A stretch of 63,947 nt of DNA, counting the filler, from Intoshia linei (lineage: Eukaryota; Animalia; Orthonectida), in the NCBI GenBank assembly GCA_001642005.1. It is 5 parts of 5 records of this genome, joined end to end, with 100 filler letters (N's around TTAATTAATTAA, not from the genome) between each part and the next. Parts side by side here need not be neighbours in the genome. Positions count along the whole stretch, not along the records: positions 1 to 20,173 come from LWCA01000697.1; 4 more parts are not named here. One strand, given 5' to 3'. Below the pieces are notes generated by a model. It ran no database searches and was not told the origin of the DNA. It saw nothing but the letters and a program-made list of their open reading frames with translations. Shown one piece after another: positions 1 through 63,947 of the stretch (within the stretch, counting starts at the first letter, position 1; each line of letters begins with the position of its first letter). Position numbers and translations under genes: made by a program.

Positions 1-729
1 AAATACAAAAGTTCAACCCGAGAAATCTACGCATTCCCGGTGAAAAATAATTTTAATACATAAAATGGCAAAAAGAAATCTGACATTCAGAAGCAAACAG
101 GCCATAAAGGTGAAGATGAGACGTCTCAATGATTCATCACATTGAAAATGACAAAATAGGTTTTTATAATTTTAATTGTAATTTCAAAAACCAATAACAA
201 AGTCACAACCTCAGCCAAAAAATCTATCCCTCAAAATATCTTACCGAAATCACTGATATACATTATGAATAATAAACAATACATGTATATGTGTTATCAA
301 AACAGTAGAGAGAAACTATGGGTAACATGATTCGGTATACAATCACGAGGGTCTACTACGTTTTTTATTTTAATTTATTAATAGGTAATAGAAAATTACA
401 TTTTTATGATGACCAATGTGGTTTCAAATTGTTATATTTCATTTTTAGACAATAAATAGTAAATAATAATAATGGATTCAATAATGTAAATTGTAGAATG
501 TATAGACGACCAATTTTTAAAAAATATTCTAGATGGGGCCTAAAAATGTCCATCTGAACAGGGCATATTGTTGACTCTCCACGTTCATGTGTGTTATATA
601 TACTTCATATAAAATATTTTGAAAATATAGAAATGCTAACAAATTTAAAATTTTAACCACGCATAGTTTAATATAATGATAAAAATTTAGTCATAGACTA
701 AAAACTATATCAAATAATTAATTAATAAT

Positions 730-3700
730 CTAATAATATATTACAGCATCAAAATTAAAAATGATGAATCCATCGGCATATGGACTAATGGTAATAATTC
801 GAACGTCCTTGAGACTATATTGTCGGCTAATTTTTAGGGATTTATTAGGATAAATAATACAAAGTAATGTTTCTCCAAGGAAAAGTAACTTTTCAGTATG
901 CTAAATATAAATTTTTAAAAGAAATTAAAAACTTAACCCTAATGCAATTTTCAACAATTTTGTGAACTAAAAGATCAGCTGAAAATATAATGTGTTCTTT
1001 TTTTAAATGGGTTTCATGTATTTGCTTTAAAGTTTCGATGGAGTTATCTTGTAAAATTGAATGCATTTCTTTATTTACATCGAACCATATTAATGGAGAA
1101 TCATCCACTTTATGATTCCATTTTTCATATGCTTCTTTACGGCCTTTTAAATAATCTATAGCTATACATTCGCACCGCATCAGTCCAATGTTTGAATTAT
1201 TGTCTTGAATACCCTTCAATTTGAGAAAATGTAGTTGAGATAAAATCTAAAGGTAAATATAAAATGAAAATGCAAATAAAACATTAAAACTATTACATTA
1301 AATTTTTAATCATAAATACCTTATTGCGTCGATATATTCGATACAATGTAGTTCTAGCCTCGGTAAATAATTTGCTTTTCAGTATGTTTTTGTCTATTTC
1401 TTCACTCTTTGTAGCTTCACGAAATTTTTTCAAAAATTTTCGAACCTTTATACAAACAATAAATAAATCAAATGTTATATTATATTATGACAAATAAGTT
1501 ACATTAAAGTATTTCCAAATATGAAAATATTCGGTTATAGATTTATTCACATAAAAGTCAATAAATTTTGATATCAAATGTACAATTTAATTTAAATCAA
1601 AAACATTTTTGATTTGATACTTAAAACAGTCCGCTCTTAACAGAGCTAGATACTGTTTGTGTCAAGTACGTAACTTTCAAGCTACATATAATATAGAATA
1701 TTAATATAGTTACGTTGTAATTCCAAATGAATTTGTAAATGGCTTTCGAAGCTGCTTCTTTTTTCTAAATTGGTTAAATTTACTTACATATTTTACTTGT
1801 TAATAATAAATCGAGGCAAATAAATTTAATATTGAAAACGTTTGGTTTATTTCTTATTTAGGGAAATTTCGTGGTGTAAACTTAGGGCCTTCCCAAATTT
1901 ACAAAAATGCGTATATCTCAAAATCTCTGGGCTATTAAACAAAATAAATTATACCGTGTTAATCAGCATATTGAACTTTTAAAATACAATTTAAACGTAT
2001 TTATATTGGTGTATTAATTAATAAAATCATGTCTACATATTATCTTATTATCCAATTTTGTTATTTTGGAAATTTATTCACGGTAAACAATTAAAATTAC
2101 CATTTATAAATATTTATATTTATTTTTTTATTTTCATTTGTAATTGCTCGATATTATCAAAAAATTATTACTAAAAAAAAATATTCAATGGTTAAAAATC
2201 CTAGAATTAAAAAAATTCTATTCTCATGAATTCAAACGCATTTTAAAATTTTACCAACCTTACATAGGGTATATAGGGATACATACTATATATGTTATAT
2301 AGATATATTATATAGGTTCGTATTTGTAAGAAGAAACTGGATCAATTTTATGTTAAGACGCGTCGAATGTTTAATAATTTGAATTAAAACGCTATTTATC
2401 TAACCATATATTTGACAAAATATTTGGTCTTAAAGACTTAAGTCCGAAAAGGTTTAAAACTTAATCTTAACGATATATTTTTATAAAATATAAATAACAG
2501 TAACATTTGCATTAAAATTTAAAAAAATCACATGAAACAATGTAGAATGTTGTCCAATATCGCCTGGTTAAATTATTAAAACCGCTTTTTAAATAAAATA
2601 TTAAATTTAATTAACCTCTGCAGAAGCTTCCTCGTTGATTTCAACTTGCTTGATTTCATCTTGTGTTGTAGATATCTCTAGAATCAATTTATTAAAAATT
2701 TTTTATTAATTTTAGAATTAATAGACGGATAAAAAAATTACAAGTGGTACAGTTGTATCCTGTTAATACACACAAAAAATTTTCAATCCGAATAAGTGAC
2801 GACTTCACTATCAAAAAAGCATTTTAGTATTCATATACTTTTTTTGGAAATATTTTATTAAAACAAAAAATGTAAAATAATTAACGGTCCGAAAATTAAA
2901 AAAATAAAAGAGATTTTTCTAATAGAGCTTATTCCAGTTTATATAAATACAAAATTTCAACCCCAGAAATCTACGCATTCCCGGTGAAAAATAATTTTTA
3001 ATATATTATCAACCAATATTTTTTAAATATTTCGATTAAAATAAAAATTAAAACATAAATATTCATCCTACAGTTTCAACAAAAATGTGCATTGAACGTC
3101 TACACATTTACAATACATATATGGGTGGAATTCGGTTTTTTTTCATTGCTAATTTCTTAACTAAACACCTTGTCCCCGGTCGATTGAATGGGCGCATTAA
3201 ATAGCACTGCAATCGAAATTTTGCAGACACCCGTTTTGAAATTAAACAAACTTACTTCTACAACTTTTAAGCAGGTTCCCAAATGTCGTGAACCCTCAAA
3301 ATTTTGAAAATTTAACGCTTTAATAAAAATACACTAATCTAATAAAAATTAAAACTATGTGGTCAGTACGGGGTCCGTTCGGACCCCTTTCGAAAGCGTA
3401 TTTTAACGTTTGTAAAATAAACCGAATTGAATAAAAAGATTTTACAACATGGATAAAAATTTATCGTTAAAACACTTCATCATCCTGTGAAAACCAGAAA
3501 TTAATACTATAGTATGAAATAAGAATAACCTGAAATCATTTCAAAATTTTTTTCGTTAGTTTCTTGGCTGCCATTCTCAGATTTCGATATTTTAGAATAT
3601 CTTTTATCTTCATTGAAACCAATTAATTCAAATGATTCAGAAGAAATTATTTCAATTTTTTCAAGTTCGCTGCTTGTATTGGTGGTTTTTTCAGTATCCT

Positions 3701-6700
3701 AAAGAAACTATATAAGATTTAACTAAATTTACATCATAATTGACAAGTATAGTAGGGTTCAGTTTTTTTGTTGCTATTTCGGTATCTTTTCCAGTCACAT
3801 TTCCATTTGCTCTTTCTAATGACCCTTTTGCAGTATCATTAGTTGAAGTATCCGCACTGCTACTAGTAGTTCGACTAAGCATTATCTCTAATTGTTCCAT
3901 TCGTTTCTGTTGACGGTTTTTTTCGCTTTCACTCTCATCTAAACTCTTCTTTACGACCAAGGTTTCCGTTTCTTGTATTATTTCAACTTGTTTAAGTATC
4001 GTTTTATCAACGTTATTTTCATTTTTATTTTGTTTTATTATTTCTATATTATCCCTGCAGGTAGCACTAGTTAAAATAGCGTTGTTCTGTTCTTTATCTG
4101 CCAGTTCGTTTGAAAAACGTTCGATAATTTCAATTGTTTCTTCCATCTCTGTGATAGAATTTTTTATATAATTTGCGTTTTTTTTTAGTTTTTCATTTTC
4201 CTCTTCTTCGCTCCTTTGTTTTTCGTCTTCTACTTGATCATTTGTATCCTTGTCATCAATTTTATTTTTATTTGAACTGGAACTGGAACTACTACTGGTA
4301 TCATCATTTTTATATTTTTTAGCTTTTTTATCATTTAGCTCACTTTGAACTTTTAATTCTTTATTATGTACAATTATTGGCAATTTAGTTGAGGTATTTT
4401 CTTTTTTGAAAAAATTATCACTCGAAAATATTAGTAAACTCTCAGATTCATCGTTCATTATATTGGTATTATATCTCTTTGAATGTCTATGAGGTGTTTC
4501 ATTTTTTATAATTTCATCATTTTTAACTGCTATACTTTTTCGAACATTGACATTGACATTTCTCAATCCGGTTGGTGAATTAATTCTAAATATTTAAATT
4601 ATTTACAGTGTTAATTAGCCGTGAATAATTCTTAAAAATATCTTAAAATTCTTAAAAATGAACCAAAAATTAAATAATTAATATTAAAATATATTTATAC
4701 ACAATTTTTAGTAATATAAAATTATTGTAAAAGTTATTGTATAATATATTACTGATATTCAGTTTCAATCATTATTTTGTATATTTGGGTTATATTTAAA
4801 ATAACTTGTGGTGAATGTCAAATATATGAAAATACACGATAATTATTTCTTATTTACATAGTATATTATATGTCTAATATCATATATTCTTATTAAGGAA
4901 ATATCAATAATTAATTCATAATGTCAACAAATATCACGATATTATCACCTATCTAACTTTTTGAATTATGTAAATTATTAAATTAAATTTTTTAAAAGAA
5001 TTTGACAATTCTATGATATAGTCGAAAAAAAATATTTTTAATATTTTTGAATCTTTCAATACATTCCAAGTATAATCAATAGAATTTACAAGTAAATGTA
5101 GAAATTAAAGTACATGTATATTTAACAGTCAATATTAAAAATTTGCAATGAAATGATAAAATATATTATGTAATAAAATACTTTTGAGATTTCGAAAATT
5201 TTCTGGTAGATATCTTTTTAATTGGAACAATGCTTTCCTTGTAATCCTAATTAAAGTATATATATTAAATTTATTGTTATTGTATTGTATTTTTGCTGGA
5301 AAATTTTCAAATGTCTAAATTTTACAAAAATTGTAGTCAAGTTGAAGACACTTTATATCTATTAATATATTTTAAATTCAATGTAAACTTAAGTTTCTTA
5401 TCCATTTGAGAACTAGTATTATACGAAATGTTAAATACAAGTATATTAATGAATTTAAAAATACGTTATAGAAAAATATGTGAGTGGAGTGGGTCGAATC
5501 GTACAAAGTAGAAAATCCTTCAACGGTATCCTATTATACAATTTTATTAATTTTAAATCATTATTAATAATTCGAATAATTTAATATATATGTTACAGGC
5601 AAAATTTGAATAATTGAAAATTGCCTGGATTTGAATTTTGCCTGCGTGTAGCAGGAAATTTTCAAATTATAAACGTTGTATTCAATTTCAATTGATGTAA
5701 AACATTAAGCGTTGATAATTATTTGGAATATTATGAAAGACTGAAAAAATTAGAAAATAATGTAAATTAACCCAGAATAAAAAATGATTGGAACATTTTG
5801 AACAAGTATTATTTCAATTTTGCTTACACTCATTAATATTAAATTAGGTACGAATTGATAGCTGAATTGATAAATTAAATTTTCAAATTCGAATTATTAT
5901 TCACGTTGCTTGTCAAAATTTGAAAATTGCCTGTAACATATACAATAATAATATAAGATAACAATGTAAAATATATTTTTTAAAAAAATAATAAAATAAT
6001 CACGTATAATTATATGTGTGGAGGGATCAAGTTACTATTTTTCATATCAACATTTTACTGATACGAATTAAAAAAAATTCAAGAATCTGTAAAAACCAAA
6101 CTTAATACTCACATATAAAAATAAACACTTTAGAATACTTTGACAAATAAATAAGAATAAACATGATAATGGTTTTATAAAATTTTCGATGAATTTCATC
6201 AAAACCTCAAAAATACATTTTCTTGTGTAATTATAAAATTTTCGACAAAATTGTGGGATTATTAAAAATGATAACGGTTTTTGACAGGACCCAGCTCTGC
6301 CGAGGGCACATTTTTATTATACTTAAAAAATTAATTCACGTTGAAAATCTAATTTAAAAATGCTAATATTACTCTATTACTAAGCTCTATCAGAATAATC
6401 TTTTTTTTTAATTTTCGGACGATTAATTATTTCATATTTTTTGTTTTAATAAAATATTTCAAAAAAAAAAAAAATATGAATACTAAAATGCTTTTTTGAC
6501 CGTGAAGTCGTCACTTATTCGGATTGAAATTTTTTTAAATTATAGGGCTGTTTTCATTAAAAAAAGAAGGGTAATTTGGGTTTTGGCCCTGAAGGTATAA
6601 TTTTTTTAAATTTAAGTTTATTATAATTTTTATGATTTTAAAATCCGTAAAATCGTAAGATGTGAATTTGGGAAGATGAAATTATGTTTGCAAACACCCC

Positions 6701-9700
6701 CGAAAAAAAACTGTAATCGAAATGTGGACTTTATAAAATTCTAAGACGGGTAGTTATTTAAATAAAGCTAAACACACACACAAACAAAAATCGCTTAGCA
6801 TATTATATAAGTTAGGATTTTATGACATAACGGTTTTTTCATATTTTTTTATGAATCTCGATAATATTTTAAAAATCCAACTTTTTGAAAAACCAACAAT
6901 TTTGGTTTTATAATAAAAAATTTTAAAAAAAAATTTGAAAAATCAAATTATGAACGTAGAGAAAGTCTCATAAAAGCAATTTAGATTTTTTTAGGATAAT
7001 GATAACGCCTTTGTAGCCCCTTAATTAAACATTTTTTTAAATGTGTTTCTTTTTAATTGGGTTTTTTTGGATTATATTTATATTGTTAGTGTAACACTAT
7101 TATTAACAATGTAAACTAAAATTGGTGTAAAACGACCGAGGAACATGTGTGATATGATGAAAATTCATACTTTTAAATGAAAACAAGATGAGTATTTTGG
7201 ATTTCGTTGAGAAACTAAAATAAATATTTTATTACATGGTATATTAAATAAATTAATTAACATATAGGACATATATACATATATATGTATAAATATAGAT
7301 TTTCTCTATTTATATAGTCATGTTTGTATTTGATATAGTCATGTTTGCATTTAATATGGTCATATTTGATTTTAATATAGTCATTATGTTTATTATTAGT
7401 CATAGTAATTATGACTATATTAAATTCAAATATAACCATATTAAATGCAAATATGACTATATCAAATACAAATATGACCTTATTTAGTGCAAACATGACT
7501 ATAAATAGAGAACATCTATAATACCAATAAATGATATACATAATGAATAATAATTATTAGTATACATACCCAATTGGCTTATATGGTCGTTTTTAGAAGA
7601 TTTTAAAATTTTAATTAATTCTTCCAAATTTAACCGATAGTTTGAATCGCAAAAATGATCGAGTTTGTAATCAACCTATTTAAAAATGATTACATAATGT
7701 AATATTAATATTAATATAAATTTATAATAAAATATATGGACAATGACATACCTTTGAAATATTATGAACAATAGTTATCTTGAAATGTTGTACAAACATG
7801 TCCAACTTATTAATGTTTAATTTGGATGATTTAATTTCATAAAAATCTTTAAAAATACTCTCGGCTGAATTTTGATTGATCTGGTTGTTTTCAATGATTT
7901 GAAACATTCCATTTTCACCTTCATATATATTAATTAATTCATCAATGTTTATTTTGTCTTCTTTCGACTAAAATGATAATATTTATTATTTATTAAAATT
8001 TTTGATTGTCGTGATTATAATTTACTTTGTAATAATTTTGGACTAATTTTTCAAATTGATAATTCATAATATATTCCATAAATCCATTTTTCTACAAAAA
8101 TGACAGTTTTAATTTTAAATTGGAATATTACTGAATCAGCACGATTCATAAATCCTGGACTATTGCATATGGACAAACAAGTCGAGGTTTCTTTATTGTA
8201 ATTGTATTTTTTCTAATAAATAATATAATACCTTAGACACATAATAATGTAGTATTACAAATTATTAATAGCAGTCAACATGATATTAAATAAAAAATTA
8301 CATCCATGAATGTATTTATTCCATTAAATATAGAATCCAGAACGCAATTGTAAATATAATGACAAATTTGATCTCTGGCAACGTTGAACTGTACATGAAA
8401 TAATATTAAATATTTTTATAATTTTATTAAACTTTTTTATGAGTTTCAATGTCATCCATAAGCTTTATAATTTTCAAAATATTTTCTTCTGACAATCCAA
8501 GGTGCATAGAAGCGTTATTTATTACTAAAATACAATATTATAAACATAAAAAGTGAGTCTATTTTTTTCCTCTTATGGTTTTTAAGTAGATCCCAAATAA
8601 AAAAGTTTTTTTAAACACTATATTTGTTTTCATACATTTTGATAATAGTACCGGTCCTGTTAAATGACATTTGAGTAAGATAAATTGGTAACTTTATAAT
8701 AAAATAAAATAACCATAATCTTGAATTTCTACAGCGTCTTTATTATTCAAATTTGTCATGTTTAATATTGTTGACAAACAGTGCAGAATGTTGCGAACAT
8801 TACCATCATTGAAACCAAAATAATGTAACGATTCCTACATAATAAAAATAAATAATTTAAATTATAAATTTTAAATGTTAAAATTTTAACAGCCAATGAT
8901 CAACGGAAACATTATTTAATAATATCTAATATTAAATACTTACAATAACATTGTCAATCAAATTATTATCAGTTTTAGTTCGGCTATGACATTTCAAAAT
9001 TTCGTAATGAGAAATATTGGTGTACAACATGTAAATCTCTAGGAATTAAATTATAAAAATTTTAAATTGAATAAATAATAATTACGAAAGTCACTTTCAC
9101 ATGCATTTCGAATTATATGATAAAATATATCAAAATTGGCATTATTTATATTGCTTGATGTTAACATACACTAAAATTAATAAATTATTATCGTTATATT
9201 TAATTTTTTATTATTATAAAATGTAATATTTACTTGATTCATATAATCTAAAAAATTATAATTACATTTTTAAACTGTAATTCAATTAAATTAACAAATA
9301 ATAAATAAGGAGCATGATGATGTACTAAAATTTACGTTTTTTTATTTGCAAAGAAATTGGTTTATCCTCATTATACATAATGTCGATAGATTTCAACTAA
9401 TAACATTAATTAATTTTTTCATGTGTATATTAAAATATTTTAGAATTTAAGATATATTTTTCTAAATTTGTTAAATTTTACCAGTTGATTAATGTTTCGA
9501 TCCGTCTCATTTGAAGTAGTGGTAAAAGCTACAAATTTAATTATGTCAATATAATACGCTTACCGTTCAAAATCGTAAATAAATGATTTATTAAAGCATC
9601 ATCTACCGAATTTTTTGTTAGGTATTTTATACACGTTTGCATATATACTAAAAATGTAAACATTAATTTTATTTTAATATTATTTACAAATTTCATAATA

Positions 9701-12700
9701 AAACTATCCGCTTTAAAAAATTCACATATTCTCGAATGGAAATGACTTATAAAATGCGAATACGGGCAATTTTACGGGTGATTATTTACTTTTTTTATAA
9801 ATGAGTTGGTTTTTAAAAAAGGGTTACAAAATAATATCTTAACAGACTTTAAAACCTTCAAATTGAATTCATAAAAAAACACATAATCAAGTAGAATAAT
9901 TTGTGAGATAAAATAAAATTTGTTATGGACCTCGCACAATTTCTTGGTCCCAAATTTGATTTTTTTCTTATGACCATGGGAAAGCGGTTTTACATAGTAC
10001 AATAGTGTTTTCCAAATGCTTTTTGCTAGTGAATTTTAAATGTGTCACGACATTTTGAAAATGTATTACATTATTTTTCATACTTTTGTATTGTAAATGT
10101 TAAATTTAAAAAATTTATAGATAAACTAAACCATTTTGAGATCTGAAATCATTTGCGTTGTTAAAACATTGGGGTGACACATTTTTAGGAAATTTTGAGC
10201 ATTAGATGGGAAATTACTACTAAATGTGTATATTTTTAAAATACAAAACGATTTCATAATCAACTCCTTTACTAGACCTACAATCGTATCGTTGTTGACA
10301 CGTGATCCATGGTAGGAAAAGTTTGGGAACCACTGTTATAGGTAAAGCGGCAATTTTAAGATAAAACTTTGTTCTTTCGGTACAAAAATAAAAAAAAACT
10401 ATTATAATGCACTACAGCCAGTTGTTCCATAATATGGTTACTACTCCAATGGTTTCATAACTGTACACCTGGTATCCGTTAGACTCAAATAAAATATAAA
10501 CAAAAAATTTATTTACTTTTGTTTATTTTTATAGGAGAATTGTTAATATTTATTAAAGTCTCCAGATGTTAGTCATTTCATTCATTTTTCCAATTTGAGC
10601 ATTTAAAACAATTAATTTTTCAAATATGTTAATAGGAGGTTGGAATTAAACCATAAAAATTATTTAAAATACAACAAATTAATTGGATTAAGAAAAATTA
10701 TTGCAATTTATTGGTTTTTTGTAAAATTCGCATTATTAATAGTTTATTTACATGCTAATTTCATTTCCATTATTTTCAACTCTGATCATAACTTTTAATT
10801 GTATCAAATGTAAAAGGTAACTCCAGATCAGTAATGATGTACCTGGGTATATGACATTATTCGTCGTTTGCGAATTTTTTCTCAGAAAATAATCATAATT
10901 TCATTACATTTCGAGATTTAAAGTTCACCGAGGATTGTATGTGCGATAGCCGTCAAATTTTCAATTTTATACCCAGTCTTGTTTCATACATCTTCAATTT
11001 TATCAATTAATGGTTCTGAAAAATCAAAAATGCACACAGCCATCAGAAAAGGTAGACACGTATAAAATTTACTTATTATTCTCAAGTATGATGGATAGGT
11101 AGGTAGGCTGGAATGCTAAAAATGTTTTAGTATTTCAAACATAAAATTTTACCTTTGACATTCTCAAAAAGAAAAACACAATTATAACAGTTATACAGTC
11201 ATTAGTTACTAATGAATGGCATATTGCTTTAATAATCTAAGTCTGCTATTTTTAATTTAAGAATTAATTAAATATTTTTCAAACATGATTCATCATCATG
11301 ACTCATGAATCAAAATAAATTGGAAAATTGAAATAGTAAAATTAGTTCAGCAGTTTCTAAACGCCGATCAGCGGATCAGTACCGGTACTTGAAGTAATTT
11401 TACTGGTCCGTAGAAATTTTTTTTGAAAATTGAAATAGTCACACCTCCCAATACTGCCCATCCTCAATATTACCTTTATATTTCAATTTTATAACAAGAA
11501 ATATAATATCAATTTATAATAAAGAAAATTTCTCATTACGGTTAAACTCTCAAGTTTAAAGTATTTTAAAAAAAATTTCAAAAAATTTAAACAGTTATTT
11601 ATTTTTTAATTTTATTATTTAAATTTAATATAAATTAAATCCTTAAATTAAAATCATAAATATTTTAATATGAACTGTTATTATAGAAATTATTAATCCA
11701 ATTTTAATTATAACTTATAAACTTATAAACCCCAATTAAATTTACAAACAAATACATGCACATTAAAAAACGGACTTCATTCTATCATTATTTTACTACA
11801 GTGAAATCCGCTTATACGAGAAACCGGTTATAAGAAACGTCCGGATATAAAAACCAAGATCCGCTTATAGTGGACAGGCAATTTGTTTTTTAAAATGAAT
11901 ATTTAAGATTTTTTTAAAATAAATAAACCCTAAAACCTAAACTTATAAGCTCTCTTGCGTCTCTTATAAGCGGATTCCACTGTATATGAAAACTTAGTAA
12001 TACATAGTAACTGTATCCATGATCTATTTGCTACAACGTTATACTTTCAATAACGCCATAAATATCGAAAAACCAAAATGGCGGTAGTGAGAGGTCTGAC
12101 TGTAGAATAAATATAATAAATAAATTTATATTATAATATTCGATAATTATCGTATTTTCTTAAATTTTTTTTAGTTATTTCTTTTTAGTGGTACGTGCGA
12201 AATTGCATAGTAAATTTCCTATCGTGGTGACAAAATGTGAAAACTCCTGAATTAGTTGAATCATGCAGATTAATTTTGAAAAATCTGTACTTATTTACAT
12301 CTTTATAGCTCTGGGTTTCGACTAGTGCAGGCTATCAATAAAAATGTTTCTATAAATTTATCTATTCTTATTCTATTTACTTATATCTATTTATATTGTT
12401 ACTATTTTTTTAAATCAAAATGTTTTATCAATTAATTTTGAGAAAAAGTTAGAGATTCTTTCAAAACAGAGGACGATAAATTATCATAAGATACATTAAT
12501 ATTATTTTTTGTTGATTGCCACCCTAGTTTCAAACTATGTAACGTTAAAATTTGAATATATTGAATTTACACTACAAAAGTGTTTCTAAAAGTTAATATG
12601 GACCCTTTGCTGATACCTATGTTCATAGAAACTACCATAATCTTTTAATGATGTGATTAAATTCATGCGGTAATAAATGAATCTATTTTTATATAAAATA

Positions 12701-13013
12701 TAACATGATAATGGATTACACTCTTGATTTGATCCAAATTGCCCCAATAGTAAAATCTGTTCTTTTTTCGATTGGCAAAGTCTATTTTTAATGACATCCA
12801 ATTTATTTTTCCTAAAAATAATTAAAATTGCTCAAAACAGTTTTTACATAAGGTCATTAAAAGTTTTTTCCATATTAATATCAATTTCATCGTCTTTCAT
12901 TAAAACGACAATCGAATCGTCACTTATACACTAGAAATAAATGTATTTAAGGCAACTAATTGTACTTTTATATTTTCTTCGCCCATTAGCGTCCTTCGCA
13001 TTTTAGTATCCAT
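730..13013 (-). CDS. Highly divergent class-I-like myosin (degenerate motor, low-complexity insert, IQ-like motif, TH1 tail); multi-exon, with the splice path through SH1/converter/neck and the 3' end unresolved
   Basis: Spliced GT-AG exons are colinear with the myosin motor: EQILLLGQFGSNQE/LYMQTCIKYL (P-loop region), AFTTTSNETDRNINQL/LKSIDIMY (switch I), NANFDIFYH (~ERNYHIFYQ), ESLHYFGFNDGNVRNILHCLSTIL, ARDQICHYIYNCVLDSIFNGIN, CLSICNSPGFM..NGFMEYIMNYQFEKL (switch II/relay), IDELINIYEGENGMFQII, VDYKLDHFCDSN..LIKILKSSKN. Tail: IDKN..LYRIY, DYLKGRKEAY, IIFSAD..KLLFL..RQYSLKDVRIITISPYADGFIIF (TH1-like). ATG at 13013. Confidence 0.85.
2735..3110 (+). mobile_element. Internal fragment of a non-autonomous Helitron-like repeat family
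   Basis: Shares blocks (AATAAGTGACGACTTCAC, TAGAGCTTATTCCAGTT, ATCTACGCATTCCC) with copies at 1-58, 6290-6817, 20274-20370 and 27930-28723. Confidence 0.75.
5591..5938. mobile_element. MITE with TGTTACAGGCAA terminal inverted repeats
   Basis: TGTTACAGGCAA at 5591 and TTGCCTGTAACA ending at 5938, both flanked by TATA; lies in a myosin intron. Confidence 0.75.
6290..6817 (-). mobile_element. Non-autonomous Helitron-like element (5' end intact)
   Basis: On the minus strand it begins A|TCCTAACTTATATAAT, followed by a TGTTTGTGTG microsatellite; the body matches the other family copies; imperfect GC-rich hairpin near 6290. Confidence 0.7.
7294..7520. mobile_element. Small foldback MITE with 21-bp modular inverted arms
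   Basis: Left arm TATAGATTTTCTCTATTTA followed by (TATAGTCATGTTTGCATTTAA)n; the right arm is its reverse complement, ending TAAATAGAGAACATCTATA. Confidence 0.8.
10776..10856 (-). pseudogene. Possible Helitron/PIF1 helicase remnant
   Basis: Translates as CHIPRYIITDLELPFTF-DTIKSYDQS, resembling the PIF1 motifs IPRI..SDxELPF and TINKSQGQS with an internal deletion; bounded by stop codons. Confidence 0.4.
11348..12249. mobile_element. hAT-type non-autonomous element with a perfect 8-bp TSD
   Basis: Ends CAGCAGTTTC...AAAACTCCTG; TSD AATTAGTT at 11340-11347 and 12250-12257. Confidence 0.85.
11799..11982. mobile_element. pogo/Tigger-type MITE nested inside the hAT element
   Basis: TA|CAGTGAAATCCGCTTATA...TATAAGCGGATTCCACTG|TA. 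Confidence 0.85.
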
Positions 13014-15095
13014 ATTATAAAAATAAATAATAAACTATATAAACATTAAATAGTTTTACAAATATAAAATGCCTGCATTTCACTAGAAATTAGCACCTGT
13101 TTCTATATAATCAATGTTTAAGTTTCTCAAAGTAATATCAACATTGATAGGACAAAAATTAAAATTATTTTTAACCTTCACAATAAATTTGACATTGCAA
13201 AAATTGGCATCTTATTATTGAAGTTTACTTTTATATGTAAAAATATTAACTTAATTAACTACACACTTTCACAATAAATTTAAATCTATTTGAATTGATT
13301 TCAATTTATGATACATTTTGTATTTAAATCAATTTAGCAATTGTATTTTATCAGAATATATATATTCAAAAGTTTAAACTTTAATTCTAGATATTTTTTC
13401 CGTCAGGAATCATGAAAAATATTAAACCAAAATCAACATTTCCTAATAAAATGTAGATTAAATATTCCATTTAGGTACGATAGCGATAATATCATTACAC
13501 ACAGTAATCATAAAAATACTAGAAAATAATTTTAACATGTTCCAATGTTTTAAAATAGAAATTAATAGTAGAATTTATACGTATTGAACGGGTATTTATA
13601 AAACAGATAAAATCGCTGCGATATAAATTTTTGGTAAAAGGGTAAATGAAGAAGTATCACAAAATACATATATTGAAATAATTTATATAAATTAGGAATA
13701 GACAAAGTGCGGTAATTACCATTGTGAAAAGTCATTGATTTAGATTACGAACTTGGTAATTAGACTGGAAGGAAAGGCCGGACATGAAATCGTTACACAA
13801 TTAAAAAAAAAATCAAAGAATATGACACAAATATATTTATTTATTATTAATTAATGATTAGCAAATAAAATTAACTTATTTAAATAAACCTTAACGAACT
13901 ATATATGATACCACTCCTCGAAATTTATGTTTTGAGAACTTAGTCTTCACCACTTTGGCAACAGACCCAGAAATACAAAAAAAAACATCGTCTTAGAAGC
14001 CTAGATTTTGGAAATAATTCCTGTATCCGTTCAGCTTACTAGAACGAAACTTCCTTAAAAATTATTGATTCATATTATATGACGAGAAAATTTATCTATC
14101 ATATATCTTATTTATCATCTACAGAGTTGTCCACTTATATATGCATTTCTGTTCATTTATATATCCACTTTTGGAATTTTTAGATTATTTTTTTAACAAA
14201 AATAAAAGTGAGAGGTTTTTAAGATTTTTTTAATCAAAAACTTTAAGGGGAATTTTCAGATTATATTTTTTACCAAACATTAAAGGTATGGGTTATTAAA
14301 GTTTTTTTAGCCTAACCCTTGAAGATGAATTTTCAAATTATTTTTTAACTAAATCTTAAAGGGCCTCCGGTCCTTTGCTTAACCGAGGGCCACGAAGTGG
14401 CTTAAGACGGAAGTGCCTTGAAGGGGGATTTTTAGATTATTTTTAATTTTAATTAACATTAGTAGCTTTTTTGAATTAGTATTTAACCTTGTTATATACC
14501 CTTTTCAAATAAATCTATTTATTATTATCTTTCAAGTATATTCCTTTATTTGGTTCATTATAGATTCCATGATACGATAAATAAAGGAACAATACACAGC
14601 AATGGGAATTTCTTTTATTTATGAATATGCGTTTAATTTTACATTTTGAACTTTTCACAACAAACAAAAATTAATCAGTATACAATACTTAGTTTTCAGC
14701 AATAGCTATATTTTTAATAATTAATCTTAAAATAATATAAATTAAATTCATGAGTAAAAAAACAATAGCAAATACTGTCTATTTTTAACGGTCATATACT
14801 TGAATGTAATTGGATAAGTTATTTCCAACATTTGATACTAAATTTCAACATAATTTTTTATATTATACTAATCTTTCAAGTATAAACAATCCAATTAAAC
14901 TGCAATCTCATTGTCTAAATTTGGACAATAAATATAAATTTTCTTGTTATACATTGGATGTTTTTCAAACACGACTATGGCACGTATCACGTGCCAGTAG
15001 TGTATCATTGACATAAAGATTGAACGCTTGAAAATCATTCTTTCAAATATTTCGAACGAGCAACATTAAATTTAATAAAAATACTAATTATTAAA

Positions 15096-15455
15096 ATGGA
15101 CGAAAATTATATGATAAATATGCAAAACCATATAATAACATCATTGTATGGCCACTACAAGACTGCAAAGGTGCAACTGATAGATCAATCAGAAACAATC
15201 GAAAAAGAAACGATTAATATGAACAACTATCAAAATTTTATGACAATAAACTCTGATAAAATCAAAAATTGTACATTGTACATAAATAGTGCCACTCGTT
15301 TGGATGGTAATGTCAATAAGAAAAGATACTTGAATCAATGGCTGGAAAGCACGGTAGAAGAACACCTGCGAAAATGCCAAGAAACTAAAAAATTGAAAAA
15401 AGATGAAGACACACAAATAACTAACCATTCGATCGAGAAAATACTTAAAATGTGA
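15096..15455 (+). CDS. Hypothetical 119-aa single-exon protein
   Basis: ATG-initiated ORF in AAAATGG context with coding-like composition; AATAAA at about 15485; no family recognised. Confidence 0.5.
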   Translation: MDENYMINMQNHIITSLYGHYKTAKVQLIDQSETIEKETINMNNYQNFMTINSDKIKNCTLYINSATRLDGNVNKKRYLNQWLESTVEEHLRKCQETKKLKKDEDTQITNHSIEKILKM

Positions 15456-16080
15456 ACGTTCAATTTGACAAGATAATTCAATCAAATAAATTCATCAATT
15501 ACTCACTATTATGATAATAATAAAACAATCAGACAACTCATACATAAATCAAAAATTAACACATTTGTCTTAATTTTTTATAAATAAATTATTACAGTAA
15601 ATACATTGTACTTTTCTTCTGGGTCATTCATTCATTTCTTCAAATTAACTGCGCTTTTTTTTGTGGTAATGGTTAGTCATGGGTGTATAAAGGTGGTCGT
15701 CTGGTGAAGTAAGATATGGTGAATATGATAGGTTCTGTAATATTTCAGATGTAAGTTCCTCAACCACACACGAGTCTTTTTAGAAATATGAGGTTTGGCA
15801 TGTTGAAATATTTTTTAAACCTTACTGAACATTTTAAGCATTTTATTTGGTTTATATTGGTTTAATTTTTCTAATTTTTGACAATATTTATTCGAATGAA
15901 TAGTTTTATTTTTAAAGTATTTTTTAGACTATAACTATACTTGTGAAAATATTACCTAAAAATATATATTCTTAGTGTGAATGTATCCCTTGAAATGATA
16001 TTGAAATTTCTAAAACACGCCATAATATTAATGAAAATACTTTATACGAAATTGAGCCTTTATTTAAAAAATACATTTAA

Positions 16081-17365
16081 CTACCTGAAAACCAATTTTT
16101 CAGTATCAACAAGTCCATCTTTATATCGGTATAGGTAAGCAGTCATATTTGTTTCCGTTTTTTTTGTAGCAGCTATATCCAGTAGTATGAAAGAAGCAAT
16201 TACAGTCTTGCTAAAAATAGTAAAATTAAAATTAGTAAATTAACTTTAATAAGATATTTTCAGTATTGCTAAAATTTTAATAGGGGTAAACCTTACGTCA
16301 CTTATTAATCATAGTCAACTTTTGAAGAAAAACTATTCGATCCAATGAACTCACTAAACTAAACCATTACATCTGTAATGGCGGGGGGCAAGGTACAGAA
16401 AGAATATGAATTTATTCAACACGAGCCAACTACTGACGCTCACAAGAAAATCGTATTTCATGTGTGTAGTTGCATGTTACAATCCCAATCTCGGTGAGGC
16501 TAAACGTATTTAGCATTCCTCTCGGAAAAGTTAAATATACCCGATGACCAAGGTTAAACAATCCATTCAAGAATTAAACAATTGACTTCTATTTTATAAT
16601 AATTCAATAATAAAAATTAATAAAGAACGTGAAACAGAATCATAACTTTTTTAATTTGTTAAATTTTTCCATGAAATAGAAAATAATTTTAATTTCTCGG
16701 GACCCGGTTGAGAAACGTCTCATCCAGAGTAAAAATTAAGCAGGACATAAGGTATATAAAATTTATTTTCTAATTCAATAAAATAGGTCAAAATAAAATA
16801 CAATTAGACTAACTATAAAGTACCCATTCAAAAAAGAAGTCCCAGTAGCTGAACCAGGATTTAAATAAATCTTTCCATGTGAAGTGTAGGCGTAACATTC
16901 AGTATTATTTCCCGTTATAACCACATCACAGTCCATGTCAACATTCATTAGTTTAATTTCCATGCAATTATTAACAGGACATGTATTATGACCGTGAAAT
17001 ATTCCGAATTTAAGTCCTTGAATTGTAGTTACAAGACTATCGCTTATGGATGGAAGCCTCTACAAAAACGCAATTATATATATATTTATAAAGTCAGGAT
17101 TTCCAATTTTTAAAATGATTACATAAACTAGAGAGTCGTAATCACCAAATGAACCACACAAATTGAGATTAACTCTTCTGAGATCATTCAGAGTGGATTC
17201 AGAGCAAAAATTTCCAGTACATATGATACGATTAATTTTTTTTGATTTCAACAGTCCCTTAAAAGCTAAAGGTATATCTGTTGTAAGCAACGGTATGTTG
17301 AAATCACCGATAACCAGAATAAACTAAATTAATATTTTAAATTTTTAAAACGCTCAACCAACCAT
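16081..17365 (-). CDS. VPS29: VPS29-like retromer subunit (divergent), 4 exons
   Basis: ATG-only first exon; M/FILVIGDFNIP..IICTGNFC..GDYD..FGIFHGH..DVVITGNNT..YLNPGSATG..SFILLDI..AYLYRY..EKLVFR* aligns along the whole of VPS29. Confidence 0.92.
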
Positions 17366-17631
17366 TTCATGCGACAAACTTTATTTAATATTTAAGAATG
17401 AAAAAAGTAGTTCCAAGTAATTAAAATTAGTATTGTTACAAAATTTAGATAAATTTTAATTGAATCACTACAAAATATTAAATATTTGATGAGTAGTCTT
17501 GGTATTGGGTCCAATTTTTATTGTTGGATGCATAATAATTAAATTAAAACTAATTTTTGTTTAAAAACGTGATTTATCAAATTTATTGCTACTACAAGTA
17601 GGTGACATTGTATAATGAATATGGTAGATTA

Positions 17632-18722
17632 TTAATCATATTTATTTAATAAATAATTGACAGCCGCATTTACATCTCCATTACATATTGTTAAAACTAA
17701 ATAGTGAATTAAAAACTAAAATAAAAAAAAAATAAAAATACCTTCAATGTTTTTCTGTACATCACTGAAGCCCATATTTTTCAATTGTTCCAACTCATCT
17801 GTAAATTTTTCGTCTCTACTCTGCTTAAATATATAGTTTTATTAAATACTCAAACCTGCATTGTATCAGTAGTTTGCATGGACTGAAGCATCTGAGTCAA
17901 CATATTCATTGTGTTTGAATCGTTTTTTATTTCAGAATTATTTTGGGTAGAAGATTGGTTAGAAGTATTGCTTAAAAAAACTTTACATTTGATATTTATA
18001 ATTTACCTCAAATTTGATGATATGATTTTAGACAAGTCATTCATGTTGACCATAGAACTCATTGACTCTAATAAATTATCGTCAACCTCGACTTTTGAGT
18101 TCTGCGAAAAAAATTAATTTACAGATAATAAATTGAAAATTATAAATACATGAAAAGCATAATTACTTCAGATACAGGTGTTTTATTAGTTTTATTGGCA
18201 GATACTTCAGTAGACTAAAAAAATACATACAATAAACACAAAAACAAATAACCCCTCCCATGAGTCTATTTTCGGCCAGATATTTGAAAAATTTTCGAGT
18301 GTCCTCGGAAAAGTTTGAATCTTTGATATCTGCAGTGTCTAAACCTCGCCGTTAGTTTCATTAAAATTCAGTAGAATAAAAAAAAAAAAACAAAATTCAG
18401 AAAAAAATACCACTCGACTTTAAATTTGATTTAAATTTTGAATTTTTAAGAATTGATTTTGGATGACTAGGCTTTTTAAATTTAGATAACATAACGTCGG
18501 TGTATTTTGATTTTTTACTCCAAGGGTTTGGAATTGGGTCTGTCATCAATTTACCTCGATCTTCATCTTTGACTAAAATTTAGGTTAATTTATATTATTA
18601 CAAAAATTACTCTCTTTAGGCTCTTTCTTATATACCATAAAATTTTCTTGTGTTGCTCGGTAAAGTGGATCTTGTACATCAGTGTACAATTTTTCTAGTA
18701 GATTCATGCCTCCGGGTGTGCT
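17632..18722 (-). CDS. UBQLN: Ubiquilin/Dsk2-like protein, 3' part (STI1-region motifs and UBA); 5' exons not found before the contig end
   Basis: STPGGMNLLEKLYTDVQDPL (~[20 protein letters not shown]), TDPIPNPW, and C-terminal UBA ELEQLKNMGF..NGDVNAAVNYLL. Confidence 0.85.
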
Positions 18723-18871
18723 CTATATAATGATAATTAAAGTTATAAAATACAATGTATATAATTTTAAAACTGGTTTCATTCTTTAATGACATTAACT
18801 ACTTATAAAAGTTCCTAATTTTTCGTTGAGTTTTTATTGCAGAATCACTGCTTTAAAATGGATTATTTAAC

Positions 18872-19540
18872 CAGGGTCAAAACGTAAATATGCTGACGAT
18901 TAATACTTTTGCTGGGCACTAACTATTCTCAAAAAATTTATCATAATGTAACAAAATGTTATCAAAAGTAATATAATATATTTTAAATTAGAAAATCAAA
19001 ATTCAGTATTAAACATTCACACAATAAATTAACATTCTGTTTCTGCTCTGAATATCCATCCGAATTTACTATGATAAAAAGTAAATTATTTTGCAATATA
19101 TGTAGTAAACTTATTAAATGCGAAAAAAAATTTCACGTGGATTATCATAGAAAATCTAACACACATAATGCCTTAAATGAGTAATTTTTTTATATCAATA
19201 ATACATTAAATCCTAGATTAAGGAATAAAAATTGTAGCACTGATGCCTGTAACCCTTTCTAGAATTATCTGTTTTCCTGAAATAATAGTAACATTGTTCA
19301 CCCGATTGAATATTCCACTCAATAAGTTACATTCTGAAGACATAAAGCTATTTTTTGAAGCATATAACGAGGCATTAATTATATTATTTAAAATATTTTA
19401 ATGTCATGTTTAAAATTTCATATATTAAATGACTATTTCATTTTCAATTCAAATAAATTTAATTTGATATGTAAATTTAATGAACTTTGAATCAATTGTT
19501 GTCTTCTTGTTCCAATAGCTTGGAACGATGTTAAATGCTT
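18872..19540 (+). mobile_element. Decayed hAT (CGGBP1-like) transposon remnant
   Basis: CAGGGT start; zinc finger EYPSEF..LFCNICSKLIKCEKKFHVDYHRKSNTH at about 19047-19170; NIPLNKLHSEDIKLFFE at about 19309. Confidence 0.6.
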
Positions 19541-19549
19541 ATTAGGCTT

Positions 19550-20173
19550 ACATTTTAAATAAGCTTTAAAGAAAGATTTATCTCTACACGCTTACAAAAT
19601 TCAATTGACTCAAGAAATCAAGCCTGCTGACCATTTGAAGCGTCGTACGTCGCAGATTGGGTGCATGAGCAAAAACAAATCGATGATGATTTTTCACAAA
19701 ACCATTTCCATCTAAGTGGCTTCATTAATAAGCAGAATTGTCGCTTTTGGGCTAATGAAAATCCAAGGATAATTGCTGAAAAACCGATGCATCCATCCAA
19801 GGTCTCTGTTTGGTGTGCATTTTTTGCTGGCGGAATAATTGGACCGTTTTTCTTCGAGAATGATGCCGGCAATTCTGTTACTGTGATAGGCGAGAGATAC
19901 CGTGCCATGATAACCAACTTTTTTTCCCTAAATTGAATGCTATAGATGTCAAGAATTTGTGGTTCCAACGTGACTGCGCAACATGCCACACAGCCAATGC
20001 AACAATGATTTTTTTGAAGGAGAAATTCTCAGGTCGCATCATCTCTTGAAACAGCGAAGTGGGTTGACCAGCAAGATCGTGCGATTTGACGACTCTGAAT
20101 TTCTTCCTTTGGGGTTACCTTAAGAGTAAGGTCTATGCCAACAAGCCGACAACAATTGAACAGCTGAAGGATG
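19550..20173 (+). pseudogene. IS630-Tc1-mariner transposase remnant, rosa/DD41D-like, truncated by the gap
   Basis: HAYKIQLTQE, FHLSGFINKQNCRFW, VWCAF..GIIGPFFF, WFQRDCATCHTA, ARSCDLTTLNFFLWGYLKSKVY; contains frameshifts and stops. Confidence 0.9.
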
Positions 20174-20273
20174 NNNNNNNNNNNNNNNNNNNNNNNNNNN
20201 NNNNNNNNNNNNNNNNNTTAATTAATTAANNNNNNNNNNNNNNNNNNNNNNNNNNNNNNNNNNNNNNNNNNNN
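20174..20273. other. Artificial contig spacer
   Basis: 44 N + TTAATTAATTAA (stops in all six frames) + 44 N. Confidence 0.98.
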
Positions 20274-20490
20274 TATCAACTGGAATAAGCTCTATCAGAA
20301 TAATCTTTTTTTTAATTTTCGGACCGTGAATTATTTCACATTTTTGGTTTTAATAAAATATTTCGGAAAATAAATGTATATCTAAGTAAAAGTGAAATTT
20401 CGTCTTACAAAAAGAAAACACAACTTTAGGAATATTTCAGACTGCATAGTAAATTATTTATTGAAGACTGATAATTTATCGCTCACAAAA

Positions 20491-21474
20491 ATGAAAATAA
20501 ATAAAATTCCAAAAATGATATCTCATCAGCCATACGGTTGCGTACCATTTGTATCTAAAGATCTATATCAATATTTACCAAATTACGTGAATAAAAGAGC
20601 CGTAATATACATTGCCGAGTTTTCTCGATATACAGAAACTGCCACTGAACCAAAAACAAATGAATTAAAACATGGTTTTCAAAATGATTTTTTTTTCAAA
20701 ACTGTAAAAGATTGGGCAACTGATAAATTATCCTTTTTATCCATAAACAACCCGTTAAAAATAAATATTGACCGAACAACAATAAAAACTAATATAATGT
20801 TATTTAGTCCACATGGAAATGTGTGTATGACACCGGGGAATTACAAAAAAATAGTAGACTTGATTGCGCCTGATTATTATGAGTGTCCTTATGATTACCA
20901 TCACGGAAAGAAATCTATTGAGAGATCGTGTAAAATGTACACCACCTTTTATTCAAATGAAAGTGAGACTACAAATAATAATTCGAACGGTGTAATTAAA
21001 AAAAAAGCAAAAACAAAATCAAGCCTTGGAAACCTTGTAAAGCACATTGAAAAAAATAATACGCAATTGGGTTCTATTAATGTATGTCAATGGAAAGATT
21101 TAAAAGAAACCAACGTTGAAAAAACCATAATTTTTGGACCCATCGAACCTCAACATTTCAAAAAAATTGATTTTGAATATTTCGACGATAGTTTTGCTAC
21201 AAAAATGACAATTGACGGACAAGCATTGCTTTTAAATGGCGATTTAATTGATTGCAACAACTTCAACAAAAAAATTAATTTAAAAATTGAACCTATCGAC
21301 GTAAATTGCACATGCTATACCTGTAAAAATTATACAATTGGATATATAAAACATTTGATGCAAACATCCAGCAAGTTGCAATCTATGATTCTCCTTCAAA
21401 TCCACAATATCAACACTTATTTCAACATCTTTTCAAAATTTATTTACGATTCAGACAGAAATAAAGTTATTTAA
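20491..21474 (+). CDS. QTRT2: Queuine tRNA-ribosyltransferase accessory subunit (QTRT2/QTRTD1-like), intronless
   Basis: IPKMISHQPYGCVPFVSKD, KKSIERS, YFDDSFA, and zinc site CTCYTCKNYTIGYIKHL..QIHN; no catalytic DSGG motif seen. Start taken at the first ATG (the ORF is open from 20392). Confidence 0.85.
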   Translation: MKINKIPKMISHQPYGCVPFVSKDLYQYLPNYVNKRAVIYIAEFSRYTETATEPKTNELKHGFQNDFFFKTVKDWATDKLSFLSINNPLKINIDRTTIKTNIMLFSPHGNVCMTPGNYKKIVDLIAPDYYECPYDYHHGKKSIERSCKMYTTFYSNESETTNNNSNGVIKKKAKTKSSLGNLVKHIEKNNTQLGSINVCQWKDLKETNVEKTIIFGPIEPQHFKKIDFEYFDDSFATKMTIDGQALLLNGDLIDCNNFNKKINLKIEPIDVNCTCYTCKNYTIGYIKHLMQTSSKLQSMILLQIHNINTYFNIFSKFIYDSDRNKVI

Positions 21475-21492
21475 ATATAGTTTGTTGTAGAT

Positions 21493-22046
21493 ATGAATAA
21501 ATTTGTTAAATTATTGAGACTGTCCTCTGCATCTTCAAAGTTACTTTTACCGAATCGACTCTTCAATTTAAGTTCAAAATTACCAAACTACACTAAAAAT
21601 TTATTCAAAAAGAAAAATGTAATTTTTAACGAAGTATTTTGTAGTAATTATAAATTTAGTTTCTCGATAAAATAAAAAAATTTGTACATGGTCCAATTTC
21701 ATATGATATTGTTTCGAAACGAGTCATGGTTGTGTTGAATTGTTTTGATAAAATAAAACCGGAGGATGTAATTATTGAAATGCATAAAATTAATAAAATT
21801 TTAAGTTGACTGCGGATAAGCATTTTAAAAATGATTTGGGTTTGGACAGTTTTGACCTTGTCGAAATAACAGTAATGATGGAAGAAGAATTTCGTAATTA
21901 AATAATTTAGTAAAATCTACATTTTTTTTGTAGAATATGAAGTCCCAGAACAACATATGGTTAGATTTGAAAAACCCAAAGATATTATTGATTATTTCAG
22001 CGATAAACATGACGTATACGAAGCAAAATTAGAAAATGATGTTTAA
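21493..22046 (+). CDS. NDUFAB1: Mitochondrial acyl carrier protein, 4 exons
   Basis: Basic/Ser-rich presequence; RVMVVLNCFDKIKPE/LTADKHFKNDLGLDSFDLVEITVMMEEEF/EYEVP..KPKDIIDY; the phosphopantetheine Ser lies in DSFD. Confidence 0.92.
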
Positions 22047-22080
22047 TAATTTAAAAATATTTTAAAATTTTGAAATAAAT

Positions 22081-25025
22081 TTAATTTACGACTTTACATT
22101 TGTTGATATCCGCGTAATGGTTATGGACATTATAAATTTGAAAAAATTTATCTTGACTTTGCTGAGGGTGGACGTCAATGTTTAACATTTGTCGAGTGAG
22201 TTTACAAAGGATTTGAAAATGTTTCACAGTTTTAGGTAGAATGTTTTGGCATATATTGTGGTCTAATCTAGCGGCGTTTTGAATCTCCATACAAGCTTCG
22301 CTATTACGACTAAAACGGTTGCCATTGTAGATTGAAATTCCGTATTTTTTGAAATCAAAATTTTCGTAGTATTCGAAAAAATTTTTAAAATGTTTTTCTA
22401 GAAAAATATATAAAAATACAGTCCTTTCTTAATAATTTGCCAAGACTATAACCGCAATGTGGTATAAATTACCGGTTAGTGGATGGTACGGTATACATTT
22501 TTAGAAATTTTACTTTATACGTAGGACCAAGGTATGAAAAATTATGAAAGTTGTATATGGCTACGAGTTCTTAACCATCCACAATAGGGTGTCCATTTTT
22601 TTTTATTAGAAAAACCCATTTTCTACGTGGATGCCTTTTTTGATTTTAAACATGTATCAAAAAAAATCAAATCGGTTAATATTTATTCCTTCCCCTCAAA
22701 TTTAATTATTGAAATTCATACAACAATGTTAAGATAAATGTAAAATATAACTTTATTTTATGCAAATAATGTTGAATTAGGTTGGTAATTCCTTTGATGG
22801 ATTTACCATGCTTTGTGGACCATTTTGTTGTTTAAATTAATTTCTAGCTTATTTATTTTGGTTTTTAATGATGTTTGAATTGCCCATAATTAACCCCAAA
22901 AACTATACATACAATTTATTATAAACTCAAAATAAATGATCTAGAATTTAATTTAAAAAAGCAATAAAGTTCACAAAACATAGGAAACTCATCAAAGTGG
23001 TTACACACATAGAACCTCATGTACCTTTGACAGTTTTTAATGTATAACTTTAATATTCTATTTTAATAAAATCTTGTATTGTAATAATAATAACCCATCA
23101 GTGAGAGAATACTGTATGTAAAAATTCTATCAAATTAAAAAGTGGGTCTTTGGAAGAAAATTAAAATGCAGTAACCATTTTAAGTTTTCAAACAGACCAC
23201 TCAAAAGCCTCATTAATAAAAACCATTAAAATAACTGATCAATGACGCTGTAACACAATGTTTTCCAACCTTTTTTATGCTAGACTCCACTGAAAAAAAA
23301 TTCGAGCGAATTATAATATAATAATGATAAAAACAATAATAATGTATTTATTTTTTAGAATTAATGAGACGATTGAGCTTGACGATTCGGACAGAGTTTA
23401 TTAATATTAGATACTAATGTTGTAAGATTTAATCGTAGATTCCCCTTTTTGAAATTTGTAGTCTATTTATTTTTTTGGCAGTAAGTCTAAAACTGCACTA
23501 AACCCGCATTCTGCTAAATAAGAGGATTATAATGGCAACAAGGCAATCCTAGCAAAAGTAGTTAAAGTCAGATAATTTTGTAAATTTAGCATTTTGCATA
23601 TACTCATTAATTTAGTTGAATTTAAATTCAACAGCCCACGATCATTAAAGATATATTTGTTTTTTGTCATTCTAATAATTTAATAATACAATTAATTGGT
23701 TCAAGTATCACATAACCACTTATAAACCGGAGAATATTGTATAAAATTAACAACAAATTAATTTAAAGTTTCATAATCCTATACATTTGTAATATTTCCC
23801 AGGACCCACCAAAAATTTCGTCATGCCCCACGGTTGGGAAACACTGCTATAACATATTATTTATAAATAATGTCATATATACCTAATGAACCATTATATT
23901 CAATTTTTGGTACTTGTAATGCCGGATCTAAAATATTTATATATATATATATTAATTAAAAAACCAAAAAAACAATTTAATGGAGGTAACATGGGTTCAG
24001 TTTGATTTTGAAGGTAATGGATAACCATTGAAGACAGCATGAAATTGCTGATAGCACGACCTGCCGGTGCAGTGTTGATGCGGTTTGAGGTAGCCCAATG
24101 TTTTACATTGAGAGTGATTTTACGAAATAATGGCGACAGTTTAGTTAAAGTATACAAGACCTTTGATGTTAAATAAGTAGATCTAAATTGATCACAACAA
24201 AATAAATAAAAAAACAACCTTTGGTACAAGCAAATGTCACAATCCGCATCGAGTAATTTATTATGAAGTCGAATGATTGGGATTCTAGCTTTAGGAAAAT
24301 ATCTAACAAAACCAAAATTTTTGCAATTATTTTTGAAATGAGGTTCCAAAACTGATAAAATATCATTCGATTTTTTTTGAAAATTTTGAACTGATAAATT
24401 ATCTTGATTTGTTTTAATTAGCACGTCCATGTCAGATTTATTGTGACCCAATCCGTTCACAGTTGAACCAAACGGTAGACTATGAATTGGAAAATACATG
24501 GTTGACATTCTTTCAATCAAATTCATCATAAAAAAACGTAATCTTACAGATTCTTCATTCATATCAAATTTTTCGCATACCAATTCCAAATAATATTTAA
24601 TTCCAAAAATATTAAAATGCAAATCCTTGGGCGTATTTAGTTCGTTTAGCGAATGTTTTTTCAAATAATATGTCAAACTTTTTGGTCTATTTTTTTTATT
24701 TTTTTTGCTAACGAAAAAATAACAATCTGAATCTTTAAAAAATCTTCCATTTGGAGTAAATTGATATAAACCTTTAATTTTTTGTTTTGATTCTGAATTT
24801 TTAAATTGAATTAACAAGTATTTCTAAAAGATTTCAGTACAAAAAATTAAAATTACATTGTACTTGTTTTCTGTTATCTACACTGAATGATTTTTCTATC
24901 GGCGGAAAACATTCCATTGATTGAAGCAATTTACTCCTATCACATAAATATTCTATTAATATCGTTTTTTCTGCATATATATGGTGTTGATTCACATAGG
25001 TATCAAATTTTTCAAATTTTGAAAC
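22081..25025 (-). CDS. MTPAP: Mitochondrial poly(A) polymerase-like non-canonical nucleotidyltransferase; first exon unresolved (about 25130-25290)
   Basis: RRM-like AEKTILIEY..FPPIEKSF..YLLIQF; PFGSTVNGLG..SDMDV; ARIPIIRL..CDIC; SNFMLSSMVIHYLQ; FFEYYENFDF..IQNAARLDHNIC. Confidence 0.85.
23256..23846 (-). mobile_element. hAT (Buster/Charlie) deletion derivative in an MTPAP intron
   Basis: TIRs CAATGTTTTCCAACC / GGTTGGGAAACACTG; TSD CTGTAACA / CTATAACA; internal SSYLAECGFSAV..NRLQI..LRL..QAQSSH* (transposase C-terminus). Confidence 0.9.
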
Positions 25026-25865
25026 TAATTAAATTAAAATTAAACGTAATAAAAGATGGGTAAAACTCACCGAAAAGTGAAGTATTTTAAAAAGCAAAAA
25101 AGGCTACAAGTGTATCTCATCTGCGAATTCATTAAATGAAAATATCATTTTGATTCAATATAAACTTCATCATTTATAATATTCATAAATGCAAAAATTT
25201 TATAAAACAATAAAGACCCTCAATGAACCCTAACGTGCATACAATTTTTCTAATTTTATTATTGACCACGTAATAAAATTTAGCATAAATGGAAAATAGT
25301 AAAAATAAGTCAGACAGATTTTTCAGAACTTTTGACCCGTAGAAACTCAGTAAATCGTCTAAGAACCGTTGATTTATATAAATATGTAGTATAAATTATT
25401 TACCTACGTTTCTGGAAATGTTTAATGGGTTTAGAGTTTTATTTGCAATTCTAAAAATCAATCGGTGTATTGTTTTGTACATTTATTTCAAATTACTATA
25501 TTATCACTCATTTTTTCATTTTTGAAATGTACCAATTATCTTTATCATTGTTTATTTATAATGAAAGATAAAGTTGTGTCAGTAGTAGAATTAGGTTTCA
25601 TTTAATTTTTTTTTATTATTCATTAATCATTTTCGAGTATATTTCTTCGAAACGTTTTTAAAATTTTAATTCACAATGTCAATGAGGTACAATGAAGTTT
25701 TCACTATTTACTAAAATCGGCAATTTTTTAAATTTAAATTTTTATATTTAAATTTATTGGATTTTTTTTTTTTATTTAAATTTTTTGTAATAATGGAACC
25801 TAATTTTTACTAAATTTAATCTGAAAACTATATTGTATTAATAATTTAGTTATATTGGTCTATTT

Positions 25866-26412
25866 TAGGGGTTCCCAAACTTATTCTGCCTACCGCCCCC
25901 TTTTTAGCGATATATTTTCTCAACGCTCCCTAAAAATTTTTTCGACTACGTCGTATATACATTTAAAAATTTACTCATTATGTATGTGTATGTACAAAGC
26001 CGATATTTAATAATTAAAAATAAACAATAATATATTTATTACTGTCACTTTTTATATCAGTGGATCCCAAACTTGCTATAAAAATATCCCCTTACAACCA
26101 AAAAATTCATCAATGCTCTACTCTATCCATCTAAAATCATTTTTTGGGTATATATTATACTATACAGTGTTTTTATAATCAAATTTTATAATGTTTCAAT
26201 AAAACGTGTTGTAAATGTGTGTAATTAATAATTAAAATATTATAATAAAACAATCAATGAATTTTGACATGGAACTAAATTTTAAATTTGATACCGCATC
26301 AATTTTACTATACTGAAATATATTAAAAAAAATTTTTAGTTATGTTTTTATAATTGCCCCTAACTGAATTAATCGCCCCTGGGAACGATATCGCCCACTT
26401 TAGCAACCCCTG
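25866..26412. mobile_element. hAT-type MITE
   Basis: TAGGGGTTCCCAAACT...ACTTTAGCAACCCCTG with CGCCCC subterminal motifs; flanks GTCTATTT / (GA)GTCTATTC. Confidence 0.65.
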
Positions 26413-27401
26413 GAGTCTATTCTAATTATCCTGTGACTTTTTATGTTTCTTGAAAATTTTATAAATTGTGTGGCACCAAGGCATGCAATTTTTTTCATTG
26501 AAATAATTGAAAAAATTCTTTGCGAATATTTGGGCCGTCTAATTTCCAAAATTTATTCGACACGATTCGAATCACCCATTTTTAAATTTCATTAGTGGCA
26601 ATCATTCAGAGAGTTTTTAACTAAATTTCATCCAACACAAACTTTTGAAATCTAGTCAACATGATCCGACAAGTTCGTCTTCGAATCGTGTTTCGCAAGG
26701 TCTCACAGACGTCTACTTGGTACTTTGGTATTTGGTACAATGTAGATTCTACGTCATTGATATCTATGTTTAATATTAGTATCAGAGTCGAACCTACCAA
26801 GCTCAATGGCACTCGAAAATAAAATATAGACTTTTAAGAAAAATATGGCAACTGATGAGTAGTGTCATATAGCCGTGTGCACCTCTCCAAGCCTGTTGAC
26901 TGGACATTTTAAATTTATCACTCAAAATAGTTAGCTTTCAAGAATATAATTTTCTTAAATGCTCAATTTAGAAAAATGAGGCTTCGTTTTACAAAAATTT
27001 TGTTAAGCCATTTCCCGAAAAGTGTCTCGGGTACGATAGGTTCTGCTCTGGTTAGTATATCATTAAATTATGTGGGAACTAGCCATGATTTACAGATGGG
27101 AACAAAATATAGAATTTACAGGCTAGTAAGGAACATTTTTGACAGGGACTGACACTCCGTCATGGAGTAGTATTATACATAGAGATTTCTCTAGATGCTA
27201 TACGTACAAAAAGTTTGAACATAAAACCTACCAAAATTATCATACGTTATTGATCTAATTTCATCTAATTCGCTAATTTCATCAATGATACAAATAAATA
27301 AAAAGAAAGGTATATTTTAACATTTTTGAAGCATATATTTGCATATGCATAAAGAATAGATAGAATCTACATTGTAGATAACGTCCACTGTGAACTAAAT
27401 A

Positions 27402-27475
27402 ATTTAATGTAGCTTTTCGATATTAGTCTTTTTTACTATGCTATTGAAAAATTGGTGAATATCTCTCACGAATAT
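27402..27475 (-). pseudogene. Degenerate duplicate of the terminal exon and 3' UTR of the adjacent annexin
   Basis: DIHQFFNSIVKK versus DTHQLLCSIVKQ; shares TAATATCGAAAAGCT with 29070-29084. Confidence 0.6.
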
Positions 27476-27695
27476 CTCACGAAGAGTTACCAGTGAATAG
27501 ATTTCAGCTTGGATTCCCAACCTTTTTTGGTCATCGCCCCCTTACCACGTAATTTAAATTTTTTGGTGATCATCGCCCCTCTAATGACAAGTTACATTAA
27601 AATTTTTCCAAATTTTGTGAGTACATCTTGTATATATGTATAAAATGTATGACTACATTTTGCATCAAATTTAAGTTTAGTAATATCTTGTAGAC

Positions 27696-27908
27696 CAGTG
27701 GTTTTCAACCTTTTTGTGTTCGCGACCCTCTTATAAACATAAAAAATTTTCGAGACCCAAAAATTTTCTATATACTCCAAACATCTTATCAATTCACATA
27801 AATGAAAATATTAAAAAAGCATATTCAGTTTTATTTATATTTTATACTGTTTTCAAATTCTCACGACCCACCATATAAATTTTGCGACCCCCCGGTTGAA
27901 AACCATTG
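27696..27908. mobile_element. hAT (Charlie/MER5-like) MITE
   Basis: CAGTGGTTTTCAACC...GGTTGAAAACCATTG with GCGACCC motifs; TSD TTGTAGAC / TTGTAGGC. Confidence 0.9.
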
Positions 27909-27929
27909 TTGTAGGCTATTCATTGTTTA

Positions 27930-28723
27930 TTGGAAATGTGTAGACGTTCAATTCAAATTTTGTTTCGAAATTGTAGGATCAATATTTACATTTTCAATTT
28001 TTATTTTAATTGAAATATTTTGAAAAATATTGGTTGAATATATTAAAAGTATTTTTCATTGGGAATGCGTAGATCTTTCGTGTTGAACTTTTGTAATAAT
28101 ATCAACTGGAATAAGCTCTATCAGAATAATCTTTCTGTAAAGAAGTCGATTATTCGAGTAGGTGTTTAATTATACAATGATAATTTAAAATAATAATTAA
28201 GATTCTTGGACAGTATAGTAACATATAGTATCAATATATCTTAAGTAAATAGTACTACACTCTCTTTTTTTAATAAAATATATGTATACTAAAATGCTTT
28301 TCTGGCTGTGAAGGCGTCACTTATTCTGATTGAATTTGTTTTTGTGTGTTAACACGATACAACTGTACCATCTGTAATTTTTTTTAAATTCTAGGGCTGT
28401 TTTTATTTAAAAAAAAAAAGGAATTTGTGGTTTTGACTCTGAAGATATATTTTTTGAAATTTATGATGGTATTTATCATTTTAAAATCTGTATTAGAGTG
28501 TATATTTTTTTAATTCTCGAACTCGTTTGATTTAAAAAAAAAGAAGAAAATTTGGGTTTTTGACCTGTAAGATGTGAATTTAAATTTATTTTGCTAACAC
28601 CTCTGTAAAAAACTGTAATTGAAATGTGGACTTTATAAAATTTTAAGACTTTTATTTATGGAAATAAACGATAAAACACAGACAAACAAAGGATAATAAT
28701 ATAATATTTATAATGTATGTAGA
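27930..28723 (-). mobile_element. Non-autonomous Helitron-like element (longest copy)
   Basis: Minus-strand 5' end A|TCTACATACATTATAA followed by TGTTTGTCTGTG; colinear with the copies at 2735-3110, 6290-6817 and 55965-56184. Confidence 0.75.
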
Positions 28724-29081
28724 TTAAATATTGACTAAAACACTATTTCCAATTTTTTTATAAGTGATCAAATTAATTATTTATTTTAATCAAATCAAAT
28801 TGATTTTTAGGATAAAGTGACCAACGCGACTGTACCAATTGATAGATTTATATTATCTAGTTTAGAGCATTAATTATACATGAGTTTCCAGTAAGTATGT
28901 TGTCCCAATGTTGACCGTTTACTGTTATCGTTCTCGATTTCCTTAGTTTTGTCTTCGTAAATTATTGTACCATCTCTAGCGAACCAGTCGAAATAATTCG
29001 TATGCATAGCTAATATTATCAAAACGATCAAAATAATGAAACTTTTATTTTAAACTAAACAATTTCATCAGCTTTTCGATA

Positions 29082-31031
29082 TTAATTATCTTGTTTTACT
29101 ATGCTACACAAAAGTTGGTGAGTATCTCCATAGCCTGATATCTAAAAAATAAATTAAACACATATAAAATGGACTTGCATCATCATAGATAGTTGTCTCG
29201 AATAATTTAGTATATGCTGATTTTATTTTTTCCATGTCTTTATCACATCGGTAAATAATAAGGCGAGCTAATTCTTCGTTTGACTATTAAAAAATGAGTT
29301 TAATTTTAATTATTTAACAATAATGTAAATAATAATATTTCTAGTAAATTATTCGCACGGGTAAAATTTATAATTTAAATTAAACTCAATTTTTTTGAAA
29401 ATTTTAAAAATTTCATAGAATTGAATTCTATTCATTTAATTATTAATCTATAATTAATTATATCTATACAATATAACTTGTGAATCAATAATTTGATGTG
29501 TATTTAAAAAAATGGAAATGTAAATATAAAATGTAAAGATAATAAAAAATTTACATCTAAACGTTTTCTGATTGTTGTAGCCCAATAGATGGTAGGATTA
29601 ATGCAACTGCGTACTAAAAAAATATCATTATCTCTTAGAATGGTGGGTGGTACCGTAATTTTTAAAAATTCTATATAAATCGCCAGACAATTCACTTTCA
29701 AGCGCTTCAAGTAGAGAACTACTAGAAATGTCTTCATATGCTTTGGCAATCATTCGAACATGTTTTCTGTTTTTAGACAATATTCTGTATATAAATTCTG
29801 TTTCATCGGTACCCCACATACCTTCTCCTGCATCATACAACTTCTAGATGTAAATATTACAATTTTCCGAGCTTAAATAAATTCAATTTAATGAACTTTC
29901 GAATATGATATCTATTCTGAGCATCCTGAAATAGCCTTATGTATACAAATAGTAGTTATATATAGTCATTTTATAGTATATATACGCCCAAACAAAACTC
30001 AAACCTTCCCAGTCGAAAGGTTCACCATTCTATTTCGGGGTCCACTCATAATGGGTTCCAATATTCTACATTTTGATTTAATTGGCATTTAACACTATCC
30101 ATAAACCTCATAACTGGTGAGTCACTATTAGTGACCCACATTTATGATTTACATTGTATATTTTATCATATTAATATAAATATTATATTACTTTAGCGTC
30201 TTCTTCGGCTTTGTCTTTATCAGCTTCCCCGTCATTCTCACATCGATTATCCTAATTTTCAGAAATATATTAAATATATCAAAGAATAATGATTATAATC
30301 TCAAGTATATATTACTGATATCAAAGACAATAGAGCTCTTTGCATAATCCCGTCAAAATCACCTTCGATGAAACATTCCAATGAGATTTCATACACTAAA
30401 ATGTTAAATATAAAATACATTAACTTTTGGATTAATGTAGAAAAATGTTGTAAACTATATATAATATACTTTCTGAAAATTTTTCCTTGATATTCTTGAG
30501 TTCACTCCTTGATCTTGTCGTAAGAACTTCAATTACAGTTCTTTCGTCTGTACCGCCACCCTAAAACCATAATAATGAATATAAACATCATGATTTACTT
30601 TCATGGCATCATAAAGAATGAAAGAATCTCTTTCAGCTGGTTCCATGAATAATAGTTTTAATGCAGTTTTAAAATTTCCAGAAGTTTCACTTTCTAATTC
30701 TGGCAAAAGTTTCTAAATGTATCTGAGTATTGAATGAAAAATGGCATTACTTTTCCATAATTGGATTCATATTGACCTCTAATTTGCAATCTTTGATTTA
30801 TGTCTCGATTTGATGCAATTTCAATTATGATGTTTTCATCGGTCCCTAAACCTTTCATTGCTTCTCTTATTTGTTCGCAATCTTTATCACAATCAAAGTC
30901 ATCAAACGTTTCTATAGAAGGTCCACACTAATCATAATATATTTTATTAATAATTAAAGAAATACAAGTATATTAGTTATATAACAAACTTAGATTGTGA
31001 CAATTAACATTTAGAATATAAAAATTACCAT
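29082..31031 (-). CDS. Annexin (paralog 1), short N-terminus, multi-exon
   Basis: AMKGLGTDE, SETSGNF, AMK/GGGTDE, LYDAGEGMWGTDE, ESELSGDL; four repeats; the last intron is GC-AG. Confidence 0.95.
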
Positions 31032-31619
31032 TTTTTAAAAACCAATTGTCGAAATGAATTGATGAATGTGTTATATACTAATATTTATTCTAGCATCTGT
31101 CTATATAAGTTTATTAGCAGAAATAAAATTGAACAAATGTAAATATTAACTATATAAACCAAAACTGAATCACGCCATCAAAGCATATCTAAAATATATA
31201 TAAAATAAATTTTTAAAAGAAAAGGTATTTTGATGTTTTGACCAGGACGTTTTGCGTTTGTCAGGTTGAGATTTATGACAATTTTAATGATTTTAAAACG
31301 CAAGTCAGACTTTATGTTTTTTTAAAATTTGGGGTGATTTTAATATTGAAGGACTCAATTTCGGCAAATGAAAGATAGATATCAACAATCCGTTTGTAAA
31401 ATGGTATTATAAAGTGTTTTTTCAAATTCTAAGACTGCTATTTTTTTTTTAAATAATAGGTAAGACATAGACATTCAATTTTCAACCACTCAGCGCTTAT
31501 CAACGTTGGCGGTAGCGTCTAGCCAGGGGCGTTTTCAAAATTTAGGGGTCGTTTCAGCCAATATTATCATTAAGTTTGTTGAAATACTTTTATTTATAAA
31601 ACATAATTAAACAAATAAA

Positions 31620-33448
31620 TTAATTTTTTAATATTCCTCTTAGTAAATTAGAAGTATCTCCTCTTGATGTAATCTAAATTAATTGAAAAAAAGTAATTAT
31701 AAATACTTACACTATCCTTTATAGATATTTTATACATTTGAAGATATGCATTCTTCACATTTTCTAAATCAATATCTGCTCTTGATATCAATATTCTGGT
31801 TAGATCGTAATGCGACTAAAATAACAATCAAACAAAAAATACACATACACATAAAAATCACGCTTTAGGTGATTCGATATAATCAGTTCTCGATAAGGCT
31901 ATAAGGCCAACAATGGTAACCCAATATACTGTTAAAAAATAATTAGGTACCCTTACACAGGGATTGTAAATAATTGATTGCAATGAATTATTTTGTATAA
32001 ACCAATTAATTAGTTTTTTTCATATAACTGAAAAAATATAAATTAAATCCTTTTATTGACGAATGGTTGGATGAAAAAATTAATTAATCAACAAAAAAAT
32101 GATGTATTTAACCTACTAGCTTGACTTTTATGTACTTCGAACAAACAGTATCCTAGTATGCATTATAACCACATAACAGTTTTTTAAAAATAATTATGAT
32201 ATTGTTATCAATCTTCAATTAATTGAAATTTTTTATTTTTCATAAAGCAATTAATTGCAATTAAATTAGTTGCAATCAATTAATTCCAATCCCTGCCCTT
32301 ACACATTACAATGCAATATAGGGTTTGCCATTATCTCGATAATTATTTTAATATATAATTAACATTTAAATACATTTAAATTTTTTCTTATTTGTTCAGC
32401 CCAATATTTATAGGGAGCAATGGCGTGTTTAACTAAAATGAAGATTAATTAAAATCAAATATAGTTAAACCAAATACACGAAAAACAGTAAGCAAATCCC
32501 CCGAAAATTCATTGTAAACAGCTGTAATTAAATCTTTCCCGTGTTTGGAATCATTGTAAGCCTCAGAAATCAAACGAACATGTGTATCGCTTTTAGAAAG
32601 CAGATGACATATAAACTGACTTTCATCTGTTCCCCACTGCTTTTCTCCTGCTTTATACAAGGCCTTAATTGTAAATTACAAAATTTTTAACGATAAAAAT
32701 AAATTTAATAACTTATTTACAATAGCATCATTTTTGGCAGATTGTACATCAGCAGTTTCTGAACGATTTGCCTGTAAAATAAATAAAACTGACAAAAAAT
32801 AAGGTATTAAAAACTGTGCAGAGGGATAGCAAAGCATTTCGACTATAACCACTAAAATCTCCTCGAATAAAACTTTCTAAAGTAGTTCCATACCCTAAAA
32901 ATCATTTAAAAAATTATCAATCATTTTGTTATGCAAAAAATACTATTTTTAAATTGTTCTTTGATGCTGACTATTTCTTTGTTAGACCTAGATACCAAAA
33001 TATCGACGACAGCAGTCTCTTTAGTTCCAAGACCCTAAATTTTAAAATTGACAAAAAATTTAAAAATTTACAATCATGGATTTGTGCAAAACGTAAGCAT
33101 CACGGGCAGATGGTTCCATAAGCATTAATTTTAATCCAAATTCAAAATTGCCTGAAGTTTCACTTTTTATGGCTTTGAAAATATCCTGTGAAAATATTCA
33201 TTTTGAAAAAAAAAAAGAACTTTTCCATAATTTGTTTGGAATTGATTTGCAATTTTAAGTCTTTGTGGTAGTGATCGATTTACTAGGACATGAATAATAG
33301 CTTTTTCGTCAGTTCCTAATCCTTTCATAGCCTTTTTTATGGCTGCGGCATCATCATTTTCATTGAATGAACTATACGTTGAGATTGATGGAGTAGGCTA
33401 AATATTTTAGTTTTAATAGTTTAAACTTTAAACCAAGGTACCAAACAT
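31620..33448 (-). CDS. Annexin (paralog 2), tandem duplicate
   Basis: AMKGLGTDEKA, KSETSGNF, GLGTKE, LYKAGEKQWGTDE, RILISRADIDL; intron positions shared with paralog 1. Confidence 0.95.
31958..32295. mobile_element. hAT-type MITE with a perfect 8-bp TSD in an annexin intron
   Basis: CAGGGATTG...CAATCCCTG; TSD CCCTTACA on both sides; contains a minus-strand Helitron 3' end (32116-32143). Confidence 0.88.
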
Positions 33449-34432
33449 TTTTATTATAATCTAATTATTGGTAATATTTCATTAGATTTGTTGGAAACGC
33501 TTAAAATCTAATTTCTAATAAAAATTGCCCAAATATTCAAATAACATATCAAAAAAAAATTATTAACTTTTCTTTATTTTTATATTTAGATTAAGAAAAA
33601 TTTCTTATTTAAACTTACATATTCAACTCAAAAAATAATATCTTTTATCTATTATAATAGATATAATTATTATTAATATCACGACGTGTATTACATGTAC
33701 ACTGAAATGTCCAACCTAATGGTTAAATAAAATTTTAAATTAATCATACTTTCATAATCAGTTCTTTTCAAATAAATTGTCTCCTTAGAAAATAATGTTT
33801 ACAGAATAAATTATTTTGTATTTAATTTTGCCATAATGATAAAATATCTGGTTATTTCTTTTCTATATTTATATAGTTGAATGAGGACATAATCCAATGA
33901 TTTACAATAAGATCGTAAATAATTTCAAAATTATGAACAATTAGAAAATATTTGTGCCATAACTGGGCTAAATTACTCAATATCATGATATTACAACATA
34001 AATGGCCCAATTATGAAACGTTTTATGTGACCGTTTAGTTAATTATAATTAATTATGTACTCATTTTTTGAATATATTTTGTATTTTTTTCTACATTCCT
34101 AGTTGGGTTTTAAAATACGGACATTTCTTAGTTTACATATAAAAACTACAAATTGGTACTTATAATAACACATGCCAACTAATGAAATGAAATGGAATTT
34201 TAATATTTTAATATGTAAAAAAAAATTCGTAAGCTAAACACGTTAAATACGGATGGTTAAACCTATGGTGCTCTAATGTATAATTTAATGAAATGATGGA
34301 AAAGTGAAAAAATTTTTGAAAAATTTAATCAATCATTTTTACTCAATTTAATGTTAACAATAAAAATATATTATAAACTGGTTTAGTTAAAAAGTTAAAT
34401 TCTAAACTAAATCCAATACCTCTTTTTCTTAA

Positions 34433-36077
34433 ATGAGTAATTTAACATGTTGCTTTGATAGGCAGTGTACAAGTTATTGCCGAACAAATGGAGTATGTTT
34501 TTATGGTTATGCATCGGATTTTGAAGACATAAAAGGCTGTGTAGATAAAAAAATTTTAATGAAATTTGGAAAAAATAATACTTGCGTTCATCATACCAAT
34601 ATCACTATAAAATGCTGCAAAAAAGTAAATTTCTGCAACAATACAACAATTCCTCAGTCATCATACCAAAAAAACAATTTATCTTTTTTTTTTGCAATAT
34701 TGGTTGCTTTTCTTGTCTTATTCGTCTGTTTAGCCATGTTTTTTAAGTATTATAGATATTTCGTTAGGTATTTGTAATTTTATTATTTTTTCATAATTAG
34801 AATTTAGATGTCTTTTATATTTTAATAAAATTTGCCCGAGATGCGATAAAATGAAGGATTTATCGATATTAACATCAGGAGTAGGCCAAGCAGAGATTAC
34901 ACAACGAAGGTTGTCACATGAAATTTTATTGCTGAATGAAATTGATACTGGAAAGTATGGATCTGTTTGGCGAGCAAAGTGGCATATGACTGTTGTAGCT
35001 GTTAAATCTTTTTCTACTATTTGTCGAGATTCTTGGATGACGGAAACGTACATTTATCAATCTTGCAACATTAGACATGAAAATATTTTGAATTTTATCG
35101 GATCGGATACTCATGAAGACAAAAATAACATTAAATTATGGCTTATTACAGAATACCACCACAGAAAATCATTGTGCGACTTTTTAAAAAGGTTCAGCAT
35201 TACATTTTGTATCCATTTTATTTAGCAAATATTTTAAACCAAAAAAAGTAAAATTTATGCTAGATTCTATCATCAAAGGACTCGCCTATTTACACCTAAA
35301 AATTACTGGAACCAAACCTTCTATTGCACGTATGTATCAAAATGAACAATTTTTATTGGATCATGTAAAGTGGTTACAAAATTGAATTCCCTTCTCTTGA
35401 GACAATTGGACGAAATATGGCCATACGTCATTTTAATTTAAAATTTAATGTATAGTTTTGGTTAAAAATTAGCTGACGGATATTAATTACTCTATGAAAT
35501 TAAGGAATTTCAGTTTTTTATTTTTTTAATATATTTTAATTTAGATCGAGACATTAAATCAAGAAACATTTTGGTCAAAAACGATGGACAGACGTGTTGT
35601 TTAGCTGATTTTGGATTATCAGTTGTTCAATATCGAACGAAATTACATAAGGGAAATAGAGTCGTTGGTACAGTCAGGTACATGTCACCAGAAATGTTAA
35701 ACTACGAAAAAATTGATTCTTTTGAACGTTTCAAACAATGCGATATGTATTCTCTTTCGTTGTGTTTTTGGGAAGTATTAAATAAAGCAAAAACTCATCA
35801 ATATAACGTTCCTTATAATGTTTTCCTAGACAGATGTCCGACCATTAAGGACATGCATAAAGTTGTATGTATGGAAAACAGAAGACCTTTATTCAAAGGA
35901 GTCTATTGTATCAATTGTAGAAAAAAAGGTAAGTCATGTCATAACAGTAAAGATTGTACTCGATATAAAGAATATGAAAACCAATTAATCATTATTATCA
36001 AAGAATGTTGGCAAGTTTCTCCAGATTCTAGACTCACAGCAATGAGAATTCAACATTATTTTCAACCGTACATCTAA
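34433..36077 (+). CDS. TGF-beta/activin/BMP family type I receptor Ser/Thr kinase
   Basis: Cys-rich ectodomain ending CCKKVNFCN; TM segment; GS-like LTSGVG..TQRRLSHEI; VAVK, RHENIL, LWLITEYH, HRDIKSRN (across an intron), LADFGL, GTVRYMSPE, ECW..PDSRLTA. Confidence 0.92.
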
Positions 36078-36165
36078 TAGTATATTTCAACAAAATTTTA
36101 AAATTATTGTAAAATTTTAGTAAATAACATTAAATTGTAAATTACATTTTTTATTGATAATATTC

Positions 36166-36305
36166 TCTTAAAGCCAACCATTTTTACTTAAATCAAATTA
36201 TTTTTATAAAATCCAACCTTTTTACTAAAAATGCATTTTTACCAACCATTTACAGAAAATTTCTCTTTTACCTGCCCTTAAGGGAATAATCCACTTTTAA
36301 CTATT
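36166..36305. repeat. Solo arm of the foldback family seen at 55130-55790
   Basis: CTTAAAGCCAACCATTTTTACT plus TTTTACCAACC modules. Confidence 0.65.
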
Positions 36306-36526
36306 ATGAAATTGATTAAGTGCAGATGCAAAATGTAATCTAAAAAAAAGTTACCACGTTTCCAATTAATAAGTAAATAAAAAATTTTTAATACAGTCCT
36401 TTGATGATCATATTTTATTGCAAATTTTATTTTCAGAAATTGAGTACTTCAGGGTCAAAATCCCAATTTCCCTTTTATATTAATAATTAAATCAACCCTA
36501 AAATTAAAAAAAATATATTGTGGGAC

Positions 36527-36972
36527 TAGTGATTGTAATTTCCCAAAAAATGACAAAAGTCGAGAACCGAGAAATTAAAAATTAAATTTCCCGGGAAAAA
36601 TAAAAAATTTTTATTCATATATAANNNNNNNNNNNNNNNNNNNNNNNNNNNNNNNNNNNNNNNNNNNNTTAATTAATTAANNNNNNNNNNNNNNNNNNNN
36701 NNNNNNNNNNNNNNNNNNNNNNNNATTTCTCTACTGCTTCTAATTTCGTTACAAAACGTAGAACGCGTTTAAAAGATGTTTAAAATTTGTAAATTTCAAT
36801 CTAAGATTCGTGTTATTTCATTAATTAAATTTCTAATGCTTCTATATATATTCTATATTATAAATGATTAATAAATTTTTTATTTTTGCCGGAAATTCCC
36901 GGGACCCAGGAAATTTAATTTTTAATTTCCCGATTCTCGACTTTTGTCATTTCACGGGAAATCACAATCACT
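36527..36972. mobile_element. Two opposed ends of a TAGTGATTG/CCCGGGAAA hAT-like family on either side of the gap (other copies at 48035-48292 and about 16660-16720)
   Basis: 36527-36624 and 36870-36972 are mutual reverse complements; no matching TSD. Confidence 0.65.
36625..36724. other. Artificial contig spacer
   Basis: 44 N + TTAATTAATTAA + 44 N. Confidence 0.98.
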
Positions 36973-37620
36973 CATTAATATACACTTATTTGAGTGATTA
37001 AATACGTTTAATTAGATTTTTTTATTAACATTTTATATTCAAATTTTAAAAAATAAGAATAGTTTTTTCAGCACCCCTAGGGGTGCTAGTACCCCCGGTT
37101 AACAAGCCTGGTCTAAGTCCTAATTAACGAAATTTCTGCTAACAGAAATTTCATTTTAACGGAATTAATTTTTTGTTTGCAGATTTGTATGAACCAAAAA
37201 TTCCGTCATTAAAAATTTTATCTCTAAAGCTTTATAACTTTTAATGTATTATATATTTTTATATATTTATAAGCATATATTATAGCAATATATTTTTAAT
37301 AACTAATATAAATATAAACTCATTTTTTTATAATTAGGAGACGTTAATTATAAATAATTACTATCATTAATGAAAAATATCATTTTAAATTTTATTTTAT
37401 TTTTGTAAATGATTTAAAATTTATAAAAATTTTCATGGACCCAAAAAAACTGATTTGGAACCAAGGGTCCACATAGACTCAGTTGACAATATTTGGTGTA
37501 TAGAGACTTAGACTGTATTATTAGTGTCATTAACTTTTAATGGGCAACAACAAAAATTTTTTTTTTTTATTTTTGTTGGATCAACATACATTGTACTAAT
37601 TTTTATTTATAAATATGTAG

Positions 37621-39379
37621 ACGGAAAAATTGATCCCAGATGTAACGACGAACGAAGTTGCTTTTGTGGATTTATTACTCATGTCTCCATGCTTTGAAAA
37701 GGTTAAATCAATACACGATACTTTGGACAATATGGTTAAAAACAGCAAACAACAAAATGGAAATCAATTCGTTATAGGTATATTATTTGGTCGGATGTTT
37801 ATCTTTCGAATGTAGACACTAAATCAAGGGTAAATTGGTGACCTTACGTACAGTTTTGTTGTGACAGTTGAAAAATATTTTACTAAAATTTGTTAATATA
37901 AAAAAATATACAACAAAACAGTTAAAATATAAAGCATAAAATGTAATAGAATTATACTTTAAAGGTTTTTGAAAGTGTGAAATTTCACAGAAATGATATA
38001 AAAACTGAAAAAATATAATTTTAAATAAATAAATAAATATTTACAATTATATTTTTTATGGAATTCATGTTATCTAAGATTATTTTTTAGGGTTGAAATT
38101 TTGGTATCAATTTCATACCTTATTAATAATAATTTAACCTTGTCATATGGTGTCAACCCTTCTTCATATTCTGTATGTATTATAATTAATTGTCAAAAAT
38201 AAATGTTAAAAATTACAAAATAATGTCATAATTTAGGTGGTGACTACACTCGATCAATTTTGGACATTGAAGATTGTCAATATCAATACAATCAAACTTT
38301 AAAAATTGTAGATTCAAAATCATTGAATAATGAACAAGTTTTAATGATACAATTTGGCGAATTTTTATTAAAAAAAATGATGATAAAAATTACGGAATAT
38401 GAAGAATTTGGTGTATATTTGATAAAAAAAGATTATAGAAATATACTTTCTAATAAAATAAAGATTGCGGCAGCGTCAGAAATACCTAATAATGGATACC
38501 ATTCAAACTGTTTTAGATATAGTGTATTTTATCAAGAAAAAACCAAAACATTATACGTTAGATTTGAAAGATTTTCCAACATTGGATCTTTTATTTTAAT
38601 ATTGATACATTCTCTCAGTCACATTTTAATTGGAAACATGATTAACGATTATGATGACAATTTTATAAATATTTATTTCGAGGTAACAATTTGATTTATT
38701 ATTTTTAAAAATTTAAAAAATTATGTATACATTAAAGCCGATTATAGTGATCACTTTGGGACAGAACACTTTTGATCACTATTATCGGCTGAAATTTTAT
38801 ACATTTTGATCAACATGTATTGATAATTATAAACGGCTTCTACTGTAATATAAATATTTATATTTAGTTGCTCAAATTTATTCATTTTGAATATTTTGAA
38901 TCGATAAATAAATTAAACAAAAAAATGATTTGTAATGATACTTTTTCTCAAGAAACGGAGAGGTGAATTCAATTTAATCATTAAAAAATATCACAAAATT
39001 TCAAAATATTGTTTTGAGTATTTTATTTAAAGTTTAAAAGATTTCAAATATTTATGTATATTTTATTTAACTGGTTCTCAACAGTGGGCTAATTGGAGCC
39101 TGTGCGTTTTTTTGGAATATTTCATAAATTACATTAATATATTTTTTTATCGACAGTTAAAAAATTTTGTGTCATAATTCATGACTCATGAATATGAAAT
39201 ATAAATCTTTAAAGTAAAAAAATTTGAAAAAAGGAATTCCCTGCCATTTTGTATGACCCGCTAAATTACATTTGAGAATCACGGATTTAAACTAATTTAC
39301 ATGTATTTATGTTAAATTTAGGAAATTATTGAAAAAATCAAAAGAAATGCAAAACATTGATATAAATTTTAAAAATTAA
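37621..39379 (+). CDS. 3' exons of an uncharacterised conserved protein (5'-partial)
   Basis: In-frame GT-AG exons; segment AASEIPNNGYHSNCFRYSVFY..TLYVRFERFSNIGSFILILIHSLSHI..DYDDNF resembles, from memory, the C-terminus of large uncharacterised Cys-rich membrane proteins. Confidence 0.7.
38730..38845. mobile_element. pogo/Tigger-type MITE in an intron
   Basis: TA|CATTAAAGCCGATTATA...TATAAACGGCTTCTACTG|TA. Confidence 0.7.
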
Positions 39380-39647
39380 TAAATAATCATGTATTCAACA
39401 CAAAAATATAGTATAGTGATTAGACAACCCAGTAATATCATGAGAAATATTATGTATCTAACTCTAGCATGTTGTTTTTTCTTGTCTAGGTTTTCATTTT
39501 TTATATACATGAAATCTTCTGCAAACACATTTGATGATATATGTGACGATAAATAAGAAAATGCTCGTACGGAATTATTCCATTTTGTTTTTTTCGTTAG
39601 GTCATCATTCTTTTCTGTAAAAATGTCATGTACCTTAATTTTACTAC
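39376..39647 (-). CDS. Terminal exon of a hypothetical tail-anchored membrane protein
   Basis: TTTTTAG acceptor, then about 90 open codons ending KKKQHARVRYIIFLMILLGCLITILYFCVEYMIIY*; upstream exons not resolved. Confidence 0.55.
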
Positions 39648-40301
39648 CTAAAAAAAGGATATAAATTAAACTTAATTTTTATCTTTTCTTACTTTTCATT
39701 TATCTTTTATTAACTTATTTTATAAATTAAAGCAGCTGTTTTCAAATTGAAAATTAAATAAATAATATAATTCATTTTATAATTGCATTCATTTTATATT
39801 CAAGAGGATGTTAAATTAACTTATACAATCTTTTGGAAGTTGACAAAAAATTTAGTGTATAAAATTGGTTACTAAACTTTAAACTCCACTTTCTAATGAT
39901 ATTTAATTATTATTGCGGAACCCCAAAAATACGTATTAGTATTATTACAAGGTTGTTATTTGTTGCACGATATTTCCATAATCAATCAAAATATATTCTG
40001 TAATTGTTCTAAAATGTTTTGTTCATTTAATATTTATCGTACTCTTTTTTATAAAATATTCAAAAATCAAAGGTTTCGAAGGTATGAAATTAAAATTTTA
40101 TATCATTTATTGATTTTCATTTTAATAGAATAATTACTAATTTAACTACATAATAATGTTTTAATAATTTAAATATTAATACTAAGGAAAACTTTTTATA
40201 ACCTATAAAATAAGAAAAATGTAACCTATAATAAAAAAAATTTTTAAAAATTCAAAATACATGTTTTTTCAGTTCATTTATGTTGGTTAATCATTAACGT
40301 A

Positions 40302-40678
40302 ATGAGTAGACAAAAGGTATTTGACTCAAAAAAGTTATACCATATTAGAATTCTAGAAGGATTTACTGCCTCAAAGCTTTTATTCTAAATTTAGATAAGA
40401 CAGAAATTATGATCGAAGCGTGTAATTTTATATCATATGTATGGAGCAATTGTTGGTTTACATGTCGTGATCAGAAAATAGCTTCCTGGGAACCTCTTGA
40501 ATACCATTTAGGATCTATAATATCACCTAAATACTCTAAAGCATATTGTTGCCTAATTAAACATTGGAATAAAACTATAAAGTTTATGGATATATCTTTC
40601 ACCAATGAGATATGCGAAAGATCTCCTGCTTTGATGGATAACGTTATCCCGACATGCAAAAACTTCAATAATTTATAA
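40302..40678 (+). CDS. Hypothetical Cys/Trp-rich protein of about 115 aa, 2 exons
   Basis: MSRQK plus a 32-nt GT-AG intron (40317-40348) joins in frame to ORF 40409-40678. Confidence 0.45.
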
Positions 40679-43600
40679 AATAGAATTTTAAGTAAATTTA
40701 ATAATTATGTATAAAAAATTCACAATAAAAATATCACAATTTTATTTAAAATTCATTGTTAATTAATTAAAATTTAACGATTTAAATTTTATTCTAAATT
40801 CAAAAATATTAATTGAACCTTATTTGACTTTCCCATAATTAATTTGATTATATGAGTAAGTAATACTCTTACTATGCATATTTAAATAATAATTTGATAT
40901 TGTGTGCTTTTGAGCACCCTTATAAACTTTGGAATGTTTGCTAATCAAAACGAAAACTTTAGTCTTGTCCTATCAAAAATTCATAAATATTGAAATTATG
41001 TCACCCTAATACCTATATTTTTTTAATTAATGTTACTGAAGTCGGAAATTATATATACAAAATAAAGAAAAGCTCAGTATTTATTCATTGTTCACAATTT
41101 AAAATATATAAATATTCTCTATTAACAAATGATTTAATTTTATCAACAACATGTAAATTTATTAATTCAGTAGTAAAATTATGAGGATTTATTAGTAAAA
41201 GTAAAATTATGATAAACCTCAAAGAAAGTAAAGGTAAGTAAATTTTAATGTGCAAAAATAAGCTATCAATTATCTAAATGAAATGTTGACATATTGTAAA
41301 TAATCAAATTCGACAGCCAAAATAACAGATAAAATGGGCGTGGTTCACTAATACGTGTCGGAAATGTCAAAAATTTATTGCATTTTTTTAGATAACCATC
41401 GCGGGCCACAATTTGGCTAACTCTGTTATAAGTATACATCTCCTGTTCATAGTTCCCAAACATTTTTAAACGGAAATTTAGTTTTACATTTAATTTTTCC
41501 GGTTCAACTTAATGTTAAATTTACCAAATTTTTCAGACAGAGGGTGCTCAGTGCATAAGTGGACCAAATTCCCTATCTCGCCAACTTTTTCTAAATTCCA
41601 AGAATTGTGAATTATAGAGAGAATACTGTATAAATAAATAAATAACTGATTTGAATCACAAAATTTTGATAATTCTTGTGGTTTAAATCTAATTTATTTA
41701 ATATATATCAAAGGTCAATTTTATTTTGGAACTATCCGTTATTCTTTTACATTTGATTAATGATTTTTATCTAAATTTTTCATTTTCAAACGTATTGTAA
41801 ATATAAATCAACTATAACATTTTATTATTGCTCTTTTTATTTTGTAGTTCTGTTTCCCAAAGTATAATTTATTATAATGGATTATAAAGGTTTGGCGATT
41901 TAATTTATATCGATTGTATTCAGTTTTAATAGGGGATTTTAAGAAAATTTAAAATTTAAAAAGTTAACGCACACAAAAATGCTGGAAATATGTTGAATCT
42001 AATTATTTGTTTACGAGTTAATAAATTATACGAATAAGTTACGAAAAAGGTACAAATTTTGTCTTTATTTAATAAAGGAAAAATTTCACATTAAAAGTAA
42101 AATGTTGATCATGTCCTGGTTTGAATCAAAAAACAAATCGAAAAGTGAATGTCAGCAGTGGAAAAAATTTAGGATTGAAATATTATTAAAAAGAAAGGTA
42201 CAACCCTCTACGTCATAAAACTAAAGAATTACGATTTCTAAAGATAGAAAAGTATGGATTGAATTGTGCATAGATAAAATATACATAAAATTGTCTATTT
42301 CGGTGTGAATTTTGCACAAAACAATTACTTAACCTTTATTTTAAATATAACATTTTAACTGTACTATTTCATTATTTTTGATCATGTCATTATTTTTATA
42401 GATCAAAATATGGAATGTCAATATCATTAGTATGAAAATTCAGATAATGATAATTTTTAACTTGACATGATCTATATATGTTACATACTGAGTAGTACTC
42501 TACTCAATTCATTTGCCGACGTTTTCAGATACACATGTAAATTTTAGTCGCATTTATGACTAATGCAATTCAAATAAATAATATAATTGACGTTTCAATA
42601 TTTAAATGACTTATACGACACGGCCATTCAATAAATTCAAATTCAACAATAAAAGCGAGTAATTGTACGATACATGAGTCATGTAAAATGACTAAATTAA
42701 TTATTCCTACGAAAAAATATTGAATTAAATTTAATTGCATTAATTGATAAGTTTATTCCACCAATTCATCAATCATTAAAATCCAATCGCAACACCAATA
42801 AATGTTGATCCACCATGCAAGCTAGAGTGGAGCTGAACAATATAACTCGAACCGATCATAACGGACCCTACCATTCTAAATGAATAGGTGGCGTAAGAAA
42901 AAATTTTTGTATGGTGGAGGGGAATTTTTTTTTAATGCGGCAGGATAACTCTGAGAAAAAAGTTTAACAACTGCTAGATGAAAAAATGGATAGAGGAACC
43001 AAAATATTATTTTTAATTTTTAAATATTGAGCCTAAACATTTCATCTGGCTTGGGTTGCCTGTTGGCTCTCGATGGTCTATAACACATGTAAAAAGATTT
43101 TTTGATTGAGAATGCATTTTCATTTTCTCGTTTCTAATGTTCAAAAAAGGTCACGAAAGAATGACAACAAATTCAATATAATTGAGAAAAATATTTTTAC
43201 ATTATTAAATTACCATAATATTTATTTTCTTGTCTTAAACTAAATTGACTGATCAATTGATTTAACCCTGTTCGAAAAGTTTTAAAGAAAAACAAATCAA
43301 ATAAAACCTACATGTAGTCTAAAAAAAATATAAAATATAAATTAAATTAAATATTTTTTGTACTCACTTATAACTTTTATTTAATTGTGATAATAAAAAT
43401 ATCTAGACATAAACTATTTCGGTACACGTGTTTCATCTAGTTATAAACCATCAAAAGTTAATTATATGTCTATGAATTGATATCCAGAACGATACCTTGA
43501 TAAGAGTTGATAACAATTTTATTTGATTGTTTTTTATTTTTAGTGTAAAACAATTCAAATTGCAATGCATTCTTGTATAATAATTGATTAAAAATAATAA

Positions 43601-44139
43601 TTTTAAAATCTAGCCAGCAAAAACTTTTGATTAGTCTTTACAATGACATTGGTAGATTAGAATAATTTATCAACCATAAGAAAAAATGGCCATGCAAATT
43701 TAGACTTAATATATTGTACAATATTAATCCAATCTATTGATATAATTTACATTAATATATCAATTAAACGGCTGAATTTAATTAATTAATTAAATTAATT
43801 AACCTTTAATTGAAATATTATCGACTAGTCATTCAAATATACTTTGAACATGACATTTCTGACATATTTGTGTAGATTTATTCCCATGATCAAAATATAA
43901 TTGACTCCTATTGTATAATTGGTGCAATTAGACATTTATGTACGAGTAGTTTCTTATTGTATTGTCAAGGCTGATATACTCGTTTATTTCGCTAAAATAC
44001 AATATCAATTGATAAGTCATTTCTCATTATACTCTTTACACATCAAAAGTAATATCAATCTGAAAAAAATTTTGGAAGAAAGTGAATACTCACCTATTAC
44101 ATTAAAATTATCTAATAAAATAATTAATTTACTCATCTC

Positions 44140-47100
44140 ATGAGACTGTTAATTCTGCCATTATTTCAATGTTATTTTTTAAACACTTTATCATTTAAAC
44201 CTCAGCCTTCAAGTTCTCAAAATATTCAAGACAGTATTTTTTCAATTTTAATGTCAATATTTTTTCTTTATATTTTCATTTACATTAGTTTATTTAAAAT
44301 TTTATTGTGTGAAATAGATGATTATGCGCCAAAATTCAATTTACATAATTACCAGCTCTCACATATTGTTAAACTTAGTTGGAAGGCACAATTATTGTGC
44401 CCAGTTGACTCCAAACCCAAAGCCACAATTACATGGACCAAAAACAAAAAACCTATTGTAATTGATTTGCAACGGTAATTTCAATTTTAACGTAAAACGC
44501 AAAATTTTTAATTGTTTCAATTTGTTACTTTGAAAAATAGAAAAAGAATTAATACAATTGGTAATCGCAGTTATTAAACGCACTCCTATGTAAGTTCAAA
44601 GTTCGAACCATTTTACAAATCACTATTCTAGTCTATCCATAAAAACGATTTTATATTGATAGTTGATAAAGAAAATTATAAACGTGTCATCAAAAATTTG
44701 ACTTTTATTATAAACAATAATGCATAGTTTTGATATTACATTTTGGTATTTCATTTTATTGTATTGAATTTGGTATCAATGTGTTTTATTATTCTTTTCA
44801 TTAAAATTATATATTTTTCATAAAATTTAATTAAAATTTATTTATGAATTATCAACAGGATTCCCAGAAATATGACATCCACGCAGATTTTTTGTAAATT
44901 GCATTTTATTAAATTGCGTTTACAATTAAATTTGAAATTTTGAAAGTTTTGATTATTTATCCATAGATGAATCCCGGGTAAAAAAGATTTTCTAACATTA
45001 CCTAATAATTTAGAATAGTAGGTTCGTTACATGACCCCTAGTCTTTCCACGGCGATCTGTGTAATATAAAGTTTTTTTATTTGATTAATTAGGAAATTGT
45101 TCAAATTTGATAACAATACAAAATCAATTGAATAAATATGAAGATTCTCCTAATATGGGACATTTGGCCCAAGATAGGAGAAGTCGTGGAGAGGAGGGAT
45201 AGGGCCATATGTCCCGGATTTAATTTTTTAATTTATTAATAGGTAATGTTGGAAAATTTTTTTAAGTGTACTAAAATTATCGTATAATCAAATGTTTAAT
45301 TAACAGTCCAATTAGTTATTTTTAATTTTTAGATAATGAACAAGGGTGGTCGATATACTGGTTTTTATTATCAGCAAAAACAACGCTGGTAACTTTGCTG
45401 GTAACAGCAATTTTTTTTAATGTATAAATGACTAATTTTTAAAATGTAAATTGAATACAATCACGCTTGTGAATCTTATAAATTTTTAATGTTTAGAACT
45501 TAGCCCTCGGAAAATGGAATTTTTCCTTCATGGTTGTTAAAATTTTGGTTTTTTATTTTGTGGTTGGATTAACCTTAGAAACTAGAATACTCAGATATGA
45601 GTAATTTTGTTATTATTGAAATTTGATAACACAGATAACAGATCTGAGTTATCTTATATTTCAATATTATCGCCATTACTCAGATCTGAGTAATGATGGG
45701 CGTGTCGTATTAGCTATTTTATTACTTAGACTCTAAATAAGACTTACTCTTAGTATGCATTTATTATTACGGCTTGTATTTTCCATTTTACAGTATCAAT
45801 TTATATGAGTATTCTGATCTGAGTAATATGGATGGATAAAATTATGAATATTCTCATTCAAGTACTTTTTATTTGGATCAATATTTTTAGGGATACTCAT
45901 CTGAGAACAATTGTTGTACAGTCCGTCCCGCTTTGGGCCAAACCTCGGTGTGGTTATACTCGTGTTTTAGGGTACTTTTTTAGAATTATGTTGATTTTAT
46001 AGCATTTATCACCTTCAACTGTGTTGTACTGTAATAGAAACAAATATAATATCATAATGTATTGCAATAGTTTAAATATTCAATCAAAATTAGATAACTT
46101 ACTAAAACTCCTGATTTTGGGGCACTTTTCAAAAAATGGTGCATAATCCGAGGTCCGACTGTATGATTTAAAATTAAAATTATCGTGATTTAATATACTC
46201 AATGAGTACCCAGAGCCGTCCTAAGCCACTTCGGGCCCTGGGCTAAGCAAAGCGCCGGAGTTTTTTAAAATTTAGGACCCCTGTTTAGAAGACTGGGAAT
46301 ACTGTTTGTTGGAAACTTAGAGTCTTATTTCATTGATTATTAATAAAAGCATTAAAAAATATTATGTAGGTTTCTAGTAACTTTTATTTCTTATACAAAA
46401 ACCTACTTACATTAAAAAACAAAGTTTACTTTTTCATTTAAATACCACTTTCTTTTTTTAATATTTTAACATTTTAATTAAAACTTTTTAGAAAGGTTGT
46501 AATATTCATTTGAAATAGTTTTTTTGTCAATATTATTTTTAATTCTGTATTATCCAATTATCATTAAAATTTGATTATATAAACTTATTTATATAAAGTT
46601 TATATTATAAAAAATTGAAAATTTATAAGAGAAAATCAAAGATTTCCTACTTTTTTTTTTTGAATATTCACTTTAATAGAAAGATTTTAATGTTTAATAT
46701 TATCATTTGAAACAGTTTTTATGTCAATATTATATGATAAACATTGTAGAATATATTTTAAATCGAATTACCAGAATTTTGATTCTTTAAACTATTTTAT
46801 TTCTAGCTATTTGAATTCCCACACTTCAAAACTTATAAACTGATTCTTAAGATATAAATGTGAAGTATTTTTTAATAAATTGGGGGCCTCTTTTTAAGAT
46901 ATAAATGTAAAGTACTTTTATTAATTTGGGGGCCTTTTTTAATGAGGGGCTCTGGGCTACAGCCCATATTGCCCATGCCTTAAAACGGCTCTGTGAGTAC
47001 CATATCATTATCATAAAAAAAAGTGTTTAGGGCGACTCAATACACAATTTGAGATATATATTTTTCTACATAGGCGTGTTTTTAAATTTAAATTATTGAT

Positions 47101-50100
47101 TTTTAAAATATTTTGATATAAATAACATTTGCTTTTGAAATTATTTGCATTTCAATTTTATGCAATAAAATATGGATCGTAGTGTCTAAGGGTTAAGAAT
47201 GTTTTCTTGTAAGGTTTGGTAAAATTGAAATTTTCAAAAAATGTAAGAAAAGATATTTTACCTTACCTTAACAACAGCTTGATAAGATTGAATTTTGGAT
47301 TAAAATTTTGGTAAAATGGGTTTTTTTTTAAGAGTTAGTAAAGTTAGGTTTTTTCTTTTGGGATCAAATAGAGGGGTATAGAGGGGTTATAAAATTTTTA
47401 CCAGCAATGCTATTAACACTTATGATAATGAACAAGAATGATACCAGCAAAATTAATCAATTTTTTAAATACAATTAAATTTTGATGTATAATCACAATT
47501 TTAATTGATAATATACAAGAAAAATTAGCATTAGGATTGGAAATATCATTTTAAAAATTATCAGTACATAACATTTTATTGAGAATGTTATGTAAAATGC
47601 CATTAACCGAAGCTTCAGTTGAAAGAGCCTTTTCTAAACATCGTCAATTTCATAATTATCTAAGAGAAAATCTATCCACAGAAAAATTGAATGATCAATT
47701 GTTTATTCGATACAATTGGGAAAAATTTTATGAATAATCAATTAATTGTAGATTACTACATAATAAATAATATTTTATTTTATTGACACTTTACCATAAT
47801 ATATACATTTATATGTACTGTATTATCATTTAACCTTAACCTTCTTTTATTATTATTATCTTATTGGAAATAGAAATAACACTAGAAATTATTAATCTAA
47901 AATTTCGATTATAAATAATTGTGCTGGTACCATTTTTTTTAATGCTGGTAATAAAAACCAGCAAGCAAATGCGAGTACCAGCACAACTTACATCCTTGCT
48001 TATGACCGTTCAACCTACGTAAACACAAAATAAAAGAAATTTCTCTACTGCTAATTTCGTTACAAAACGTAAAACGCGTTTAAAAAACGTTTAAAATTTG
48101 TAAATTTCAATCTAATATTCGTGTTATTTCATTAATTAAATTTCATTTTGTTTCTAAAATTAATTAAGGTCTCTAAAATTTGTAATGCTTCTATATTATA
48201 TATAAATAAAAATTTTTTATTTTTCTCGGGAAATATAATTTTTAATTTCCCGGTTCTCGACTTTTGTCATTTCCAGTGAAATCACAATATCTAATCATGA
48301 TTTATTAATATTTAATTGTTGTTAGAAGGGAAGAAATTGTAAATATGAATAAATATACCCAGTTTTTTGAGAATCTAGAATTGAAGGAAATTTTGAATGA
48401 ATGTAAGTGCATGTACAAATACTCAATAATAAGATTGTCAATATACTTTGGAAATCAAAAACTGCACTCATCTTTCTAGTAACTAAAATTTTGTAAATTT
48501 AACAATTGTTCGTTTATGATAATAAAATAAAGTTGTGTGTTGTCAATATAACTCCAATTCAAAATTATAGATTTGTAACTTACAAGTTGTAATTTAAATT
48601 TTAACTTAAAATGATTCTAAAACCACTCAATTTAATAAGAAAGTAAACATCAATCTCATTGAATTAATGATTAATGGCTGATAGAAATAGGTAAAGTACA
48701 AACTGTATGTAGTTTCAAAAAGTGGTTGAATTTATCATCGTGATATTGGACGTGAACTTAGTTAACCTTATCACTTCAATTAAATGCCTAAAATAACTAA
48801 ATTACTAATTCAAAATTAATAATTACTGGAATTTAAGCTATTTATGACAATTTTAGGATTGTACTGTTTTTACACTAGTTTAAACATTATACAGTAGGGA
48901 TACTGAATAATGTGAAAATACGGGTCGTGCTGAAACAAGTTTATGAACCACCCCTTTAAAAGATTGATAATAGTGAATGGTAACATTTTGAAGTTAGAAA
49001 TTCTCATTGAATTTAATTTTTTGTAGAATAAAAATGTCCCCCCTCGGCAGATCTATATATAGGTGATATTTGTACGTAGTACATAACAGTCAACCTAGTA
49101 TTATAATAAAACGGTAACACACATTTTATGGATTTAATGCAGTGCTTTCCAATTCATTTTGGTTGGCGACACACATTTCAATCTGAAAACTTTTTGCGAC
49201 ACACCAATTTAAAAATATTGGTCCGTTGAAACGAAATTTTTTTATAATAATTTCAAAATAAATATAAAATTAATGCTCCACTATTAACCTGTGTCCAAAA
49301 ACACCTTTTTTTGATTAAACAAAAAATAGCCCACGGGAAAAGATGAGAAATTTTGTGTATGTTACGAATATCCATTTGAAAATATTTGAAATCAAAAAAG
49401 ACCACGGACTTTTGCCCTAAATGTCCTTTAAAAAAATGAAAATAGTGTCAAAATTCATACTAAATTTATAATTGAAGCTTATTAAATTAAATAATTCATA
49501 ATTAATTTTTCGCTATAATGTAAATTAAATTTTTCTCTATCAGATAAAGATTTAAAGTAAAAAAATAATATAGCTAAATCACCACAAAAATTACTTTAAG
49601 ATGTATATTGTTGTAAAAAATATATAAGAAAATAAGGAAAATAAATATATAATTTTACAAAGAATAAATTTACAATATTTAATTTTTCAGTTTAATCTCA
49701 TTTCAGGGTCATTGAAATATCTAATCAAAACGTGTTCCAAATTTTGAAGTGATTTAGAGTGGTNATAAATAATTGTGCTGGTACCATTTTTTTTAATGCT
49801 GGTAAGAAAAACCAGCAAGCCCATGCGGGTACCAGAAAAACTCACATCCTTGATAATGAATGATCGATTAAACAATGTATAGAGGTCCCAGTTTTAAAAA
49901 ATTTTATAGGGACTTACAATTTTCATCTGACCGGGCCTACTGCTGGCCATTCACGGTCCTGGCCCAACGGCCACTAAAAAAATATAAGATCATATAAAAA
50001 ATTACATTAAAAAACACTATTTTTAGAATGATGATAACGGAAAGAGCTTTTATAATAAAAAATACTGAATTTAATGACACTGGTTTATATGAATGCACCG

Positions 50101-52697
50101 CATCAAACTATCTCGGAATTATTAAACGCGAATATGGATTAGAAGTAACAGATGGTAATTTTGATTACATTAATGTTGTTATTTTATTTTATTTAGAAGA
50201 AAATTTTGTACCACTACTAAAATTAAATTATACTGAAAGTTTGAAAGTTGGAAAACCACGTTGGAAATATGACATGGAATATAGAAGCTCAATAGCTGTT
50301 AACGTCGACAATCAAGTATTACTTAGTTGTGAGGTTGAAGGAATACCTAAGCCAAATATTAAATGGCTTAAAGATAGTCTTCCTTTTTATAAACGCAACA
50401 GAGGAATAATTTCAATTAATGAATACACATTGACAATGAATAATGTTGATAAAACCGATCAAGGATATTACACATGTGTCGTATCAAATAAATATGGCTC
50501 GATTCAAAATGAATTCATCGTTTATGTTTTAAATACACCCAGATACCCTCCAACCATTATAAACGAATTTAAAAATAAAACAGTTAGTGTTGGTCAAAAC
50601 GTCACAATGGAATGCAGCACAGAATCCTTATCGGCACCCTATATTGCTTGGATTAAAGATGCCACTGCAAATGTTACTCATCACACAAAATTGACTGTAT
50701 GTTTTTTTATATTTATATTTGATATTATTAGGAAGCAAATTCTACTAGTTATGCGTTATACTATGTTTTGACAAATGTGACTTATCAAGACGCCGGAAAA
50801 TACGTATGTTTCGCTGCAAATACTGTAGGTTCAATAGTGAAGCCATTTTGGATAAACGTTGTTGATGGTTTTCATTTAGTAATTTTTAAATAATTATTAA
50901 TTTAGTTGTATTAGATACAAATATACCTAGATTTACTTTCTTTGCAGTAATTCTGAGTGTAGTTTTGTTTTTGGTTTTTATTATTTTTATAATATCCTAC
51001 AAATTCTACTCATTTAAAAACAGTATACATCATGTTAATAAAACTGTATTTATTATGAAAAATAATCCGTCCTATAATTCCAAAGCCGATCAATATAAAG
51101 ACGAAGAAACGACTCTATTGAGTATTCCAAAAATTTACTTTAAATATAAAACAAATTCAAAATTCAATCCCGTCAATTTAATTAAAAGAACTATTCAAAC
51201 GCATTATATTATGACTCCCGACAAAAAATGGGAAATTCCTAGAAATAAGTATTTTCTTAAATGTATAAGTCTCATTTTTATGTTTAGATTGGATTTGGTT
51301 GATTTTATTGGAAATGGAGCGTTCGGAAAAGTTTTTCGAGCAAAATTCAAACGAAAAGATTCTGAAGTTTTCGTGGCTGTTAAAATGTTGAAGGGTTACT
51401 TATTTTACCATTTTTTTAATTACTTTTAAATGCGCTTTTATAATAGTAGTAGAAGTAGTTGGATCCCTTATAAACGTATACCACAGTGTTTATGGATAGA
51501 GCTCTGGATATTTAATTCTAATTTTATTATTATACTACTTATCCTGTAACTTGTAACTGTAAGATTAATTTTGAGATATGATGAATATTAGATAGTAAAT
51601 TACTATTATTTTAATATATTAAAAAAATTTTTCATAAAATTTAAAGTACACACTTTCCACATTATTCAATTTGAGATAAAAAACACTTAATTTAATTGGA
51701 AAATTATTTGTAAAATCGAATTTCTTTAAATTAATATATATCGATAAAAATTAGACGATGCAACCGAAGAAGGAATGCGTAGTTTGGTCCAGGAATTGGA
51801 ACTAATGAAAATGATGGATCAACATGAAAACATAATCTCTCTGATTGGAGCTTGCACTGAAAATGGTTTTTTTATATTTGAAACTTTTTGAAAAAAATTA
51901 TAGGTCGTCTATTAATAATTATGGAATGTGCCGACTATGGTAACCTGAAAGATTTTTTAACACATAATAAAGAATCAAAATTGAAAAAAACGCGAATAAA
52001 AAGCGATTGTGGTTATTCTACAAAATTTGCATTTCCATCAGAGTCATTAAACGAACTCAAACGACTTCGAACCAATTCAGACCAAGTTCCTGACTTGACC
52101 TACGAATGCGAATTATCACTTCAAACACTAACTAACTATGCAATTCAAATTGCCCGTGGAATGAACCATTTCTCTGACAGAAAGTGGGTACATCGGGATT
52201 TAGCAACTAGAAACATTTTGATATGCCAAAATTCTGTATTAAAAATAGCTGATTTTGGGTTGAGCCGAAACATAGAAGAAAAAGATTATTATCTGAAAAA
52301 TAGCAATTCACCATTACCGTTGAAATGGATGGCTCCCGAGTCAATATCTAATCAAATTTATACACTAAAAACTGATATTTGGTCATACGGCGTAGTTTTA
52401 TGGGAAATTTTCACGTTGGGAGCAACACCATATGAAAACATTGATTCAAGGATACTACTAAAGAAATTACTAAACAATTACAGATTGAAAATTCCATTGG
52501 AAACTCCAAAAATAATTCAAAACATTATCAAACTCTGTTGGAATATTGATCATGAGAAACGACCATTGTTTTCTGAAGTTTTGTGTTTGATTGACCGGGA
52601 CAGTACAAACAATAGTTCACAGTTTACGAACGACGATATTTTTTTGACAGATTTTTCTTCAAATGAAAAAAGCGAACAAGTTGGAACTCCTGTTTAA
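44140..52697 (+). CDS. FGFR: Fibroblast growth factor receptor (3 Ig domains, TM, split tyrosine kinase)
   Basis: Signal peptide; three Ig-I domains (DTGLYEC, DQGYYTCVVSNKYGSI, DAGKYVC); PDKKWEIPR, GNGAFGKV, VAVKMLK, ELELMKMMDQHENIISLIGACT, HRDLATRN, DFGLSR..DYY, LPLKWMAPE. Confidence 0.93.
45919..46161. mobile_element. pogo/Tigger-type MITE
   Basis: TA|CAGTCCGTCCCG...CGAGGTCCGACTG|TA. Confidence 0.7.
46211..46993. mobile_element. hAT MITE with a perfect 8-bp TSD
   Basis: CAGAGCCGT...ACGGCTCTG; TSD TGAGTACC on both sides; an inverted fragment of its left end lies at about 14373-14410. Confidence 0.92.
47433..47998 (+). mobile_element. hAT deletion derivative with a dimerisation-domain remnant
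   Basis: CAAGAATG...CATCCTTG; encodes KMPLTEASVERAFSKHRQFHNYLRENLSTEKLNDQLFIRYN. Confidence 0.85.
49052..49098 (+). mobile_element. 47-bp minimal Helitron-like element
   Basis: A|TCTATATATA...TGTAC-GTA-GTACA hairpin...CTAG|T; its 3' 28 bp are identical to 56157-56184. Confidence 0.6.
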
Positions 52698-52753
52698 TAT
52701 TTTTTCTATATTGTAAAATTATAAATACACATTTCCATGATACACTTGTAAAC

Positions 52754-54896
52754 ATGTCCCATAATCGAAAATTTAAACAAGATGTGAATCGGCCCAAAAT
52801 TGAGGTTGTTGATATTATTAGTTAAAATAATGAATTCATAATTAGACGCTGGAGTATTCTTTTATATCTAGGGATAATTGCGAAATTCTAGCTAAATTTA
52901 AATCATTTGAAGAAGTTAAATTGTATTACATTTTAGTTTCTTGCAACTTAAATTGATATTTTTTAATTGATAGGAAACTTCAATCTATACTACTATTAAA
53001 GCAGACTGATACCAATATCCTTGAATCCATTCAGCTGGATTTGTACACAGAAATTGTTATATGGGCTAAAAGGGAACAGACTATCGAAAAAACACCTGGG
53101 ACCATCGGAACTGTTCTTTATACAGTTAAAAAGTTTATTGAATATATTAAAGGTTTGTATTCCAACATTGTATACAATGTATTTTACATAAACGTTTTTT
53201 AACTAAAGGATGATGAACAATGTTTTTTAAACATACAAATGTATATCATCTGAAGAATTAAGATAGCTATTTTCCTAAGAGTAAAACGGTTTTCACCTAG
53301 ATATATTCTCAATACAGTGTACTGAGAACTAAGTTTAATATTTTAAATTAATGGGTTCAAGAGTTTTATCAATTTAACCTAATTTAACAAATTTCAATTC
53401 AAAATTAACCCGGTTTAATTTTTGTAAAAATGTCGAGAAGCGCTAAAATGTGCATTAATCATTGAAAATTTTTAAGATTAAAATAAATTTAGATAAAAAT
53501 AATAGACTATGTGGATTTATTGCAATGTATAAAGATTTATTCAGTGGTGTATCACCTACCACACCTGCAAAGTTTTTCCCTGATATCGACGAAGCATTTG
53601 CACTAAAATTAATTTTATACACCAATAAAACGTTATTATTTATAAACGGGAGGGATATATTAAACTAATATTAATATATAATATATAATAATTAATATAT
53701 AAACTATTATTTACAAAGGGATGAACGTTCAATATGAGCTATATGACTATATATACGTTCATCTCGGTTTTGTAATTTCATAAATTCTTAAATTATAAAT
53801 TTAGATTTTTCAATCATTACAATTTAATGAAAAGTTGCTTTTCAGAGAGCGCATTAATTCAAATTGTTGGAAGAGATGTAATAATAATTTTTGATTAACT
53901 TTAAAAAAAATTTAGTTGGAAATTGAAATTCCTCCTTTTGAGGGATGCTTATCTCATGTTCCTTTGGAAGAAGGAATTTTAGAAAAGTATCTGGTGGATT
54001 TGGATTCTCTTACAGTCGAATCAACAATAGTAATATATAATTGATAATATAATACATAATCCTATAATAAATTATAGATATAGACAAACCAGTATTAAAT
54101 TGTTACGAATCATTCAAAGTTTATTCGTTCTTGTGGTTATAATTATAATAACCTTGAGATTGGTAAAATTGAATATTTTATAGCAAGATTTGGTTAAATA
54201 TAATATTCTATAAATTATTTACCCTTGAGGTAAAAGTACCCTCCCATAAAAATCACTACTCTAATACATATTCCATTTTATATTAAATTACTAGGTGGAA
54301 GAAGACGTAAATTCAGAGCTGTCAGAAATAAAATCTCTCAAACCAAATAGAAAGCTAAGCTCAGTATCAAACAAATCAATGAAATCTACTAAATCAAAAA
54401 CGGGAAACGTCGACTCAATAAGTATAAATCAAGATTTATCTCAATTGATTCATAATAAATTGAACGTCATCTCACAGAAAATTGAGGTAGCATTTTATAT
54501 TACACGATTTCACAAATCGGCATATATTAATTTTTGCTCGTTCAGTTGACCATTGACCACAAAAAATAAACAGAATGATATCAAACTTTATATCGTTTAG
54601 TTTATATAAAACCAATAATGGTGTGGACCTTTGATACTTTTCGTTCAATTAAATAAAATTTATTCAAGCTTGAATTCCAGTATAAATATAACATTTCACA
54701 AACTTTTAGTAAAGAAGAAATACATGTATGTATTGGCTGATAAAATTTTTAAAGTTTGATAAAAAATGTTCAGCGAACACGTATTATAATTCGTAGTAAC
54801 ACTAGGAATTCATAGAAGCTTTATTTTATTTAGTCCGAGATTTCAACAAAATTGAAACAAAAAGAAGCCACATTGTTAAAACAAATAAAAGATTAA
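52754..54896 (+). CDS. CABCOCO1/CFAP119-family ciliary protein (central-pair C1a-32/CLAMP-like)
   Basis: Spliced model MSHNRK..IQLDLYTEIVIWAK..LILYTNKT/FFNHYNLMKSCF..IEIPPF..VPLEEGI..C-terminal coiled coil; matches the remembered family motifs LDYY..LWA, FQHYKLY and PLEEGI. Confidence 0.75.
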
Positions 54897-54932
54897 ATTA
54901 ACATGTAAATAAAATATATTTATAATATAAAT

Positions 54933-58160
<3,228 letters not shown>

Positions 58161-59764
58161 CTAATTATCATTAACAAAATAAAAATAATTATTATATACA
58201 ATACTAATACATAATATGTACGTTTCAATTAATATGGCTAGCTTTATCAATTAAATTAAGGGTAATATTTTAATAATTTTCCTAAATACTATGAAATTGA
58301 TATATTTTTGTATTATTTTTATTGACGCATTTTTAATATATTGTAAAAAGGTAACATTTTAAATATTTAGAGTTAAAGTCAGACCTGTATATATTGAACA
58401 CCTACTATAGTGAACATTTTGTAGAGTGAACATTAAACATTATTTTGTTAACAAAAAATTCACTTTATATGAAAGTATAATGAACGATACGGAAATGAAC
58501 GGTGAACACCTTTCAAAATGAAGGTAATATTCTATTTTTGTATAATCTCATTGTAATTTGAATATATTAATATGATTTGCACTTTGCGCATCTTGGTTAC
58601 ATTAATGGAATAATTAAAAATTCACACAATATTCAAGATGATAAGATCATCCGTAATAGAAGCTTCTTTTAAACCTCTAAAATAGATGAAATATTTTATC
58701 TGACGAAATGATTAATATGATTAATAGAATGACTCTATAATTGTCTCAAAGTTATAAAATTTAAGATTTTAAGGCTTCAAATGGATCAAATGACTCTCAG
58801 ACTCCCATTGAAACGACAATACATACTTACGAAGCTCTATGTACTTCTAAACAGTTTCAACAATGGTACATTGAAAATTATCCGAATGGAATTAATGATA
58901 TACTTAAAGTGAATGTAACGTTATTTACTAACATCTGTATAACAAAGTTATGTTTGACATTATTCTTTATTTACTATTCTAAACGTCCTTGAAAGATTAC
59001 AAAGACTTAGAAATATTTAATTGTTAATTAAAGATTTATAATATTCTTCAAGACTTTACAGTAATAAATGATATAATATCGGAAAAATTGTCGAGATAAG
59101 CTAAATTAACTGATATTTCTACATTAAAAAAAAATTTAAAACGTTGAATATAATTTTAATTAAAATTGTTAATTTTACTTAGTATTTTCGTGAATATTCG
59201 GTTGTATTAATATACTATTTTCAAAAATATTTTAATTAAATCAAACTTTGTTATAAGTAGGGCAAGTTTTTTTTTTGACATTTATTTTTACAAATTACAT
59301 TTTACTAAATTTTATTTACATTTAAAATTTACATTAAACTAAATTACAAAATAGTAAAGTATAACTTCTACTGTCTTTTCTCGATTATAAGAAGTCTTCT
59401 TATATTCGAGAGTAGAAGGAAAAATGATTATCAAAAACATGCAGACTTTTAGGTAGATCTTGAAAAATATAAAAAATACACTAAAAGTTTGCTTTTATAT
59501 TTTAAGAACTCGTTAGATTTGTATTAAATTACATCTTGAGGTATTCTCAAAATTTATTTGTTTGAGATAAAACTTATAAATTAAAAAATGAGGTCTGTGA
59601 AGGACTGAAAGAATATTTTGTTCCGCTTGATATCATTAATTATGAGTACATTGAAAATATTAAAAACACGTCCGAATCACCTTATTTTGATGAATTTCAC
59701 AAACGCCTTAACTACATCATAATCGAAAGTGCTGGGTTTTGTCTCCGTTATTTCATTATGTAAA

Positions 59765-59864
59765 NNNNNNNNNNNNNNNNNNNNNNNNNNNNNNNNNNNN
59801 NNNNNNNNTTAATTAATTAANNNNNNNNNNNNNNNNNNNNNNNNNNNNNNNNNNNNNNNNNNNN
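59765..59864. other. Artificial contig spacer
   Basis: 44 N + TTAATTAATTAA + 44 N. Confidence 0.98.
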
Positions 59865-60120
59865 GTTATAATTGTTTTGTCTGAACTTTAAAAACCATCT
59901 TTAAGTTTTTCGTATGTTAATAGCATTTTTGCCATAAACATTACATATATTTTCATTAATTTCCGATACAGTATGCCCCATATGAAACTCATAAAGTAAA
60001 ATATGTCTGATATGACCATCATAATCATTCAATTATTTTCTCTAAATACTAATTAAAAATATGTTTGTCATCAGAAATTACTCTTTTATCGGAAATTACT
60101 CTTTTATCGAATACACAATT
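59865..60120 (-). pseudogene. mariner transposon 5' remnant (HTH)
   Basis: HIRHILLYEFHMGHTVSEINENICNVYGKNAINIRKT*RWFLKFR; mariner-like TIR sequence AAAAGAGTAATTTCCG, duplicated near 60075-60110. Confidence 0.82.
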
Positions 60121-60913
60121 GTTTTTCCATATTGTCCATATTTCGTAAAAATAAAAAAATAACGCACTTACAGTACATATTCGTAAAGATATAATGATAT
60201 ATAATAAAGTTACAATAAAAACGACCTAATAGTAGGATGAAGTGATTTTCTATACATTTACTATAGAAAATTGAACTTCATTTTTCAACGTGTTGTACGA
60301 TGAATGATGTTGTAATGGAAAGTTGTTATGAATAGCGTCTACTGTATTATTATTTCTATTTCGTCTGATACAATCTGTTTAAATTGTTAAATATGATACA
60401 TAATTTAATTATAACACTGTCCAACAAAATTTGGACAAACTGACTGAAACTTCTATTATATGTAAGTGAACCAGTATACATCTATGATTAAAAAAATTTA
60501 TTAATTTCAAGATCGACTTTGGATTTAATTAAGGGTCAAATTTTTTTTTTAAAGAGGTACACTTCACCGTGAGGTCTATTTACAATTAATATTGTATATT
60601 ACAAATGGTAAAATTGACAGATAGACATACACGTCTACATATGTATAAAAAAAATTGTCATTAATTATTTAATTACCTTAATTAATTATTAACTCTAATT
60701 TTAAGGCAACATCGAAGTACAATATGAAATAAAAATTTTCTGGATGTACTACTTACATTACACGTAAAATCAACTTTTTCGGGTTACCCCTAGACGAATC
60801 TTGTTCAATATCAAGGATGTAAGTGATAGACATAAATTTTAAAAATTAANAATTAAGATATACGAAGGTATCAATTAAAAATATTCAATAAAAAAAGTAA
60901 TAATTAGATAAAT

Positions 60914-61332
60914 TTAAAATTTATTTTTTGTTGAACACCAAACAAAATCACAAATCATATTTAATGATCTACATCTTCCAAAACGTCTTTCATATAACAT
61001 CATAGTTTGATGAAATTGTTCACTTTTTTTGTCTGACCACATACCACAGTTTAGCGCAAAGAAATCTAAATGACATTCTAGGTATTGCATTTTTATGCTA
61101 TAAAGGCAGTTTATTTCTTGGTATATTATCAATAACTCTTCGATTAAATCCTTGTAATTTTCAGATAGATTGTTTTCAAGAAAAAATGAGATTACATTTT
61201 CCAAAGCATTAAACGCATCTTTTTGTTCAGATTTAAGGGTAGATCTAAAATGTACATCTTTTAATAGTTTTCTAATTTGTGGGCCATTTAGTATATTAGC
61301 TATTAATTTAGCGTCGCTAAAATTAGGAAAAA
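60914..61332 (-). pseudogene. Chapaev-like (CMC/Transib-related) transposase C-terminal remnant
   Basis: SDAKLIANILNGPQIRKLLKD..FFLENNLSENYKDLIEELL..SIKMQYLECHLDFF..SDKKSEQFHQ..YERRF..MICDFVW. Confidence 0.78.
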
Positions 61333-61339
61333 TTTAACT

Positions 61340-62062
61340 TGCAAGTTGTATTGAATAGAAGATAGCAACCGAATGGAAACCAAAGATTCGATAAGAATTT
61401 TGCAATGAGCACTGCAGTTATCTAAAATCAATAACACTACGATTTTCTTTCGTAAATTTTAAATTAATTATATGCAATTATTTTTCAAATAGCATAGTAG
61501 TCATCCAAACATTTTGATTGCTCCTATAAAGTAATGAAAAGTTTTCCTTATCGTATCCCGAAAAACATTTGGGGTTCTTTGATTTTCCAATCATAAATAA
61601 AGGAAATTTTCAGAGCCATCTGCATTTTCATCACATAGAATAGTTACTCTTATTTTATCTATTTTAGTGCCTTCTATTGATTGATTTCTCAAAGTTAATG
61701 TATTCGTAGGGGTAGCTTTGTAGTGTAGCCCCGTTTCGTCGTCATTGAATATATCTGCTTTTTTATATTCATTGATTATATCAGCGTTGTTTTGCCGCCA
61801 ATTGTCACATACCACATTGTCAACACTCCCGAATTCACCAGATAATTTTTTGTAAATCACATCATTTATCAATTTAAACTTTTGAAACTTTAAAAGAATC
61901 AATACCTAATTTTTTACCAAATATTAAAGCTTTATTTCGCAGAATTTTACCTGAAACTGGAGTATTGTTTTCAATGCACAAACGTAACCACTCCAGAATA
62001 GCTTTTGCAGTGTTAACAAATACTCCTTTTTTAACCTTTTTCTTTGGCTTCCTCTTTGGCAT
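61340..62062 (-). pseudogene. pogo/Tigger transposase remnant (CENP-B HTH + DDE_1)
   Basis: AILEWL..PVSGKILRNKA, DIFNDDETGLHYK, RVTILC..NADGSE, IGKSKNPKCF, NVWMTTMLFE; contains frameshifts. Confidence 0.88.
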
Positions 62063-62101
62063 TGATGCAAATATTTATAGATTCCGTTACTTTTTTAACA
62101 G

Positions 62102-62506
62102 TTATATTGTTGTCTCCTTGAAACACTTCGTATGTGTTTTGTTGCTTTCCACTGTAATATCTGCATCAGCATAGGTCAATGCTTGAGTGCAATATTCCCC
62201 TAAATCAAAATTAGTATTCACACACGTTATCTTGTATTTTATTGGTATTGTTTCATTGATAATTACGGTGTTTAACAAGATTGTTATTATGTCGTTATTA
62301 ATATTTATACCCTTATAATTCTTGAGTAGTTCTTCTAAAGAAATGTGGATACGATTCAAGTCTATGTACTCGGTAACATTATCATCGATATTTTGAATGA
62401 GACCTGTTGTTGTGTTTTTAATGTCTAACCAATTTAGGTTTAATGAATTGGTACAATTAAAGAGTGTATGATTACTAGGGTGTTTCAAAAAGTAGAAATT
62501 TTGCAA
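62102..62506 (-). CDS. Unassigned 134-codon ORF rich in N-glycosylation sequons
   Basis: Open frame with NHT, NCT, NTT, NVT, NET, NKT and four Cys; no ATG start and no recognised family. Confidence 0.35.
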   Translation of the reverse strand: MQNFYFLKHPSNHTLFNCTNSLNLNWLDIKNTTTGLIQNIDDNVTEYIDLNRIHISLEELLKNYKGININNDIITILLNTVIINETIPIKYKITCVNTNFDLGEYCTQALTYADADITVESNKTHTKCFKETTI

Positions 62507-62658
62507 GTTTTTCTTAACCTTAGTAACAATTACGCTAGTATTTATATTTAGAGTATTATGTGACTTTTATTTTATCGTAAATGTTGGTGGTCGAGTTGCG
62601 CACTGCAAATAAAGATTTTTCTAAAAAATATTGAAAAATAGTTTATTATCTGAATTCT

Positions 62659-62758
62659 NNNNNNNNNNNNNNNNNNNNNNNNNNNNNNNNNNNNNNNNNN
62701 NNTTAATTAATTAANNNNNNNNNNNNNNNNNNNNNNNNNNNNNNNNNNNNNNNNNNNN
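62659..62758. other. Artificial contig spacer
   Basis: 44 N + TTAATTAATTAA + 44 N. Confidence 0.98.
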
Positions 62759-63947
62759 TGACAAATTGTTCTAATATTTTCCAACATATTATCAGTTACT
62801 ATTCGACCGGCCAATCTATCCGCAGTTTCAGATATTGTAAAATTCTCCATTTCATCAAAATTTATTGAGCTAGTCAATAATTTTTGCTTGATTTGCTAAT
62901 ATTATATAATTATTAAATTATATTAATATACAAATACTACATTTTTGTATTTTTTCAAATTCTAAGTCTTTTTTTATTTAAAAAAAGGGCAAAGTAGGTT
63001 TTTGACCCTGAAAGGCATCATTTCTGAAATTAAAATAAGCGAAAAACATCTCTCCCAAATAATTGTATTAGAAATTGGGAAATAATGTAAGAGGTGCTAA
63101 ACATATGTGTTTTTTTGTTTGTATGTCATTGTCCATTAAGAAAACTGACAGTCGCAGAAAAAAAATTTAAAATCACTTTTTTTCGGTACTGAAAATAAAA
63201 TACATTTTAAATTAAAAAATTTGCACCTTCACGGTTAAAAGTTAAAAGTTACTCTCTTTTATAGAAAAAATAGTCATAAAATTTAAGAAACAAAAATTCT
63301 GACACATATTTTTAAATCGTGAGCATTACCACAATATTGAAACGAAAAGTAAAATTTAGTTAATAAATATGTAATTGGTTTTTATTGAAAATTTTTATTT
63401 TTTAATTATAATTGTAGAATAAAAAATTAGTTTTTTTATGAATACATTATTACAGTAGGGTAGACAAAATAATGTTTAAATTTTTCATAATTAATAACAA
63501 AAACTATAGATAAAGTTTATTATAAAGTCAAAAAGGAATTTCATAAAAATTAAAATAAATGAGCTAGAATTTAAATTAATAAAATAAAATGGTCCACAAA
63601 CATACATGATAAACTAAAATGACCAAAAAAAATATGTACTACAATTTATTTTTCAAAAATTTTCATAAATCTATTTAAAATGTGCATTATTATAAATATT
63701 TATTTATCTGAGATATTATTTTCAGATTTAAATTGTTACATTATTAATAATTGTTTTAAAATTAATATTATTTATAATTTTTAATTGATATTAAACACAC
63801 TCTTTTTTATTCCTAATTTTAAAAATTAACTAGTTTTTACAACTAACAATTCACATCTTTATCATAGTTTTATATATTAGATATATAATAATAAAGTTTT
63901 TGAAAATAAATTATTTATATTTTTCAACATGCAAAAATTGAAATTTT

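What the first reader, a model, noticed from the sequence alone, without database searches (positions are those of the whole stretch)
730..13013. Candidate class-I pseudo-myosin: all three nucleotide-sensing motifs are degenerate but the motor fold and TH1 tail are kept
Seen: more than a dozen small exons, mostly invisible in the ORF track, splice in frame into a colinear myosin motor. The P-loop GESGAGKT reads GQFGSNQE (12721-12744; Lys and Thr lost, gap-free alignment through LYMQTCIKYL). Switch I NxNSSRFG reads DRNINQLL (9482-9528 plus the next exon). Switch II DIxGFE reads NSPGFM (8147-8164). Both partners of the Arg-Glu salt bridge needed for hydrolysis are therefore gone. Known: catalytically dead myosins are described in classes 18 and 20, and TH1 is the lipid-binding tail of class I. 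Inference: this is an ATP-independent actin-membrane tether or scaffold derived from myosin I, a combination I do not know to be described. Intact frames and splice sites across the motor argue against simple decay.
Basis: partly seen in the sequence, partly recalled or inferred. Interest (0 to 1): 0.9.

Follow-up and report, generated by a model that had tools for sequence, protein, structure and literature searches.

The report
Eroded, ATPase-dead myosin-I relic gene
A gene of the parasite Intoshia linei, filed in databases as a protein of unknown function, is a badly eroded descendant of a class I myosin motor that has lost every ATP-binding motif but still looks like a coding gene; this is a new, still unproven case of a motor turned into a non-motor protein.

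Summary
The contig is from the orthonectid Intoshia linei. On the minus strand, 16 small exons (13013-7570) join in frame through canonical GT..AG introns. They are colinear with a myosin motor.

NCBI annotates most of the gene as hypothetical protein A3Q56_04973 (928 aa), with no Pfam hit even at E 10. Homology shows only with sensitive methods:
- hhalign against a motor profile gives z about 8 against shuffles.
- ESM Atlas gives a Myosin_head fold for residues 1-345 (TM 0.74-0.79).
- ESM Atlas gives Myosin_TH1 for residues 730-928.

- The stretch with the purine-binding loop is gone.
- The region of the cardiomyopathy loop is about 9 residues short.
- The converter and SH1/SH2 third is unrecognisable.
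- About 384 residues of acidic low-complexity sequence sit before IQ-like helices and a partial TH1.

The actin-contact elements look degraded, so an actin tether is speculative. Codon periodicity and intact phases argue for a coding gene rather than an old pseudogene. No RNA data and no ortholog could be found. I read it as a non-catalytic myosin-I derivative of moderate interest.

The parts
12966..13013 (-). E1: proposed first exon, with the ATG at 13013 (16 codons). It is not in the NCBI model.
   Evidence: donor GTACAA, then a 35-nt intron. Coding-potential score 8.7. No homology support of its own.
12848..12930 (-). E2: relic of the N-terminal myosin-I motif (..DDSIVVL..INMEKTF..).
   Evidence: By eye it is like the Intoshia class I exon ..TDDMVML..IVDNLKKR. 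The pairwise score is not significant.
12720..12811 (-). E3: the strand before the P-loop plus the P-loop relic GQFGSNQE (12744-12721). The exon ends in phase 1.
   Evidence: The Lys and Thr of GESGAGKT are replaced by Gln and Glu. The spacing to E4 fits the family, but the exon has no significant score of its own.
9648..12719 (-). Intron 3, 3072 nt. It holds dispersed-repeat copies at about 10454-10584 and 11680-12132.
9564..9647 (-). E4: the helix after the P-loop (L YMQTCIKYL..FTILN). The NCBI model starts at its Met (9642).
9482..9528 (-). E5: AF..., then the switch I relic ..TDRNINQL.
   Evidence: There are 14 residues between 'AF' and the 'LKSIDI' of E6, the same as ILEAF-14-GKYIDI in canonical myosins.
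9336..9396 (-). E6: LKSIDIMYNEDKPI.., homologous to GKYIDIxF... The NCBI model skips it.
   Evidence: hhalign places it at profile 335-347, P 0.04. Against the class I exon z is 3.1. The intron at SSRF|GKY is shared with contigs C121 and C2208.
9234..9247 (-). E7: a 14-nt micro-exon (H)YMNQ. The NCBI model skips it.
   Evidence: canonical AG and GT, and the phase fits. No other support.
9086..9170 (-). E8: ..NANFDIFYHII.., homologous to ERNFHIFYQ.
   Evidence: z 8.0 against the Intoshia class I exon, 0 of 3000 shuffles. hhalign places it at profile 362-381.
8944..9038 (-). E9: upper-50K segment.
   Evidence: It lies inside the significant hhalign stretch, protein residues 54-162.
8714..8834 (-). 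E10: ..FGFNDGNVRNILHCLSTILNMTNL.., homologous to the ..LHLGNI.. helix.
   Evidence: hhalign P 5e-4 at profile 423-468. It was the best HMM hit of all pieces in the window.
8433..8524 (-). E11: ..ASMHLGLSEENILKII..; the stretch that should carry the cardiomyopathy loop follows and is about 9 residues short.
8302..8388 (-). E12: ..ARDQICHYIYN..SIFNGIN.., homologous to RDALAKxIY..WIVxxIN. The NCBI model skips it.
   Evidence: hhalign places it at profile 515-536. Canonical 44- and 89-nt introns flank it.
8132..8212 (-). E13: the switch II relic NSPGFM (8164-8147).
   Evidence: It lies 9 residues before the NGF of E14, against 7 in canonical myosins.
8026..8091 (-). E14: the start of the relay helix, KNGFMEYIMNYQFEKLVQ.
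   Evidence: hhalign places it at profile 567-583, P 0.07. Its best match in the genome is the class I exon NGFNQLCINYVNEKLQQ.
7752..7967 (-). E15: lower-50K segment of 72 aa (..NGMFQIIENNQINQNSAES.. ..FKITIVHNISK).
   Evidence: It is 100% identical to residues 223-294 of P0121. phmmer against the PDB aligns it to the myosin-Va motor.
7570..7675 (-). E16: VDYKLDHFCDSNY..ILKSSKNDHISQL, homologous to V.Y..GFLEKN..LL..S.
   Evidence: hhalign P 0.006 at profile 678-712. z 4.7 against the class I exon of contig C2270. Its intron position is shared with contigs C2270, C1207 and C309.
7171..7214 (-). Link exon of the NCBI model (VSQRNPKYSSCFHLK); possibly the segment after loop 2.
   Evidence: The second hhalign hit runs into it. 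Weak.
5182..5246 (-). Link exon of the NCBI model (22 aa), with no homology support.
   Evidence: It is a gene-finder prediction only.
3733..4585 (-). Long exon of 284 aa: acidic, Ser/Asn/Lys-rich, low complexity.
   Evidence: The frame is open for 300 codons. Coding score 101. Periodicity p 2e-15. The frame is open for about 45 codons before its first Met, so it is an internal exon. No match elsewhere.
3530..3698 (-). The low-complexity region continues (56 aa).
2616..2677 (-). Short acidic exon (20 aa).
1320..1445 (-). Basic helices that look like IQ motifs (VRKFLKKFRE.. ..LYRIYRRNK).
   Evidence: By eye only. Pfam finds nothing in this piece. The Atlas structure alignment to myosin IG and IA starts at residue 733.
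938..1246 (-). TH1 exon a (103 aa; ..LKGRKEAY.. ..IIFSADLLVHKI..).
   Evidence: ESM Atlas: 20 of 30 hits are Myosin_TH1, score 0.92, 184 shared features. A 37-nt intron follows.
749..900 (-). TH1 exon b (..KLLFLGETLLCII.. ..ITISPYADGFIIFNF). The NCBI model reads on past the GT at 748 to a stop ending at 730.
   Evidence: Pfam Myosin_TH1 E 0.0047, 17 bits, profile positions 58-108 of 185, below the cut-off of 31.1.
405..553 (-). Possible further TH1 exon (MDIFRPHLEYFLKIGRLY..), reached through a 195-nt intron with a CAG acceptor.
   Evidence: and a comparison by eye with the TH1 of contig C2270. No Pfam hit. Unproven.

Best explanation
This is a single-copy gene of Intoshia linei (NCBI hypothetical protein A3Q56_04973, here with extra 5' and internal exons). 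It descends from a class I myosin and is no longer a motor.

Shown:
- Colinear remote homology to the motor, from the N-terminal motif to the loop-2 region.
- A TH1-type tail.
- Replacement of all catalytic residues: P-loop K,T become Q,E; switch I S,S,R become I,N,Q; switch II D,E become N,M.
- Loss of the stretch that holds the purine-binding loop.
- No recognisable converter or lever part.
- An insert of about 384 residues of acidic low-complexity sequence.
- Canonical splice sites and matching phases.
- Codon periodicity like that of real Intoshia genes.

Inferred:
- The protein cannot bind or hydrolyse ATP or produce a stroke.
- If it is made, it acts as a passive scaffold. A remnant of the upper and lower 50K body is joined by a long disordered acidic linker to basic IQ-like helices and a PH-like TH1 module, which could place it at membranes.
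- Actin binding is doubtful. The Phe-Pro tip of the helix-loop-helix motif reads Asn-Gln, the region of the cardiomyopathy loop is shortened, and loop 3 was not found.
For: - Identity: the exon at 7752-7967 retrieves P0121 at 100% identity, named. P0121 maps only to this contig.
- Motor homology: hhalign z about 8 and a colinear chain of 63.8 against 18.5 +/- 6.4 in shuffles; six exons at their expected profile places; E8 z 8.0 and E16 z 4.7 against Intoshia class I exons; the best four phmmer hits in the PDB are all myosin-Va motor at the homologous place; the ESM Atlas fold has TM 0.74-0.79 to Myosin_head models.
- Tail: Pfam TH1 E 0.0047; Atlas 20 of 30 hits TH1, and TM 0.54-0.55 to myosin IG and IA.
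- Motifs.
- Coding state: 15 canonical introns with fitting phases; periodicity chi2 60, p 4e-11; G at codon position 1 is 0.21 and A at position 2 is 0.46, against 0.26 and 0.43 in canonical myosin ORFs and 0.14 and 0.33 in stop-free non-exon controls; a 300-codon open exon.
- Intron positions shared with canonical Intoshia myosins.
- Short introns fit the species' median of 57 bp (PMC6543705).
Against:
- No ortholog or paralog, so no dN/dS.
- Pfam sees nothing in the whole protein.
- Exons E1-E5 have no statistical support of their own.
- The link exons between motor and tail are gene-finder predictions.
- Six long introns are full of dispersed repeats, which is unusual for this compact genome and would also fit decay.
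- Splice sites can be picked with some freedom in DNA that is 75% A+T.
- AlphaFold2 on the single sequence gave no usable model.
Confidence: 0.6

Rival explanations
1. It is a decaying pseudogene, or a gene in the last stage of loss. A redundant class I myosin copy lost function, took up repeats in its introns and lost exons. The annotated protein is not made, or has no function.
For: - All catalytic motifs, the exon with the purine-binding loop and the converter region are lost.
- Long introns are laden with repeats in a genome whose median intron is 57 bp (PMC6543705).
- No homolog was found anywhere.
- No Pfam hit.
- Orthonectids are known for massive gene loss (PMC6543705).
Against: - The sequence has diverged to about 20-25% identity, yet it keeps 24 exons with canonical sites and fitting phases.
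- It has a 300-codon open exon.
- Its codon-position composition is close to that of real genes and far from stop-free controls.
- Neutral decay over that span would have destroyed these features.
Confidence: 0.28
2. One reading: an ATP-independent tether between actin and membrane, with the motor fold kept, which binds actin in a rigor-like way and binds lipids through TH1.
For: - The architecture is motor remnant, then IQ-like helices, then TH1.
- There is a precedent in Drosophila myosin-18, which does not bind ATP and binds actin regardless of ATP (PMC3122231).
Against: - The fold is not whole: about 45-50 N-terminal core residues are missing and the C-terminal third is unrecognisable.
- The region of the cardiomyopathy loop is about 9 residues short.
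- The helix-loop-helix tip reads NQ where FP is expected, and loop 2 is shortened.
- Only about 60% of TH1 is seen.
- One of the two basic PH signature positions appears replaced; this is an alignment by eye from memory of Myo1c and is unverified.
Confidence: 0.12
3. The locus holds two transcription units. One is a short motor-remnant gene (13013-7570). The other is a separate gene for the acidic region plus TH1. The gene finder joined them wrongly.
For: - The two link exons (7214-7171 and 5246-5182) have little or no homology support, and they lie 355, 1924 and 596 nt apart across repeats.
- There are no RNA data.
Against: - The 284-aa exon is open for about 45 codons before its first Met and starts at a good acceptor, so it looks internal.
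- The strand is the same and the order of motor, IQ and TH1 is the ancestral one.
- hhalign extends weakly into the first link exon.
Confidence: 0.15
4. It is a chance resemblance in A+T-rich DNA. There is no myosin here, and the tail region belongs to something else, for example a deoxynucleoside kinase.
For: - There is no Myosin_head hit in any exon or in the whole protein.
- A weak dNK hit, E 0.0012, falls on 896-1246.
Against: - hhalign against shuffles, colinear exon hits, E8 at z 8, and two independent ESM Atlas searches by features and by structure all point to myosin head and TH1.
- The dNK hit covers only profile positions 151-193, is below the cut-off, and has no partner exons.
Confidence: 0.02

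Closest known systems
Class I myosins (for example Myo1c, or Intoshia's own canonical class I gene on contigs C121 and C2270)
   Same: - The order of parts is the same: N-terminal motif, motor, basic IQ-like helices, TH1 tail.
- Several intron positions are shared with other Intoshia myosin genes, including the class I gene on C121 and C2270, though not only with class I.
- Exons E8 and E14 find their best match in the genome in the class I gene.
   Different: - No P-loop, switch I, switch II or purine-binding loop.
- No recognisable converter or SH1/SH2 helices.
- An acidic insert of about 384 residues lies between motor and tail.
- It falls below every Pfam threshold.
Drosophila myosin-18 and class XVIII myosins (PMC3122231)
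   Same: A myosin whose motor neither binds nor hydrolyses ATP, and which was proposed to act as a passive actin-binding tether.
   Different: Myosin-18 keeps a complete motor fold that Pfam detects. It belongs to another class, with a PDZ domain or KE-rich N-terminus and a coiled-coil tail. Its actin binding has been measured. Here the fold is partial, the tail is TH1, and nothing has been measured.
Pseudo-motors of the kinesin superfamily (Costal2/Kif7, KIF26, VAB-8). This comparison is from my own knowledge and was not checked here.
   Same: They are motor-derived proteins kept as scaffolds after loss of catalytic motifs.
   Different: They belong to a different superfamily. Those proteins are conserved across species and have known partners. 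This one is so far known from a single species.

Membership tests
Myosin motor domain (Pfam PF00063 Myosin_head) | The sequence matches the family profile above the curated cut-off. | tested here: not met
   No hit for any exon, for the contig in the genome-wide scan, or for the 928-aa protein at E up to 10.
Myosin motor domain (Pfam PF00063 Myosin_head) | Remote homology or fold of the motor core (upper and lower 50K). | tested here: met
   hhalign P 3e-4, z about 8 against shuffles. The ESM Atlas model has TM 0.74-0.79 to Myosin_head models over 303-329 of 345 residues.
Myosin motor domain (Pfam PF00063 Myosin_head) | P-loop GESGAGKT. | tested here: not met
   It reads GQFGSNQE at 12744-12721. 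There is no Walker A anywhere in the contig.
Myosin motor domain (Pfam PF00063 Myosin_head) | Switch I NxNSSRFGK. | tested here: not met
   It reads DRNINQL-LK, with the same spacing to the AF and the GKY-like residues.
Myosin motor domain (Pfam PF00063 Myosin_head) | Switch II DIxGFE. | tested here: not met
   It reads NSPGFM at 8164-8147. Only the Gly-Phe is kept.
Myosin motor domain (Pfam PF00063 Myosin_head) | The purine-binding loop (NPxxxxxxY) and the IYTYIG strand. | tested here: not met
   Only a 36-nt intron lies between E2 and E3, where Intoshia's class I gene has a whole exon for this stretch.
Myosin motor domain (Pfam PF00063 Myosin_head) | HW helix, SH1/SH2 helices and converter. 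| tested here: inconclusive
   No hit by HMM or hhalign to profile positions after about 735. Only faint resemblances by eye. They could be lost or beyond recognition.
Myosin motor domain (Pfam PF00063 Myosin_head) | Actin-activated ATPase. | not testable with these tools
   This needs recombinant protein.
Class I myosin | TH1 tail domain (PF06017). | tested here: inconclusive
   Pfam E 0.0047 but 17 bits, below the cut-off of 31.1, and only profile positions 58-108. ESM Atlas features (0.92, 184 shared, 20 of 30 hits) and structure (TM 0.54-0.55) support TH1. Pairwise comparison with Intoshia's own TH1 is not significant.
Class I myosin | IQ motif or motifs between motor and tail. | tested here: inconclusive
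   Basic helices at 1445-1320 look IQ-like by eye. Pfam finds nothing in that piece.
Class I myosin | The motor groups with class I in a phylogeny. | not tested
   No full-length class I sequences were at hand, and the sequence is too divergent. The only hint is that E8 and E14 score best against the class I gene.
Processed or decayed pseudogene | Frame shifts, in-frame stops, or loss of splice signals. | tested here: not met
   All 24 exons have AG and GT and fitting phases. The coding periodicity is retained. Introns are present, so it is not a retrocopy.

The most novel reading that the evidence does not exclude
Orthonectids keep, under selection, an expressed class-I-derived 'pseudomyosin'. 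A motor remnant that cannot bind nucleotide is used only as a binding surface. It is tied by a long acidic disordered linker to a membrane-binding TH1 module. This would be the first pseudo-motor of class I, and a far more eroded one than myosin-18.
Probability: 0.2. Interest if true: 0.7.

Novelty: new variant of a known kind. Interest (0 to 1): 0.5.

Why it matters
Dead motors kept as scaffolds are known for kinesins and for myosin-18, but not for class I myosins, and not with this degree of erosion. If the protein is made, it shows how much of a myosin head can be lost while the gene survives. It would also give a natural minimal fragment of the head for study.

It also shows that standard annotation misses such relics. 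Pfam, BLAST and phmmer called this a protein of unknown function, whereas profile-profile comparison and language-model or structure searches recover its origin. For orthonectid biology it adds one case to the record of reduction in a highly simplified parasite.

The weight of the finding is limited. It is known from one species, with no expression data and no ortholog.

Tried and rejected
- Pfam, exon by exon and on the whole protein: nothing for the motor. This shows extreme divergence, not absence.
- Genome-wide Myosin_head and TH1 scans did not touch this contig.
- A class VII-based HMM on all pieces gave only marginal hits. A shuffle test on the whole HMM was weak: 2 of about 1900 shuffles reached the real score.
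- The dNK reading of 896-1246 was rejected: a partial hit below the cut-off, with no partner exons.
- The look-up of encoding contigs with the 119-aa ORF at 15096: not on record.
- The look-up of sequencing runs found one run of unknown kind and no RNA.
Those places were sent to no tool afterwards; I searched 9700-11550 and 11680-12700 beside them.
- The search for homologous proteins with P0121 found only itself. With the 284-aa exon it found nothing.
- AlphaFold2 on the single sequence gave mean pLDDT 34.8 and was not used for a fold search.
- Pairwise tests of E2-E5 and of the TH1 exons against Intoshia class I exons were not significant.
- Pfam on the neighbouring VPS29-like and mariner-like pieces gave no hit at E 0.01.
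Full-length analyses used the database protein P0121. My extra exons were treated one by one, and the frame check was done by arithmetic on phases.


Full report
**Source.** The piece (window 1-20173) is contig C229 of a 41.6-Mb assembly in 3520 contigs, with about 25% G+C. A long myosin ORF on another contig of the same assembly is 100% identical to an NCBI protein of Intoshia linei, an orthonectid. That species has short introns, with a median of 57 bp (PMC6543705).

**The observation.** Three-frame print-outs of the minus strand show a chain of small exons separated by tiny introns. I fixed the coordinates and checked phases exon by exon. E1 (13013-12966) to E16 (7675-7570) are 16 exons and 1378 nt. 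Each is flanked by AG and GT (mostly TTTAG and GTAA or GTAT). The carried phases fit and there is no stop. The introns are 35, 36, 3072, 35, 85, 88, 63, 47, 109, 189, 44, 89, 40, 58 and 76 nt.

- 12744-12721 encodes GQFGSNQE.
- 8164-8147 encodes NSPGFM.
- E5 (9528-9482) ends ..DRNINQL, and the next exon supplies L.

No canonical Walker A, switch I or switch II string exists in any frame of the contig. No alternative exon on this contig can therefore supply them.

**Is it really a myosin?** Standard tools say no.
- Pfam finds no Myosin_head in any exon.
- The genome-wide Myosin_head scan found 41 exon hits on other contigs and none here.

A search of 1.8 billion representative proteins with exon E15 returned a 928-aa protein at 100% identity (P0121). 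It is NCBI 'hypothetical protein A3Q56_04973 [Intoshia linei]', with no domain on record. Pfam finds nothing in it even at E 10. phmmer against the PDB gives only E 0.29-0.78, but the four best hits are all the myosin-Va motor at the homologous place.

Sensitive methods settle the question.
- hhalign of residues 1-345 against a motor profile scores 39.3 (P 3e-4). I built that profile from the class VII myosins.
- A second colinear hit scores 24.5. In 150 shuffles the top score was 17.1 +/- 2.7, maximum 23.6. The colinear chain scores 63.8 against 18.5 +/- 6.4.
- Exon by exon, E6, E8, E10, E12, E14 and E16 each find their expected place in the profile, in ascending order.
- Against exons of Intoshia's own class I myosin, E8 has z 8.0 (0 of 3000 shuffles), E16 has z 4.7 and E6 has z 3.1.
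- In the ESM Atlas, for residues 1-345, 25 of 30 feature hits are Myosin_head. The Atlas's own model aligns to Myosin_head models at TM 0.74-0.79 over 303-329 residues.

**The tail.** For residues 730-928, 20 of 30 Atlas hits are Myosin_TH1 (score 0.92, 184 shared features). The model aligns to the tails of myosin IG and IA at TM 0.54-0.55. Pfam gives TH1 at E 0.0047 on exon 900-733, which is below the cut-off.

**Limits of the motif readings.** E1-E5 have no significant score of their own.
- Switch I is secure by position. E4 and E5 are in the annotated protein, and they lie 35 and 85 nt from the supported exon E6. The spacing AF-14 residues-LKSIDI equals the canonical ILEAF-14-GKYIDI.
- Switch II lies 9 residues before the supported relay-helix exon E14.
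- The P-loop relic depends on E3 being spliced across a 3072-nt intron. The NCBI model does not do this; it starts at the Met of E4. Either way, no functional P-loop exists.

**What is kept and what is not.** The NCBI model maps to the contig as. It omits E1-E3 and skips E6, E7 and E12, which homology and short canonical introns support. It probably reads through the last donor.

Several parts of a myosin head are missing.
- Between E2 (N-terminal motif) and E3 (strand before the P-loop) there is only a 36-nt intron. Intoshia's class I gene has the exon TYIG..NPF..IY and ..PPHIFA there. About 45-50 core residues, including the purine-binding loop, are therefore gone.
- Between E11 and E12 the stretch that carries the cardiomyopathy loop is about 9 residues short.
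- The tip of the helix-loop-helix motif reads NQ where FP is usual.
- Loop 2 is about 10 residues short.
- After ..SSKNDHISQL nothing matches the HW helix, the SH1/SH2 helices or the converter. A weak extension into the first link exon is the only trace.

In their place come two short link exons that rest on the gene finder alone. After them lie about 384 residues of acidic, Ser/Asn/Lys-rich sequence with net charge -13. Then come IQ-like basic helices (by eye only) and TH1 up to profile position 108 of 185. A further TH1 exon at 553-405 is possible but unproven. 'Motor fold kept' is therefore only partly true.

**Gene or pseudogene?** Several things favour a coding gene.
- There are 24 exons with canonical sites and fitting phases, despite about 20-25% identity to myosins.
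- One exon is open for 300 codons. It is also open for about 45 codons before its first Met, so it is an internal exon.
- Codon periodicity in the motor exons is strong (chi2 60, p 4e-11).
- G at codon position 1 is 0.21 and A at position 2 is 0.46. These are close to canonical Intoshia myosin ORFs (0.26 and 0.43) and unlike stop-free non-exon pieces (0.14 and 0.33).
- Intron positions are shared with canonical myosin genes.

Several things favour decay.
- The catalytic and structural elements listed above are lost.
- Six long introns are laden with repeats.
- No paralog, ortholog or fragment was found anywhere.
- There is no RNA evidence. I did not send those places to any tool afterwards.

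I put a maintained coding gene at about 0.6 to 0.65 and a pseudogene at about 0.3.

**Mechanism.** ATP binding and hydrolysis are excluded as far as sequence can tell. There is no Lys/Thr in the P-loop, no Ser/Arg in switch I, no Asp/Glu in switch II and no purine-binding loop. A lever-arm stroke is excluded if the converter is gone.

The most likely role, if the protein is made, is a passive scaffold placed at membranes by the TH1 module. The head remnant would then serve as a binding surface. Actin binding is doubtful. The closest functional precedent is Drosophila myosin-18, which does not bind ATP and binds actin regardless of ATP (PMC3122231). That protein keeps a complete and detectable motor.

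**Verdict.** The 'pseudo-myosin' label is fair. The 'fold kept' claim and the 'actin-membrane tether' idea overreach. I rate it a new variant of a known kind, of moderate interest, until expression or an ortholog is shown.

Noticed in passing
window 6400-6820, with an inverted partial copy at 2774-2905: A very abundant dispersed repeat of about 420 nt. The first look found 3697 candidates in the genome, and the scored copies are 74-93% identical. It lies inside a long intron of the gene. The two copies flank the exons of the acidic insert in inverted orientation.
   Followed up: partly
window 7305-7511: A foldback element with 76-nt arms that are 91% complementary. It lies in the intron after E16 and also occurs on contig C1486. 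It creates a spurious 94-98-aa open frame on both strands.
   Followed up: partly
window about 10454-10584 and about 11680-12132: Two further dispersed-repeat families (375 and 110 first-look candidates) inside the 3072-nt intron. They explain why that intron is so long for this genome.
   Followed up: partly
window 1-54 and 2945-2998: A 54-nt direct repeat, 96% identical. One copy sits at the very start of the contig.
   Followed up: no
window 9642-730 (NCBI model A3Q56_04973 = P0121): The public gene model seems incomplete. It starts at an internal Met, skips three exons supported by homology (9396-9336, 9247-9234, 8388-8302), and ends by reading into an intron.
   Followed up: yes
L002 / contig C910 (P0001): The NCBI protein named 'Class I unconventional myosin, partial [Intoshia linei]' is really like myosin VII. 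Its best hits are myosin VIIa, and it carries MyTH4-type Pfam domains.
   Followed up: partly
contigs C121 and C2270 (L025, L021): The canonical class I myosin of this genome lies in pieces at contig ends: a 5' half on C121, and a 3' half with TH1 on C2270. They may be one gene split by the assembly, or two genes.
   Followed up: no
window 16778-17290, minus strand: Exons that by eye encode a VPS29-like protein (..RIICTGNFC.., ..YLNPGSATG..). Pfam gave no hit at E 0.01 on the single exons.
   Followed up: partly
window 19563-20173, plus strand: By eye, a fragment of a mariner/Tc1-type transposase (..FWANENPRII.., ..WCAFFAGGIIGPFFF..) that runs off the end of the contig. Pfam gave no hit at E 0.01.
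   Followed up: partly
Nothing was laid, and the places were left out of all later searches.
   Followed up: no
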